Assembly: GCA_973895155.1 (NCBI GenBank)
Contig: OZ316898.1
Span: 2,207,927 to 2,271,926, forward strand
Length of the DNA stretch: 64,000 nt
Direction of reading: 5' to 3'
Origin: Marsupella aquatica
Lineage: Eukaryota; Plantae; Marchantiophyta
Shown: positions 1 to 64,000 of the stretch, piece after piece
Numbering within the stretch: the first letter of the stretch is position 1
Layout: each line of letters opens with the position of its first letter
The notes under the pieces: generated by a model
The model's input: the letters and a program-made list of their open reading frames with translations, nothing else
Databases searched by the model: none
Told to the model about the DNA's origin: nothing
Made by a program: the position numbers and the translations under genes

Positions 1-1128
1 CCTCGGACCCAAATTTTAGGGGCCCCGATAACTGCACATCAAAATAGTACATATCTGGTTTAGAATATCATTCCATACTATGATAAACTTCTTTTTGTTC
101 CTTAAATAAGAGAGTGCACACGGTTTATTAACACATTTTGATGTGTGATTATTGTGTGAAATTTTAGAGTAGGGGTAATGAGTGATCGTGACATGAAATA
201 ACATAATACACCTGAATTGAATTTATCATGGTCTTAAATGAAATAACAGCACACCCTATATTATAACATTTTGATATGTAATTATGGTGATCCAAATTTT
301 AGAGCAAGAGGTTCACGTATATACCTGTCAGAGTGGATATGGTGGAGACGTCCATACAGAGACCATGTTGAAGAGAACTTGCCAGATTGTAATACTATAA
401 ACACCCTACCAACCAAGTGCTTCAGTTCCTTGCCAAAATAAAAGTTCTTGAGATATGACGTATTGTTCTGTTGGACTCTATTTGAAGGACATTGAGAAAA
501 CCAATAATGTCCACCCACCCTCAGGGGTTGTTATTGAGTCATAGAGATGATCATTGGCACAGCCATCATAGCTCTAGCACGCATTCATTTTTCCTGGCAG
601 CCAAGTGATTAGTAGCATTCGTACATGTATGCAATTTACTATGCCAGATTTTTTGGAAACTGAAAAGCAGGCAGCGGGTAAAATCATTCTTCACTAAGCA
701 ATTTAAGGGGATGACACTTTTGGATGTGTATTTTTCAGGAACCTGCTTTGTTCATTCCTTTCCATGCCCTCGATAAAAGAAAAAGAAAGTCGCACCTAGT
801 GTGTCTTTGAACATGCCACCTCGTAATCTCAACTGAGCTCCAATACCACTAGGTCACACACTATTTAGGTGCATCAATTCTCCCTGTTCATAATCATTTA
901 AATTTTTATAGTTATTTTATATTATTCCTGAATAAGTTAAAACAGTCAAACATTAAAATCTACTCAAAAATCTGTGCTCTTCTCAAAATTGAACAGGGAC
1001 CCAAAAATGTGGCTTGCCAAGTGGGACTTGAATGGAGACTTATAAGTTTTGGGTTAAAATGTGGTAACTACCTGTTCACTTTCTCTCTGAGATTTCACAA
1101 ATCTCCCCTATCACACCATTCTAGGTAG

Positions 1129-1812
1129 TGTTAGAGTGTATTGTACTATCTAGATCTGTATGTTTAGTATGTATGCTATATGAGCCGATAAGGTTCTGTT
1201 AGGTTTGGGTGAGAAGGTAGTCCTCTCTTTTGAGGCATCGAAAGGTTATCTTTCGATATTGAGCCTTGGAGAGAAAATCTCGGGTGGTGGCTATGGTGGC
1301 TGAGAGCTCTCTCTATGTAGCGTGGATTCTTTGAGTGCAAGGTGCGTTGGCTCGACATATGTGTGTGATCAGATCGGACGGGATTGAGTGCATTTTGGCA
1401 TCCATCGTGATTCAATTCTATTGAGATTATTGTGAATTTTGGACATGTGTGGACATGAGTTCCACTTGTATTCCACTCTCTCATGTTTGTGATGTGGATG
1501 TGTGACTATGTTTGGATGTATGTGACAAGCGAAGTGTATGCGCATGACACCCCTTAAATGTTTTTTGAAGGTACAAAGCCATGCTGAAGTCATAGCATGA
1601 TTGAATGTGCTGAAAACCCTAGCCCAGATATTGATAACACCAATTTCCCATTTACACTAAATAGATTGAAGCTAATAAACTTGCAACCAGAGCCGGTAGG
1701 ATGGTGGAGTTAACTAGATTGTAACTCACTAAGAGTAATTTTGGAGCCATCCCTGGAAGGAAGCCCCCCAATATCCACAATCCCTTAAACCAAAAGTTTG
1801 GGTTCCATTTCA
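1129..1812 (+). mobile_element. Possible solo LTR
   Basis: Starts TGTTAG (1129) and ends ATTTCA (1812), flanked on both sides by GGTAG (1124-1128 and 1813-1817), a candidate 5-bp TSD. No coding content. A chance match cannot be excluded. Confidence 0.4.
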
Positions 1813-2189
1813 GGTAGCCCATAATACTCGTCAAGAACTATAATCCAATGTTCCACCTTTTTATGCAGTGGTAGTCTTCTGAATTTGAAGGGTCCAAAAA
1901 GTAAAGAACCTGACCAAAGAGAAGGAATAAACCAAAATATAATTATATTTAGTGTGAAAGAAAGAGTGACAGGTTTTTCCAAGCAAGAAATAAAGGGACT
2001 ACCAATGCACCATAATCAAATACTTTATGGACCATCTATGGATAGTACCATCCATGCATAGAAAATACTCCTCTCCATGCCTAGACATAGAGTACTTCTA
2101 TGATAGTCTATGTCATACCAGGAGTTTAATTGATTACAGATATTTTGTTACCTGATGATACTTTGCGGTTGCTGTTGCACATTTTTGGC

Positions 2190-2830
2190 TTCACGACATC
2201 TTTAAATACTGGATAATATTTGTTGCGCAATTATTTTTTAATAAATAAAATCTTTTACTCAATGATATTTTTTTCAAGAACATCTTTAGTATAAAATCAT
2301 CTAATATGCATCTACATCTTTTGCCAAATGTTACCTTGTATTATTTATACATCTTTTGCGCAATGATATCTTTTACTTAACAATATCTTTTGAAGAACAA
2401 TATATTTTATTTAAACTATGGACATTTTTTGCACAACATCTATTACTAACAACATTTAATGCAACTACATATTTGACTTCAGAACATCTTTGACTAATGA
2501 TATTTTTTTACTTGATGACATCATTGACATTCTAACATCTTTTTATTTGACTACATCTTGGACATAATAACATTATTGGTATCACGATATTGTTTTTTTT
2601 TACTACAACTTTCACATAATGACATCTTTTTACTTGACAACATCTTTGACAACACGTAATTTTTTTCTAAATGATATCTTTTTCACTTCACAATATCTTT
2701 GGAGACATGATTTCTTTTTTCTTGACTACATCTTTTTAGCTATGATATCTTTAACATAACACATCTTTTGTACAACACAAGTATATTGAGCTAGTACATC
2801 TTTTGTATAACACACGTATATTGCTAGTTT
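2190..2830. repeat. Degenerate AT-rich tandem repeat (ACATCTTTT-type core)
   Basis: Many recurrences of (A/T)CATCTTT(T) and GATATCTTTT at short spacing; no ORFs. Confidence 0.65.
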
Positions 2831-4448
2831 CACAGACAGGACAATTGTGCATTTGAATAATGGCTTGATTATTAATTGCCATCCCATTAATCCACGGCAG
2901 GGGCAATCAACTGCTAATGACTGTAGATCTCACCAAAACCTCTGTTCCTCAAACAGGCAGACACAGAGAGAAGTGGTCATCTATTACATTAAATTGTATT
3001 ATATTGATTAAATGCAGTTATAAGAATCATATAAAAAACCAAAATGGGGGTTGCGAAAGGTAGTTTCACTTTTATATACACAAAAGTGGCTTTAGTGAAT
3101 GGAATCCTCATAAGTGCGCAAGTGGATAGAGTGAACCATAAAACAATTTTACCAGTTGTTCGTGGGCCCGGAATCTCGCTTATGGGGACGTCAGAAAAGA
3201 AAAATGATTGGCTGTTCATAATCTTGAACCCAAGTGGATATGCTTTGCAGTTTGGAAGTTAATACTTGGGTGGACCATAATGTTTGACCTGGGTACTCTG
3301 ATGGACCAAGCACTTGTTGAAGTCCAAAAAGGTGAGCACTTGAACAAAGGAATGATGCTCTCTGCGTAAAATATAATCTTTCAGAGCAGTCCATCTGGGT
3401 TGCAACAGCCTATCCGAGTATGTTGTCAAATATTGGCAAACTCCAGTTTCTGTTTTGTTGTAAAGGACTCCATAAACTTTTCGAGACAAAAAGAACTTTT
3501 GGAAACAAGTGAAGTTTCCTCATGCCCTTGGCAAAAGAAAAAGTGGACTCTACCTCCCCAGGTACCCGCCTTTGCATGAGAAACAACAAAATAAAACTCA
3601 TCTCAACCTTGCTGGGCACCTACGTCCTATCCACTTGCAGCTGGCAGGCGGGAAAGGTACTGTCATGCCATTTAGGTTGCACTTAAAGTATATAATTATT
3701 AAAATATTGGGGTCGTGAAACCTCAACAGAATTTTGTAACAAAATACTTGATTAGGCAATGGAAACACACCTTGACCAGGTCCCTTCTTTTGATAGTGAC
3801 TTCAGCTCTTGCACATTCCCTGCAAAGCAACCCCTCTAACCTTTGGAGTGCGAACTCTAACTTTTGGAGTGTGAACACTTAAACTGCCTAGTACCCTGTA
3901 GCCCTCTTGTCCATGCCAGCCTATTGTTAAGGTTTTGCATTTTGCCAAAGTGGAGAATGTGACTTGGTGTTGAATAGAATATTGTAATAATATTCCATAT
4001 ATGATTCCTAGATTAATTTTTGACCATTAGATCTCCTTAGATTTGAGAATTGTCAGATTCTAACAAAAGTGGCTAATGGAGACAGAAAACACTAGCTAAT
4101 TCTTGCCAAAAATGACTAATAATTATTAGCAGGGTCATTTTTGGCTAAATTCCAGAGGTTCTAGCCTAAACCTTGTTCCTAAAATGTTTGGAGACACTTC
4201 CTGGTTGTCACCAGTCAACTTTTACTCAATTTCTGGTCATAGGGTTACAAGCTAGTAACTCCAGCCTAGACTGCCCTTATCCTTCACGTAATGTGACCAT
4301 ACAAACTTTATGCGACTAGGAGGTTTCTAGATGCACCATAAATGCCACAAGTGCAAATGAAAACAAGAATAGAAAAGGAACACCTGGTGGGCACCCACCT
4401 TCTACACGTGGGCAGGGCAGGTTGTGGTAATTACACATAGAAAAACAA

Positions 4449-4810
4449 TAGCTAATTATTACTAGGCATTTACTCTCAGGTCTAGATCGAGTCAACATTG
4501 TAACCATAGTTTGGCTAACCATAGTAGCTGACTTGGTTAGGTTAGTCATGCTGCATCCCTTATACCCAAGAAACTTTTGCTTGTGGAACAAGAACTTAGG
4601 CTCATTGTTATGAAACCACTTGAGACATAGGGAAAACTTGTGCTACAAAGATTTGATACACTTGACTAACCTAGAGTACAATAATGATTTTGTGTGTTCC
4701 TGCGACTATATGTAGCGTCATGGAAGGTGAATCACATATCTCTATGTGTCTATTATTTGTTCATTGGATGATCATGTGTGTGCCATTGTGAGTTGCATCT
4801 TTGTTGAACA
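4449..4810 (+). mobile_element. Short solo-LTR family copy (degenerate)
   Basis: Shares GGCTAACCA, GTTAGGTTAGTC, TGTGTTC..GTAGC..AGGTGAA.CAC blocks and the ...TTGAACA end with the TSD-flanked solo LTR at 62980-63659. Confidence 0.6.
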
Positions 4811-5019
4811 AATATACAGAACAAACTATGGCAGGCCTATGATCATCCAATGCACAATAGTTGACACATCAAGATATGTGGCACCTCAACTGAGGCTGAG
4901 TCCACGAAAATGCACAAGAATTTTACAACACTTTACGCCCATTAGCCATACTTAATACATGTCTAGAACTCTCTATCTCTCAACCGGCTCCGTAATAATG
5001 AACCTGAGTTCAGTTTGCC

Positions 5020-5345
5020 TTAAGTATGATTTCGATCGTAACTCTAGACCTAAGAGTAAATGCTTAACAATCTTCTCATTGACTCTGGTCTAGGAGAGGG
5101 TAATAATGCTAACATATATAATTCCTTAGTGAGAAATTATGGACAAAAACCCTAAACCCTAATACACACAAAATCAAGCTCATTATTAAGCCAATTGATT
5201 ACGATAACTTGATATGGTGGACGGACCTAGAGTGCAGTAAAGCTCTTGTGTGTTCGTGTGAATGTAGCCTCAACTGAGGTGAACCACATATCTCTCTTTG
5301 TTGACTATTTGTGTGTTGGATGATCATAGGCTTGACGTTGTAATT
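5020..5345. mobile_element. Fragments of the same solo-LTR family (inverted 5' end plus forward 3' part)
   Basis: 5020-5070 is the reverse complement of the LTR start (TGTTAAGCATTTACTCTTAGGTCTAG). 5228-5340 (AGTAAAGCTCTTGTGTGTTCGTGTGAATGTAGCCT..GAGGTGAACCAC) matches 63181-63220 joined to 63567-63600. Confidence 0.6.
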
Positions 5346-5719
5346 ATGCTCTTTCTTACCCGTAGAAATACATGCTCAAGGGAGCCTCCCTAGCAGTTTG
5401 ATTAATATAACCACATTTCTTTCCAACCAAACGATGGACCTACTTAAAGGTATCACTGTGCACCCTTGTGTGCACCTTCTCAGTGTCACCTTGTCACTCT
5501 CTCTCTAAACTTGCACACTCCTTGAAATCTGACTAGCCGATTTCCCGGTCATCTCACTTATGCTCAACAACACTTCCACTCAACATCACTTATTATGGGC
5601 GCATGCATTGGGCTACTAATGATTTAAAGAGAACAATGGGTTTATCATGATATGGAAACAAATAGGGCTTGCCTCTTAGCACACCTTATGCACATTAGCT
5701 CTTTTTGATGTGCAATCCT

Positions 5720-6070
5720 TGTCAGGAAGAAAGGTTTTGTGTAACCATTTCTACTGGGTGGTACCATTTCCATAACCTTGTGCCTGAAAAGTAATACCCA
5801 ATAATCTTTTTTGCCGGGCAAGTATTAGGAATGATAATGAATGTTTGGGCTGAGTGTGAAACCTTTTCCCACAAAGCTCAAATGTAATTCCTGTCATGAA
5901 GAAAGGTTATTGGTGTGTAAATTTTTCTACTAGATGCCACCATTTCCATAACCCTGTGCCCATAAAGTCTTGCCCCATAAAGTCTTGTCCCATAAACTTT
6001 TTCCTGGGCAGGTGTAATCTTTTTGTGGGGTAGGTATTAAGTATGATAATGACTATTTGGGCTGGGGTTC
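5720..6070. repeat. ~170-bp tandem duplication
   Basis: GTCA.GAAGAAAGGTT...TTTCTACT...CCATTTCCATAACC.TGTGCC occurs at ~5721 and ~5893. Confidence 0.7.
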
Positions 6071-6134
6071 TAGTCTGAAACTTGTTCTCACAAAACTCAG
6101 AAAAACTTGCTAGCTACTGCAGGTTAATATTTTC

Positions 6135-6360
6135 TCATTTTCTGGTCACACGGTTACAAACTAGTAACCTCAATCCAAACCATGGTTACCCTATACTGCC
6201 CAGCTGCAGGTCAGCACTTCCTCACCTTCTGGTCAGAGGGTTACAGACTACAGTAGTAACCCCAGACCGAACCATGGTTACCCTATACTTCCCTGCTGCC
6301 GGGGTCAGCATTTCCTCAGTTTCTGGTAAGAGGGTTAGAGTCTAGTAACCCCATAGTCCC
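6135..6360. repeat. ~90-bp tandem repeat, ~2.5 copies
   Basis: TTCTGGT.A.A.GGTTA.A.ACTA..GTAACC..ACCATGGTTACCCTATACT..GTCAGCA.TTCCTCA is repeated; a related copy lies at ~4231. Confidence 0.7.
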
Positions 6361-7636
6361 ATACCAAACCTGAGGCGGGCAGGGCAGGCAAAAAGGGAGA
6401 CTCAAGTCCAGTGCTGCCTCACGTGAGGAGCTGCCAAATGCTGATTGGACACTGGAAAGATGGGAGTCTGCTATCTATGCCGAAGTGGATAGGCATGACG
6501 GACGTGCTCATTCAATCAGACAAATCCGAAACTGTTTCTTCTAATCTTCTTCCACCAAACCCAAGTCCTGTACAATCGAGCAATCGCTCACCCATCGTGT
6601 CAAATCCGATAATCGCTGCAGATGCAGGAATGGATAAACACTGAAGTGCTTCATTATGACTGCTCACTGTGAGCAGAAGTGACGGACGATCGATTTCGAA
6701 CAAGAACGAACAAGAAAAGAGGCACACCCTCCCTCTCCCCTCGATCTATCGCAGACCCACTTCGTCGAAGCTCGTTGTTGGGACATTTTGGCTCGTGGAA
6801 AGACTTCATCGCGGAGAGAGCAACAGAGGAGAATTGCGTTCCCGGTAAGTAAAGCGTCGTCTCCATCCGGCCTTCTTTCTTCCTTCAATCTGTATGACCA
6901 GACCACTTCCTGGATGAGGGGACTTGTACAATTGATCGGGGAGACGGATTGAGAGAGAGAGGCAGGAATACAGGTTTCAAGCAACAAGGTGAGCGAGATG
7001 TGTGAAGGTTTGGAAGAGGACAGTCTGTGCTTTTGGTATGAGAGGAACTGTAGAGGCGGAACTCATTTCCAAAGGCGCCGTGCGTGAGACAGAGTGATTA
7101 ATTGTTCGCTGTGAGGTTGTTTCATTTCGAAGGTTACGGACTGAAGGATGTATTCTTGTTTCAAAGCTCCCGTCCCATTGCAACGATTGTAGGTAGTTGA
7201 GTGAGGATATGTCTCAATTTCAGAGATACACAAGGAAGCAGGGTAGTTTCAAATCTTCATTCGATTTATTGACAACAGTTGTCTACATAGCAGCAGACAC
7301 AGAGTGAAGATAGCACTGCATTTATCGAAGTAAAATTCTTCAGTACCTGAGGTCCCCCAACGATTTACGGAGATACACATTCAAAAGCTACTGAAAGGAG
7401 GGAGGGAGCGCGTCTTGGAGCATTTCAGACCTCCGAATGAGAGTGAGGGTCACGAACGGAGAGCGCAGTCCAGAGTAATGTGGAAATTCTACTCAAGGCT
7501 GATTGACGAAGATTGATGATTGATTGCAAAGCAGGGATTTACACACACGAGGGGTTGTCGCCAGGAGGCGAACTTTGGTGGGCGTGGCACGGGTAGCAAG
7601 GAGTGGGAGGCAGAGAAATTCCGGTATCATCCGTCC

Positions 7637-10508
7637 ATGGGGCTTCAAGGACAGCTGAAGCCGAGCCGGAGTGAGGCCGGGGAGATTCTCAGCGAGGAAG
7701 AGCAGGCACAGTATGCGAAGCAGGTGGAGGAATTTCTGAAGGCAACGACTCCCGTTCGCGCTCTGAAACCTTCTCGCAGCGACCTGGAAGATGGTGCTTT
7801 GTTGCATGTTGACTCCGCCGCAGATCATAGCTCTTGCAAGGCAGAGCAGGACCGCTATAAAGAACTCGAGGCCTCTGGAGAGGTAGCACAGTAACGCTTT
7901 GCTATTTTAATTTTTTCCTTGAACGAATTGCCACTCTTTAATGTTGGAAGAACAGGAACCTGGTACAGAGAGGGCCACTCCGATGAGGTGAGGTCCAAGT
8001 GAGGGGGACAGTTTGAGAGAACCAATTCTTGCACCGGAAGACTTAGTCTTGTCATAATTTACTCACAATCGCAGCCGCCAAGGAGACCAAACTTAATGTG
8101 CAAGCGCAATATAGCTTTGCTTGATTGGCGACGGCATCTGTGGATGAGCTGATAAACGATGTTCACGATCTGAGACAATGACAGCGGATGCGATTCGATT
8201 GTGGAATGCACAATGAATTGTCTAGATGCAGAAGAAATGCTGCGTGCAAAGTATTTCCTGGAACGTTGCGTTGCAACGATCTAACTGTGAGCATCGGATC
8301 GGAATCATCGGTTGGGTTCTGCTAATGAGTGAATGGATAGAGAGATCAACAAAAGCTTGGGGCGTTTCAGTCCTCGAATTGAGTGAATGGAAACATAGCT
8401 GGAATTCGTTGGTCCCCGTACGTTGCTGGACAATGACGGTGGACATGCGTGATCGGTCGGACTGATGACATGTCTCGACTCATCAAGCCAGCTAGTGAAG
8501 CTCATCCATCTTAAATAGCGGTGCTCCTTGTTCTGGACCAGGGAGCAGGAAGTTGTTGGGGTCTGTGAAGTGTAAAAGCTTTGCCGGGGCTGATGGATCA
8601 TAGTATAATTATGTACTGTTTGTTCTCGTGGTCACTTGATGGTGGCGTTGTCATTCTATGACGTCAGGGTTGATTCCTGGCAGTAGATGAATAACTCAAG
8701 GTCGATTGAGTTCATGAGGAGAACGATCATGGTGATATTAACACCATACATTGTCACAGCTGGGAATCGTACCTCCTTACGTCTAGCGCCTCATTGTTGC
8801 ATCGTGGATTACCATTTCGAATGAGAGTACACCCTGACCTCGAAAGGATGTGTGGCAGAGTAGAAAACGGCAGGTGTACGAGTGGTTTGTGACCGAATTC
8901 TCCTCACGTAGTCGGATTAGAATGGACATGGGTAGCTCAGGAAACAGCGGGGACCCTTTGTGAAGACGAAAGAGCAAAAAGAGAGGTGAATCTCTGCTAT
9001 GAAATTCACCGTTCGAAACAAAAAGAAAATGAAAGAAAGAAAGATGCGTCTGTTTCTCACCGTAACAGTGATCAGTTCCGTAGAATCTGATATAGAAGGA
9101 ATTCTCGAAATTGCAGTTGTTGAAAACGGAAGGTGGAACGGTGAACGATGACAGCTACGTGGAGACGCTGTATTATGATGGTTTGAACGCCGTCGACAAA
9201 AGTATGCATCACCAGGTACTCTTCATAAGCCGTCATTCTCAGATTATTTGATTCACTGCGCACCGTTCCGTATCCGCTTCAAACTTGAAGGGGCCAAGTC
9301 CTCCGGAAAACTTTCCAGTGAGTGCAGTACTTTTAGGCTTGGTGTTTTCTTCACACGAAATCAAGATCAGAGCCAAGATTTGGAGCTTTAGATTTTGATG
9401 GGCTCCCCTGAGCTGTCATGTGAGCTTAACTGTTGACTGTAAAGTTCCTACCTGCGCATTGATTCTTGTATCTGCTTATGAGTTGGGAATTTTGCTTGTG
9501 TCCAATCTGCAGACTGGGAGCGGTTTCATTGCCACAGATAAGGCAATTTTGTCATTCACGGTTGGAGATAATGGGGAGAAGGTCTTCCGAACCACTAACA
9601 AGACCAATCCTGCATGCAACGAGTGGCAGCCCGCCCCCCCCAAGGTCAGCCCAGTTATTCTTCCTCCTCAATAAACATGACACACAGAGATCTCAACAAA
9701 CATTAGAGATCGAGCTATGAGGAGTTCGATTTTGAAATAATGTCATCTTACTTTGCAGCGGAGAAGTTTGAAACGAAAGCAATTGGCTGAAACTTTTGAC
9801 TTGCAATCAGTGGGTTCTTGCTTCGAGTACATCGGATGTAGATACGAGATTGTCTTCAGAGATGATGCAGCGGTAGAAAGTAATATGTTCGCTTCGCTTT
9901 GTACTAATGATGAGCAGTTCGGTCCACGTTTGGTTCCCGAGTTGGTTCCTAATCCTGTACCGAGAATTAATCAAGATTACTCTGACAATTAAAATCTCTG
10001 TTGTGTGAACTTACCGCCATCATCAGTACTATACAGTACGTAATCAAATAACTTGTAGAAGGGAATCAAGTTTACATCAGATTTTGCAGAGTATCCTGGA
10101 GTTCTAGATTTATCTGGGTAAACAGATGAGAACTCTAATAGATGGACTGGATCCTTAAATTCCAACCGACCTTAGACTAAAATCGCTTCCTGAATGTGCT
10201 ATCTTCAAGTGCAATGCAACTGTTTGACAACAATGACTGACAACAGTGTCCAGAAAGAGAATGGATAATAAGTGTACCATTCAGATCTGCAGCTGCATTC
10301 CAACTTCGTCATGTTTGTATGTATATATATATTGTTGATTTCACAGCTCGACTTTGTCGTGCATGTAGTTCTGGGTGGAAGTGAGCTCGACTGAGTTCAA
10401 AGCATCGATATTCGGAAATGATCCTCGACCTGAAGCATTGTTTTGTATGTCTCTAATGTGCAGGATGAGCCTACCGAGTCGAAGGTGCATAGAAGCGAAT
10501 CAAGCTAG
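7637..10508 (+). CDS. MEE59-like (maternal effect embryo arrest 59 family) protein, 4 exons, ~173 aa
   Basis: Exons 7637-7882, 9117-9215, 9513-9644 and 10464-10508, all phase 0 with GT..AG introns. Family motifs: KPSRSE/KPSRSD repeats, YVETLYYDGLNAVDKSMHHQ|TGSGFI, TNPACNEWQP and C-terminal SKVHRSESS*. Confidence 0.85.
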
Positions 10509-10729
10509 AGAGATGCAGCACTGGCTTGAAATTTGCGACCTCAAATTCGTGGGCAAGCGGGTGTACATCCGTAATCATGGAAAGCTAGCTACAAGCATTA
10601 ATGAAAGGTGTAGGGCTACCTAAACTTACGCTTTCATCAGATATGGGAGACCGTATAGACAATTCTTTTCGGTGAGGTTTGAGCCTATTTCAATTCATAG
10701 AAACATTCAATATTGTTGACACCAGAGCT

Positions 10730-11100
10730 GAAATACGAAGCCCATATTATATGTTGCGGAGTTTTGCAACATGAAGTCCATGTTAAATGTCGTGAGGGGT
10801 TTGACAAGGCATCATTACTACTTTGGAGTCTACAGTGTGAAGCCCATATTGTATTTTGTGAGCTAAAATATTCTTGTTACTTGGTTGGAGTCTACACTAA
10901 GAAGCCCATAGTACATGTTGTGAGCCACAAACATTATTACTACTTGGTTGGAGGTTACACAATGTGAAGCCCATATTACATGTTGTGGAGCCAATTCAAT
11001 ACTACTAGTTGGTTGGAGTTCATGACGTCATGTAGACTCCAAACTACTAGCCTTTCCCAGAGAATTAGGTGACTGTTTGGAGTCTACATGACGTCAACTT
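10730..11100. repeat. Degenerate tandem repeat (GAAGCCCATATT...TTGGAGTCTACA) ending in a 22-bp perfect inverted repeat
   Basis: GAAGCCCATA recurs at ~10737, 10839, 10901 and 10966. Inverted-repeat arms are 11023-11044 and 11075-11096. Confidence 0.7.
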
Positions 11101-13161
11101 CATGACCTTGGACCATGATACATTTTTCAGTGGACAGGGGCCATGGCCCTTTGTAGCACACGATGGATTGAAGGTCTTAGGAACCTAATTTTGACATTGT
11201 TTAGAAAAATTCAATGAGACTATGGAGCTCTACTATCATGTAAATTTAAACAACGTCCTCTCGGGAACGTTAAGGACTCATTTCATATACAGTACAATTA
11301 TGTATAACGAAGAACATATTTTATTTTAAGGAATGTTCTACTATCAGTGTTGTCTCATGAATTCACCATGGGGAGTGATCTGCTCCTCAAAATGTAGGTC
11401 TCAATGACATCTATGTTCCATACAAATCTCCATATAAATATAGTTCATATCTGTAAATGTAAGAAAACATCAAAAACTGTTTTTAGGGTAGAGTGTCCTC
11501 TGATGGGAAGTGATTGGAGAGCCTGCAGGGTAGGTCTCTTGCTCCATAGGCAGGTGAAGAGTGGCAGGTTAGCAGCAGGGCCCCGGTCAACCTGAATTCT
11601 AGTCCGTAATGGGGCCCCTGGTTTCAGAAACTGCTTATTAGGGCTGGAAATATAGTAAATATATATGTAATTGTTTGAGTCAATTTCGAGTTCATTCTTT
11701 AGACGAGCAAGCACATCAGGGCTGTCCTGAGCATAGCAAAGGCTGACCCCAGACAAATGTCCATCATGCTACTCCCCTGAGAAAATACAGTAAAATTTTA
11801 TTCCCTCTCTGGTTGGCCAACTGAAGGGACATGTCTCTTGCCATTCAATCAGCTTTGAAATTCTACAGAGGTTTTTCCTTTTTACTAGAAAAACAGAGGT
11901 ACAATCCAGGCAACACTAGAACTTTCAGATCTTCCCGAGATATCTCTTCCTTTAAGTCATTCACCTGGCTGACCAAGTGTGCGATTCTAAGAGTCCTATC
12001 CAATGCAACTAATTTACTTTTTGACAACTCACAATGAGGGCTTATGCACAGTAACCCAAGGGTTGTTCCACAATTATGAGCAAAGTAACAAACAATGTAT
12101 AAGTAAACTCAGCCTAAGTATGTTTCATCATTGGATGGTTGTCTGTGTCCTCTACAACCCTAACCCCAACACCCTTTCCAACCCTTAACATTGAATTGGG
12201 TACTTATTTTGTTGCCCTAAAGGTTGGCTGCCCCTCTCCCTGCCCCCACTGCCCTGGTAGAGGGTATTATAGTTAAGTGGAGGACAGCTACTATTTTCCG
12301 ATCATGAAAAGTAACATGATGTTGACCATTTGATCATTCCAAGCCGACAAGAGTTACTTTGCTTAGCCAGCCATGGAAAGAGGTGGCAACTTAGTAACTA
12401 AAGAGAGTGGCAAAGTACTGTATAAATAAGCCAACAAAGAGTGGTAACATGATAATTCTAAGGAGCTTGAAGTTGGGCCCTAAAACCCTGAACCCATGCT
12501 AAATTGGAGTACCGGGTCCGATTATCCCCTGATATATATGTTTTCCAGCTCGGCAGCGTGATCTCCAATGTTTTAGAAAACATGCTCCTTCCCTTACCTT
12601 CTGTACTTGGGGCACTGCTCTTCCAGACTTCAATTTGGTCTGCAGCTGGATAACTTGAAAAGTGTGGGCCTGCCTCTCAGCTGGACGAAGGTCTTTAGTT
12701 AACAGTCTCTTGACTTCTCTGAGCTTTTGGCAGCTGCATGATGACTCGAAGAATGTGTCTATGATCCAGCCGGATTATTCGACTTAGCTAGATATATTAT
12801 ACTTAGCTAGATGATTTACCAAATCTGTCTAAACGAATGGAACTCCTTCGCGTTCGAGAACTTGGAAGAATGTGATTGACGCCCAGCTGGCCGAAGAAGT
12901 TTAGCATTGTCAAGTGACCTGAGTTTGAGTTGAGCGGATTGTGTTTGGGTGACGATTTAGCTAGTTACTCCCAAGATGTTGAGATTGAGGAGGGCTTCAA
13001 GTCGAAGGAAAACAGTAATGTTAATGAAGTAGACCTAGTGGACCAAAGCTGCCACTAAACAGGAAGTGGAGGAGTGGAAAGGATGAGGTGCTAGTCATCC
13101 CGAAAGTGCTGACCAACAGGGAGTTAGTGACTGATGGGACGAAATCCAGAGAAATCGGTGA

Positions 13162-15260
13162 ATGCAAAGAATGACCCACAGAAACATGACACCCTGCAGG
13201 GGGAAGGCGGAGCCGTCGAGCCGAGCAAACAGAAATGGCACAAAGAAGCGCAAGAGTGGCAGACTGAAGAAATCAAAAGGTGATGAACAGAAATTGGGAG
13301 AAACAGGAGCAGCAGCAGCAGCAGCAGATGTCAAAGAGAGTGATCCTACCTCTGAAGGACAGTCCGGTCCTGATATGATGAAACTCACTAGAGGTATGCG
13401 CAAAAAATCACAAGACGATCCAGTGGAGGAATATGAAGCAGCAGCGTTTGTGAAGCAGAGCAGCCCTTCATCTCCGTAAGCCTGTTTCGTCTCTTGCGCA
13501 CTCTTTTTTGGTGCTCCCCGACCTCCCCCTGCCGGAGCTCAATTAATTGGTCTCTTTGGCGGATTTTAAACGCATCCTCTGCCATCTGCATTTTTCTCTT
13601 GGCACTGACTGCAAGATTTGTATTCGTAATGGTGGCAATGCCACTTGATTGAATCCCCGTTTGTATTCCGACCAAGCTGATTGCTCTCATCTTACTTCAA
13701 CCTTCTGCCAACTTCCCATTAAATGTCATTCATAGTTTTGTCTTTATGGTTTAAAGCATTGAAAGTTTTCTCAGGGTAGAAAATTTTCCCCCCTTTTTTA
13801 ATGTACAGAAAAATGAACACCATTGTTTTATGGAACGTCCTTAAAGTCTGGGGTCATTTAGAGATTCGTAGTGTCTCGAGGAATTGGACAAAGTGTGCGA
13901 AACCCCCACATGGGATGATAATTTGCCACTTCTACAGGCAAGAAGATGCAGAGCATATGGAGGATCACAAACGGAAACGAGGAAGACCTAAGAAATCAAC
14001 AAAAACCAAGAAGGAACCCTGGATTTGGAGCTGATGAAATGCAGAGGACACTATCTTCTGCAGAGGTGCGAGGCAGAAACGCCAGTCGGGTCGCTTAAAG
14101 AGGCAAAAACTGAAAATCAAGCAACCAAATCAGAGGGCAAGTACGGAGCAGCAAATGGAGGCTCGAAAGTCAACGACAGACGTGCAAGCAGTAGAGGCAA
14201 GGCAAGGTGGAGAGCAGAAGCCAGCCAGCAGTACCACATCCACATCCACAATACGTCCGAAGAAGGAAACCCCTAAATCTTCAGCTCTAACTCCGAAGAA
14301 GGCAAAAAGGCAGATCTCACCAAGATTGAAGTAGATGGCATTGAATTTCAAGTAGGGGACGATGTCTGATTGAAGAAGTCCGAAGTCCGACAAAGATGGC
14401 CTAGAATCAGACACTGAAGTGGAAGATTGCCGGATATGTGGAACCACAAATGAGGAAATTATGTTGGAGTGTGAAGACTGCTTGGCTGGCTTCCATCTGA
14501 CTTGCTTGAGTCCATCTTCGCAAAATGTCCCTGAAGGTGATTGGATTTGTCAGTATTGTGAGAAGGGGGAGACCCCTCCGGAACCAGCGAGCTCTCAGAG
14601 AAGGTATCTGTCAGCTCGTGAAAGACTCTTGGCTTGTGATCTCTGGGCAGCTCGGATTGAACGGTACGCTTTTGCTGAAACACTCTTATCCAAAATAATT
14701 ATCTTAGGTGATTGAAAAGAAGCAATGTACTTGATAGAAATTGATCGAAGATCCTGCCCAGCGCAGGTTGTGGAGAGAAACAGGTGGTACGCCCTGGTGC
14801 ACAGCACATTGGTTTCTCGTGCCCGAAGAGACGGCTTTGGGACGACAGCCGCACAATGGGCAAAAGAGAGCTCTTCCGTTCCAATAGGAGTGATGATAAT
14901 GAGGTCAGAAATTGTTACTTCTTTGGCTACATTGTCCATTAGACCATCACTTTCATTCAGTTCATAGGAGATTCAGAAAATGAAAAGAAAATCAGACAGG
15001 ACAAGGTGGAAAACAAGTTGCCGGACATAAGGAGACTGAAGTGAGTTGACATGGGGTTTGCGTTTCAATGAAGGTAAACAGTAATTCTGATTTGGCACAG
15101 TTGGATGACGCAGATGGACTCGATTCTACGACATTGCTATGTGATGAGTCCGCAAGACTACAAGAATTCCGCTGGCGAGAGCGATGATGTTTTCTTCTGT
15201 GAGTACGAGTACAGCGAACAGTGGTGCAAATTCAAGCGAATCGAGTATCTAGACGATAAC
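13162..15260 (+). pseudogene. ORC1: ORC1-like pseudogene (N-terminal BAH domain with embedded PHD finger only; no AAA+ domain)
   Basis: Matches the plant ORC1 architecture: KIEVDGIEFQVGDDV, EDCRIC..MLECEDCLAGFHLTCL..VPEGDWICQYCE, RERLLACDLWAARIER|LWRE..WFLVPEETALGRQPHN.KRELF, MDSILRHCYV..DDVFFCEYEY..WCKFKRI. Lesions: in-frame TGA at 14367-14369, 7-bp duplication GAAGTCC at 14375-14388, extra G at ~14858-14860. The 5' boundary is approximate. Confidence 0.85.
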
Positions 15261-15549
15261 GTAAGCATACAGTGTGTTGGGCAGTAAGGAGATATTTCTT
15301 TCTATGGTAGTTGCTGGCAATCGTCGTTTCCGATTGAGAAGGTCAGGTTGCTTGTTGTCTTGAGATAAACTGGGTGAATGTCTTCAGATCCGGCGCCATG
15401 CCTTCGCCTGTGTCCCATGATCCTTCGTCAAATGGTGCAACAGCCATGACACTGGAAGCCGACCAAGGAATTTCCCAAATCTTTTCCCGTGTTTTAAGCA
15501 GTTCTGTCAAACCTTGACGCAAAGCTCCCCTCACGCATATCTAGTTTTT

Positions 15550-15690
15550 ATTTATGCAGCTCACAATTTAATCTGTGAAGTGAACTCCAACCTTTGAAAA
15601 GCTTTTGTGTTTCAGGTTTCAAGCTTTCAGGTGCCAAGCTTTTCAAAGGTTGGAGTTCACTTCACAGATTAAATTGTGAGCTGCATAAAT
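15550..15690. repeat. Perfect 55-bp inverted repeat with 31-nt loop (hairpin or mini-MITE)
   Basis: 15550-15604 is the exact reverse complement of 15636-15690. Confidence 0.9.
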
Positions 15691-17035
15691 GGCGGTTCAA
15701 AATTAGGGCGCATTTTGAAATGGCGGTTCAAAATTTTTTTCGGACGTGGATTTGGCAATCAGTGAAATGTTCGAAACCCCACAAATTCAGGCAAGCTGTT
15801 TCCCAGGTTTCTCGAGTGTTGCCTACGCTTGAAAAACTTTTGTCTAGATCCCTCCAGACTCTTGTACATATTGCACTGGGAAGTAACGCTCAAACAGCTC
15901 CGAGATAGGACCCCAAGTCGCCGTTTGCAAGTCTCTTCTGAAATTTTTGGGAGCAGGTCTAATTTTTTGTACGGAAATTTTGTGTAGATGATGAAAAGGT
16001 CTGCCAAATTAGCGAAAATAGTCAGTCCTGGTGGCCATGGATTATGACAGACGGAGTTCAATGGCTGAAACTACCTTCGGGAATGTTCGTTGTATATCTG
16101 AAGGTGTTACATATTTGTTATAAATAGTCATTGTTAAATCCCTTTTTAGATAAGTTTTCTAAATACAATAAGATTTGTTTTATAGTGCGGGATTGTGTAG
16201 ATGGTAAAGGGAATTTTTCGGAAGAAATGCAAATTATCTCTAGGACGAGTCTCTGAGTTCAGTAAATGCAGTGTTCCTCTCAATTTCTCCAATGAGCTTG
16301 CGACAGAACACAGAGTCCATTCCTTTGACCATTACCCTGCAGTGATGACGTCAGCTTTGCATTGAAGAACGATGAAGAATCTCCATGGTTGGCTAAGTAC
16401 CTCTAAAAGGTCTCCAGTAGAACTCGGCAACTTTGGTTTCGGTTGGCCTTCACAGAGCCCACCTTCACCAGTTGTACAATAATTGATCATAGACCAGGTC
16501 TGCATCATGTTCTCGCCTGAAGCCCTTCTCCTATCCTACATTCTATTGGAACGTTCTTTCCATCAAATCAAATTTGTTATAATTCCTCATTTGAGTCATT
16601 GTCATGAAAGTGGAATCCATCAATTTCGCTCACTCGCCAGTTGTTTTTGTCGAGGTTGTTATCATTGCAAAGAGGTGGTATAGCTGTGGCTGGTAAACTT
16701 TCAGTAAGTGGTTTTCACAGGTCTACGAATGTTATGACTTCGTGCAGAAAAATCTGAAATGGCTGTACTTACTGAAAAGCTCTGCCATAGCCTTTTGCAG
16801 GTTTGCGTAGTGTTAAATTGAATCCAGCAAGCAAGCTGCATTAGGAATTGGTATTGGCAATTCGTCCCGCCTCAAATCTTGAGCAATATATAAATTGCTC
16901 AAGATTGGTCTTGGGAGAGTACTTGTAATTAAGCTTGGAAGGGTAGTTTCTTTGTACATGTGTACTTAATCAGAACCAAAATTGGGCCACTCAGCCCCCT
17001 TACACTGATTGCAATTCTAAGGAGTACAGCTTAGG

Positions 17036-18100
17036 GACACGTACATTCGAGCTGGAACAATCGCAACACGTCATTGCACGAGTCCTCTTTTCGATCCTGT
17101 CTACTGCTTACTTTATTTCCGGAATTTGATACAATCGACACCTGAGAGCCGGATGGTTCCTTCAATCTCATTGCTGAGTCGTGACGGGATCCTCTTGACC
17201 AGTTGAACAGTAACGCGAGCCTTGTCTGTCGATGCTTGGTTGGCCACGTTCTCGCTGGAAGATTCGAGTTGCGTAGGTTTGAAGACTAGAAGAGAATTCG
17301 AGTGAGACGTAGGTTGGTGAGATAGAGTCACTCTTCTGATCGAGTAAATTTCTTACCACCCGGCGCTCACGGGACTACTTTCTTGCTGTTTCAGGACAGT
17401 ACTTCGATATTTTGAGGATTAACTGAGGCGCTGCTCACCACAACTTTTGGAGAATCTCAGCGAGCGTTCTAGACAGTTGTCGCCAAAGCGAGACGAGCCC
17501 AGAGTCATCCGATCACTCGCGCTCTCTCCGCATGCTTTCACGGTCACGGTTGAAGAAGTTATTACGGAGATGCCGTGTTTTGTGGGTATCTGAGTGACGA
17601 ATCTATCCATGGCCAACGTACCACTGTACATAGTTGTGGTTGAAGAGCGCTGCAGGTTTGCTTCTCTGTTGCGGTGAAGGGAGGGAAAGAAGAGAACAGG
17701 CGGAGAAGACATTGTAAAATAGAAGAGTGAAGATCTCGATCTTTGCGTTGTGCTCGTTGTTCTTCTGAATCGAGGTGTAAATGTTTGACGCTCGCTCTTG
17801 ACATCGCGTTAACGTGCTGCCCTGGTGGAAACGTGCGCTGAGGGGGGGTGGTCTGGAGGACTTGATTGGGAAGGCTGTTTGAGCACGCCTCAGAGGGGTC
17901 ATAGTTCCGTGAGATTGTGTGCGATTTCAGGAGACAATCCTTTGTGAGGTTCTGAACCTTTTCCCTGTGACAGAGGAATCGTTGCCGAGAAATCGTTGTT
18001 GAGAATGGGGGCCTAGATGTCAGCTTTTGGATTGCAGACATACATCGAAATACAGCCATTATCGCCTAGCCACAATTTCGAGGCGAGGTCGAATTTGGTC
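17036..18100 (+). repeat. Diverged duplicate of 22312-23439 (upstream region and start of exon 1 of the DnaJ-like gene)
   Basis: Collinear similarity from GACACGTACATTCGAGCTG.AACAATCGCAACACG to GTCGAATTT.GTC. The copied start codon reads ATG GGG GCC TAG (stop). Confidence 0.85.
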
Positions 18101-18109
18101 TACTTGCTC

Positions 18110-18490
18110 AAAAGGGTTCAGACTTGTTCGAGATTGTGTACAAATTTCAAGGGAACCTTCGATCCGTGACAGAGGAATGATTGTTGAGTATGCAGTTCTC
18201 GATGTTAGCTTTGTGCTTACAAACGTTAAAGGGTTCAGACTTGTTCCAGATCGTGTGCAATTTCAAGGAAACCTTCGATCCGTGACAGAGGAAGAGATTG
18301 TGTGCAAATTTCAAGGGAACCTTCGATCCGTGACAGAGGACTGATTGTTGAGAATGGAGTTCTCGATGTTAGCTTTGTGCTTACAAACTTTAAAGGGGTC
18401 AGACTTGTTCTAGATTTGTGTTTAATTTCAAGTAAATCTTCGATCCGTGACAGAGGAATGAATGTTGAGGATGGAGTTCTCGATGTTCTC
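18110..18490 (+). repeat. Tandem array of ~120-bp units (3 full plus 1 partial)
   Basis: AAAGGG.TCAGACTTGTTC.AGAT.GTGT..AATTTCAAG..AACCTTCGATCCGTGACAGAGGA..GATTGTTGAG.ATG.AGTTCTCGATGTT is repeated. Confidence 0.85.
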
Positions 18491-18937
18491 AGTATGATTG
18501 CTCAATTGGGTTTAGATTGGTGAGAGGAGGCCCGCTCAGGTGAGTTCTGCAAAGAGGCAGCGTCAACACCCGGCCAGCCTATCTCCCTGCAAAAATTCCA
18601 GCACTAACTTAGCGCGGCAACCGGCATCGACCGGTTGCATTGTTTTCCTTACTCATTAGTTTAAGGCAACCTTCTCCTTCGCGGGCTCGGCTTTTGTATG
18701 CCAGTGGCCTTGGTCTTCCTCCACAGCTTATGGTTTTATCCTGCCCAAGGTGCTAACCATGCCACGTATTGTCTCGAGGACTGTTGCTTGTCGATGGCTT
18801 GGATGGCGAGGTCACTCTTGAATCTGAAACTCTTTTGGCTTGGGAGTGTGATGAGTGCGAAGTCTGGGTCGATGAGGAGATGATGAGTAATAGGGAGATG
18901 TTGAGGTGAGATTATTGTGTGTGGGGCTGCACCAGCC

Positions 18938-19155
18938 TATTTTTAGGCTTTTTACTTTTTTGCCAGTGGCAAATGTCCACTATGTGAAGGAGAAGATGCT
19001 CAAAAGATTTTTTATCTGAGTTTTGGGGAATAATTTCTTGGCCGTCAGATCTCCCTATATTTAAAGATGACCATTAGATTCTGGCTAATGGGGCCTGGGA
19101 TTAGGTGGACACTGGCTAATGAGCGAGAGCAACACTAGCGAATGTTTGCCAAAAG
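18938..19155 (+). repeat. Dispersed repeat family copy (related copies at ~3930-4115 and ~59030-59215)
   Basis: Shared ordered blocks: TTTTTAGG.TTTTAC..GTGGC.AATGTC..TGTGAAGGAGAA..AGAT.TCCCTA..CAGATT..GGCTA.TGG..AACACTAGC.AAT..TTGCCAAAA. Confidence 0.55.
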
Positions 19156-20586
19156 TGGCAAAAGCTTTTCGGGGAGGTGGAATTTGGCAAAATTTTGCCA
19201 CTATCAAAAAACACTGGACTGCACCTGCACAAGAACTGAGATTCCGTGGACCTCCCTAAGGAAGACGTGTGATGAGGGTATTGATTTTTTCTAGCCTTCC
19301 TTTGCTTGTGAAGGTACAAACGAAGAGAGGAAGATTCGTTCCTTGATCTCGTGACGAAATTTTTTTGATAATATTTCAGAGAAAAGTACTGCTTATAGTT
19401 CTGGTTCCTCCAGATATGGCCTAAGAAGGGATTTGTGAGCCAGCTCAGTCAAATACTGTAGATTTGGTGGGCTGCTGAGCACTAGTTTTTAATACCCGCT
19501 CAGTATGAATTTTTACACGATTCCTCCTTCCTTTTATTTGGAAGGAGTATATATGCTCGATTCCTCATGGGAGTTTCTTCTCAAATGTATAGGATAATGG
19601 CCGTCTGGTGTGAGATTCAGGACCTAAGGGCCCAGGAAACATGCCCTTGGTTATCTATCACATATGTTGTCTGGCCTGCCTAAGGAGGAGGTTGAGGCAT
19701 AAAAACTTCACTGCATCCTGCAATGTCACCTGTTGAATTGAGGGTTGGAAACTTGAGGGCCACCCACATGTAAGATTGCTGCAAGAGTCCTATTCCATAT
19801 GGTTAAAGATTACTTTTTGAAAACTCTCAATGAGGGTTTATGCTCAGGGAACCAAGGCATGTAAGCTCAGCGGGCTCACCTCCCTTGGGGATTACCATCC
19901 ATGAACCCCCCAGAGGTTAGCCTACCTGTTCTCTTCTATGTTGATGAGACAAGTCAAATGTATGATCCATGAGGAAATAGCTCAGGGGTGCTTTACAAGA
20001 CCAAGAGGACAAACATTTACTGCTCTTGGTCTTGGATAAATAAAGCCTGGAAACCATAAATATATGAATCCATTTAGACCTACTGACCAAAAAAGGTGGT
20101 AAGGTAGTGCATTCAATAATTAATAGACACAATAGAAAGAGGCGAAAGGTCTCTTCAAATTACAACCTCAAGAGGTGGTCTAAATATTTGTCACCTTTAC
20201 ACTCCACATAAGCATTTTGGAAGCATTGGGAGATTTCTCTTGACCTCTCCATTTCATGTAAAGCCAAAGTGGACATTGGAAATGACAAATATCTTTGATG
20301 CTGTAATGGCCAATCCATCTGACCTGCCAAGGAGTGCTATTTTTCAGAGGACGGTAGGTATTTAGTCTTTAATTTGCGTCAGCAAAGACAGTCTATTATT
20401 ATTTTTTCCTAAATTTTAAACAGAACCCCTTCATAATTTATTTTTCTTTATTTCCCATTTTTTAGTGTCCTCCGGGTTACAAGAGTAACCCACATTATAA
20501 AGTCCCAGTTGCAAGGCTGTTCAAAAGTAGACTCTATAGGGATTGAAGTGTAACCCACATTATAAAGTCCCAGTTGCAAGGCTCTT

Positions 20587-20672
20587 TAAAAGTAGAGTCT
20601 ACAGGGATTGAACCCTTGACCTTCCAGCCTTACCTACAGAGCCCAACTACCACTGTGCTAAACAATTCACCT
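20587..20672 (-). mobile_element. tRNA-derived SINE-like head (Pol III A and B boxes)
   Basis: The minus strand reads TAGCACAGTGG (A-box-like), then ~30 nt, then GGTTCAATCCC (B-box), with no complete cloverleaf. An adjacent ~65-bp tandem duplication spans 20485-20612. Confidence 0.45.
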
Positions 20673-20971
20673 ACCTCTTCAAGTCATGTAGAGAATTCAA
20701 CTTATGTCAGATTAGGTGAGCAATGCCTCATCTCCTCTGGTCAACACAAAACAGCATAGAGTACAATACATTACTTACCTGTGTCCATGTGTATCACACC
20801 TCGTTAGACCACCAGGCATCATAATGATCTGGACCATCCTTCCTGGCAGTACCTTCCAACCCCTCTTCTTTTCATTTATTTTTATCACTCTTCTATGAGG
20901 TATACTTCTGTATAATTTTTCATCCTTTATGAGTCATTTTCTCAACCTTTATCAGTCATCTCCTCCAATAT

Positions 20972-21351
20972 GAAACAAAAGCCCGGATGGACCGAGACAT
21001 TGTCCCTGCCCATCTCCATGAACTACGTAAAGTAATCGTTAGTTTTACACCATTAAGAAAAAGGAACCAGTTGCGGATTGCAGTTGATGACTTTGATTAT
21101 GTTGGGGAGAAAGTAGTTGAGATATCATAGTGATCCTGAATAATGGTGTCAAGGTACCAGGAAAATTGGTCTGATAATGTAATTGAAACCGGCTGCAAAC
21201 AATCAAGAGACCGTTTACAGGTCACATTCTAATCAAAAGTGTAAATAGTGTTATCTGAGTCAGTTTAAATGTTATGAGCAAGTTCATCTAAACTTTGCCA
21301 GTCCATCCTAGCTTCATAGACAAAGTGGAGGTCCATCCGGGCTTTAGTTTC
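20972..21351. mobile_element. Mutator-like non-autonomous element (MITE)
   Basis: 22-bp TIRs (GAAACAAAAGCCCGGATGGACC and GGTCCATCCGGGCTTTAGTTTC) match 21/22. Flanks CCTCCAATAT and CCTCCCATAC match 8/10, consistent with an aged 10-bp TSD. Confidence 0.7.
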
Positions 21352-21823
21352 CCTCCCATACTATGTAATAATTATATATTTTTAACGTTTCTAATAATTA
21401 AAGCAAACAAGGATTTAGTAGAAGTCCCCTGCTATATGAAGGGTTACGTTCAAATCTAAAAGCAATTCTATCTAATAAAGCCTAAGCAAAAGCTACATCA
21501 AGGGCCAATACAGTAGACTCTGACTCTGGGTGCACAAGTATGGTTGGGGTTGGAACTGGAAGACTCAATCAAAAGCTATGATAATGGCCTTAAGACTATG
21601 ACTTTGGGGTTTGGAACTGGAAAGCGCAATTGAAAACGAGGACAAGGGTGTATAGTAGACCATGACTCTGGGGGCACAGGTATAGCTGGAACTGGAAATT
21701 GGGGCGATTGACTCAACATCTGTTTATGTGCATAGCTCCGGCATTGAGGCTACTCTTGGGAGGAGTTATTCTAATAGTATTGAGTGTGGCTTACGGACAC
21801 AGAGTGCTGTCTTTTTAGTGGTG

Positions 21824-22170
21824 AAAATTTACCAGATTACACCTCTCTAGATCCCACCTCGCCTTGCTGCTATTGGCTCAAACTAGGTACAGTAGCTTTC
21901 ATGCTCCCACCTAGGCACAGACCCTATTAGCCTAAATCCACTAAAAATTTACCAGATTCCACCTCTCTAAAACGCCTTTGTTGCTTTTGGCTCAAACTAG
22001 CTACAGTAGGTTTCATGTCTGCCCACCTAAGCACAGACCCTATTAGCCTAAATCCACTTAAAATTGACCAGATTCCACCTCTCTAGTTGGCCTTTGTAGC
22101 TTTTGGCTCAAACTAGGTACAGTAGGGTTAATGTATACCCACCTAGGCACAGACCCTATTAGCCTAGATC
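21824..22170. repeat. ~115-120-bp tandem repeat, 3 copies
   Basis: AAAATTTACCAGATT.CACCTCTCTA...TTGGCTCAAACTAG.TACAGTAG...CCCACCTA.GCACAGACCCTATTAGCCTA occurs three times. Confidence 0.85.
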
Positions 22171-23322
22171 TAAGGGTCCTCCTTAAGTCTACAGAGATCT
22201 GAAGGTCAGAAAGTAATCTTGGAAAATTATATAAAAAGCAATATTCCTAGCATCTGCTAGTGATGACATTCGCCACTCCGGCGAAAAAGGAAAAACCTTT
22301 ATATCTAAGCCGACACGTACATTCGAGCTGAAACAATCGCAACACGCCATTTGCCCGATTCCGCTTTTCGATCCGGGTCTTCTGCTCTACTTTTCATCCG
22401 GAATTCGACCACAATCGACACCTGAGAGCGGGATTGTTGCTTCCGCTCTTTCCTGATTCGTGACGGGGATCCTCCCGTACTGCTGAGCAGTAATTGCGAG
22501 CCTTGTCTGTCGATGTTTGGCTGGCCACGAAGCCGCTGGAAGATTCGAGTTGCGTGGGTGTGAAGAGACGAGAATTCCTGGATTCGAGAGTGAGACATAG
22601 GTTGGTGAGACAGAGGCACTCTTCTCATCGAGTAGAATTTCTTACTATAACGCCCACGGGAGTACTGTACTTTCTTGGTGCTCCAGTTGTATAGTTGCTT
22701 GCTTTGTTGAGGATTGACTGTGGCGCTGCCCACCACAACTTTTGGAGAATCTCAGCAGGCGTTTCTAGAAAGTGGTTGCCAAGCGAGACGGGCCCACAGT
22801 CATCCAATGACTCGCGCTCTCTCTGCATCCTGTCACGGTTGAAGAAGTTATTGCGGAGATCCGTGGTTTGTGGGTAGCTGGGTGACGGATCTATCCATGG
22901 CCGACGTAGGACTGTACATAGTTGTGGTTGAAGTGCGCTGGAGTTTTGTTTCGTTGTTGCTGTGAAGGGAGGGGAAGAGGAGAACGAGCTTGTGGAAAGA
23001 GGAAAAGAGTGCAGATCTCGATCTTTGCAGTGTGCTCGTTGTTCTTTTGACGACATTTTCGAAGTGTTGAGTGTTGGACGCTCGCTGTTGATATTGCGTT
23101 GAGGTGCTGCTCTAGTAGTGGAAACGTGTGCTGAGCGGCGGTCAGGACTTGATTTGGAAGCTGGTTTGGGGTTGCTTGAAGGGGTTACGCCGGCCAGGGC
23201 CACAACCGGCAGGCCTGAGGAGGCCTGTTCAGAGTGGCTTGAGATTGTGTGCAATTTCAAGGGATAGTAGTTTGTGAGGTTCGTAACCTTACTATCAGTG
23301 TCAGAGGGAAACTTTGTTGAGG

Positions 23323-25804
23323 ATGGAGGCGTCGATGTCAGCTCTCCGATTGCAGACTTGCACATGCCCTTGTAGCAGGCATTCTACTGCTGCTACCGCC
23401 TCGCCACACCCGTCGGCCGGGGCGAAGTCGAATTTCGTCGGAAGGGAGCGCCTGGATTCCAATTCTTTGGCTGGAGTTCGGCAGGAGTTCGCTGGACCCT
23501 TAATTCACTTTTACAAGCCACGCAGTCAGAGTCTGCCAGGCACAACAAGGTAAGATTAATTCCCGAGGTCCTGTGATCAGTCTTTTATACAGTGTGAAAT
23601 GGGTTTTTATGTCCTGAGTGGTGCCTGCCACGAATCGAGTTTGGAACGTTGCGTCAGTCGCAGAAGGCAAACGGTGGACTGGAACTTCGCTTGGGCAGTC
23701 GCTGAATGGAATCGGTAGATTGCAACTTTGCTTCAGCTGCCGAATGGACACGGTAGATTGAGCCTTTGCCACATGTGCTGAATGGAAGCGGAAGATTAGA
23801 AGCTTTCTTCGGTGCCCTGATTGGATACTGTAGACTGGGCCGTCCGAACAGAAGCAGGAGATTGGAATTTTGCTTCAGCTACTGAATGGAGGCTGTAAAT
23901 TTTGAATAGGGGACACGAGATAAACTTGGACCAACGAAGTGCTTCCCTGGACGCATGGACAGTGCTTATTTCACTTCGCTGTCGTAGCTTTAGTCAATGG
24001 ATTTTACAAGGTTACTTGGAGGATTCATGCTACTTAGGAGTCTCTCTCCCAGCTCGCCGTGAGGCTGTTCTGGCTCATCTACTGATCTCTCCTTGAAACG
24101 TTTTTACATGACACAGGTGTCTGTACTCTCCACTTGTTGAGAGCTATGATACAGCAAAAGTCAAGCCCTTGACGATTCAGAGAGATGGCAACAATGGAGG
24201 TTCGATGCTGGTTTCTTCTGCTAGTATATCTTTCCTCAAGCCCACAGGCGTACAGACGCGGTCAGTACGAGAGCTTACTCACGAGGAGAGTTCGCATGGT
24301 GATAGAAACGACGAGGGGAGTGCCAAGGATGAGAATTGTCCTGGTGAGCAAGATCCCATAGCGGCTGCATACGGAGATTCCACGCTATTGGCTACAGGTT
24401 TGTAATAATATGCGGACCCTCTTCTTGTTTGGTCATTTCAGTCTACTCAGTTGCTCTCATCTTTTGCGTCACTGTATGTGGTACTGGAGTTCTTGCGTTC
24501 TTCCTTTGGAGGATTAGATGGATGAGATAGATTGTTAGTTTTCTATGCATGTCAAAATCTCGAATCGTCTCTCAAATGTACGGGGCACTGGTATTGTGCA
24601 GATGCTGGTCATGACCTCGAAGCACGGAGAAGTGCGAGGTTTCAGCCTCAAACTATGTCTTTAACCCATAGTTTTAGAGCTGCTGCGAACCAAGGGGTCA
24701 GTTGCGCTATTGGAGTTGCAGGGCGTCCCCTTGCCAATGCAACCAAGATTGGAGGTATAATTGAATCCCTTTTCCAGTTGCCACCTGTTGCGAGTTGTGT
24801 TAAAACTGATTTGCTGAACGCATTATCTGGAGTCGCATCTGGCACGGTCAGTGCGCAGAGCTTACTCACTCCTTTGCTGAACGCATTACCTGTATGCTTA
24901 TCACGCATAACAGGCATTCTCTTCTTCTAATTGAGTAATAATATGGACTCATGTTGGGCGTTGCAGGACCTACTGGTCTTATGATGGGTCTAGCAGTGGC
25001 TGGTCTGGGCATTGTAACTGCTATTCATAAGGCTGCTGAAACTCAACCACAGGTAGAAATCGTTGTTTTAGCCATTTCATAGCTTTGTGCTTATTAGTCG
25101 TCAGACTTAATTGTTAAGCAAGTTTGCGCTTGTGAAAATTGTGTATCGTGAAGGAGGAATACACAGACCAATCGTTTTTTCCTAACTCTGAACCATAAAC
25201 AAGGCTTGTCTGCTGATTCCGTGTTTGATGTTATGCAGCTGAAGTTATGTTCCCGATGTGATGGCTATGGGGTTGAGTGTTGTGATGTCTGTGGTGGAGT
25301 TGGACAAATCTCCTGGGAGGGCAAAGCCCATCGGACAAATCCTTGTCCTAGGTGTTTTGGTGCTCGTCTGAAGAAGGTAATTTCAGTCACACTTCTCTCT
25401 TGCCTTTTATTCACAGGTCGTGAATGCCGGTGTGACTGGACTATTCTTACTTTTGCAGAATTGAAAGTGCCTTAATACTCTCTTATAGGTTGGGAGGAAG
25501 AGTAGAACTTTCTCTCGAACTTGTCGTAGTGCTAACCCGGTTTGGGATGCCAGTGCCTGGTTTTAGTGGAACTTTGACCTTGGAGAAGTCATATAAGATT
25601 TTCATCTTACCATTGGAGCGCTGCCTCATCTGCCGATTCCTTCCCTTTTTCGTTCTCTGCTTTGTTCTTGACAAGTCTGGACTTACACCTGACCCAAACA
25701 TTTGATGCTTGTGCTGCCAGTGTCCACGCTGCGATGGATGCCGTGTAAAGAAAGATAATGCTCCCGTGTTGCTGAAGTTGAAGTCGCAACCCAAGAAAAA
25801 GTAG
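23323..25804 (+). CDS. Plastid-targeted DnaJ-like cysteine-rich zinc-finger protein with one TM helix (no J domain), ~322 aa
   Basis: Exons 23323-23549, 24117-24397, 24602-24754, 24967-25052, 25239-25376 and 25721-25804, phase-compatible with GT..AG introns. S/T/A/R-rich transit-peptide-like N-terminus, TM segment GLMMGLAVAGLGIVTAI, and four CxxCxGx(G/R) motifs: CSRCDGYG, CDVCGGVG, CPRCFGAR, CPRCDGCR. Confidence 0.75.
23695..23900. repeat. Intronic degenerate tandem repeat
   Basis: GCTGAATGGA..CGG.AGATT..A.CTTT.CTTC.G.TGCC recurs in intron 1 of the DnaJ-like gene. Confidence 0.55.
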
Positions 25805-26797
25805 ATGCGGAAACTGGATCCGATGACAGTTTCATTGATTGTAAAATTGGTAGTTGTATATTTAATGTTGGTGGCAGAAATGTGAATTACTCACATACGC
25901 AATACGCCAGTCACAAAGTTGGGCACAGGAACCTGAGGTGACTGGAGGTATCACAATATATTCTGTTAAACTTAGGAGGGTTGTCAGGAAGTCTAACGTC
26001 ATTCCACCAAGTAAAGACTTCAGCTCCCAGAATTTTGTATTGTCCCCAATCAGACTCTAGAGTATGCGGAGTAGACTAGCTATATATAATTGAAATTTCA
26101 GGCTTGGGTTGCAGTGGTTTACATTACCACCAGCGTACTGGTTTTTTGAAGAATTGGTCTCCAATGTTGTAGCAATATTTCAAACGTAGCCAGTACTAGA
26201 GTTTTTCCCTGCTCGATTCAGGTTCCAACGATGCAAACTGTGACCAGTCATCATCTTTTTTTTCTGAGAGCAGTTTTGCACAGACCCAAGAAACGACACA
26301 GCAGACCTTGGCACAGACCCAACGACTGTCGTTTCTTGACTCTTTGTGTGTCAACTAAATGTAAATGGCAAGGAATGCAAAGATTCATCACATTATACGA
26401 CCAAAAATTTGTATACTAGTCTACGGGCCACGTAGTGGTTAAGAATATATCATGAAGTTCGACCAAGGCCTCCTGTTCCGAAATATAAACCTTTGAACTA
26501 CTCTTTGCGTGAATCCAGAGCTTTGACAAACTTTAGTTCATGTACAACTGGCATTCTCATACCTACCTTTATCAAAGAAGATCATGCAAAGCTTGTCGGG
26601 GATCATACACTCTATCGAACCTGATCCAAATAAGGAAACTCCCTAAACAGGGGTGGCGTTATACATCATTGGAGGCCACTCTGACAGAAGAGCATCTCTA
26701 CGACAGAACCTGCTAATTTGTGACCGGTCTAAGCAGACATTTTACCTTCCACTACCGGCATACATCGCTGTCAGCTGAGTCCACAATTACAAGAGGT

Positions 26798-27291
26798 CTA
26801 CGAACATTTCATGAGAACATCTCCAAGCCCTAGCTTTCTCAAATCCGTTTCGTCCTGTTTGGTAGTCACTATTCGCTTGCCTGATTTACTCGTGTATTCA
26901 TAACAAACGGTCCACAACGAACTAGAGGTTCGTTAATGAACTCACCAGCAATAAGGACAAGTTGGCAGGTCTCGTTTTTTGCGTTCCACACAGATAACTC
27001 ATCCCCAGGCCCAAGTTGCACAGAATCATGTGCAGCCATTGGAGCTGAGTCTTTTGTTCCGACAATAAGACTCCTCCTAGAATATACAGAAAGACATTCC
27101 AGCCCTCGGGAATTGCTTGATGGACCCCTGCCCCAGGTCCCAGATAGAAGTCGAGGTACATAGTTAAAGTCATTGTGTAGACTGGTCACTTGATCCCATT
27201 CGGCTCCCGTGCAATGACGACCACTTTCACACCATCTTTCTCCACCTCAAGAATATCCTTGCTTACCAGTTCCTGGTATTTAGGTTCCACC
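26798..27291 (-). pseudogene. Pirin-like pseudogene fragment (C-terminal cupin exon only)
   Basis: After an AG acceptor the sequence reads VEPKYQELVSKDI..KDGVKVVVIA.E..GIK*PVYT..TMYLDF.L.PGA..HQAIPEGWNVFLYIL /frameshift/ LGPGDELSVWN..LVLIAGEFINEPLVRCGPFVMNT /frameshift/ DYQTGRNGFEKARAW. Stop at 27186-27188. No upstream pirin exons were found. Confidence 0.85.
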
Positions 27292-28572
27292 CTGAAACCT
27301 TAAATTTAACTTTCAATTCATGTGACGACAATAAACATTGTCGAACACCTAGGCGTGACATAGATCTGAACTTAAGACAAAATCTGTAAGCCTTGAACAA
27401 CACCAAGGAATATGATACTTGATTTGTTTAAGATATGACTCCGCAATGTCTAGCTGAAATTTGCTATCGAAATAGATTCCTTGGGAGACCCAAAAAAATC
27501 GATTCTTTGTAGTTTCATCAACCTTAACAAAACTTCACATGCTGGTCTCATTCGAAGCATATTTGAAGCTCATTCTAATGCACGATAGCACACTTGGTTT
27601 GGTTTAGAATGCGTTCTGTTAGATTAAAATTGAAACTCCTATTTCATAAGTTTTTTAATTGCTTTCCATCATAAATTCCTCCTGAAGAGTGCCCATGGGG
27701 GAATCATTCACGATGTTTGGCTTCATTCTTTGCACTGATCAGAGATTACTTAGCGTCGACCCCGGAATCCACTCAAACGCAATTAACTTTGTTGGAGATC
27801 AACGAGATCAAAATGATCAAATACCAAGATTCCACTTCCTGGAGGATGAGAGAAACTACCTTTCATAATAATGAAGATTCAATGAAACACGATGCATAAT
27901 CTAGAGCCCACTGGTAGCAACGAGTTGTTCAGCCTTTAAAAGCATAATCCGTTTCTATAGTCGCAAGAAAAAGAAAGCTCTCGGAACTTCCTATCAAGAG
28001 ATTGCGCAGACGTAGCCTTTGGCATTTTCAGAACAATGTCACCAATATCATGAAAAGTATTGGACATTCGGATTGTTTTGTAGAGCAACCTTGTCAATTC
28101 TCTCCCAAGTTCTAAGTCCCACCCTCATCAAGGAGTCCTCCAGTTGCTCAAGTTTGTTACTTGAGTGTTAAACTGACCTCATATCAACCATAATTTTGTG
28201 GACATGACACAGATTTGACCAACTGTAGATACGCTCCAGCTTGTTTGCTCCACAGCAGCCTTTTCCTTTTCTACTGAAGATGAATTAACTCTTGCTGCGT
28301 GCATCTGGCTCTTTGGTCGTCACCGTAGCTGCGCATATAACCTTAGATGCATAGACGGAGTCCTTGGGTGGAACAGTGTACCCAACGTCTCTCTAGAACT
28401 ACAAAATTCAGTCACCTGATGAAGACACAATATCGTCCTCCGGTGACAAAACTCCTTCGGCGAGGAGAGATTTACCTCGGTGACACCACATTCATGTAAC
28501 AGTCCATGATGGAGACGTGTTTAGCTTTGCAGCAAAGTACCCAATCCATCAAAATATGTCCATCACAAAGTC

Positions 28573-29951
28573 TCAGAAACCCCTGCAGCATACACGAACA
28601 ATTACGTGTCAGAACCGGTGACAATTTTCGTTCCAGGATGGCTTCACTCATCAAACGTCACCCTTGCCTCCAGTCCAACTTCTAATAAAATCCACAAACT
28701 GCTATAAACCTCGTTCTACACACTGGAATCCTGCTCCTCTCCAGTCAAACCTAAAATGATCCACAGCCTCACTCTATTGTCTAAAGAGAGAAATAAATAT
28801 TAGGGATTCCTGGGATTCCTGCTATTGAAGTGAAGAATAAGACGAGCTATACAGTATGAGAGTATGGATTAAAATTGGGATCTACTTGGCAGTATATGCT
28901 ATGCTACCCAGATACAAAAATGGAAAAGAAAACCTGCGTGATTCTTCTGAAGCAAACTTCTTTCCTTCATATATTCATGATTTAGGGTGATAAGTGACCC
29001 TAAAGTCTAATTTGTCCCGTCCAGAGACCACACTATCGTTTTATGTTTGTGAAACGGAAATCACAACGGCCCGCAGCTGTCGTCTCGGCAAGTCAGTGGA
29101 GACCCAAACTTCGCCGAATATCTGGACATAGTTTCTGAAAATCGACAACTCACGGAACCTTTCACTGATTAAGACGCCATTTTCACTGAGATCATTCAGA
29201 GTCGTGAATCTATGAGGGAAAATGCACAAACGTCCATAGCTGCTGTACTGTCATCAGTATCTGCTTTTCCAGGTCATCTAGGATGAAAAGTTGGAGGCGT
29301 TAAAAGACACGAGCTGGGCTGGGCAGATCATTCTCACCTTTGTCGTCGATTTAAGATCCAGTTGAGCTTCATCTTGAAAGACCTCCTTGCAATCCGATGA
29401 TCCCTCTCCTTTAACGCAAGCACACGTTTCTCAGACGGCTTCTTGAAGTACTCCCGATCTTTCAATGCCTTCAAGTTCTCCTCCTTACATTTCCTCTTCC
29501 ACTTCCGAATCGCCCGGTCCAAATCGTTTCCCTTCACTTCAACGAAGATCTTCCGCACTTGCTGCCCTACTCCACCAGCTAATAATCCTCCACCACCAGC
29601 CATAAACTGCGGTACATTGCGTGATGATGGTGGTGGTGCTCCCCAACTGTGCAATCTCGAGGAGAAGTCCATCCCTCGAAATGCGGTGAAATGCCGTGGG
29701 CTAAAGATTTCTCCATCGCCAGAATCAGAATTTCTAGGGCGAGCACCGGCTACTGAAGAAGGAGGAGGAGGAGGAGATCTCCGGAGACCAGCAGCATCAT
29801 CAGCAATCAGCGTGGCAGCTGGGCTGCTACGCAGACTCACAACCAATTCGGAAAATCTTGCAACGGATTCGGAAATTACTCGCGCTTGATAAGCAATAAT
29901 CGACGATACGAGGGGATAAGCCGCTCGGCTGGTTGCGGATGGTGACGCCAT
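28573..29951 (-). CDS. Ribosomal protein bS21 family (mitochondrial-type), 2 exons
   Basis: Exon 29951-29338 encodes a long presequence-like N-terminus then VRKIFVEVKGNDLDRAIRKWKRK..LKDREYFKKPSEKRVLALKE..ILNRRQR. A 10-nt terminal coding exon, 28582-28573, gives ..RGF*, like the ..RGL* end of plant homologues. Confidence 0.85.
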
Positions 29952-30134
29952 GAAATCACTCGAGCTCAGTACCGACGCTACTGCAATACCATCCGCTTCA
30001 TCTGAGGTTGTCGCTCCTCCTGCTGCTGCTGATGATCGAGCTCGCCGAGCTCGAACCGATGAGAAACAATCAATTGCGAGAGATGTGGAGAGGAAATAGC
30101 ATCGGTGGTTTGCTGTTTCTTTGCAAAGAGGCAA

Positions 30135-30780
30135 GTCTCTCAGTCTGTTCTGGTTTACATGTAAGTGGTAAACGGCCCTGTAAACAAGAGTTTCAGCCAG
30201 TTCTGGTTTACACGTAATTTGTAAACGTACCTGTAAATAAGAGTCTCAGTCAGTTCTGGTTTACATGTAATTTTTAAACGTACCTGTAAAATAAAACTCT
30301 CAGTCAGTTCTGGCTTACATGTAATTTGTGAGTGTACCTGAAAAATAAGACTCTCAGTTAGTCTTGTTTTACATGTAATTGGTAGACATACCTGTAAATA
30401 AGAGTCTCAATCAGTTCTTGTTTACATGTCATTGGTAAACATACCTGTAAAATAAGACTCTCAGTCATTCTGGTTTATTGTAATTGGTAAAAGTTTCTGA
30501 AAAATAAGACTCTCAGTCAGTTCTGGTTTACATGTAAGTGGTAAAAGTACCTGTAAAATAAGACTCTCAGTCAGTTCTGTTTTACATGTAATTTGTACAT
30601 GTACCTGTAAATAAGAGTCGCAGTCAGTTCTAGTTTAAAATGTCATGTGATTTGTAAATGTACCTGTAAATAAGAGTCTCAGTCAGTCCTGGTTTACAAG
30701 TAATTGGTAAAGGTACCTGTAAAATAAGACTCTCAGTCAGTTCTTTATATATTAAATTTGTCAAAGTACATGTAGAATAC
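30135..30780. repeat. ~54-bp minisatellite, ~12 copies
   Basis: Unit GA(C/G)TCTCAGTCAGTTCTGGTTTACATGTAATT(T/G)GTAAA.GTACCTGTAAA(A)TAA, starting at ~30136, 30188, 30241, 30295, 30349, 30402, 30457, 30508, 30562, 30615, 30674 and 30728. Confidence 0.95.
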
Positions 30781-30908
30781 AGAAATCATAAAAATTATGT
30801 CATATGGAAGTACTTGGATTTTTTTGGTTATGTGAAGTGGGGATTTAAATAATCCTTCCTAGCTGCAATTTGCAATTATTGATTGGATGAACTAAAGTAG
30901 GTTGTGTT

Positions 30909-31217
30909 TGTTGGGTATAATTCTTCTCCTGAGACATCATGCACATGTAAATATAATACAAAGTAGTCGACACAGCAAATACATGGTTTATCTCACGACT
31001 GAGGTTATGTTCACGGGAAAACAAGAGTCTTTTACTTCTCTCTTGCTCCACTCCAACAATGAATTGAAGATCCACCAGGGGCTGACACCAGTCCTGGTTA
31101 TATACAACATGTATCACTGCTCACTTTAGCTAAGTCCTAACCTGAGTTAGCCTAACTGTGGTTAGCCCTAGAGTCACAAGATTAAGAGCAATAATCAAGA
31201 GTGTTGGGATCTCAACA
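30909..31217 (-). mobile_element. Short solo-LTR family copy
   Basis: TGTTG...CAACA termini. The reverse complement matches 62980-63659 (ATTGCTCTTA.TCTTGTGA, GGCTAACCACAG, AAGTAAA..CT, GTGTCGACTA). No matching TSD seen. Confidence 0.65.
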
Positions 31218-31974
31218 ATGAAACCTATGTAGGAGGTCATAAGCCTGATTATTTTCATTAAGGTTTGGACAAGTGCTTGTTTTGGGCACATATTATGGAA
31301 GGAAATTGTGTAAATTCCCCCATCCCTCACTCACCTCAAATCAGTAAACCCCACAGTAAACCCCACAGTAAACCATCACCTGCTCTATATTGTGACATCT
31401 AGCATCATGGCATAAAGATATTGTAACAAGTGGCCAAACCATCACACAATGCAAAACACATAGAAAAAAGGTAGAAATATGCACAACGATATGTATGTAC
31501 ATAGCAGAGGTGTAAAACTCTGTATATAAAAGATGTAATTGTAACAAGTGTACTTAAGTCAAAATGAAAACCAATGGGATGCCAATAAGCATCGAATAAA
31601 TCTAGGTCAATGTATGGAATGGGGAATGACAAGCTATGATTGGAGTGTTCTGCCTCAACAATGGTGCAAGACTAGTGGATGGAATCCTCGAGATTCAGGT
31701 TTTCAAACTTGACACATCCCATGATAGCAGATGGGCATGGCCAATCCCATCGCAAAGACTAGACAGTGCACAATAGGTTTTCTGTGAGGCATTGGTTTTT
31801 GCGAAGCCAAACATGCACCTGGAAACCCTTTGCTGTCCCTGTGCATGGATGGACGGCCTTTCTGTCCATCAAAAGCCTTGCCTGGCTTGACAATCAAGAA
31901 CATATCACTGTTCACCGTAATTAGTGTGACCAACACTAATTGGAGACTGCCAATTTTCAGGGCCTACTCGCAAA

Positions 31975-32579
31975 TTAGAGTTAGTCGCACTTATTTTGTG
32001 CTAACATTATTTCCGCACACGTGAATTAGCGTTACTGTGGTCTCAACAATGGAAAAATAGAGGGGGAAAATGTATTTTGAAAAATTCACAAGAATTTAGT
32101 GTTACTATTGACTCAAGAGCATCCATTTTTGCTAGCAATTGAAACAAAAGTGGAAAAAAACTTGTATGTAAAACCCACCAAAATTAGTCTTAGTAACACT
32201 AATGTTGTACAAAAGCTAATTCTTGTACAACACTAGTTACCATGAACACCAGAACTATAGTGTAGCTTTAATTCACCTGAGTGTGGACCGGGTGCCCTGT
32301 CTCACCAGTTCTCTAGAATTAGTGGTAGTCACACTAATTTAGTGCTAACATTATTTTCGTGCACATGAATTAGTGTTACTCTGGTATCAACAATGGAAAA
32401 ATACAGGGGAAAAAACTACTTTGAAAAATTTACAAGAATTTAGTGTTACTATGGACCTAAAACAAAAATACATTAGTGTTTGTAACACTAATTTTGTACT
32501 AAAGCTAATTCATGCATAACACTAATTTTAATGTAGCTTTAATTCACCTAGGTGTTAACCGGGCGCCATGTCTCACCAG
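31975..32579. repeat. Two-copy tandem repeat (~340 and ~265 bp) overlapping the NLR stop codon
   Basis: GTGCTAACATTATTT..GAATTAG.GTTACT..TCAACAATGGAAAAATA..TTTGAAAAATT.ACAAGAATTTAGTGTTACTAT..TGTAGCTTTAATTCACCT..ACCGGG.GCC.TGTCTCACCAG occurs twice. Confidence 0.85.
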
Positions 32580-35500
32580 GGCATTTTCTCTGGTACCAAG
32601 TTCCCTCACACCAATCCAATATACGGTCATTATCACGAACAAAATAGTTTTCATGAGACTTAATCCAGCCTATTCCTTCCAGTACCGAGTCACTAAGGAA
32701 TGGACACCAATAAACATGTAGCCCGAATTTCTCCGTCGAAGCTCTCTTGCAGGAATGCCCACCTGCCGATCTTCTCGTCTCACTGCTTCTGTCTCCACCA
32801 CGTGATAAATTCCTTCCCAGACCATCTGGTAGACTCTTCAATTCGCTGCACTCGTCAAGTATCATGATTTTCAGGGACGACATGCTCCCCAAACTTTCCG
32901 GAAGAGTCTCCACATTTCGACAGTTTTGAATCCGAAGGATTTCTAGAGATCCAAGGTTTCCGAGTTCTTCTGGTAAACTGCTCCCCATATCCCCTATTAT
33001 AGTCAGCTTCTTCAGTGCTTGAAGCTGCCCTATGCTCGCCCGGAACCGTTGCAATGTATTCGCTGATATAAGCATACCTTCCAGTGACGAGAGGTTCCCC
33101 AATCGGTCCGGTAGCTCCTCACGGTGGTCGGCCTCGACTATGTGTAACGCCTTCAGAGCCAAGAGCTGGTTGAAATTATCTGGCAATCTTTGTAATCGTT
33201 TGCAGCTGATCAACTCCAGTTCTTGCAGGGCAGAGAGCAGACCAAAACTCTCAGGCAGTCTCACAAGACTCGGACAATGAGACAGACTCAGCGATGTCAG
33301 TGAAACTAAGTTCCTAAAGTCGTCTGGGAGCGCCTCTAGCTCCAAGGCCCCTTGTATCGTCAATTGTTCGAGAGCCATGAGTTGGCCGAAATTGTCAGGA
33401 AATCTATGTAATGCTTCACACTCTGATAATTCTAATGTTTGCAAGGCCGACAGATTCCCGAAACTTGCCGGCAATCTTCCAAGAAGCCTACAGCCATTGA
33501 GAAGCAAATTTCTCAGGGCAGGCAAATTCCCAAAGCTGTCAGGTAGGGCCTCCAGGTTCTCAGCGTCTATTATCCTCAAGCTTGTCAGAGCCTTGAATTG
33601 GCCAATGTTTTCCGGCAGCGTCTTTAGTTGCGTACACGCAATCAGCTCAAGTTTTCGCAGGGACGAAAGACGCTCAAAACTCGTAGGCAGCCTCTCTAGA
33701 CTGGAACAAGCGCGTAGAGATAGAGATGTGAGGGAAGATAAGTTCTCATGCAAGCCGAATTGTCTCACTTCTGTAGGCTCTTGACAGCTCAGGCTCGGGC
33801 ATTGCACAATGCGCAACTCGGTCAGCAAGGAGAGGTGACGGAAGGATTCAGGCAGACTTTCAAGTTTGCCACAATTAAGAATGAGTAATGTTGCCAGGGA
33901 AGAGAGATTCCCAAAAGATTTGGGTAGCTCAACGAGTTCTGGCATCCAGGATAAGAGCAGATGTTCGAGGGCCGAAAGGTTGCCAAATGAATGTGGCAGT
34001 GCAGTCAACCCGATATCAGTCAACTCCAACCGTTTCAGTTGGTACAGATGACCAAAATTGTCTGGCAGACGGGAAGGCCCGCGTATACTATCGAGAGATA
34101 AAATGCTCAGGTTTCTGAGCTTCCCCAACGGTGCGAGACTTTCCTCCGGCATCGCCCAGCATGCAAGCTGTAAGACAGCTAAATATTTCATGTCCTCCAG
34201 ACTGATAGGGAGGAGGGGCCGGTAGCGGGAAAACCGATGATAAGTGCATTTCAGTAGGCAAAGCTTCCTTGATAAGGTGTTGCTAGGCCCTTCAGGAAAA
34301 ATAAGAAGCAGCTCCAAATACTTTAATTTCTCCAACTTATCCAGCAGTTCGAACTGAAGCTTCGGGTTTTCTACAGGATCACCGTTCCAGAGTCGCAGAA
34401 TACTTGTTTGTGCTTGCACCTGTTGACAAAGTACATCTTCAATATAGCCTTCTTTAACCATTCCTGGACTATGTATTACCGTAAACTTGAAATTCAACCC
34501 CTTCAGAAACATAATTTGGGAATCTGCCGCTGCCAAGAAAACTCTACGAAACTCTTGGCATTTCTTTGAACAAATTGCATACTAAAAAATAACCAACACT
34601 TATTTTTGTGTACAGGTTTCTGGTTCAGTACTTACCGCATTTGCATTCAGAAGATCCAGTGCTCTGTGCCTTTTTCCAAGAGGCGTTGATATGATGGCCC
34701 CCTTCGAGAGATGATACGCCAAATCACGCAGCTGTTCATGCACCCATACTTCCTTGTACTTGATCTGCTTCCGCCAGGTATCATCCCATTCAGTCTTGTG
34801 GACTTCCTTCACCATGGATGTCCTCAGTAAGTTGGCCCACCTCGATTCTGAATCACCAAAAGCAGTGCTCCAAGCAGCTAGGGCTATCTCTACCGGCTCT
34901 TCAAAAAAATAAGTCCCAGCTTCGATGAACATTCCTTGCTCTTCGGGCGACAGAGCATCATAGCTCACTCTCAATGAACTCCACACTCTGTCATCTCGAA
35001 GTCCATCAACAGATTGAGCTCTGCCGAGCTTGTCTAATGTCTGCTTCCAGACCCTAGGATTAGTCTTGTGATCCCTCAGATAGCACCCCATTACTTCGAG
35101 CGTCAATGGCAAGCCGCCGCATTTCTCAACCACTTTCTTCACGTTTTCTTTCAAGTGACAATTCATAATTATAAGATCGTCCGGAATTTGTTTTTGCTGA
35201 AATGCATGCTGGCAAAAGAGCTGCTTCGCCTCGTAAAATTTGAGAACATCAACTTCGTAGATGGCACAATATCGAACAGTATTAAAAACGCCTTTATCAC
35301 GAGTGGTAAAAATCAGTCGACTGCCACTCCCAAACTCATCCAATCTAGGCAGATTTCTGACTTGGCTTTCCCTGTCCACATCATCCGCGGCGATCAGAAT
35401 TTTCTTCGTTTGAAGATCCGACCATCGCAATGAATTCTCGTCCACCCTAGTTCCATTTCGAAGAAAATGTTTGCGTACCCAATCCTTCAACTCGTGCACT

Positions 35501-38492
35501 TTCATGCCTTTGACATTGTCCACAAAACATGTGTATTCAAATTGTCGAGAGATCTTGTTAAACAGCTCCTTAGCAATGGTGGTTTTCCCGATGCCACCCA
35601 TACCCACAATTCCTAGAACGGGAGTAGTTGCTAACTTTTGTTGAACCTCGAAAACGCGCTTCTCCAAAGCCGTAGGGTAATCTGGGAGCCCATCCACAAT
35701 TGCCTGAATGATCGATACTATACGTTAAGTCAGATTTGATTATGTAAAGGAAGTTAAGAAAATTGTCTCGAGTGACAGAGAGGTGTCTTACAAACTTTCT
35801 TCCTGTTCCTTGCTGGGTGCACCTGTTGAAGCTACTTTATAATCAAATACTCCGTAGCCAGCAGAGGAACTCTAAAGTGTGTACAGTACTCATTTCTGAC
35901 CGTGGGACTCTCATGGAAGTGCCTGATTAGTGACTCATTGTGATAAATTCATACGGCGCATGCAATAACTCGGATCTTATCGAATGTCTTCTACTTATGT
36001 CCTACCAGAAGGTCTCTACAACGCCTGGAAGAAGCATATATAGTACACAATGCTAGGATTACAATTGACGTAGACTTGATGGGAAGGACAACTTTGACTT
36101 TGACTTGCCAAGCGGAACACACTAGTTTGAAGCATCTGGCCCGACTGGAAAGAATGAGAAATATGCCTACAGCAGTTGACTGCTTTTGAAATTAAAAGGC
36201 AAAACTTCTGTGCATGAACGTTTATTGTTTAAAGAATGGTTACCCAGGTGCTGTTGAGAAAGGACAAATTTTCATCAGCCAATGTACATCATTGTTTTTT
36301 CTCATGTTGGTGGCTGTCGATGCAGATATGAAACACATATTAACAGAAAGGTAAGTAATGTGCAGTAGAAAAAAATAACTCCAGCAAATACAATCTATTT
36401 CAGGGATCGAGATACTCCACCTTTGAATCAGCTGCAACGTCCTCAAGAAACTTTGTCAGGGTTAAGAAACTTCTACATGTCTTTCCCAGCGGTCTACAGA
36501 CAGAGATGTGGTCGGCTCTTTCCACAATGTTGAAACTAGTGCCATATCTTGCAGATGCTTCTTCAACAACTACATTACTAAAACTACCCTGCAAAAAAGT
36601 TAACCAACACGACATGTTACCGTCTATAGCATAACAAATCTCCTTCCTATGACTCTCATCGAGCCCTTGGCTGATCCTCTGCATGCTTCATGTGTCAACC
36701 AGCAGTAAACAGTAAACAAATGCTTTAGAGATATGAATGACAATGCAGTACTGAACCAAGTCAATATCACATGCGAATTCAATACCCTAAGTACCATATC
36801 ATGACCTCTCTGCGTGTGTCATCATGATTGATATCGTCGATTGCACTTTTGAAAGCTACTGTACGTTAATTAGTAATTCGATTCATACTACCTATAGAGA
36901 ATTATGTTGAGGATGCATGCACCTTCTATTCTGGAAATACTGTGTAGGACATTCGAGGATCATTTGACTCCACCGATCACGGTCTCAGGTTCAGAAAGTA
37001 TCCAGAACTCAAAATGTGGAGAATGATGTGCTTACCAATCTCGCCTATTTTACAATTCCAACGGCCCCAGGGCCATTTGACGCAACAAGCATTTAGGCAG
37101 AAGTACCTTAGGAAAAACCGTGGGAAGTGAAGTCCATTTTGTAGCCAAACTGGATACTTTGGACTAAATGCATGTGTAGACGATACTTTGGACTGAATGC
37201 AAACTACAATTGGCGAATATATAACTTTTTCATATCAATACTTTAAATTAAGTAGAAGTGGAACTACTTACTAATTTGGTTGGAAGACTTTCTCCGACTC
37301 CTGCAATTTGCCACATCTTGTATTGTCCATCTTGCCCGCAAAGATTGTCAAAATCAAAATTGACTCTTGCTTTTGGTGTACTAAGAGTTTTCACATATTC
37401 CAATAAAGGACGTTGAGTCACAAAATGTTCAGCTATGTGGTAGGAAACTCCTTGATGCGGTGTAGAATAGAAAAAAATCCCCTTTACATTTTCCAAAAAT
37501 GCAGTTAGCTGAAAGCTTTTCTCAGAGTTTCTCTTCAAGAGGCCTGTTGTCCTTGATGCATACACGCATATATCCTTTATGACCAAGCCCCCAAAGCTAT
37601 GACCAACCAATACGACAGGGCGGCAGGGTTCCTGTCCGACGTTTGCAGTCAGCAGATCCGAAGTCAGGTTCTCACTTATGAGATGCATGTCCATCGTTCC
37701 ACCTTCACAACTATCAATAACACTAGCATCGTAGGAAACAGACAGAATGCGGGCAGCAGGAAACTTCTCCACCAGCCAAGTTTGTGGCCAAATGGAGGAT
37801 CCGTCTCTACATTTCCATGTAGACAGACGGGCATCTTTATAATCCCCGTGTTGGAATCCATGGAAAAATAAGACGTCCATGCTTGGTTCGCCGGGCGGAC
37901 TATGCAATTCGTACACAGAGGAATTCAATTGAGACACCTGATAAGGCAAACCCAAATGGTCCGAGTTAATTCTCTGTGGACAATTTCGTACAATATGCGA
38001 AACCAGCTGGGACAAGATTGTATAAATTCTAGAGACGAGAGACTGAGACGCGTCACACACTGTAATCTTGCTACGCCTCTGGCAAAAGGAGCACAGTTTA
38101 GGTCCCAACGATGGAGAAAATTACACCAAACAACCATTGACAACCTAGTATAGATACATTTTAGACTTAAAGTCTATGGTTGAAAGTACCTGGACAAACC
38201 CCGCTGGGATTTTCGAGGTCAGACGGAGCAATTTATTTCCCCGGTGAAGCACGGCACTTGCAGCTACGCCTGCAGCTAGAGCCGCACAAGTTGCAAGAAC
38301 TGCAATGAGCCGGTTGAGAAAGCCCATGGCAATGCAACACAACAGGACTGTGCATAATGCAAGCATTACCATGAGCCGGTTCAGAAAACTCATAGCGATA
38401 CGGCGCAAACGTTGAAGAAAGCTCAGACCAAATCCTGCAGCGAGCTCCACAGCTACTTCACTGAAGTATCCGTTCGGAATGACTACAGACAT
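32548..38492 (-). CDS. alpha/beta-hydrolase-NB-ARC-LRR immune receptor (HNL) with N-terminal hydrophobic segments, ~1420 aa
   Basis: Exons 38492-38190 (hydrophobic); 37973 (or 38006)-37272 and 36588-36421 (SERAC1/DUF676-like hydrolase: VLFFHG, WPQTWL, RILSVSYD, GHSFGG, FYSTPHQG, DHISVCRP); 35703-34636 (NB-ARC: GMGGIGKTT, IAADDVD, GSGSRLIFTTRD, CGGLPLTL, VHEQLRDLA); ~34581-32548 (>20 24-aa LRRs). Exons join in phase 0. The LRR acceptor and possible microexons near 35800 and 36245 are uncertain. Confidence 0.9.
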
Positions 38493-40604
38493 TCAGGACA
38501 TGTAATTGTGGAGCGCCTGCTGCTGGATGAAAACAGAATGGTGCGGGGGTGCAGCACGGTGACTTGAGCTCTTTTCGATGCAGCGACGAGTTGCCCCGAT
38601 CTGCTTAATAGCCACACACTTGGCAGAAGCACATCTTTCCCAGGAAGTGCAAAATGGATAACATTTTTATCGATCACACCTGCGGATTTATTTTTTTAAG
38701 TGCCAGCAGTACTGATCAGAAACCCACAGCAAGTAAAAAGTGACCACAATCTACCAAAGAACGTGCTTGGGACAAATAATTCGAAACACCAAGACTGTGT
38801 TGTCATAGATAGATAGCAAAGAAGTACCCCCAATTGATCCAAGAAGTATTAACAACGATTCCAAAGGAAGCTAGACTGTGTATACATTTCCTCAAAACAG
38901 CCCAGAATAAGCTGGCGTAAGACCAGGTTTAGAACGTGAGTAAGTTTCCCCATGATATACATGTGAGATACAGCACTCAGAGCTCGAGGAGGTAACTGGC
39001 GTCTGGAATTCTTAAACGACTTTATAGTCCAAGATCCAACTGGAAAGAGTAGACATATACCCGCACCAACGAGACGAGCTACCTATCACCAGTTAGACGA
39101 ACACGTTGGATTACCTGAAGAACAGGCCCACAGGAGATTCGAGTGGAGAGTTCGACACCCAGCTTCATCAAATCCGGCACCTCACAGTTTTCTAGCAGAT
39201 TTACCTCCGCTGTCGGTTCTGGTATGGGACTGCCGAGAAGCCCAGTACGATTGCACTTATCTGCAGAGTTCAGATGATGGTGACTAATTGAAATCAAAGA
39301 AACGTTCATATGATGGTGACTAAATGAAAGCAAAGAAGCTTTTGGACCTTGCTATTCACACAAATGACCAAACAACTACGGACAAACGCATCGACAAAAT
39401 ATATCCCTCCTTCCTTGACAGCAAACCCGAACTGCAATTAATACAAACCATTAAACGAGCATCTATTGCTGCTAGCTTCCCCTCTCACCTCGCTCAGCCA
39501 AGAATAAGCAGCGTTTTAACGCGTAGTACTTACACCCTCACTAGCTCAGAAGCCAGACTTCTTCACGCCATAGCAATCCACCAAGCTCGCAGGACTCACG
39601 AAATATGCTCAGCAGCAGATGTAAAAGCAAAGAGCAGGTCTCACGCATGATGTACGGGGTTTCGTCCCCATTACGGCAGGAAGAAGGATAGGATGGTGTT
39701 CCAATACTTATCAATGAATTTTCTTACAACTTACAACAAAACGTTTTCTAGTGACCGAAGACCAGGCCCGCGTCTAGAGACCTATTCGATTAAGGGAACG
39801 AAGAAAGCCGACAAGGTGTAAAATCTTTTCCAAGACCTCTCGACTACGTTTTCTACAACAACGGTCTTCCGATGATCACTTTTCTAGAAAAAATAAATTT
39901 AGCCAACACCTGATGTCATTCATTGAAAATTTAATGCGGACAGCAGTGCCACTCCATGAATCTGACCCTAAAAAGATTTGCTTCGCTTAGTTTAATATCT
40001 TGGTATCCTGGAAAACGAAACCTCGATTGACCAAGCATGTGAACAAGGCGGCTGATGGGCTGTGCCATGCTTGACAGCCAGGAAGTGTCACGGAGGAACC
40101 GACTGCCTCACTGCTCTTTTGGATGTACGTGCACAGGAGGGCAACTTTTCTGGAGTATGTCAGTCCTCCAGGAGGACACCATGGGCTGCACTTCCATTCA
40201 GCGTGCCCTCGTGGAGAAATAATGCCCTCTACGTGCTTTAGTCGAGTCAATCCCGGACCACTTAGAGCTATTCTGGCTGTTGGTTGCATTTTGCTTATTT
40301 GCTCAAACAACATTGTTCTTTTCGAATGATGGAATTCAAACTCATAGATTCTGGACCAGATTGTTTCCGAGTTCGTTGTTCTTTGGAACCTTATGGTTGT
40401 ATATCTGGCTACTTGTCGTTGACATGGAGTCTGGGCTTCGGTTCATCAATTGTTCTAAATCCCGAAAAGGTGATCACACTGAAACGGTTGTCTAGCTATA
40501 TAGTCAACAAGATTTATTTGAGTTTCTTAGAATTCTTAGAAAAAAAAGATTATGAAAGAGCTTGGGCCAATAAGACCCCAGACCACAAGCCGCAAAATGC
40601 ATGA

Positions 40605-41060
40605 TGAACCCAAAGACCTTGCCAAGGTCTTGGGGGGCATGCCAAAGACTTGGAGAGAGGAGACCTTGGCCAAAGACTTGGGGGGCATGCCAAAGACGTG
40701 GAGAGAGATACACATGGTCATGTACCTAAGCATGACAACTATCTAGGACTAAGTGTCCAGGACACATTTCATTTTCCACATTCGAGTCAGTACCCTACTC
40801 TAGCACACATTCGAGTCAGTGCCCTACTCTAGCTACTCTACCAGCCTCCACAGATTCAAGAGGAAAACTGAGCCTATAAATAGTGTGACGGCAACCAGCA
40901 TCAGCGGCAGGGCAGGGCTTGTGGAGGAGCAAATATTGCTAAGATTGCTGTTCTTCTATTGACAGCACTCACGGCTCATCAATCTAGAAAACCACATTTT
41001 GTACCGGTTAAGATTTGCAGTTCTTCTATTGACATCAGTCACGGCTCATAGATTTCAAGC
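40605..41060. repeat. Cluster of short direct duplications around a TATA-like box
   Basis: GACCTT.GCCAA.G.CTTGGGGGGCATGCCAAAGAC.TGGAGAGAG x2, CACATTCGAGTCAGT.CCCTACTCTAGC x2, TAAGATT..GTTCTTCTATTGACA.CA.TCACGGCTCAT x2, and CCTATAAATA at 40873. Confidence 0.6.
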
Positions 41061-41867
41061 CACTACATTGATGCAGGTTGTTCTGGCATCACTCAGTTCA
41101 TAATCTCAGGCCTCTGCAGCAGGCCTCTGCAGCAGTTCTCTCTCATTTGTGTGGGGTTCGATATGCATGAAATACTCATGAACTCAATCTACTACTATTC
41201 CAGTAATTTTTTATTTTTTAGGTTAACTACTATTCCAGTATTAAAGTAGATCGTGCTTTCTGGGTCATGACCCATTCTATATCAACGAGGTTCGTTCTAA
41301 CAAGTAAACTTTAGTGACAATACATTTTATAAGTGAACGTTTGGAATTGCAAGTATCTTGTGGCATCTCTACCCTGCGAGACAGAATCGTCCTCAACGCT
41401 ATGTCACAAATGCACGTAGGATACTCCAAACTATACTCAATGTTGACAACTGACCTTTAGCATGGCCTGCCAAGACAGTCGTGCCAACAAGGATTTAGAG
41501 CCTTTGCCAGACCCTTGGATCCACCTGACACGAAAATTCCGTTTTGATTATTGTTTTACATTTACAAATAACTCCATCGTTTCATCATCACATTTGAATA
41601 TTTTCTGTGAGTGTTTCCACATCTACTGGCTGCCACGCTAACTACGCAGCCACCTTCTGCCATTGCCAATAATCCCCTGGTGTTGTTGATATGCTAATCC
41701 TTTTCCAGACTATGGTCCCAAGTTCATGGGAATCAAAATCCAATTTCCTCTTCTACAGTACATAATAATACAACTAAAGTGACATCCAAATCAATTTTTT
41801 TAAAATAAAATCTCCAATTAATAAGCCCCCATGGGATGGGTGACCTTACTGTGGTTGCTATTTGCAA

Positions 41868-44800
41868 TTAAGTTTCAGCCAGTATGGAGTCACTCCAAGA
41901 GAGTGCAAAATCTCGAGCTGCAGTTGGTATACCTGCCAATCCATAGAAAAACCCGTGAGTCCAGTAATTTGCCAAGGGAACGTGCAAGAAGTCCAGGGTG
42001 AGGAAACCTTCACAGACAAAACGTTATAGTGGAAAAAAGAAAGCACGTTGCGAGGAGTACCTCGAATCAAATCTGTCGCCACTGTCGTTGGATTAAATTC
42101 CCCCTCGACCAGCCTATATATCTCCAACACCTGATCATACCCACATCGACCACTTGAGCAAACCGCTCTGATAGGATACAATTCTGCCGGTTGACTAAAC
42201 GAAAAGGAAAGAAATCTGTCGGTGCAAACCTCTTGAATGTGCAGGTTGTTTCCTTCTGTAAAGGCGAGGAGAAGTTGCCGGCGGAGGCTGGCATCACTTA
42301 CAACCACTCGGGCCCCATCTTTGATAGTGTCTGTCAAGTCCAGCTTTCCTCCAACTGCTGTATTCCTACTTTGCGAATTGTCTCTTAACCTGAGTAGAAT
42401 GAAACGAAGAGCGATAAGAATATAGTAAAGTCTAATACCCTGCCATCTTGATGTAGATATCATCTATAGAAAAGAATGTTTATGCACTTCCCAGGTGTTT
42501 TAGCTGGATGTTAATAACGACAAGAATAGCTAATAAATGGAACAAAGATCAACAAGAAAATATAATACCTGCTGTTTGCAGCAAGAGTTTCTTGCAAAGG
42601 GCGGTTCCTGTTCATCATGGCCACTTGCTCTCTCGCAAGTACGATCAAGTTCTCCAGCCGTTTCCACTGGAATGAGCCGTCTTTGAAGAGGACCTAGAGA
42701 AGTACAATTTCGTTGAATAATCAGCTAAATACCAGCGGAATACGTTGATAACGTACTTAGCAAACCCGTCATTGCCAATTTTGACAAAAGTTGACTGTTC
42801 AAATAAGATAAGCTTACCTGGAGAAGACGTTCACGCAAGGCTGGATCTGGATCTGTGAGTAGGCGTTTTGCCACGTACGGATATGCCACCTGAATCCAGG
42901 ACCAAAAAAAACTGAGCATGTTTCCACCAAAATTATTTCTTGAGCTTCAATTTCAAACGGTAAATAAAATTCCCCAACTTTCATCTAGTGTTCTAAGAGA
43001 ACAAAATGCTTCTTGAAGTAATAGGAAGAAACAATTTGGGATCAAGTTGGGAGTTGGAACCTCAAGAAACTTGAAGTCAGGTGACAGCGTTAAACAGATC
43101 CCTTCTTGAGTGAGCAAAGAACGAATCACCAACGCAAATCTCTCAGGGATGCGGATTGGATATTGATATACCAACTGATTGAATTTGCCTGAAAATCAGA
43201 ACAATCCCCACTCTGAGCCATTGCATGCGTCACGGTGACAATTGTTGCCATATAGAAAATGACCTTCCACTTCTGGAAATAAATGTTGAAGTCAGCCGTG
43301 GCCATTATGGACACTAAAAGAGCCACAAAAAAATTTAGGAGAGAATTATGACTTACCGGTAACAGAACGAAAGTTGAAATCAACCAGACCCTTCCCGGTG
43401 GAATTTTGCCAAATGGCTTCTAGGGCTGGCACTATTGGGGTAACATCAGTACCAGGAGCTAAGAATCCTAGCCTGGTGAAATCGCCAGCCATCTCAACAT
43501 AATCTTCATTGACCGCATGTACGACTGCGTCTATCAACACTTGCTTGTTTCTCTGTCAAGGGTGAGGGAAAGTAGAATCATGAGATATTAATACCAACTA
43601 ATTTGAATTCTATGCAAGTCCAACAAGTAGAGAGTTCAAAACCAGTCTTCCATTTTTTCTTCATATTACCACTTCAAAGTAGTTAAAATGTTGCATGTGA
43701 TTACCAATCGAATCAATGATATCGATATAGTATAAATCGAAAACTTCTACATCGTCGAGGTCTGACTGGACCTTCAAGAAGAACACCAGAGATTACCTGG
43801 CTGAGTTCTGCCACGTTCCCAAAATCCACATAAGCAATTCGGCCATCACGCATGGCAAATATGTTTCCAGGATGTGGATCTCCGTGAAATAAACCAAACT
43901 CCAACAGCTGCCGAAGGGCTGCACTCACCCCAACCGTGATGAATGACTCTATGTCAATTCCAGCATCCTTGATTCCCTGCGATCACACAAGGCTGGTTCT
44001 ATAAGCATATGATGCAAAAAACGTACCAAATTAACTTCAATGAAAACTAAGATAAAATTCAATTAAAATTCTGATAAGTCAAAATAAACAAATTGATGCA
44101 AAAGAGAATGAAAAACAATAAAAATCAAATATTTTCCGTATAGTGCGCCACTACAGACGTCCGAGGACCCAACAGAAACGCTAACAAGTACTTGACTAGC
44201 TCAACATAGATTACACAACGTTGCTGTACGGTAGCTCACATGACATCCAGTGAATCTTTACCTGCGGGTCAGTGCAACGAATGCCATCAATCCACTCCAT
44301 GACTAGCACATTCCTACCGCAGAAGTTCTTATAAACACGAGGAATTTTGACGGTTGGATCATTCTTGAAGTTTGCAAAAAAGTCCTCTATGTTTCGTGCT
44401 TCCTGGACACACTCCAGCACAGACAATATTAGTGCTGTAACGGTCACTTTGAGTAAATGGCATGGAAACAATTGCGCTAGATCCGTCCTCTGGGAAAACA
44501 TTAAGTCAAAGCTAGGAACTGTCATACCATAGATCATCAAAGGTGAGCCCTTACCAGAACATAATCCAACTCTTCAAGAAGTTTCTGTCCAAATTCATCG
44601 ACAATGAGTTCACCATTACAACCTAGCTTTTGAATGCTGTAACCATTCAAGAACGATGCCAGTGAACGGAATAAAAACAGATCTCTGTAGATGATGGGCT
44701 CTATCCCGGGCCTTTGCACCTGCAGCGTCATGACACAAAGAATATGAGTGTCTCTTTGACCTGAACACTGTTCATCAACAGCCCTGCAGCTCCTTTGCAA

Positions 44801-46959
44801 AGGCATCTTGCTTGGGATCTAAAGACTTTGGCGACCAGTTAAACCCAGGAAAATTTAACCCTTAGAGCGCTCAATGGTTGAACTATTAGCTAAAATGATT
44901 GAAGAACTTTGGTCAAAACTTTGCATTGCAGTCATAAATTATGATGTCGTGAACAGAACGAGAATCAGCTGTTCTCTTGACGTGGCCAAAATCTTAGAAA
45001 CATGACTGAAATGCATGCCCAACAGAGCTACACAGATCTTATAGGAAGAGTGTAGTACCTTCACTGCAACTTCCTCACCGGTACTCCGCAAAGTGGCACG
45101 ATACACTTGACCCAAACTGGCAGCTGCAACAGGCCTGGAAGTGATCTTGCTAAAAACCTGTTCCAATGGACTGCCAAGTTCTTCCTCCATCATCCGAAAG
45201 GCCACCTGCAGATTGCCAATAAAAAAGTGTGAGAGGAGCTGGCATCTCAACTTGGTATATCACCTTGCAAATTGGTATGTCATCTACGAAAGAAGAAACC
45301 CAGTTGGCGTGCATATATGTAGCATTTGTTGACCAGCTAGATGGGAGGATGCGGGGCTGCCATTCAGTTATAAAGGGAAACTTGACTCCATGCAGTTTTA
45401 TTCTGGGGAATTAACTGAATGGAAAGTCGGAGGGAATGGATGGAAACTCACCTCGCTTGGGAAAGCTGGAACATCATCTTGCAGTGTACATAGTTCATTC
45501 ATGTAGTCTTCTCGAATAATGTCAGGCCTGTTTGCCAGGACCTGCCAAACAACAAGAGAAAAACTGAATATCTGTCAGATATCTCCGCATTGACTCAAAA
45601 GTTTCCATTAAATTTTCTGGGCCTGGCTAAATGACGAAAGTGTGTGCAACTGAGATCTCTCTACATTTCTCGTCCATGATTTATATTAAACAATTGAGAA
45701 CCTACTCAACAGTGTAAACGAGCAATTAATTGGACTACTCGAAATCTCTTCATCTAGTATCAACGGACAATGTATCTTAATAGTTCTTCTGGACTGATAG
45801 GACATCTTCCAAGATTCAGACATGTTGGAATTCACCAATCTCGATTTTGGCCTGGTCATGATGTTGGAACCCACCTGGCCAGCCTTAACAAAAGAAGGCC
45901 CGAGATTGACAAGCAGATTACGCAGTTGCTCTGCACGCAATGGAACCATCTCTTCACCACGTCCCACAAGGCAATCATAGGATAGGGTGGCCCAGTACAC
46001 TCCCAAAGACCAGATAATTGTCGCACCCCGCATGAACATTGAGAAGTAATCACCTGGAGAGCGAAGGACTTTTGCTCGAACCTGTCGGAATCATTTGAGA
46101 GATCAGTATGTGTCAGGAATCCTTACACAAGAATGCTTCAAGTTCGTCCACTTTACGCATCTCAGAGGTTGAGAAAAATCCCCTTTCCACGTAATCACAT
46201 TTGAAATCTAGTCTAAATCAGGGTTTCTCTCCCCCCATTGCGAAAAGGACTCAGGTTGCCCGGAGAACACTAATTCAATGTCCCATCCTGTGCCGAAAAT
46301 CAAACTAGCCACACCAGTCCCTGTTTCAACCTAGATACCATACTTTCTGTTTGTAGTTATTGTTGTTAGTAGTGCATCCAGTGAGCGAAACGTTTACCCC
46401 AAACATTATCAGACAGCCACACCTCAAGGCTCATCCCCTTTTGTGTACTATAGCTCTAAGTCATGATAAGGAATTCGGTCCTGCCTTTAGAAATGTTTTT
46501 CTCTACCATTCATGCTGATGCGCTGGCTCGTTGGTGTTCATAGCAAGCACTTAGAGTAATTTTGTCACATCCGAGGGCAGTGGCTAAGTGAAGACTCACC
46601 GACTCCGGAGTATATTTCCTGAAAGGAATGCAGACGCCCAGCTCGAGCTCCAATTCTTCAATGGACCCAACGGTTGGCAGATAGTCCGAGCTGTTGAGAC
46701 CTAACCTACTCATCAGAATGTTTCCTGGACTGAATTTCTCTGCCACCACACCGTTGTCAGTGCTTGCCACCCTCGAAACCTTTGCTACAGCAGCTCCACT
46801 GAAATTACTCCTCCTCCGACTTTTTAAGCGTGGTAATGGAATCATCCCGGACCTTTCACACCCACCACGAGACCAAAACTCACTACCAATTCGCGGAGCA
46901 CCAGCCAGGGTCGCAGCAGTGGCACGGTGATGCAAGGAACCGGCCATGACGCGCTCCAT
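41868..46959 (-). CDS. ABC1K1: ABC1/UbiB atypical kinase ABC1K1 (PGR6), chloroplast, 14 exons, ~701 aa
   Basis: Exons 46959-46600, 46081-45875, 45541-45452, 45205-45059, 44719-44555, 44402-44262, 43976-43797, 43552-43357, 43188-43061, 42889-42818, 42693-42569, 42389-42230, 42130-42061 and 41932-41868. Motifs GVCIPFRKYTPE, LGPSFVKAGQVLANRPDIIREDYMNELC, AAASLGQVY, VAVKVQRP, FHGDPHPGN, VDFG and C-terminal RDFALSWSDSIL are characteristic of the ABC1K1 clade. Confidence 0.93.
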
Positions 46960-47711
46960 GATTAATTAATTTTGTTGTCAATGGAATATGTGGGTGCAAG
47001 TAAGGCTGCGTTATAATCCTATGTGCCAGGCGGAAGTCCGTTGGGGAGGAAGTAGATGCCCCGCCGGTTTCTAGCGAAGGTTGCCAATTATTGACCAGAG
47101 CAGCTGAAGCTCTCAATCCTTCAAGATTGAGAGCGGAAAAACTAGTTGGGTACGAGCTGCAGCGTCCCCAGAGGCGTTGAAATGAGAATTAGAAGCGAAT
47201 GGGGCCGAAGGAGGGGGTAGACGGTGGGAGCCCCTCCAACCAAACCCCTGGTGGGTTGGAGGTCGACAGCAGTAGAGAATTGGGGAGCCAAAAGGCACTT
47301 CCACTCGAGCTCCGAAACAGGACAGCTTTTGACTGGGGAAGCCGAATTGAAGTGTGATTGAGGTGCTTCAGGAGCCCTCCTGTTGTTTTCAAAATTTGGA
47401 AATTCCACCGGCCACACTTTTCTTTGCACGATCTTCGACCTGGTGCCGCTCCAGTGCAGCAGTGCTCACTCTCAAAATCCCAGGTGTGACGCTGTGTGTT
47501 TGAGCCCACATACGAGCCATCCTATCCCCCGTGAGGCAGGGGACACGACAGGCCCGCATCTCAAACTCTTTTTTGTCTTGAAAGAGAAGCGACACGAGGG
47601 TCCCCCATCTCACAGTTGTCTCGTAAGGAAGGGTAGAAGAAGATCACGAAGTTCACTCCACCATCATCTCAGCAGCAGCTGGCGCCCCAAAGCTTCAGTA
47701 ACAACTGGAGT

Positions 47712-47990
47712 CTCCAACGCTTCATAGTTACTGATGATGGCTTTTGGCCATAACTTTAGTGAGGGCGTCTCAAAGACTCAAGCGCTTCATAGTTACGCAT
47801 GATGGCTTTTGGAGTTGTGGCCATAACTTCAACTACTTTCTCAAACTCTTCATAGTTACTGATGATGGCTTTTGGAGTTGTGGCCATGACTTCAAACACT
47901 TTCTCAAACGCTTCTTAGTTGCTCATGATGGCTTTTGGCCATAATTTCAAACACTTCATAGTTACTGAAGATGGCTTTTGGCTATAACTT
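47712..47990. repeat. ~40-65-bp tandem repeat, ~5 copies
   Basis: CTTCATAGTTACTGATGATGGCTTTTGG(AGTTGTGG)CCATAACTT is repeated. Confidence 0.85.
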
Positions 47991-49677
47991 TTGTACAGGG
48001 TTGTCTAAAAACATTGATCTAAAAACATTTTATGGTCATGACATATGACCAATCTTTGTGGCAAAAAGTTATGGGTCGTGAATTTGGTAGTGCATAACTA
48101 TTTTTCACCTTGACCTTAACTAAGTTAAGATCCATCAAATTTTGAGGTTTGAGACCCCCTAATCTCAGCAAGAATTATTTAATTCTTGTACAGCCAGTTT
48201 TCATTGGGAGTGTTGCAAGCCTTTACAAGTGCCCAAGGCACATTTCTCAGGTGGGTTAGTGGTCCAATTAAACTTGCAGTCACACTTATGCACTGCTGAC
48301 AGTACAAATGTCTAAGATCAAGACATGTTAAACTTGCTTTGAAATGGTTTGAAGCAGAACCCATGTTGCATACACAAGTAGAACCCAATGGTGCATTAGA
48401 GAAATTCAAACACATTCTCTAGACAGGTTGGAGTAGGTATGTTAGGGATGCCAACACGTGGCCCAAGTTGGGAGGAACACTTAGTGTATTTTACCATATG
48501 AGATCCTGGCCTAATTAAAATACTCTATTTATAGAAAAAAATTCTGTAGATCTTTCTGTTTTAAATCTCATCTTAATGTTTCTTTACTTTCCTATAGGTA
48601 CAATTGAATAGATGTTCTCTATTGTTGTGTAGTAAACACCTCATTTTAGCTCCTACATTTATACAAGTTTGGTAAAAAAAACCCAGGTTAGAACAAAATG
48701 AAAGATAATGCTTATTTTGGATAGCATATGGCTCCAACACTTCTTTGGGATTGACCCCCGGGGCAGCCCAAGGGCACCTTAGGAGGCAGGTAATGGAAAG
48801 CAATGGTCAGGAAGTTGGTGACAAGTTTAGGGTTTAGCCTTAAGTGGAGTGACACTGCAAAATCAAGGGATTTGAAGGGAATGCCCATTGGCAAACACCA
48901 AAGTTGGGGACAAGGTTTAGGGTGTCCCACATGGAGTCTAGGGGCATGCATTGTGGCTCTGAAGGCAAACAGATTTAGGCCAACTTGTGGTTTGTGGTAA
49001 AATGGCCACAAAAGCCCAACCCACTTTTTTCCTTAGTATAGTATAATGGCCAACCTCATTTTGGAGGTTGTAACAGCATCTCCAACTAAGATGCTTTTCT
49101 GCCCCATATCCACTATACCTCCCACTAGCAGTCAATTTTTGGCAGGTTGGTACCCCAGCGGTAAATGAATAGTGGTTGAGCATGGCAAGCCTGACTACCA
49201 CTTTGACCTCCAGATCTGCCACCGAGAGTGCCTGCTGGTACAGCCGGCCTTCCCACTTCCCAAAGAGAGTGATGTGTTTCTGCCTTCCACGCGGCACTCT
49301 CGCTGTGAGATTGGACCAGTTCACATTTTGAGTTAATGAGCCTGAATGCCCATTCTTTGAACAAGAATAGAGAAGTTGACAAAAATAAGCATGCATCATC
49401 ATCCTTGACATTTAATACATCCCATCCTCTCCATCCACATAGATTTGGTGGAGCCCTAGAGTCACAGTCTAGAAGCTTCACTATTGAAGCTTAGACCCCA
49501 ATTACAGCTTCTGTTCACAAATTAGTGCTAAGATTGGACCAGTTCAGAGTTTGAGTTGCACACCGGTGCAAGAATGGGGGTCTATTTTGGGGGATACTGT
49601 TGGAGATAGACATGTTAAGATGGGTCGGACCAAAATTCCAGTTGATAATCAGGCCTGTAAACTTTTCCCATAATGAG

Positions 49678-49820
49678 TCAAAATCTCCAAACCTTTGGAG
49701 ATGCTCTAAGCGGCCACATTTCACAAACTCTACAATCCTCCATTGCCGAGTCAAAAGCTCCAAACCTTTCAAGATGCTCTAAGCGGCCATAATTCACAAA
49801 CTCTACAAACCATTGCCACA
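49678..49820. repeat. ~72-bp tandem duplication
   Basis: GAGTCAAAA.CTCCAAACCTTT..AGATGCTCTAAGCGGCCA.A.TTCACAAACTCTACAA.C..CATTGCC occurs twice. Confidence 0.8.
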
Positions 49821-50286
49821 CCAGAGCTGAAACTGGAGCTGAAATGTATGGAGGGGGATGGAATTTGACCCAGAAGTTCTGGTCACAAGTCACCCATGGC
49901 ACTGGAGCCCTACCACGAGGCTTCACTCAAGTGCTTATAAACTCATTGTTATGTTGTGTTTCATTCCCGTTAATCAACAGGAATGTAAACTGAGGCAATT
50001 CCGGGGTTCTGGGCTAAAAGTAGTACAGTCAGTACTGCCATTGGCACAATCATGTCAATGGAATGTAAAGTGAGGCAATTGTGGGGTTTGGAGTAAACGT
50101 AGAACTGATCAGTAGTAGTCAGCATTGGCACGATCATGCCGAGAGAAATCGTGTCCCCCTAAGGCCATGAGAATGATGTTCACTGAAAGCTGCGAGAAAA
50201 TGCTGAAATCACCTGTTTTGTGCCCTTAATAGGCTTGGTCACAGGAAGAACAGCAAACTGAACATTTGAGGAGCAGACAGGTTGGC

Positions 50287-53200
50287 ATGGAAGCTCTTGA
50301 GCGATTGCAATCCGTGCACGCGACGCTTGGGCTCATGCGGGAGCACGCATTGTGCAGCAATGGCAACAGCGACGGTCCTGCACGATCTGGCGGCCTGGCT
50401 GCCGATCGATTTGTGGCCGATTTCTTCATCTTTCTCGTAAAATCCCCTCCCAGCAGAATGTTGCAGAGAACGGCTTCCTCGCTTGTACTCCGACCAGTTT
50501 AGTTCTAGACATGATAGTGGAAGCAAGTAGGTTAGGTAAAGAGTTCTGTCCTTTGAAATAGGAGTTTCGATGTCCTTGCCGAGAAATTTCGGTTTGGAGC
50601 TCTGGAACTTCAACCTCGATTGGGCGATAATAGCTGTGGCCCCACAGATTAGTCAAGAATATTCAAAGACTGCCATCCTTGTTTTACATAGATCCTTACT
50701 GCTATGGGATTTGTTTGATTGGCTTCTTCATGAGACTTGAATTCGGAGTTGGGCATGCACGGGGTGGGTCCACATTTGGTTTTGAGGTTTTTGTGTTTTG
50801 TGTCATGGCAGGGAAAAACAAGTGCAAATGCGGAGGAGCTGAAAGAGAGATGTGGTACTCTGATGAGCTCGTTGCCAAAGGTTTGCCCTACAATTTCAGA
50901 ACACAAGGCAGTCTTAAATGCATGGGAAGGATAGTCAATCACATTGGGTTCAACCGATGCTTTTAGTTGTGGGTCCCAATGCTTCCTGTGAGTAGACGGT
51001 AATGTTGTGTTACGGATTTCAAATCTCTGCCCTGCTTTTGTACCCGTGAAGAACTCGACCTGTGAGTCAGTGATGCACTCATGAAAATATAATAGTAACA
51101 ATTGAATTTAAATACAGGTCACCGATATTTCAGTGACCTTTGCGTTGTTAGAGAGCTCCCGGTGCAGTTAGGAATCCCGTGTGCAAGCCCTAAATTAAGC
51201 ACTGCAAAGGAAAGAGGTTGTGTATGTATGTTATTCAATCTCAGGGAATATGACGAGCCGAGCTGATAGTTGAGCCAGGGCTGTTAGTAGAAGCAAACTT
51301 TGACAGGAATTTCCAGGAATGAAATTTCTTCCTGATTGCTGTCGCGCATGAGGCCGCGTTTAATTAATCCGAGCTGAGGATTTAGAATGCAAGACAGTCC
51401 AGACCAGAATCCGGTAGCCTCGCCATCTGTTTCGGAATGCTCTCGATGGGCCATAACACTAAACAAACTTCCGAACTTTCCGGCAAGACTCCTCAATGAG
51501 AATATTGAGTCATTTTGTAGTACAATCAACAGCTCAATAATACTATATGATTTTCGTATCTCGTAAGTTGGAGGCTGTGCTGGTGACAATTTGCTGTGGT
51601 CATTGCTTGACAGGTTTCCACAACTTTTCTACAAGCTCTGGTGGCTGAAAATTGTACTCTAGGTGGGTTTGGATGCGACGCCTTCCTGGATTGTTTCTGA
51701 TCAGAGAGTAAAGCATTGTCATCAAGATCCCAGTTGTGTCGTGGCTTGTATTGTCCTTAAGATGTGAGACTGGACCTCTAGGTGATAAGTTTTGCTTTCC
51801 TGGTGGTCGAAGCTTTAGGAGGTGGTCAGGACGCCGTGAAAGTTCCAAACACTGGGTGTAATGCACTTGTGGGGAAGAGTACTGAATTGTCATCACCAGT
51901 TGCTGGGCATTACTCTCGTGATAATGAAAAAGACTCAACCATGATTTTCACGTCAGAGAAGATACATGGATATGAGGTACATACACGTAACAGTCCAACA
52001 CAAGGAAAATCCGAGGAAGGGCATTTGGCTATTCCATTGGCCCCCGTCGTCGGATTGAAAGCTATGGAACGGGCAAGTACTACATTAGAAGACTTTGTAA
52101 GTAAGACCTTTTTCGTCCTATCGTATGCCTTCGTTGCAAGCCACAAACAATCTTCCCAGCCATTTCACGGCTTACTAGGTTTTCGACGCCACCACTACTT
52201 GTTAGCATTGAACATCGAGATAGATTTCGATTTGTATCTTACTTTAGCTGTAGGGTGTGGTTAATGACTAATTGGTTCTACGGTATCCAATTTTTCCATC
52301 GCAGTGCAGGTCCTACTTCATGTTTCATGATATGGATGTCCACAACCCTCAACAATTGTTCAAGTATCTACCCATATTATCATTTGTGGAGGCTTTCATC
52401 TATCAGGTGCTCGTCATAATCTGAAGACTCATTGTCTAACGTTAATGCTGAGATGATGTTGTGCATACTATCGTTAAACATGTTACAATTATCACGGCTT
52501 TTGATTTATGAGTTGCGGTGGGAGGTTTGACACCATTGTTATCCTGTTTGCGGAGTTTGAAAGCTTTGTATTTGAAATTGCAGCTTGATGAGAAAAATGA
52601 GGAGCAAGTAAGGCCACGAAATTCTGGCTGTGACAAATGTCTTCCCAGTTCTTTAAATCCAAATTCTCAAGGATCTTCTCATTCTTTAGTTGACCGATGT
52701 TGTCAAGAAGCTGCTCGGAGCCAGGTTAGCTTCCTACCAGTTTTGATGGGAATATATGTATTGTACTTAATTTGGCTTGTGTTAGAAATTCTGTTTTGTT
52801 GATTTATGAAATTCACCCATAGTAAATGTCAAACAAATTCCTTGGGTGTCAGAGTTTCAAACTGACTTGCATATGTTCCGTGGATTATAACATGCCATGC
52901 TATAATAAACATTCCTTGACTAGTCGAACTGTATCTGTCAGACAGATCTGCGGTGCAAAACAGGACTGTGTTTGGGACTCATCAAGTCAAAATCGGGTAG
53001 AAACACACCATTTTAGAGGACTGGAACATGTTCTTGCTGATCAGGGGCTGCTAACTGAAAGGTCATCGCCAAGCCGTCCTTTTGGTTCTCCTCTAACCAC
53101 ATGTCTTGTGATTTGACCGTATCTAACTTTATGTGCTATGAAATGAATAACCAAATAACTCATAAATTAAGAGACAAACTTGTCTCCAACTTGCCTGTCT

Positions 53201-55714
53201 GTGTTCTTTCTGTTTTCCAATGCCTACTGTGGATATTTCACAGCAGCCACAGAACAATACTGAGGCACTAGGCTGAAGGCTTTCTCATTGTTTTCCAGGA
53301 TAATGTCAGAGCTTCGAGCTGGATTGGAGTATTGGAGACTTGAAAACGCTCTCTGCGAGGCAATGATGACCGGTGACCATATTTCTCCAGAGGATACTTT
53401 TATCGCGATTGAACTCAAGTCATTTGACTACCGAGTACTCAATCTCCTGCTTTACTCCTTGACAGGCAGAGAGGTTGGTCCCTGATGTACCATCATGTGG
53501 AATGTAACTTTACTGGATCCAATTGTCTGCTATCTGAGATATGACTAGCACGCTTTTCTTGCAGCACATTATTAATCTGCCTGGAATATCCAAAGGCTTG
53601 TAGACACGGATCCTCTTGTAGAGTATAAAAGGATCTTGTAGAGTAGAACAAGACTGCAACTTGCTTGAGGACAGAGATTACTTGTACCGAATATTACTCA
53701 AAAGCTATCCTTCTATAACCGTGACAGCCTTTCTATGTGGCTACGTGTTTCATAGTGTCTCCAAGTATTGTCATATTCTAATGGCTATGAATCACGAATA
53801 AAGCTGGAGAATCATCTGGTCTGATAGACTTAGCAAGCACTCTGATTGCATGCTGCATGTAGTCCTGGGAAGTACAATGAAGGACATTTCTTGAAGGATA
53901 AATAGATGAAAGAAAACAGCATGAACTAGATGCGGTAAGGGTGGCAGAGGTTTAAACTTTTCACGTAGCCTTCTCTCAGATGCTATCGTTAGCAAATTGC
54001 TTATTAATCAGCTCAATTCATGTTTGTGTAGGTCAATGAAGCTCATTTCAAGTTCTTGGCAGTCTCAGAGATTTTGGTGGAGATTTCAGATGACCTGTGA
54101 GCCACAACTTTCCTCATTATGTCATTTTGATTTGCTGGTTGTATGATGTGCCATTATTAAGATTATTCCAGACAAGAACAAATCCATGTGGATCTCACGA
54201 GATGTTATATAAATGTGTTGCAGGTATGACTACGAGGTGAACGAGATTTCTCTATTTGATGCATTCAAGCTTTTGTCGTTGGAGAGAATGAGGCCCTACA
54301 CCCAATTTCCGTCACTAGAATAAATTATCCCTAGGCGTGGGCAAGATTAGCCGACTAGATGCCTTTGCAGGAACATGAAACTTTAATGTCAGAAGAGAAA
54401 TAGTCATCTCCTCGTCAATGCATGATCTTAGAGTATGACTGAAAATCGTCTCCTCTGCAAATTTATGCTTCTATGTAAAGATTTGCTGAACCATTGTTCA
54501 GGATGATGTTCTGAAAAACAGCTTCAATGTTCTGCGAATGCTGGTGAGAGTTTATGGACCAGCTAAGGCCCCAGATTTACTTGTAAGTTCCCATCTCTAA
54601 CGCGCAACAGCATGTATACTGTGTTGGTTAGAGAACAATTATTTGCAAGTGACTAGCAAGCATACGAAAGACTTGCTAGAACAATATGGGTGAATGTCTC
54701 GCTGCTTCTATGGCAATTACCTCTCTACCAGCCGCTTTGTGCGAAGTAGTTTTCATTGCTCGACTAAGTCATTAGTAAGCGAGGTCAAGCTATAAAGGAG
54801 AAGATATAAACCATAGACCGGGGGAAACAGACTTCAAATGGTTTACCGTTGCATCCGTCCTGAAAACGCTTATGCTGTTCCTAGCTATTTACACTTAATT
54901 TACCCATTGTGCATTGAATTAGTTATGTAGAGCACTTTTTCTATTTACGGAACATTAATTGGTGTCCGCTGTCCGGTGTCAGATTAGTGTTTTAAGGTAG
55001 TAAGATTGGCATGCGAAGTGCATCTTTACACGCAACTGCATGAATGTTATGGGAGCCTCGTTGTTTTTGTGACTGTTCCAAAGTCCTGAGAGATTTTCTT
55101 AGTTGACGAGTCTGTTGGAGGTGGTGGACGAAGCAGTCACAATGGCGGTTCTGGTCCGAGACTTATCATTTTGTTAATTGCAGGCAAAATTCATTAGCGA
55201 GCAAGAAGTGAGGTACCAGCAGCTCTTGGATGGGCTGGAACCCGGCCTTGCAAGGCACTACCGAGACCGATGCAAGGAGGCTACTCATGAAGGTGGATAC
55301 AGCTTCATCCTCTTATCCGACAACTCACGCGCAAGTCTCCATGACTTTGTTGGTTCTTCCTATCATAGGATATGCATTCGTGACGGGCTAAGGTTCCGTT
55401 CATCAGTGTGCAGGGAGGTTCTTATGTGCGTTTGCGAGCGATTAATTTAGATTCCCAATAGAAACATCTTCGTTTTCTATTCGTTACTATGTGAAGAAGG
55501 TTTCCCGTTGAGACTTACAAGTCCTCTCCTTTGCCCTCAGTGTTTTGCTCTGTCTTATCGAAGTCTGATGGGCTTCTCTGCTCTTGCTGCAGGTGGAGGT
55601 GGTGCAAAATATCAGTTTGGTTCCTGGACAATACCTCCTGTAATTGTGGATGAGCAGGCCTTCAGAGAAAGGCACTCAGCGTCACCCCGTCAAGAACGAA
55701 ATAAGTACATATGA
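50287..55714 (+). CDS. Conserved uncharacterised plant protein with DDxxD motif (putative terpenoid-synthase-like fold)
   Basis: Exons 50287-50436, 50812-50880, (~51782)-52096, 52305-52406, 52584-52724, 52946-53061, 53299-53473, 54032-54096, 54224-54236, 54502-54582, 55184-55292 and 55593-55714. Conserved-looking blocks: MERASTTLEDFCRSYFMFH, FKYLPILSFVEAFIYQLDE, LKSFDYRVLNLLLY, FLAVSEILVEISDDLYDYEDDVLKNSFNVLRM, GSWTIPPVIVDE. The exon structure between 50880 and 51850 is uncertain. Confidence 0.8.
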
Positions 55715-58598
55715 GACAGATTTCTTACTTCAACAACAGTGCTTGGTCAAATTGTCTGAGAGTAAAATGCTATTCCTGCATTAAACCAATATCCCAAGTA
55801 AATTACGGCACATGGATGATTTTGGAAGCTCACCAAACAGATCCCATGATAAAGAATCGCACTTTGAAAGGCTGTTGTGTAAAGCAATTTAAATAAGTAG
55901 TCCTTGGTCGTAAACCACTGCAACGTTGACATCCATTGGCACACTTGCTCTCCAAGAACGGACGAGGTCTTTGCCATGTTACAGCCCAGTGCTTAGAATG
56001 TGATTTGTGTTTTAAATTATTGACGTCCTGGAGGCAGTGTGAGAACATTTCTGTTGCCCTTGCACCAATCTTCAAGTGGCTCATTTACTCTACTGAACCA
56101 AATAAAAGCGTAGTCAGCTGCCAAATCTACTCAGCTGTAAAATTCGACCATCAGGGGCCTCACATAGATCACACATGGTGACAAGTAATCTTCTGGACGT
56201 GATATTTTAGCTTCAAACCAGTTCTTCTATGCCTATTTACTTGATGGTGAAACGTAACCTTAACCTTACGGGAACTCAACTTAAATCAATATCCCACTCG
56301 CTCATTGCCAAAACCTGTAAACTATCATGAGCCCCGTTTTTATTGGGGACAGCAGAGTAGCTAAGGTGAAACTGTAGTCGGGATAAGTCATTGGTAGATT
56401 TCATACTGTAGTTTGGTTATTCACAAATTTGTACCCATCCACTGTAATGCTTGATGGTTTCAAACGCTCCTTGGCACATCAGTCATGTGGTGATGGGCGA
56501 AATTCTCCCTTGTTTCACAATGTTAGGTCCCATGCAAAGACCTTGTCATGCCAATTCCTGAATGTGTTTATAGTTGCCTTGACTTGCTGTAGTTTCTGTG
56601 GGTGACTCCCGGCCGGATTTACCATTAAAGAGCCACCAGCCATGACAAAAACACAGTTCCACAGATTTCACCATTTTTAATAATTTTTTCTGAAATTGAG
56701 TAGCAAAACCTCACGGTAGAGTGAACAATTTTGGACACTAGTCCTTTTATATAGCTGGTGGTGGTTTAAAGATGTCATCTACAAGCCCACCTTATATGAA
56801 AACCGGAAACACAAGGACCCTGGAGGCCAAACCAGACCAAAAGCAACACGGTCTTTTATGGACAACTTACTTGCCAAAAGTCAAAATCTATTTCATTAGC
56901 ACCAAGCAGTACTAAAGGGGGATGCGTTTAGGGTGCCAAAAGTCAATTTTTTTAAACTAGTTTGGTCAACACCCAGTTAGACTACCCAAGCCCACTTGCG
57001 TTGGACATACTCCAAACTTCCAAAGCCCCTACTCAAAAGTTTGAAAGCAGCCAAGTCCAGGTCTCATCTGGACAGCAGTTAGTTATTACTGTAGTACTGC
57101 TAAACGGCAAAATTAGTTTAATTTTAAATAATGTTATTATATTCCATGTATAATGATAAAGCTCTATGCTAATTATGTTGTGCTGGGGAAGCGGCTAGTG
57201 ACCGAAATTTGTCAGGATTTACGGTCTTGGATCAGCCAGTTTCCCACGTAGCTACATACCCTTTGTAAAAAATTGGTCTAGAATATTAGATTGGAAATGT
57301 TTTAAGCAGCTTCTCCGTCGTACAAGGTAAAAGCTTAAAACTACCCTGATGTGGACTACAATTTGTTGTTATTATGGTTATTAAAGACGATATTATTCTC
57401 AGTGTATAATTATGTTGCTTTAAAGTAATTATGTAGCCCTGCTGGGAAAGCAGCCAACGAGTGGAGCATTGTTTTTTGTGGCAACAATATGCCAAATTCC
57501 AACTCATTGAAAAGTCTTCACCAGCCACAATTTGTTTGTGGACCCAGTCCTTATGTATGTTGTGATTCTTTGCAAAAAGTCAATACTCCAACTTTCATCA
57601 TTCTCGTATCACGACTTATTTGAGGACTTTATCTGAACCAGCCGCAATGGCCTATGCGCAGGGTCTACAATTTATCTACTACTTCAATATAAGTGACTGT
57701 CCAGGATTGCAACAAACTTTGAGATTCTTTGTGTCTGTTTGTTTAGAGTAGCTTAATGTCCCTAGAATGAAAATTACTGGATATTCTCAATCTCCTCCAA
57801 TGTTTCAAATACCGTGCAGTGTCACAAAATTCTCTCAACGTCATCAGAAATTGTTGAAAAATATATTTCTCTTCTTCTTTTTTAGCAAATATGCTCCCAA
57901 GCCAGGTCAAGTGTCTGGAAATAGACGAGATTTTCTTAAAACTGAACCCCCGTTTCAAAAGCAACTGGACACTTTTCTTTCCAATTTGAATCAACCCATA
58001 ATTTTACGCGGTCCATGGGAGGGGCAAAAGAAACCCTTGGGTCCATCTCGGCTTTACATTCACGAACGTCCTCACCAACAAAAAAGGAAAAACAAACATT
58101 TAAAAACTATATCCGACGGCACTTTGTCGTCGTCATTAATAATTACACCTAAAATAGTATAAATAATTAAAAAAACGATATGATATGATACTCCTCTGTA
58201 TAACTCAATGATGTGGCTCTAGACGACTAGAACAGCTCCATAGCACTGCTCCACAGCACTGCTGCGCAAGCAGCCAAAAGAAGGAAGGGAGGCGAGTAAC
58301 ACGTTCCTCAGCAGTACAGTACAGCAGTACCGGTCTACGGGAGTCTACGGTGCAGAGCCGGTTGGGAAAAGACGGGACCGGCGGGCTGCGGGGGCCCTTT
58401 GGTGCGTCCTGCCCCGTGCGGTACAGTAGGGAACTGTGTGGGCAGACCTGGAGCTCTAGGTGTGGCTTTAGCGAGACACGCGGCTGTCTGCGATTTTTGT
58501 CTGGCTCCGGCCCCAAAGTCTCTCCTGCCCAATGTGAGCGCTCTGCTTGGTGCCCGGTCGGTTGGTTGGCTGAGTAGCGCTCCCTGCTCCCAAGGCCT

Positions 58599-58648
58599 GG
58601 GGGCAGGGGCAGGGGGCAGGGCCTGGGGCAGAAGGGGGCAGGGCAGGG
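58599..58648 (+). other. G-quadruplex-forming motif
   Basis: GGGGGCAGGGGCAGGGGGCAGGGCCTGGGGCAGAAGGGGGCAGGGCAGGG contains eight G-tracts of 3 or more with short loops. Confidence 0.6.
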
Positions 58649-58689
58649 ACAGAGGATGTGGAAGCATGGCCTTGGCAGCTAGCGTTATC

Positions 58690-59010
58690 TTAATATTGGG
58701 AAAACCGAATCAGCTTTCTGCAAACCAAATATTTGGAGCCGTCTGAGAGCGGCCATTTGTAAGCTTTTGTCCTTACTCTTGGGAAACCGAATCTGCTTTT
58801 TCTCTATCTTGGGAGACCGAATCATCTTTCTGCAAACGAAATATTTGAAGAGAGGTCATTTTAAGCTTTCTCCTAAACTTGGGAAACCGAATCAGCTTCC
58901 TGCAAACGAAATATTTGGAGCGGGCTAAGCAGGGGTCTTATTGAAGGTGGTTCTTAATCTTGGGAAACTGAATCAGCTTTCTGCACGCGAAATATTAGGA
59001 GCTGTCTGAG
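58690..59010. repeat. Degenerate tandem repeat (TTGGGAAACCGAATCAGCTTTCTGCAAACGAAATATTTGGAG), ~4-5 copies
   Basis: The motif recurs at ~58697, 58779, 58809, 58879 and 58960. Confidence 0.8.
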
Positions 59011-60499
59011 TAGGGTCATCATTTTAAAGGGTTTTTAGGTTTTTAGGTTTTTACTATGTTTCCAGGGTGGCCAATGTCATCTTGTGTGAAGGAGAATGCT
59101 CCAATTATTTATTATCTACTGTAGTTTTCTTAGACTAATTAGGTCCTTAGATTTCCCTAGGTTGCAGGATTCCTGTCAGATTAGGGCTAGTGGGGTCTGT
59201 GGCTAGGTAGGAAACTCAAATGAAACAACCTGGAGGGCGAGGTTCCCAAGACCAGGTGAAACTTAGCAAATGTACGTCACTGAAACAAGAACCCAACTTA
59301 ATACAAAAAAGAAGAATCAAAGTAGAATAAAGGGAAAGCAAAATTGGTCCGAAAGCAAATGCAACCCCTGAAAACCCGACAATAAAGTAGAATTTTTGTT
59401 ATCACTACTCTAGGGGGATGGACTAAGGTCCTCGTGTACCTGAACAAACGTGGCGGAAGCTAATGGAACACAACTAGTGTTGTAACTAATTATGCAAGAG
59501 GGACAAGAATGTACTCTAAGGGGGACAGTCACTTTAAAAAACAGTAGGGTTGAGTGTTTAGAATCAGGTAAAGAATAGGAGGTATTAGACCCGTCCCTTA
59601 ACTCATGAGTAAGTTTATACTTTTGTTTTAAAGCAGTTTTAAGTCTATTTGGTTGCCACAAAAGTTCCCATACAAATCTTCATATTCGTGATGCTTTTGT
59701 AAAATTCTGCCGCTTTTAGTGAAAAATAATCACCACTCATGCTTGGTCAAACGAGTTTACCTAAACAGGTTTAATTTTTGTCCACGAAAGGACAAAGTGA
59801 AACACAAGTACATGAATAGATTTCCGGGATATTAAGCTTCTCCTGACCATAATCCTTACTTGATAGATGTAAATTGCCGATTGGGATTGCTAAATACTTA
59901 TTTGCATATTCCCAGATACTGGTTCGCATCTCTCAACAACCTTGCTGGCCGGGTTTTGAGGCACTTTCCCCCAGTGTTGTTTTGGGGGCAGGAACAAGGG
60001 CTGATGCCTTAGCTTGATATAGCCGTGCTTTGAATTTGAATTTTGCTGAATATTTGGAGCAGTCTCACTGTTTTAGGGTCTTTAGACACCAATTGATGAC
60101 AGGGATTCCGTGATACTTTTAAATAGGTAGTGGCTTTGCCGACTGGGATTTTTTAGCAAAACTGCTGGCTTCTAAATCAATTTAGAAGACCCAAAATCAA
60201 TTTAGAAGACCCAAAATCAATCAAAATCTTAGGGCTTCTAAATCAATCAAACATGAGGCTCTTCTAAATTCAATTTTGTGACTTATAAGGAGGGGATGAT
60301 CTTTTTAATCACAATTTTGAAATCTTTCAAGAATATTTCAACTTTCGAGGGGTTTAAAAATAAAATTATTATATTTTAGGGGGTCGAAAACCTAAAAACA
60401 TAACAGGTCACGATAGGGATGTCTCCATAGAATGCTACCCCCCAAGATTGAGAGGGGGGGGGGGGGCAGGTGCCCAGAGTTTAAATGGCCTTTCCAAAT

Positions 60500-62070
60500 C
60501 ACAATAAACCTGATTATTGTTTTATATCATTGAGGGTTACCATTGGATTTTGATATATGTGTATCCAACTCAGAATTTTTTATATTCAGTTACCACAACC
60601 CTTCTTTCGCTGGTCTCATGAGAAATGGGAATTTGGCACTTCAAACTTACCAGGTCCCTTTAAAAATAAATTCCCGATGGTCAAAAACCAACCCAGACCA
60701 CGTTCATCACGATTAGGATAAACCAGATTACTCTTTTATATCATTGAGTGTTGTTATTTTTAAATATCAATATGCTACATTTTTTTATGCAATTACCACC
60801 CTTCCTCTTTCTGGTCTGATGAGAAGAAATTCCAATTTGACACTTCATACTTATCAGGTTCCCTTTTTAAAAAGTTAGCCCATACCACATTCATCATCGT
60901 GCAAAAACATATGAATGTATTTTTCAAACCAGGATAGACTTGATTGTTCTTTATATAATTGAGTGTTGTTATTTTTAAGTATCCAACCGGTCCTTTGACT
61001 CCTTATGATAATGTAACTACCGGTAGCACAACGATCCTTTGACTCCTTTTCATAATGTAACTACCGGTAGCACAACCATTTCTTTTTCTGGTCTGATGAG
61101 AAATGGAATCTGACGCTTCATAGTTACCAGGTTCCCCTTTTTAACAAAAATCCACGATGGTCGAAAGTGAGCCCAGTCCACATTCATCATCATCATCATG
61201 CGAAAACGTTGAGCGAGTCACCCAGGATTTTGTCTTCTTCCGGACAAATATTCCACAAAGGGGATGGACCGCAGGAGAATCTAACCATGCCGTAAGGCAG
61301 TAAATACGACCCAATCTCCCTTTTTACATGTACGGTAACGTAATGAATGAAATACGGTACTCGGATTTGGGAATGACGTAAATTTTCCATCACTTGCGTT
61401 GCGTCCCCAGATTAACTTTCTCAAATTCTCTTTTTCCGCCGAACAAGAACGCCTCATTTGGCAATTCTCTAAGTCCAATCAAAATCCCGAAAGGGGACAA
61501 AAGGGCTGGGTTTATCAATTTATGGTAAACCCACTCAAATTCTCTTTTTTCTGGCCAACAACAAGCTTCATTTTGTAGCTATATATATATATTAGTCACC
61601 TCAGGAATAAGCGGAGTAAAGTTGTTCCATCACAAGATAATGATCCAAGTTATACACGTAAATGGATGGTACTAAAATATTCTAATAAAAAAACCCAAAA
61701 GGAGGGTAAACCCACTCCTTTTGTAATTGTCTAGATATCAGGGTCGCCTCCGGAATTAGAGGAGAAAAGTTGTCCCATGACAAGAAGTCCATAATGATGC
61801 AAGTCTTGGACGAAAATGGCTTGGATTAAAATATCCCAGTCAACCAACCCAAAAGGGGAGACAAAAGGGCTGGTAACCCCACTCGAATTCCTTTTCCCCG
61901 GCCAATCAAAAGTTTACTTTGTATCGTGGTCTTAGAGATTTGAGGAGAAAAGTTGTCTCATGACAAGATCTTCATAATGATGCAAGTCATGGACGTAAAT
62001 GGTTGGTATTAAAATATTATTGTCAATAAACTCAAATGGGCAAAACAAAAGGCTGGTAAACCCAGTCCCG
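60500..62070. repeat. Two adjacent degenerate tandem arrays (~215-bp units x3; ~180-200-bp units x3)
   Basis: CTGGTCT.ATGAGAA...CACTTCA.A.TTA.CAGGT.CCC.TTT x3 (60500-61200). AAAAGGGCTGGTAAACCCACTC...GAGGAGAAAAGTTGTC.CATGACAAGA...ATAATGATGCAAGTC x3 (61490-62070). Confidence 0.7.
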
Positions 62071-62979
62071 CATGTGTATCACTAATTCTTATTGCCTTTA
62101 CACTAAGTACAAAAACATGGTAAAAGAGAGACACTCACGTCATGGACCCCAATCTAAAGTTTTCTCCCCAACCAACCTCACGAGGGTTTGGGTACATTGA
62201 TTTAAAGTCTATCAAGGATCTGGATCACTCATGGGCTCCATCAAAAAACACATTTTATTTTTGAGGTCCAGGAAAAAAATGTCTCTTAAACCTAGTGATG
62301 TTTCTAGAACAGCGCCATGCCCTATTTGGGTGAGTGAACAATTAAATACCATGACTTTACTCTCTTTACCTTAAAAATTGCTTGTTTGGTGATTTCTTAG
62401 TATGTATAAAAACCAAATTTTAGTTGGTTTTAGGTGGAAGTTAGGGAAGTCCCACAAAGATATTTTGGCCATAGATTTCCCCTTCTGGTGAATTAATGCA
62501 ATAACATCTTTTGCAGAAAAGGAGAGGGGCCTGAGCCCTCAATAACAACCCTCAGGAACAAACTCCGCCGGAAGAAGTAGCAAACCCACAGCCAACCCAA
62601 AACAGGCTGGATCCAACCAGAAAACCAACAAATTAGTAAGACCATGAAAATTTTGAACAACCACCAATTGGCAGCCATCTCAAAATTCCAGAGACTGGTT
62701 TTCCTACACTTCCTATGTAAAGACTGCCTTTGCTTGTAGTCTAACAACTAAATTTTCTTGGACTTACTGTTGCTGAACATTGGACCCACAATCATCCTGT
62801 ACCTGATACATGTAGGTGCAGATTCTCTGACTGAACCCCTTGTCTTTGCAGTCCTCATTTCCCTGGAGTGGCCCCTGTGTGGCGGCTGCATGAGCCATCT
62901 TCTTAATGCCTTCCACCCCCATCATTGCTGGTGGTAAGAGAGACCGGGCTGTCAATGTGCTCCCCGGGAAGCAACACCA

Positions 62980-63659
62980 TGTTAAGGATTGCTCTTAGTC
63001 TTGTGATTCATAGGTTACGACACTTAGGCTAACCACAGTCAGGGTCTTAGCTGAGGTTAGGTTAGTCGTGTGTGACCTTGTATATATCAGGGCTAGTGTA
63101 AGCCGTTGGTGTATGGTGCTTACTCATTGTAACGGAGTAACTTGAGGAAGAGGGAAAGCATGTGTGTTTGTCTACTCTTAAAGTAAAGCTTGAGTGTTCG
63201 TGTGGACGTAGCCTTAGAGAAGAATCAATCTATTCATTAAAAGTGAATTATTATTCAAGTTATGAACATTTGGGTAACAGAAAGTGTACATTTGGCCTTC
63301 AAAAAGTGTACAATTAGGCAAGAAACAAAGTTGATTACCATCAGATGTACCACCATGTTCATCATTTGTAAATAAACTAGGATGAGACTCCTTCTAGTCA
63401 AGATCATTTTTGTTATCTCAAGTTTACAATTGATCATTTAGGTGTAGAGTATTATACCATAGTGTACCTTTTGGGTTTAAAAAGTGTACATTTAGAGACC
63501 AAAAAGTGAACATTTAGAGGCCCAAAAGTGAACAAAATAAAATACACTTTTAATGAATAGGGTGATAAGAGGTGAACCACGTAGAGATTGTGTCGACTAA
63601 AGTGTGCATGGAATGAGTAATGATTGGATCGTCATGAAGGAAGACATCATAGTTCAACA
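62980..63659 (+). mobile_element. Solo LTR with intact TG..CA ends and 5-bp TSD, interrupted by a MITE
   Basis: TGTTAAG (62980) ... TTCAACA (63659), with CACCA on both flanks (62975-62979 and 63660-63664). About 333 bp once the insert is removed; homologous copies lie elsewhere in the window. Confidence 0.85.
63224..63566. mobile_element. 343-bp non-autonomous DNA transposon (MITE) with 4-bp TSD
   Basis: Left TIR ATCAATCTATTCATTAAAAGTGAATT; right TIR (reverse complement) ATCACCCTATTCATTAAAAGTGTATT. AAGA is duplicated at 63220-63223 and 63567-63570. The homologous LTR copy at ~5265-5290 lacks the insert. Confidence 0.8.
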
Positions 63660-64000
63660 CACCACCTTCAGTTGTTCAAGGGCAGCCCACAACTGATTTA
63701 ATTTCCTTCTTAGCAGATTTGCACACATCGAACATGGATTTCAGGTGGGATTCCATTTGGCTGAGAACCACCCATTCGGGGAGTCTCCCAAGAATATATG
63801 AGGAAATGGCTGTGTTTCTCTCTTTCTAAATGCTGGAGCACATTTCCATCAGCAAAATCAGAGACCCAGGTTTCCACTTGTGTTTGAGGATAGCACTGGT
63901 GATGGCCTTGTACACGGAATGGAAGGGTGTTGAAAAGGTTGAGGAACCCTGCACCAGCTGCTCTCTCCACCTCCCTGTCACTTTAGTACAGCTACATAAC

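What the first reader, a model, noticed from the sequence alone, without database searches (positions are those of the whole stretch)
32548..38492. Putative membrane-anchored lipase-NLR: TM + alpha/beta-hydrolase + NB-ARC + LRR
Seen: one spliced, uninterrupted frame joins a 101-aa first exon with two long hydrophobic stretches to a SERAC1/PGAP1-like hydrolase, a complete NB-ARC and >20 LRRs. The hydrolase keeps its nucleophile elbow (GHSFGG) and a His in the expected position (DHISVCRP). Established: hydrolase-NB-LRRs are a non-angiosperm NLR class known from liverworts, with poorly understood signalling, and SERAC1/PGAP1-type enzymes act on membrane lipids. Inference: this may be an immune receptor whose output is nucleotide-gated lipid hydrolysis or remodelling at a membrane it is tethered to, rather than TIR NADase or CC pore activity. 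I do not recall an N-terminal anchor being described for this class.
Basis: partly seen in the sequence, partly recalled or inferred. Interest (0 to 1): 0.85.

Follow-up and report, generated by a model that had tools for sequence, protein, structure and literature searches.

The report
Membrane-anchored lipase-type immune receptor gene
This is an intact liverwort hydrolase-NLR immune-receptor gene whose first exon adds a membrane-spanning helix that is conserved in its closest relatives and duplicated here, which suggests that this little-understood receptor class works as a lipase tethered to a membrane.

Summary
A five-exon minus-strand gene at 38492-32548 encodes a hydrophobic N-terminus, a DUF676/SERAC1-like alpha/beta-hydrolase, a complete NB-ARC and about 20 LRRs. 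All junctions are phase 0 and no exon has a stop.

Two splice sites differ from a simple ORF reading. Exon 2 starts at 37937, not 37973. Exon 5 starts at 34419.

The anchor looks real. Four Calypogeia fissa Hyd-NLR gene models begin with the same unit: MDFL, about 20 hydrophobic residues, a K/R-rich flank and the same intron. An intronless, transcript-like contig does too. Exon 2 has no usable ATG, so an upstream coding exon is required.

The second hydrophobic stretch is a window-specific 66-nt tandem duplication. Residues 1-33 correspond to the relatives' 5' leader, so translation may start at M1, M34 or M56. Each start keeps the conserved helix.

No RNA run was available for this gene. Lipid hydrolysis is inferred, not shown.

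The receptor class is known; I found no description of the anchor.

The parts
38190..38492 (-). Exon 1 (101 aa from M1). In-frame ATGs at 38492 (M1, weak context tcctgaATGT), 38393 (M34, atcgctATGA) and 38327 (M56, attgccATGG). The donor CAG|GTAC follows 38190.
   Evidence: A TGA stands directly upstream of M1.
38394..38492 (-). Residues 1-33. The stretch next to M34 is homologous to the 5' leader of the Calypogeia paralogues, so these residues may not be translated.
   Evidence: the leader TTTGYGCCRTATCGCT|ATGGA is shared; the relatives have in-frame stops at this position.
38316..38375 (-). Hydrophobic helix 1 (aa 40-59, LMVMLALCTVLLCCIAMGFL). It belongs to the window-specific duplicated 66-nt unit.
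   Evidence: KD19 2.65, dG -3.5.
38247..38309 (-). Hydrophobic helix 2 (aa 62-82, LIAVLATCAALAAGVAASAVL). This is the conserved anchor shared with P0004, P0152, P0153, P0154 and P0017.
38211..38246 (-). Basic flank HRGNKLLRLTSK on the C-terminal side of the anchor. By the positive-inside rule it should be cytosolic.
   Evidence: alignment: KRRNKLxRL is conserved in the relatives.
37938..38189 (-). Intron 1 (252 nt, phase 0, GT..AG). The four Calypogeia loci have an intron at the same position, about 225-270 nt long.
37272..37937 (-). Exon 2 (222 aa): the main part of the alpha/beta-hydrolase. It holds LNSSVYEL (37928-37905), the FFHGF oxyanion motif (37868-37854), the GHSFGG nucleophile elbow (37604-37587), TPHQG (37463-37449) and GVGE with the candidate catalytic Glu (37301-37290).
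36421..36588 (-). Exon 3 (56 aa): the end of the hydrolase with ADHISVCRP (36516-36490, catalytic His) and the linker helix.
34636..35703 (-). Exon 4 (356 aa): NB-ARC with P-loop GMGGIGKTT (35604-35578), Walker B ILIAADDV (35400-35377), GGLPL (35118-35104) and the MHD-like VHE within WVHEQL (34746-34729).
32548..34419 (-). Exon 5 (623 aa plus stop): about 20 LRRs of 24 aa and a C-terminal tail of about 90 aa that aligns to the ends of the relatives.

Best explanation
This is an intact gene for a bryophyte-type hydrolase-NLR (Hyd-NLR, also called HNL) from a leafy liverwort close to Calypogeia. Its N-terminus carries a signal-anchor-type transmembrane helix.

Shown:
- The five-exon structure and the three domains.
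- Retention of the family's conserved Ser, Glu and His.
- Conservation of the anchor exon and its intron in the nearest clade.
- The origin of the second hydrophobic stretch by a 66-nt tandem duplication that took about 16 nt of 5' leader with it.

Inferred:
- The K/R-rich flank after the helix keeps the hydrolase, NB-ARC and LRR in the cytosol. The topology would be N-out/C-in with one helix, or a hairpin with both ends in the cytosol if both helices are translated.
- The lipase-like domain would then sit against the cytosolic face of a membrane.
- Ligand sensing by the LRR and nucleotide exchange in the NB-ARC would drive oligomerisation. That would bring the tethered hydrolase domains together and switch on phospholipase or esterase activity on that membrane. 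The result would be membrane damage or lipid signals and cell death.
For: Domains and motifs.

Clade placement: the window sits in a clade of 8 with SH-aLRT 99, alongside Calypogeia fissa Hyd-NLRs (quick IQ-TREE tree; names).

Anchor:
- P0004, P0152, P0153 and P0154 start with MDF[LW], a hydrophobic helix and a basic flank. They have the same CAG|GTAC donor and YCAG|GTG acceptor as the window.
- BLASTP of exon 1 residues 56-97 against P0152 gives 57% identity, E 9e-9.
- dN/dS against L001, L002 and L004 is 0.27-0.41, and all indels are multiples of three.
- There is no in-frame ATG between the stop at 38111-38109 and the family-conserved LNSSVYEL, so an upstream coding exon is needed.
- L005, an intronless 2660-nt contig, encodes the anchor and the hydrolase in one ORF. 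It behaves like a spliced mRNA of a relative.

Enzyme:
- In the AF2 model of P0017 (54% identical to exon 2) the hydrolase has pLDDT above 90. Ser follows beta5, Glu ends beta7 and His follows beta8.
- NCBI names a Marchantia relative 'protein SERAC1'.

Function of the class: two Marchantia Hyd domains cause HR-like cell death and ion leakage in Nicotiana benthamiana (PMC11218826).
Against: - There is no RNA evidence for this gene. All four runs are DNA contigs.
- The Calypogeia models are automatic annotations.
- dN/dS rests on only 39-43 codons. Against L003 it is 0.66, and between L003 and the other Calypogeia paralogues it is 0.73-0.90.
- Hydrophobicity was scored with simple scales, not with a dedicated topology predictor.
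- AF2 on exon 1 alone gives one continuous helix (residues 9-92) and says nothing about membrane insertion.
- Most of the 158 relatives surveyed (83) show no anchor in their models.
- Triad geometry could not be measured because no coordinates are returned. It was read from a relative's model, not from the window's own protein.
- No substrate is known for any plant Hyd domain.
Confidence: 0.62

Rival explanations
1. It is an ordinary soluble Hyd-NLR. The hydrophobic exon is not part of the mature message or is not translated. The open frame is a by-product of a leader duplication, and the Calypogeia models carry it only because gene callers needed an ATG.
For: No RNA support. Residues 1-33 match leader sequence. 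83 of 158 relatives have no anchor in their models. dN/dS against L003 is 0.66, and 0.73-0.90 between L003 and the other Calypogeia paralogues.
Against: Exon 2 has no in-frame ATG upstream of the conserved LNSSVYEL, so some upstream coding exon is required. The ATG, the helix, the basic flank and the phase-0 intron are conserved in five genomic loci, with in-frame indels only. The intronless contig L005 joins the anchor to the hydrolase.
Confidence: 0.12
2. The protein is membrane-anchored, but the hydrolase is a non-catalytic scaffold or lipid or small-molecule binding module, as the lipase-like domain of EDS1 is. Signalling would run through protein partners, not lipid hydrolysis.
For: No enzymatic activity has been shown for any plant Hyd-NLR domain (PMC10952240). 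The acid residue is Glu, not Asp. Lipase-like but inactive signalling domains exist in plant immunity (EDS1; my own knowledge).
Against: In the 50-sequence family alignment, the Gly and His just before the nucleophile, the two Gly after it, the Glu of GxGE and the His of ADH are conserved in at least 90% of sequences. The consensus at the nucleophile itself is Ser, but it falls below 90%. The HG oxyanion motif is invariant. The window keeps all of these residues. That pattern is what purifying selection on catalysis would give.
Confidence: 0.18
3. The N-terminal hydrophobic segment is a secretion signal or type II anchor that places the hydrolase, and so the whole protein, in the ER lumen or outside the cell.
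For: It is a hydrophobic N-terminus after only about 6 residues. The relative P0017 couples the same anchor and hydrolase to a B_lectin domain, a domain that is often extracellular.
Against: The hydrophobic core is 20-22 residues long. It is followed by a cluster of 4-5 K/R and no small-residue cleavage motif. By the positive-inside rule that favours an uncleaved anchor with the C-terminal side in the cytosol. NB-ARC-LRR modules are cytosolic ATP-dependent switches (established knowledge).
Confidence: 0.05

Closest known systems
Bryophyte hydrolase-NLRs (HNL of Xue et al. 2012, PMC3352924; Hyd-NLR of Chia et al. 2024, PMC11218826)
   Same: [quoted passage not shown] There are introns at the domain boundaries. 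The gene is of liverwort origin and falls inside a clade of Calypogeia Hyd-NLRs.
   Different: It has an extra N-terminal exon that encodes a transmembrane helix, duplicated here. Neither paper mentions such an anchor.
Fungal sesB-like NLRs and human SERAC1 (Dyrka et al. 2014, PMC4986451)
   Same: A lipase or esterase-type alpha/beta-hydrolase serves as the N-terminal effector of a STAND/NLR protein. That paper links the bryophyte domain to sesB.
   Different: The fungal proteins use NACHT or NB-ARC with WD40, ANK or TPR repeats. I did not test sequence homology to sesB or SERAC1 directly, and no anchor is described for them there.
Neurospora crassa PLP-1, a patatin-phospholipase NLR (Heller et al. 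2018, as cited in PMC10952240)
   Same: The logic is that of an NLR whose N-terminal domain is a lipid hydrolase tied to cell death.
   Different: The fold is unrelated (patatin, not alpha/beta-hydrolase). The repeats differ, and it has no transmembrane anchor.
Legionella pneumophila phospholipase PlaB (PDB 6zth, 6zti)
   Different: It is a bacterial virulence enzyme with its own C-terminal domain. phmmer found no sequence-level match in the PDB. Its acid residue is Asp (my own knowledge), whereas this family has Glu.
N-terminally anchored lipases ABHD6 and Pseudomonas PlaF (PDB 7ots, 6i8w)
   Same: Both appear among the top Foldseek matches. In both, a single N-terminal helix holds an alpha/beta-hydrolase lipase at the membrane face (my own knowledge).
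   Different: They are stand-alone enzymes with no NB-ARC-LRR switch. The resemblance is at the level of fold only.
N-acylated angiosperm CC-NLRs such as RPS5 (my own knowledge)
   Same: These are NLRs held at a membrane through their N-terminus. Several Hyd-NLR relatives have MGxxxS/T or MGC starts.
   Different: They use lipid modification, not a transmembrane helix, and their executioner domain is a CC domain, not an enzyme.

Membership tests
Hyd-NLR / HNL class | Alpha/beta-hydrolase domain N-terminal to the NB-ARC | tested here: met
   DUF676 at 24.3 bits, above the 20.3 cut-off, on exon 2. Exons 2 and 3 align end to end with the family's hydrolase.
Hyd-NLR / HNL class | Complete NB-ARC with P-loop, Walker B, GLPL and MHD-like motifs | tested here: met
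   PF00931 at E 1.6e-32 covering profile 3-247 of 248. Motifs located.
Hyd-NLR / HNL class | C-terminal leucine-rich repeats | tested here: met
   LRR_14 at E 1.7e-44. Twelve strict and about eight degenerate 24-aa repeats.
Hyd-NLR / HNL class | Groups with bryophyte Hyd-NLRs in a tree | tested here: met
   The hydrolase part falls in a clade of 8 Calypogeia proteins with SH-aLRT 99 (quick IQ-TREE search only).
Hyd-NLR / HNL class | Class-specific intron positions and phases (Xue et al. 2012) | tested here: inconclusive
   Phase-0 introns are present at the Hyd/NB and NB/LRR boundaries. The paper's figure is not available for a position-by-position comparison.
DUF676 / SERAC1-like serine esterase (PF05057) | Pfam score above the gathering cut-off | tested here: met
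   24.3 against 20.3 bits on exon 2. Relatives score 24-40 bits.
DUF676 / SERAC1-like serine esterase (PF05057) | GxSxG nucleophile, acid and His in canonical positions | tested here: met
   GHSFGG, GVGE and ADHIS are present. Most flanking columns are conserved in at least 90% of 50 relatives. Positions after beta5, beta7 and beta8 were read from the AF2 model of P0017. Inter-residue distances were not measurable.
PGAP1-like (PF07819) | Pfam score above the gathering cut-off | tested here: not met
   17.4 against 24.3 bits, over a 30-residue stretch around the nucleophile only.
Signal-anchor (Nexo/Ccyt or hairpin) membrane protein | Hydrophobic segment of 19 residues or more, strong enough to insert | tested here: met
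   KD19 2.65 with dG -3.5 for residues 40-59. KD19 2.18 with dG about 0.1-0.4 for residues 62-82. Simple scales only.
Signal-anchor (Nexo/Ccyt or hairpin) membrane protein | Charge bias that fixes the topology (positive-inside) | tested here: met
   HRGNKLLRLTSK follows the helix, against MGFLNR before it. The relatives show the same bias.
Signal-anchor (Nexo/Ccyt or hairpin) membrane protein | Call by a dedicated predictor (DeepTMHMM, Phobius, SignalP), or experimental insertion | not testable with these tools
   No such predictor is offered. AF2 on exon 1 gives one helix over residues 9-92.
Signal-anchor (Nexo/Ccyt or hairpin) membrane protein | The segment is present in the mature mRNA | tested here: inconclusive
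   No RNA run is available for this gene. There is indirect support from the intronless contig L005 of a relative and from the missing ATG in exon 2.

The most novel reading that the evidence does not exclude
Membrane residence may be a general, so far unreported property of hydrolase-NLRs and of the stand-alone DUF676 hydrolases they derive from. It would be reached repeatedly by different means:
- a transmembrane helix in the Calypogeia clade, in the moss Ceratodon NLR P0124, and in stand-alone enzymes P0057 and P0094;
- MGxxxS/T or MGC acylation-type starts in Riccia, Calypogeia and Marchantia members.

If so, these receptors would execute immunity as resistosome-activated phospholipases acting on the membrane that holds them. 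That would be a third plant NLR output beside TIR NADase activity and CC channels.
Probability: 0.25. Interest if true: 0.8.

Novelty: new variant of a known kind. Interest (0 to 1): 0.58.

Why it matters
Hyd-NLRs are the main atypical NLR class of liverworts, and nobody knows how their hydrolase domain signals. A conserved N-terminal membrane anchor would say where the enzyme acts: at the cytosolic face of a membrane. Together with the phospholipase-like fold, it narrows the substrate search to membrane lipids.

It also gives a simple handle for experiments, namely deleting the anchor, mutating the Ser, and localisation. The window's gene is a natural variant with a duplicated helix. Comparing it with single-helix paralogues could show how anchor geometry affects function.

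Tried and rejected
**RNA evidence.** The look-up of sequencing runs found only four runs, all kept as DNA-type contigs that also cover the introns. Read laying showed no splice joints at the exon borders. The joints it listed do not match any GT..AG intron of the model.

**Exon 1 family searches.** Pfam found nothing. The protein atlas gave no usable hit.

**Sequence search of the hydrolase against the PDB.** Nothing was found at E up to 1.

**Tandem Repeats Finder on exon 1.** It gave no rows. The 66-nt duplication is too diverged and only showed up by alignment with the relatives' leaders. A repeat finder failed because I gave the wrong strand, and I did not repeat it.

**DNA identity of exon 1 against intron 1 between paralogues.** It did not discriminate: 0.54-0.70 for the exon against 0.62-0.70 for the intron (shuffled control 0.50; the near-identical L001/L004 pair left out). 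I used reading-frame retention and dN/dS instead.

**Splice sites rejected.**
- For exon 5, acceptors at 34563 and 34529 were rejected. Relatives have no residues matching 34635-34420.

**Paralogues in the window.** tblastn with each exon found none.

**Careful tree search.** It did not finish in the time allowed, so the quick tree is reported.

**Joined protein.** The window's own complete hydrolase (exons 2 plus 3) and the full-length protein therefore have no model of their own.
Full report
**What is there**

The minus strand between 38492 and 32548 carries five open exon pieces. I searched them separately by reference.
- Exon 2 matches DUF676 at 24.3 bits (cut-off 20.3). Abhydrolase_6 and PGAP1 score below their cut-offs.
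- Exon 4 matches NB-ARC at E 1.6e-32 over profile positions 3-247 of 248.
- Exon 5 matches several LRR families, with LRR_14 at E 1.7e-44.
- Exon 1 matches no family.
- tblastn with each exon found no second copy in the window.
- Of the six largest other ORFs in the window, only one matched a Pfam family, Ribosomal_S21; none is NLR-related.

**Gene model**

I fixed the splice sites by homology, because no RNA was available. The only public runs that hold the stretch are DNA contigs that also cover the introns.
- Exon 1 runs from 38492 to 38190, with donor CAG|GTAC.
- Exon 2 starts at 37937, after TTATCAG. Four Calypogeia fissa loci (L001-L004) have the same donor and the same YCAG|GTG acceptor at the homologous place, with introns of about 225-270 nt.
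- Exon 2 ends at 37272. Exon 3 is 36588-36421. Exon 4 is 35703-34636.
- Exon 5 starts at 34419. Relatives P0154 and P0152 pass directly from the end of exon 4 to that point, and they align to within about 10 residues of the stop at 32548.
- All junctions are phase 0 and no exon has a stop.
- The product would be 1358, 1325 or 1303 residues, depending on the start codon.

**Hydrolase**

A full scan of 1.84 billion representatives with exon 2 gave 2943 hits. The nearest named ones are unnamed products of the leafy liverwort Calypogeia fissa (58-68% identity). Riccia, Marchantia and the moss Ceratodon follow. NCBI calls one Marchantia stand-alone relative 'protein SERAC1', and UniRef calls it 'DUF676 domain-containing'.

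Aligned separately to a family profile, exons 2 and 3 fit without gaps at their junction. They keep FFHGF, GHSFGG, TPHQG, GVGE and ADHISVCRP. In a 50-sequence alignment, most of these columns are conserved in at least 90% of sequences, or are invariant.

An AlphaFold2 model of relative P0017 (54% identical to exon 2) has pLDDT above 90 across the hydrolase. It places the Ser after beta5, the Glu at the end of beta7 and the His after beta8. No coordinates are returned, so I could not measure distances.

**NB-ARC and LRR**

The P-loop GMGGIGKTT, Walker B ILIAADDV, GGLPL and an MHD-like VHE are all present. The LRR region has 12 strict 24-residue repeats and about eight degenerate ones.

**The anchor**

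Simple hydropathy scales give two strong stretches in exon 1:
- residues 40-59, with KD19 2.65 and a summed Hessa dG of -3.5;
- residues 62-82, with KD19 2.18 and dG about 0.1-0.4.

Five lines of evidence say the exon is coding.
1. P0004, P0152, P0153 and P0154 begin with MDF[LW], about 20 hydrophobic residues and a K/R-rich flank. Exon 1 residues 56-97 match P0152 at 57% identity, E 9e-9.
2. In a codon alignment every indel is a multiple of three. dN/dS between the window and L001, L002 and L004 is 0.27-0.41. Against L003 it is 0.66, and there are only 39-43 codons.
3. The window falls in a clade of eight with SH-aLRT 99. Five of its seven full-length members, the window included, carry this exon.
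4. There is no in-frame ATG between the stop at 38111-38109 and the family-conserved LNSSVYEL, so translation must start in an upstream exon.
5. L005 is a 2660-nt contig from a public run that encodes P0017, anchor plus hydrolase, in one uninterrupted ORF. It lacks both introns that all five genomic loci have, as a spliced mRNA would.

DNA identity alone did not separate exon 1 from intron 1.

**The duplication**

The Calypogeia loci share the leader TTTGYGCCRTATCGCT directly before ATGGATTT. In the window this leader-plus-start unit occurs twice, before M34 and before M56, 66 nt apart. The first hydrophobic stretch is therefore a window-specific in-frame tandem duplication of the ancestral start region.

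Residues 1-33 lie where the relatives have 5' leader with in-frame stops. The context of M1 is weak (T at -3 and at +4). M34 has G at -3. M56 has the strong GCCATGG. Any of the three starts keeps the conserved helix at residues 62-82.

AlphaFold2 on exon 1 alone gives a single helix over residues 9-92. This does not settle whether the two stretches form a hairpin.

**Topology and mechanism (inference)**

The basic cluster after the helix should stay in the cytosol. The cluster is HRGNKLLRLTSK in the window and KRRNKLxRL in the relatives. The hydrolase, NB-ARC and LRR would then be cytosolic and held against a membrane.

I propose that activation and oligomerisation bring the tethered hydrolase domains together and switch on lipid hydrolysis. 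Published work shows only that two Marchantia Hyd domains cause HR-like death and ion leakage in Nicotiana benthamiana (PMC11218826). The authors state that the biochemistry is unknown (PMC10952240).

**Wider pattern**

I classified the 158 relatives in hand by their N-termini.
- 10 are TM-like, including the Ceratodon NLR P0124 and stand-alone hydrolases P0057, P0151 and P0094.
- 13 start with MG, and about 8 of these fit MGxxxS/T.
- 9 have a Cys within the first eight residues.
- 83 show no anchor, but short first exons are easily missed by gene callers.

I did not check it.

**Novelty**

The class has been known since 2012 (PMC3352924). Its link to fungal sesB/SERAC1-type domains has been noted (PMC4986451). 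Transmembrane signatures were reported for algal NLR-like proteins (PMC7145615).

I found no description of an N-terminal transmembrane anchor in Hyd-NLRs. The search library does not cover most subscription-journal papers.

I rate this a new variant of a known kind. Interest is moderate to fairly high, limited by the lack of transcript and biochemical evidence.

Noticed in passing
L005:468-2177 (protein P0017): A relative couples the same N-terminal anchor and hydrolase to a D-mannose-binding B_lectin domain (E 1.1e-15) in place of NB-ARC-LRR. It sits on an intronless, transcript-like contig with a leader of at least 455 nt that holds several upstream ATGs.
   Followed up: partly
Relatives P0010, P0066, P0020, P0014, P0045/P0159, P0117, P0149: Several Hyd-NLRs and stand-alone DUF676 hydrolases of Calypogeia, Riccia, Marchantia and Ceratodon start with MGxxxS/T or MGC. 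These look like N-myristoylation or palmitoylation signals, a second route to the membrane in the same family.
   Followed up: partly
window 33730-33929: Summed contig depth in the laid DNA runs rises more than tenfold here (6282 in X3, against about 200-600 in most other bins). This lies within the LRR region. It is probably an LRR segment shared by many paralogues or a repeat.
   Followed up: no
window 29337-30134 (-): An ORF with a Ribosomal_S21 match (E 7e-10) lies downstream of the NLR gene. None of the five other large ORFs searched in the window matched a Pfam family.
   Followed up: no
window 32548-32820 (-): The last 90 or so residues after the LRRs (GRNLSRGG...WRPVNT) align to the C-termini of the Calypogeia relatives. 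This suggests a conserved post-LRR tail of unknown function.
   Followed up: no
Relatives P0002 and P0155: Two members of the same 8-protein clade lack the transmembrane exon. One starts with MKCCFGG (a possible palmitoylation site) and the other with MKRWFPG. This hints at a swap or loss of the first exon within the clade.
   Followed up: no
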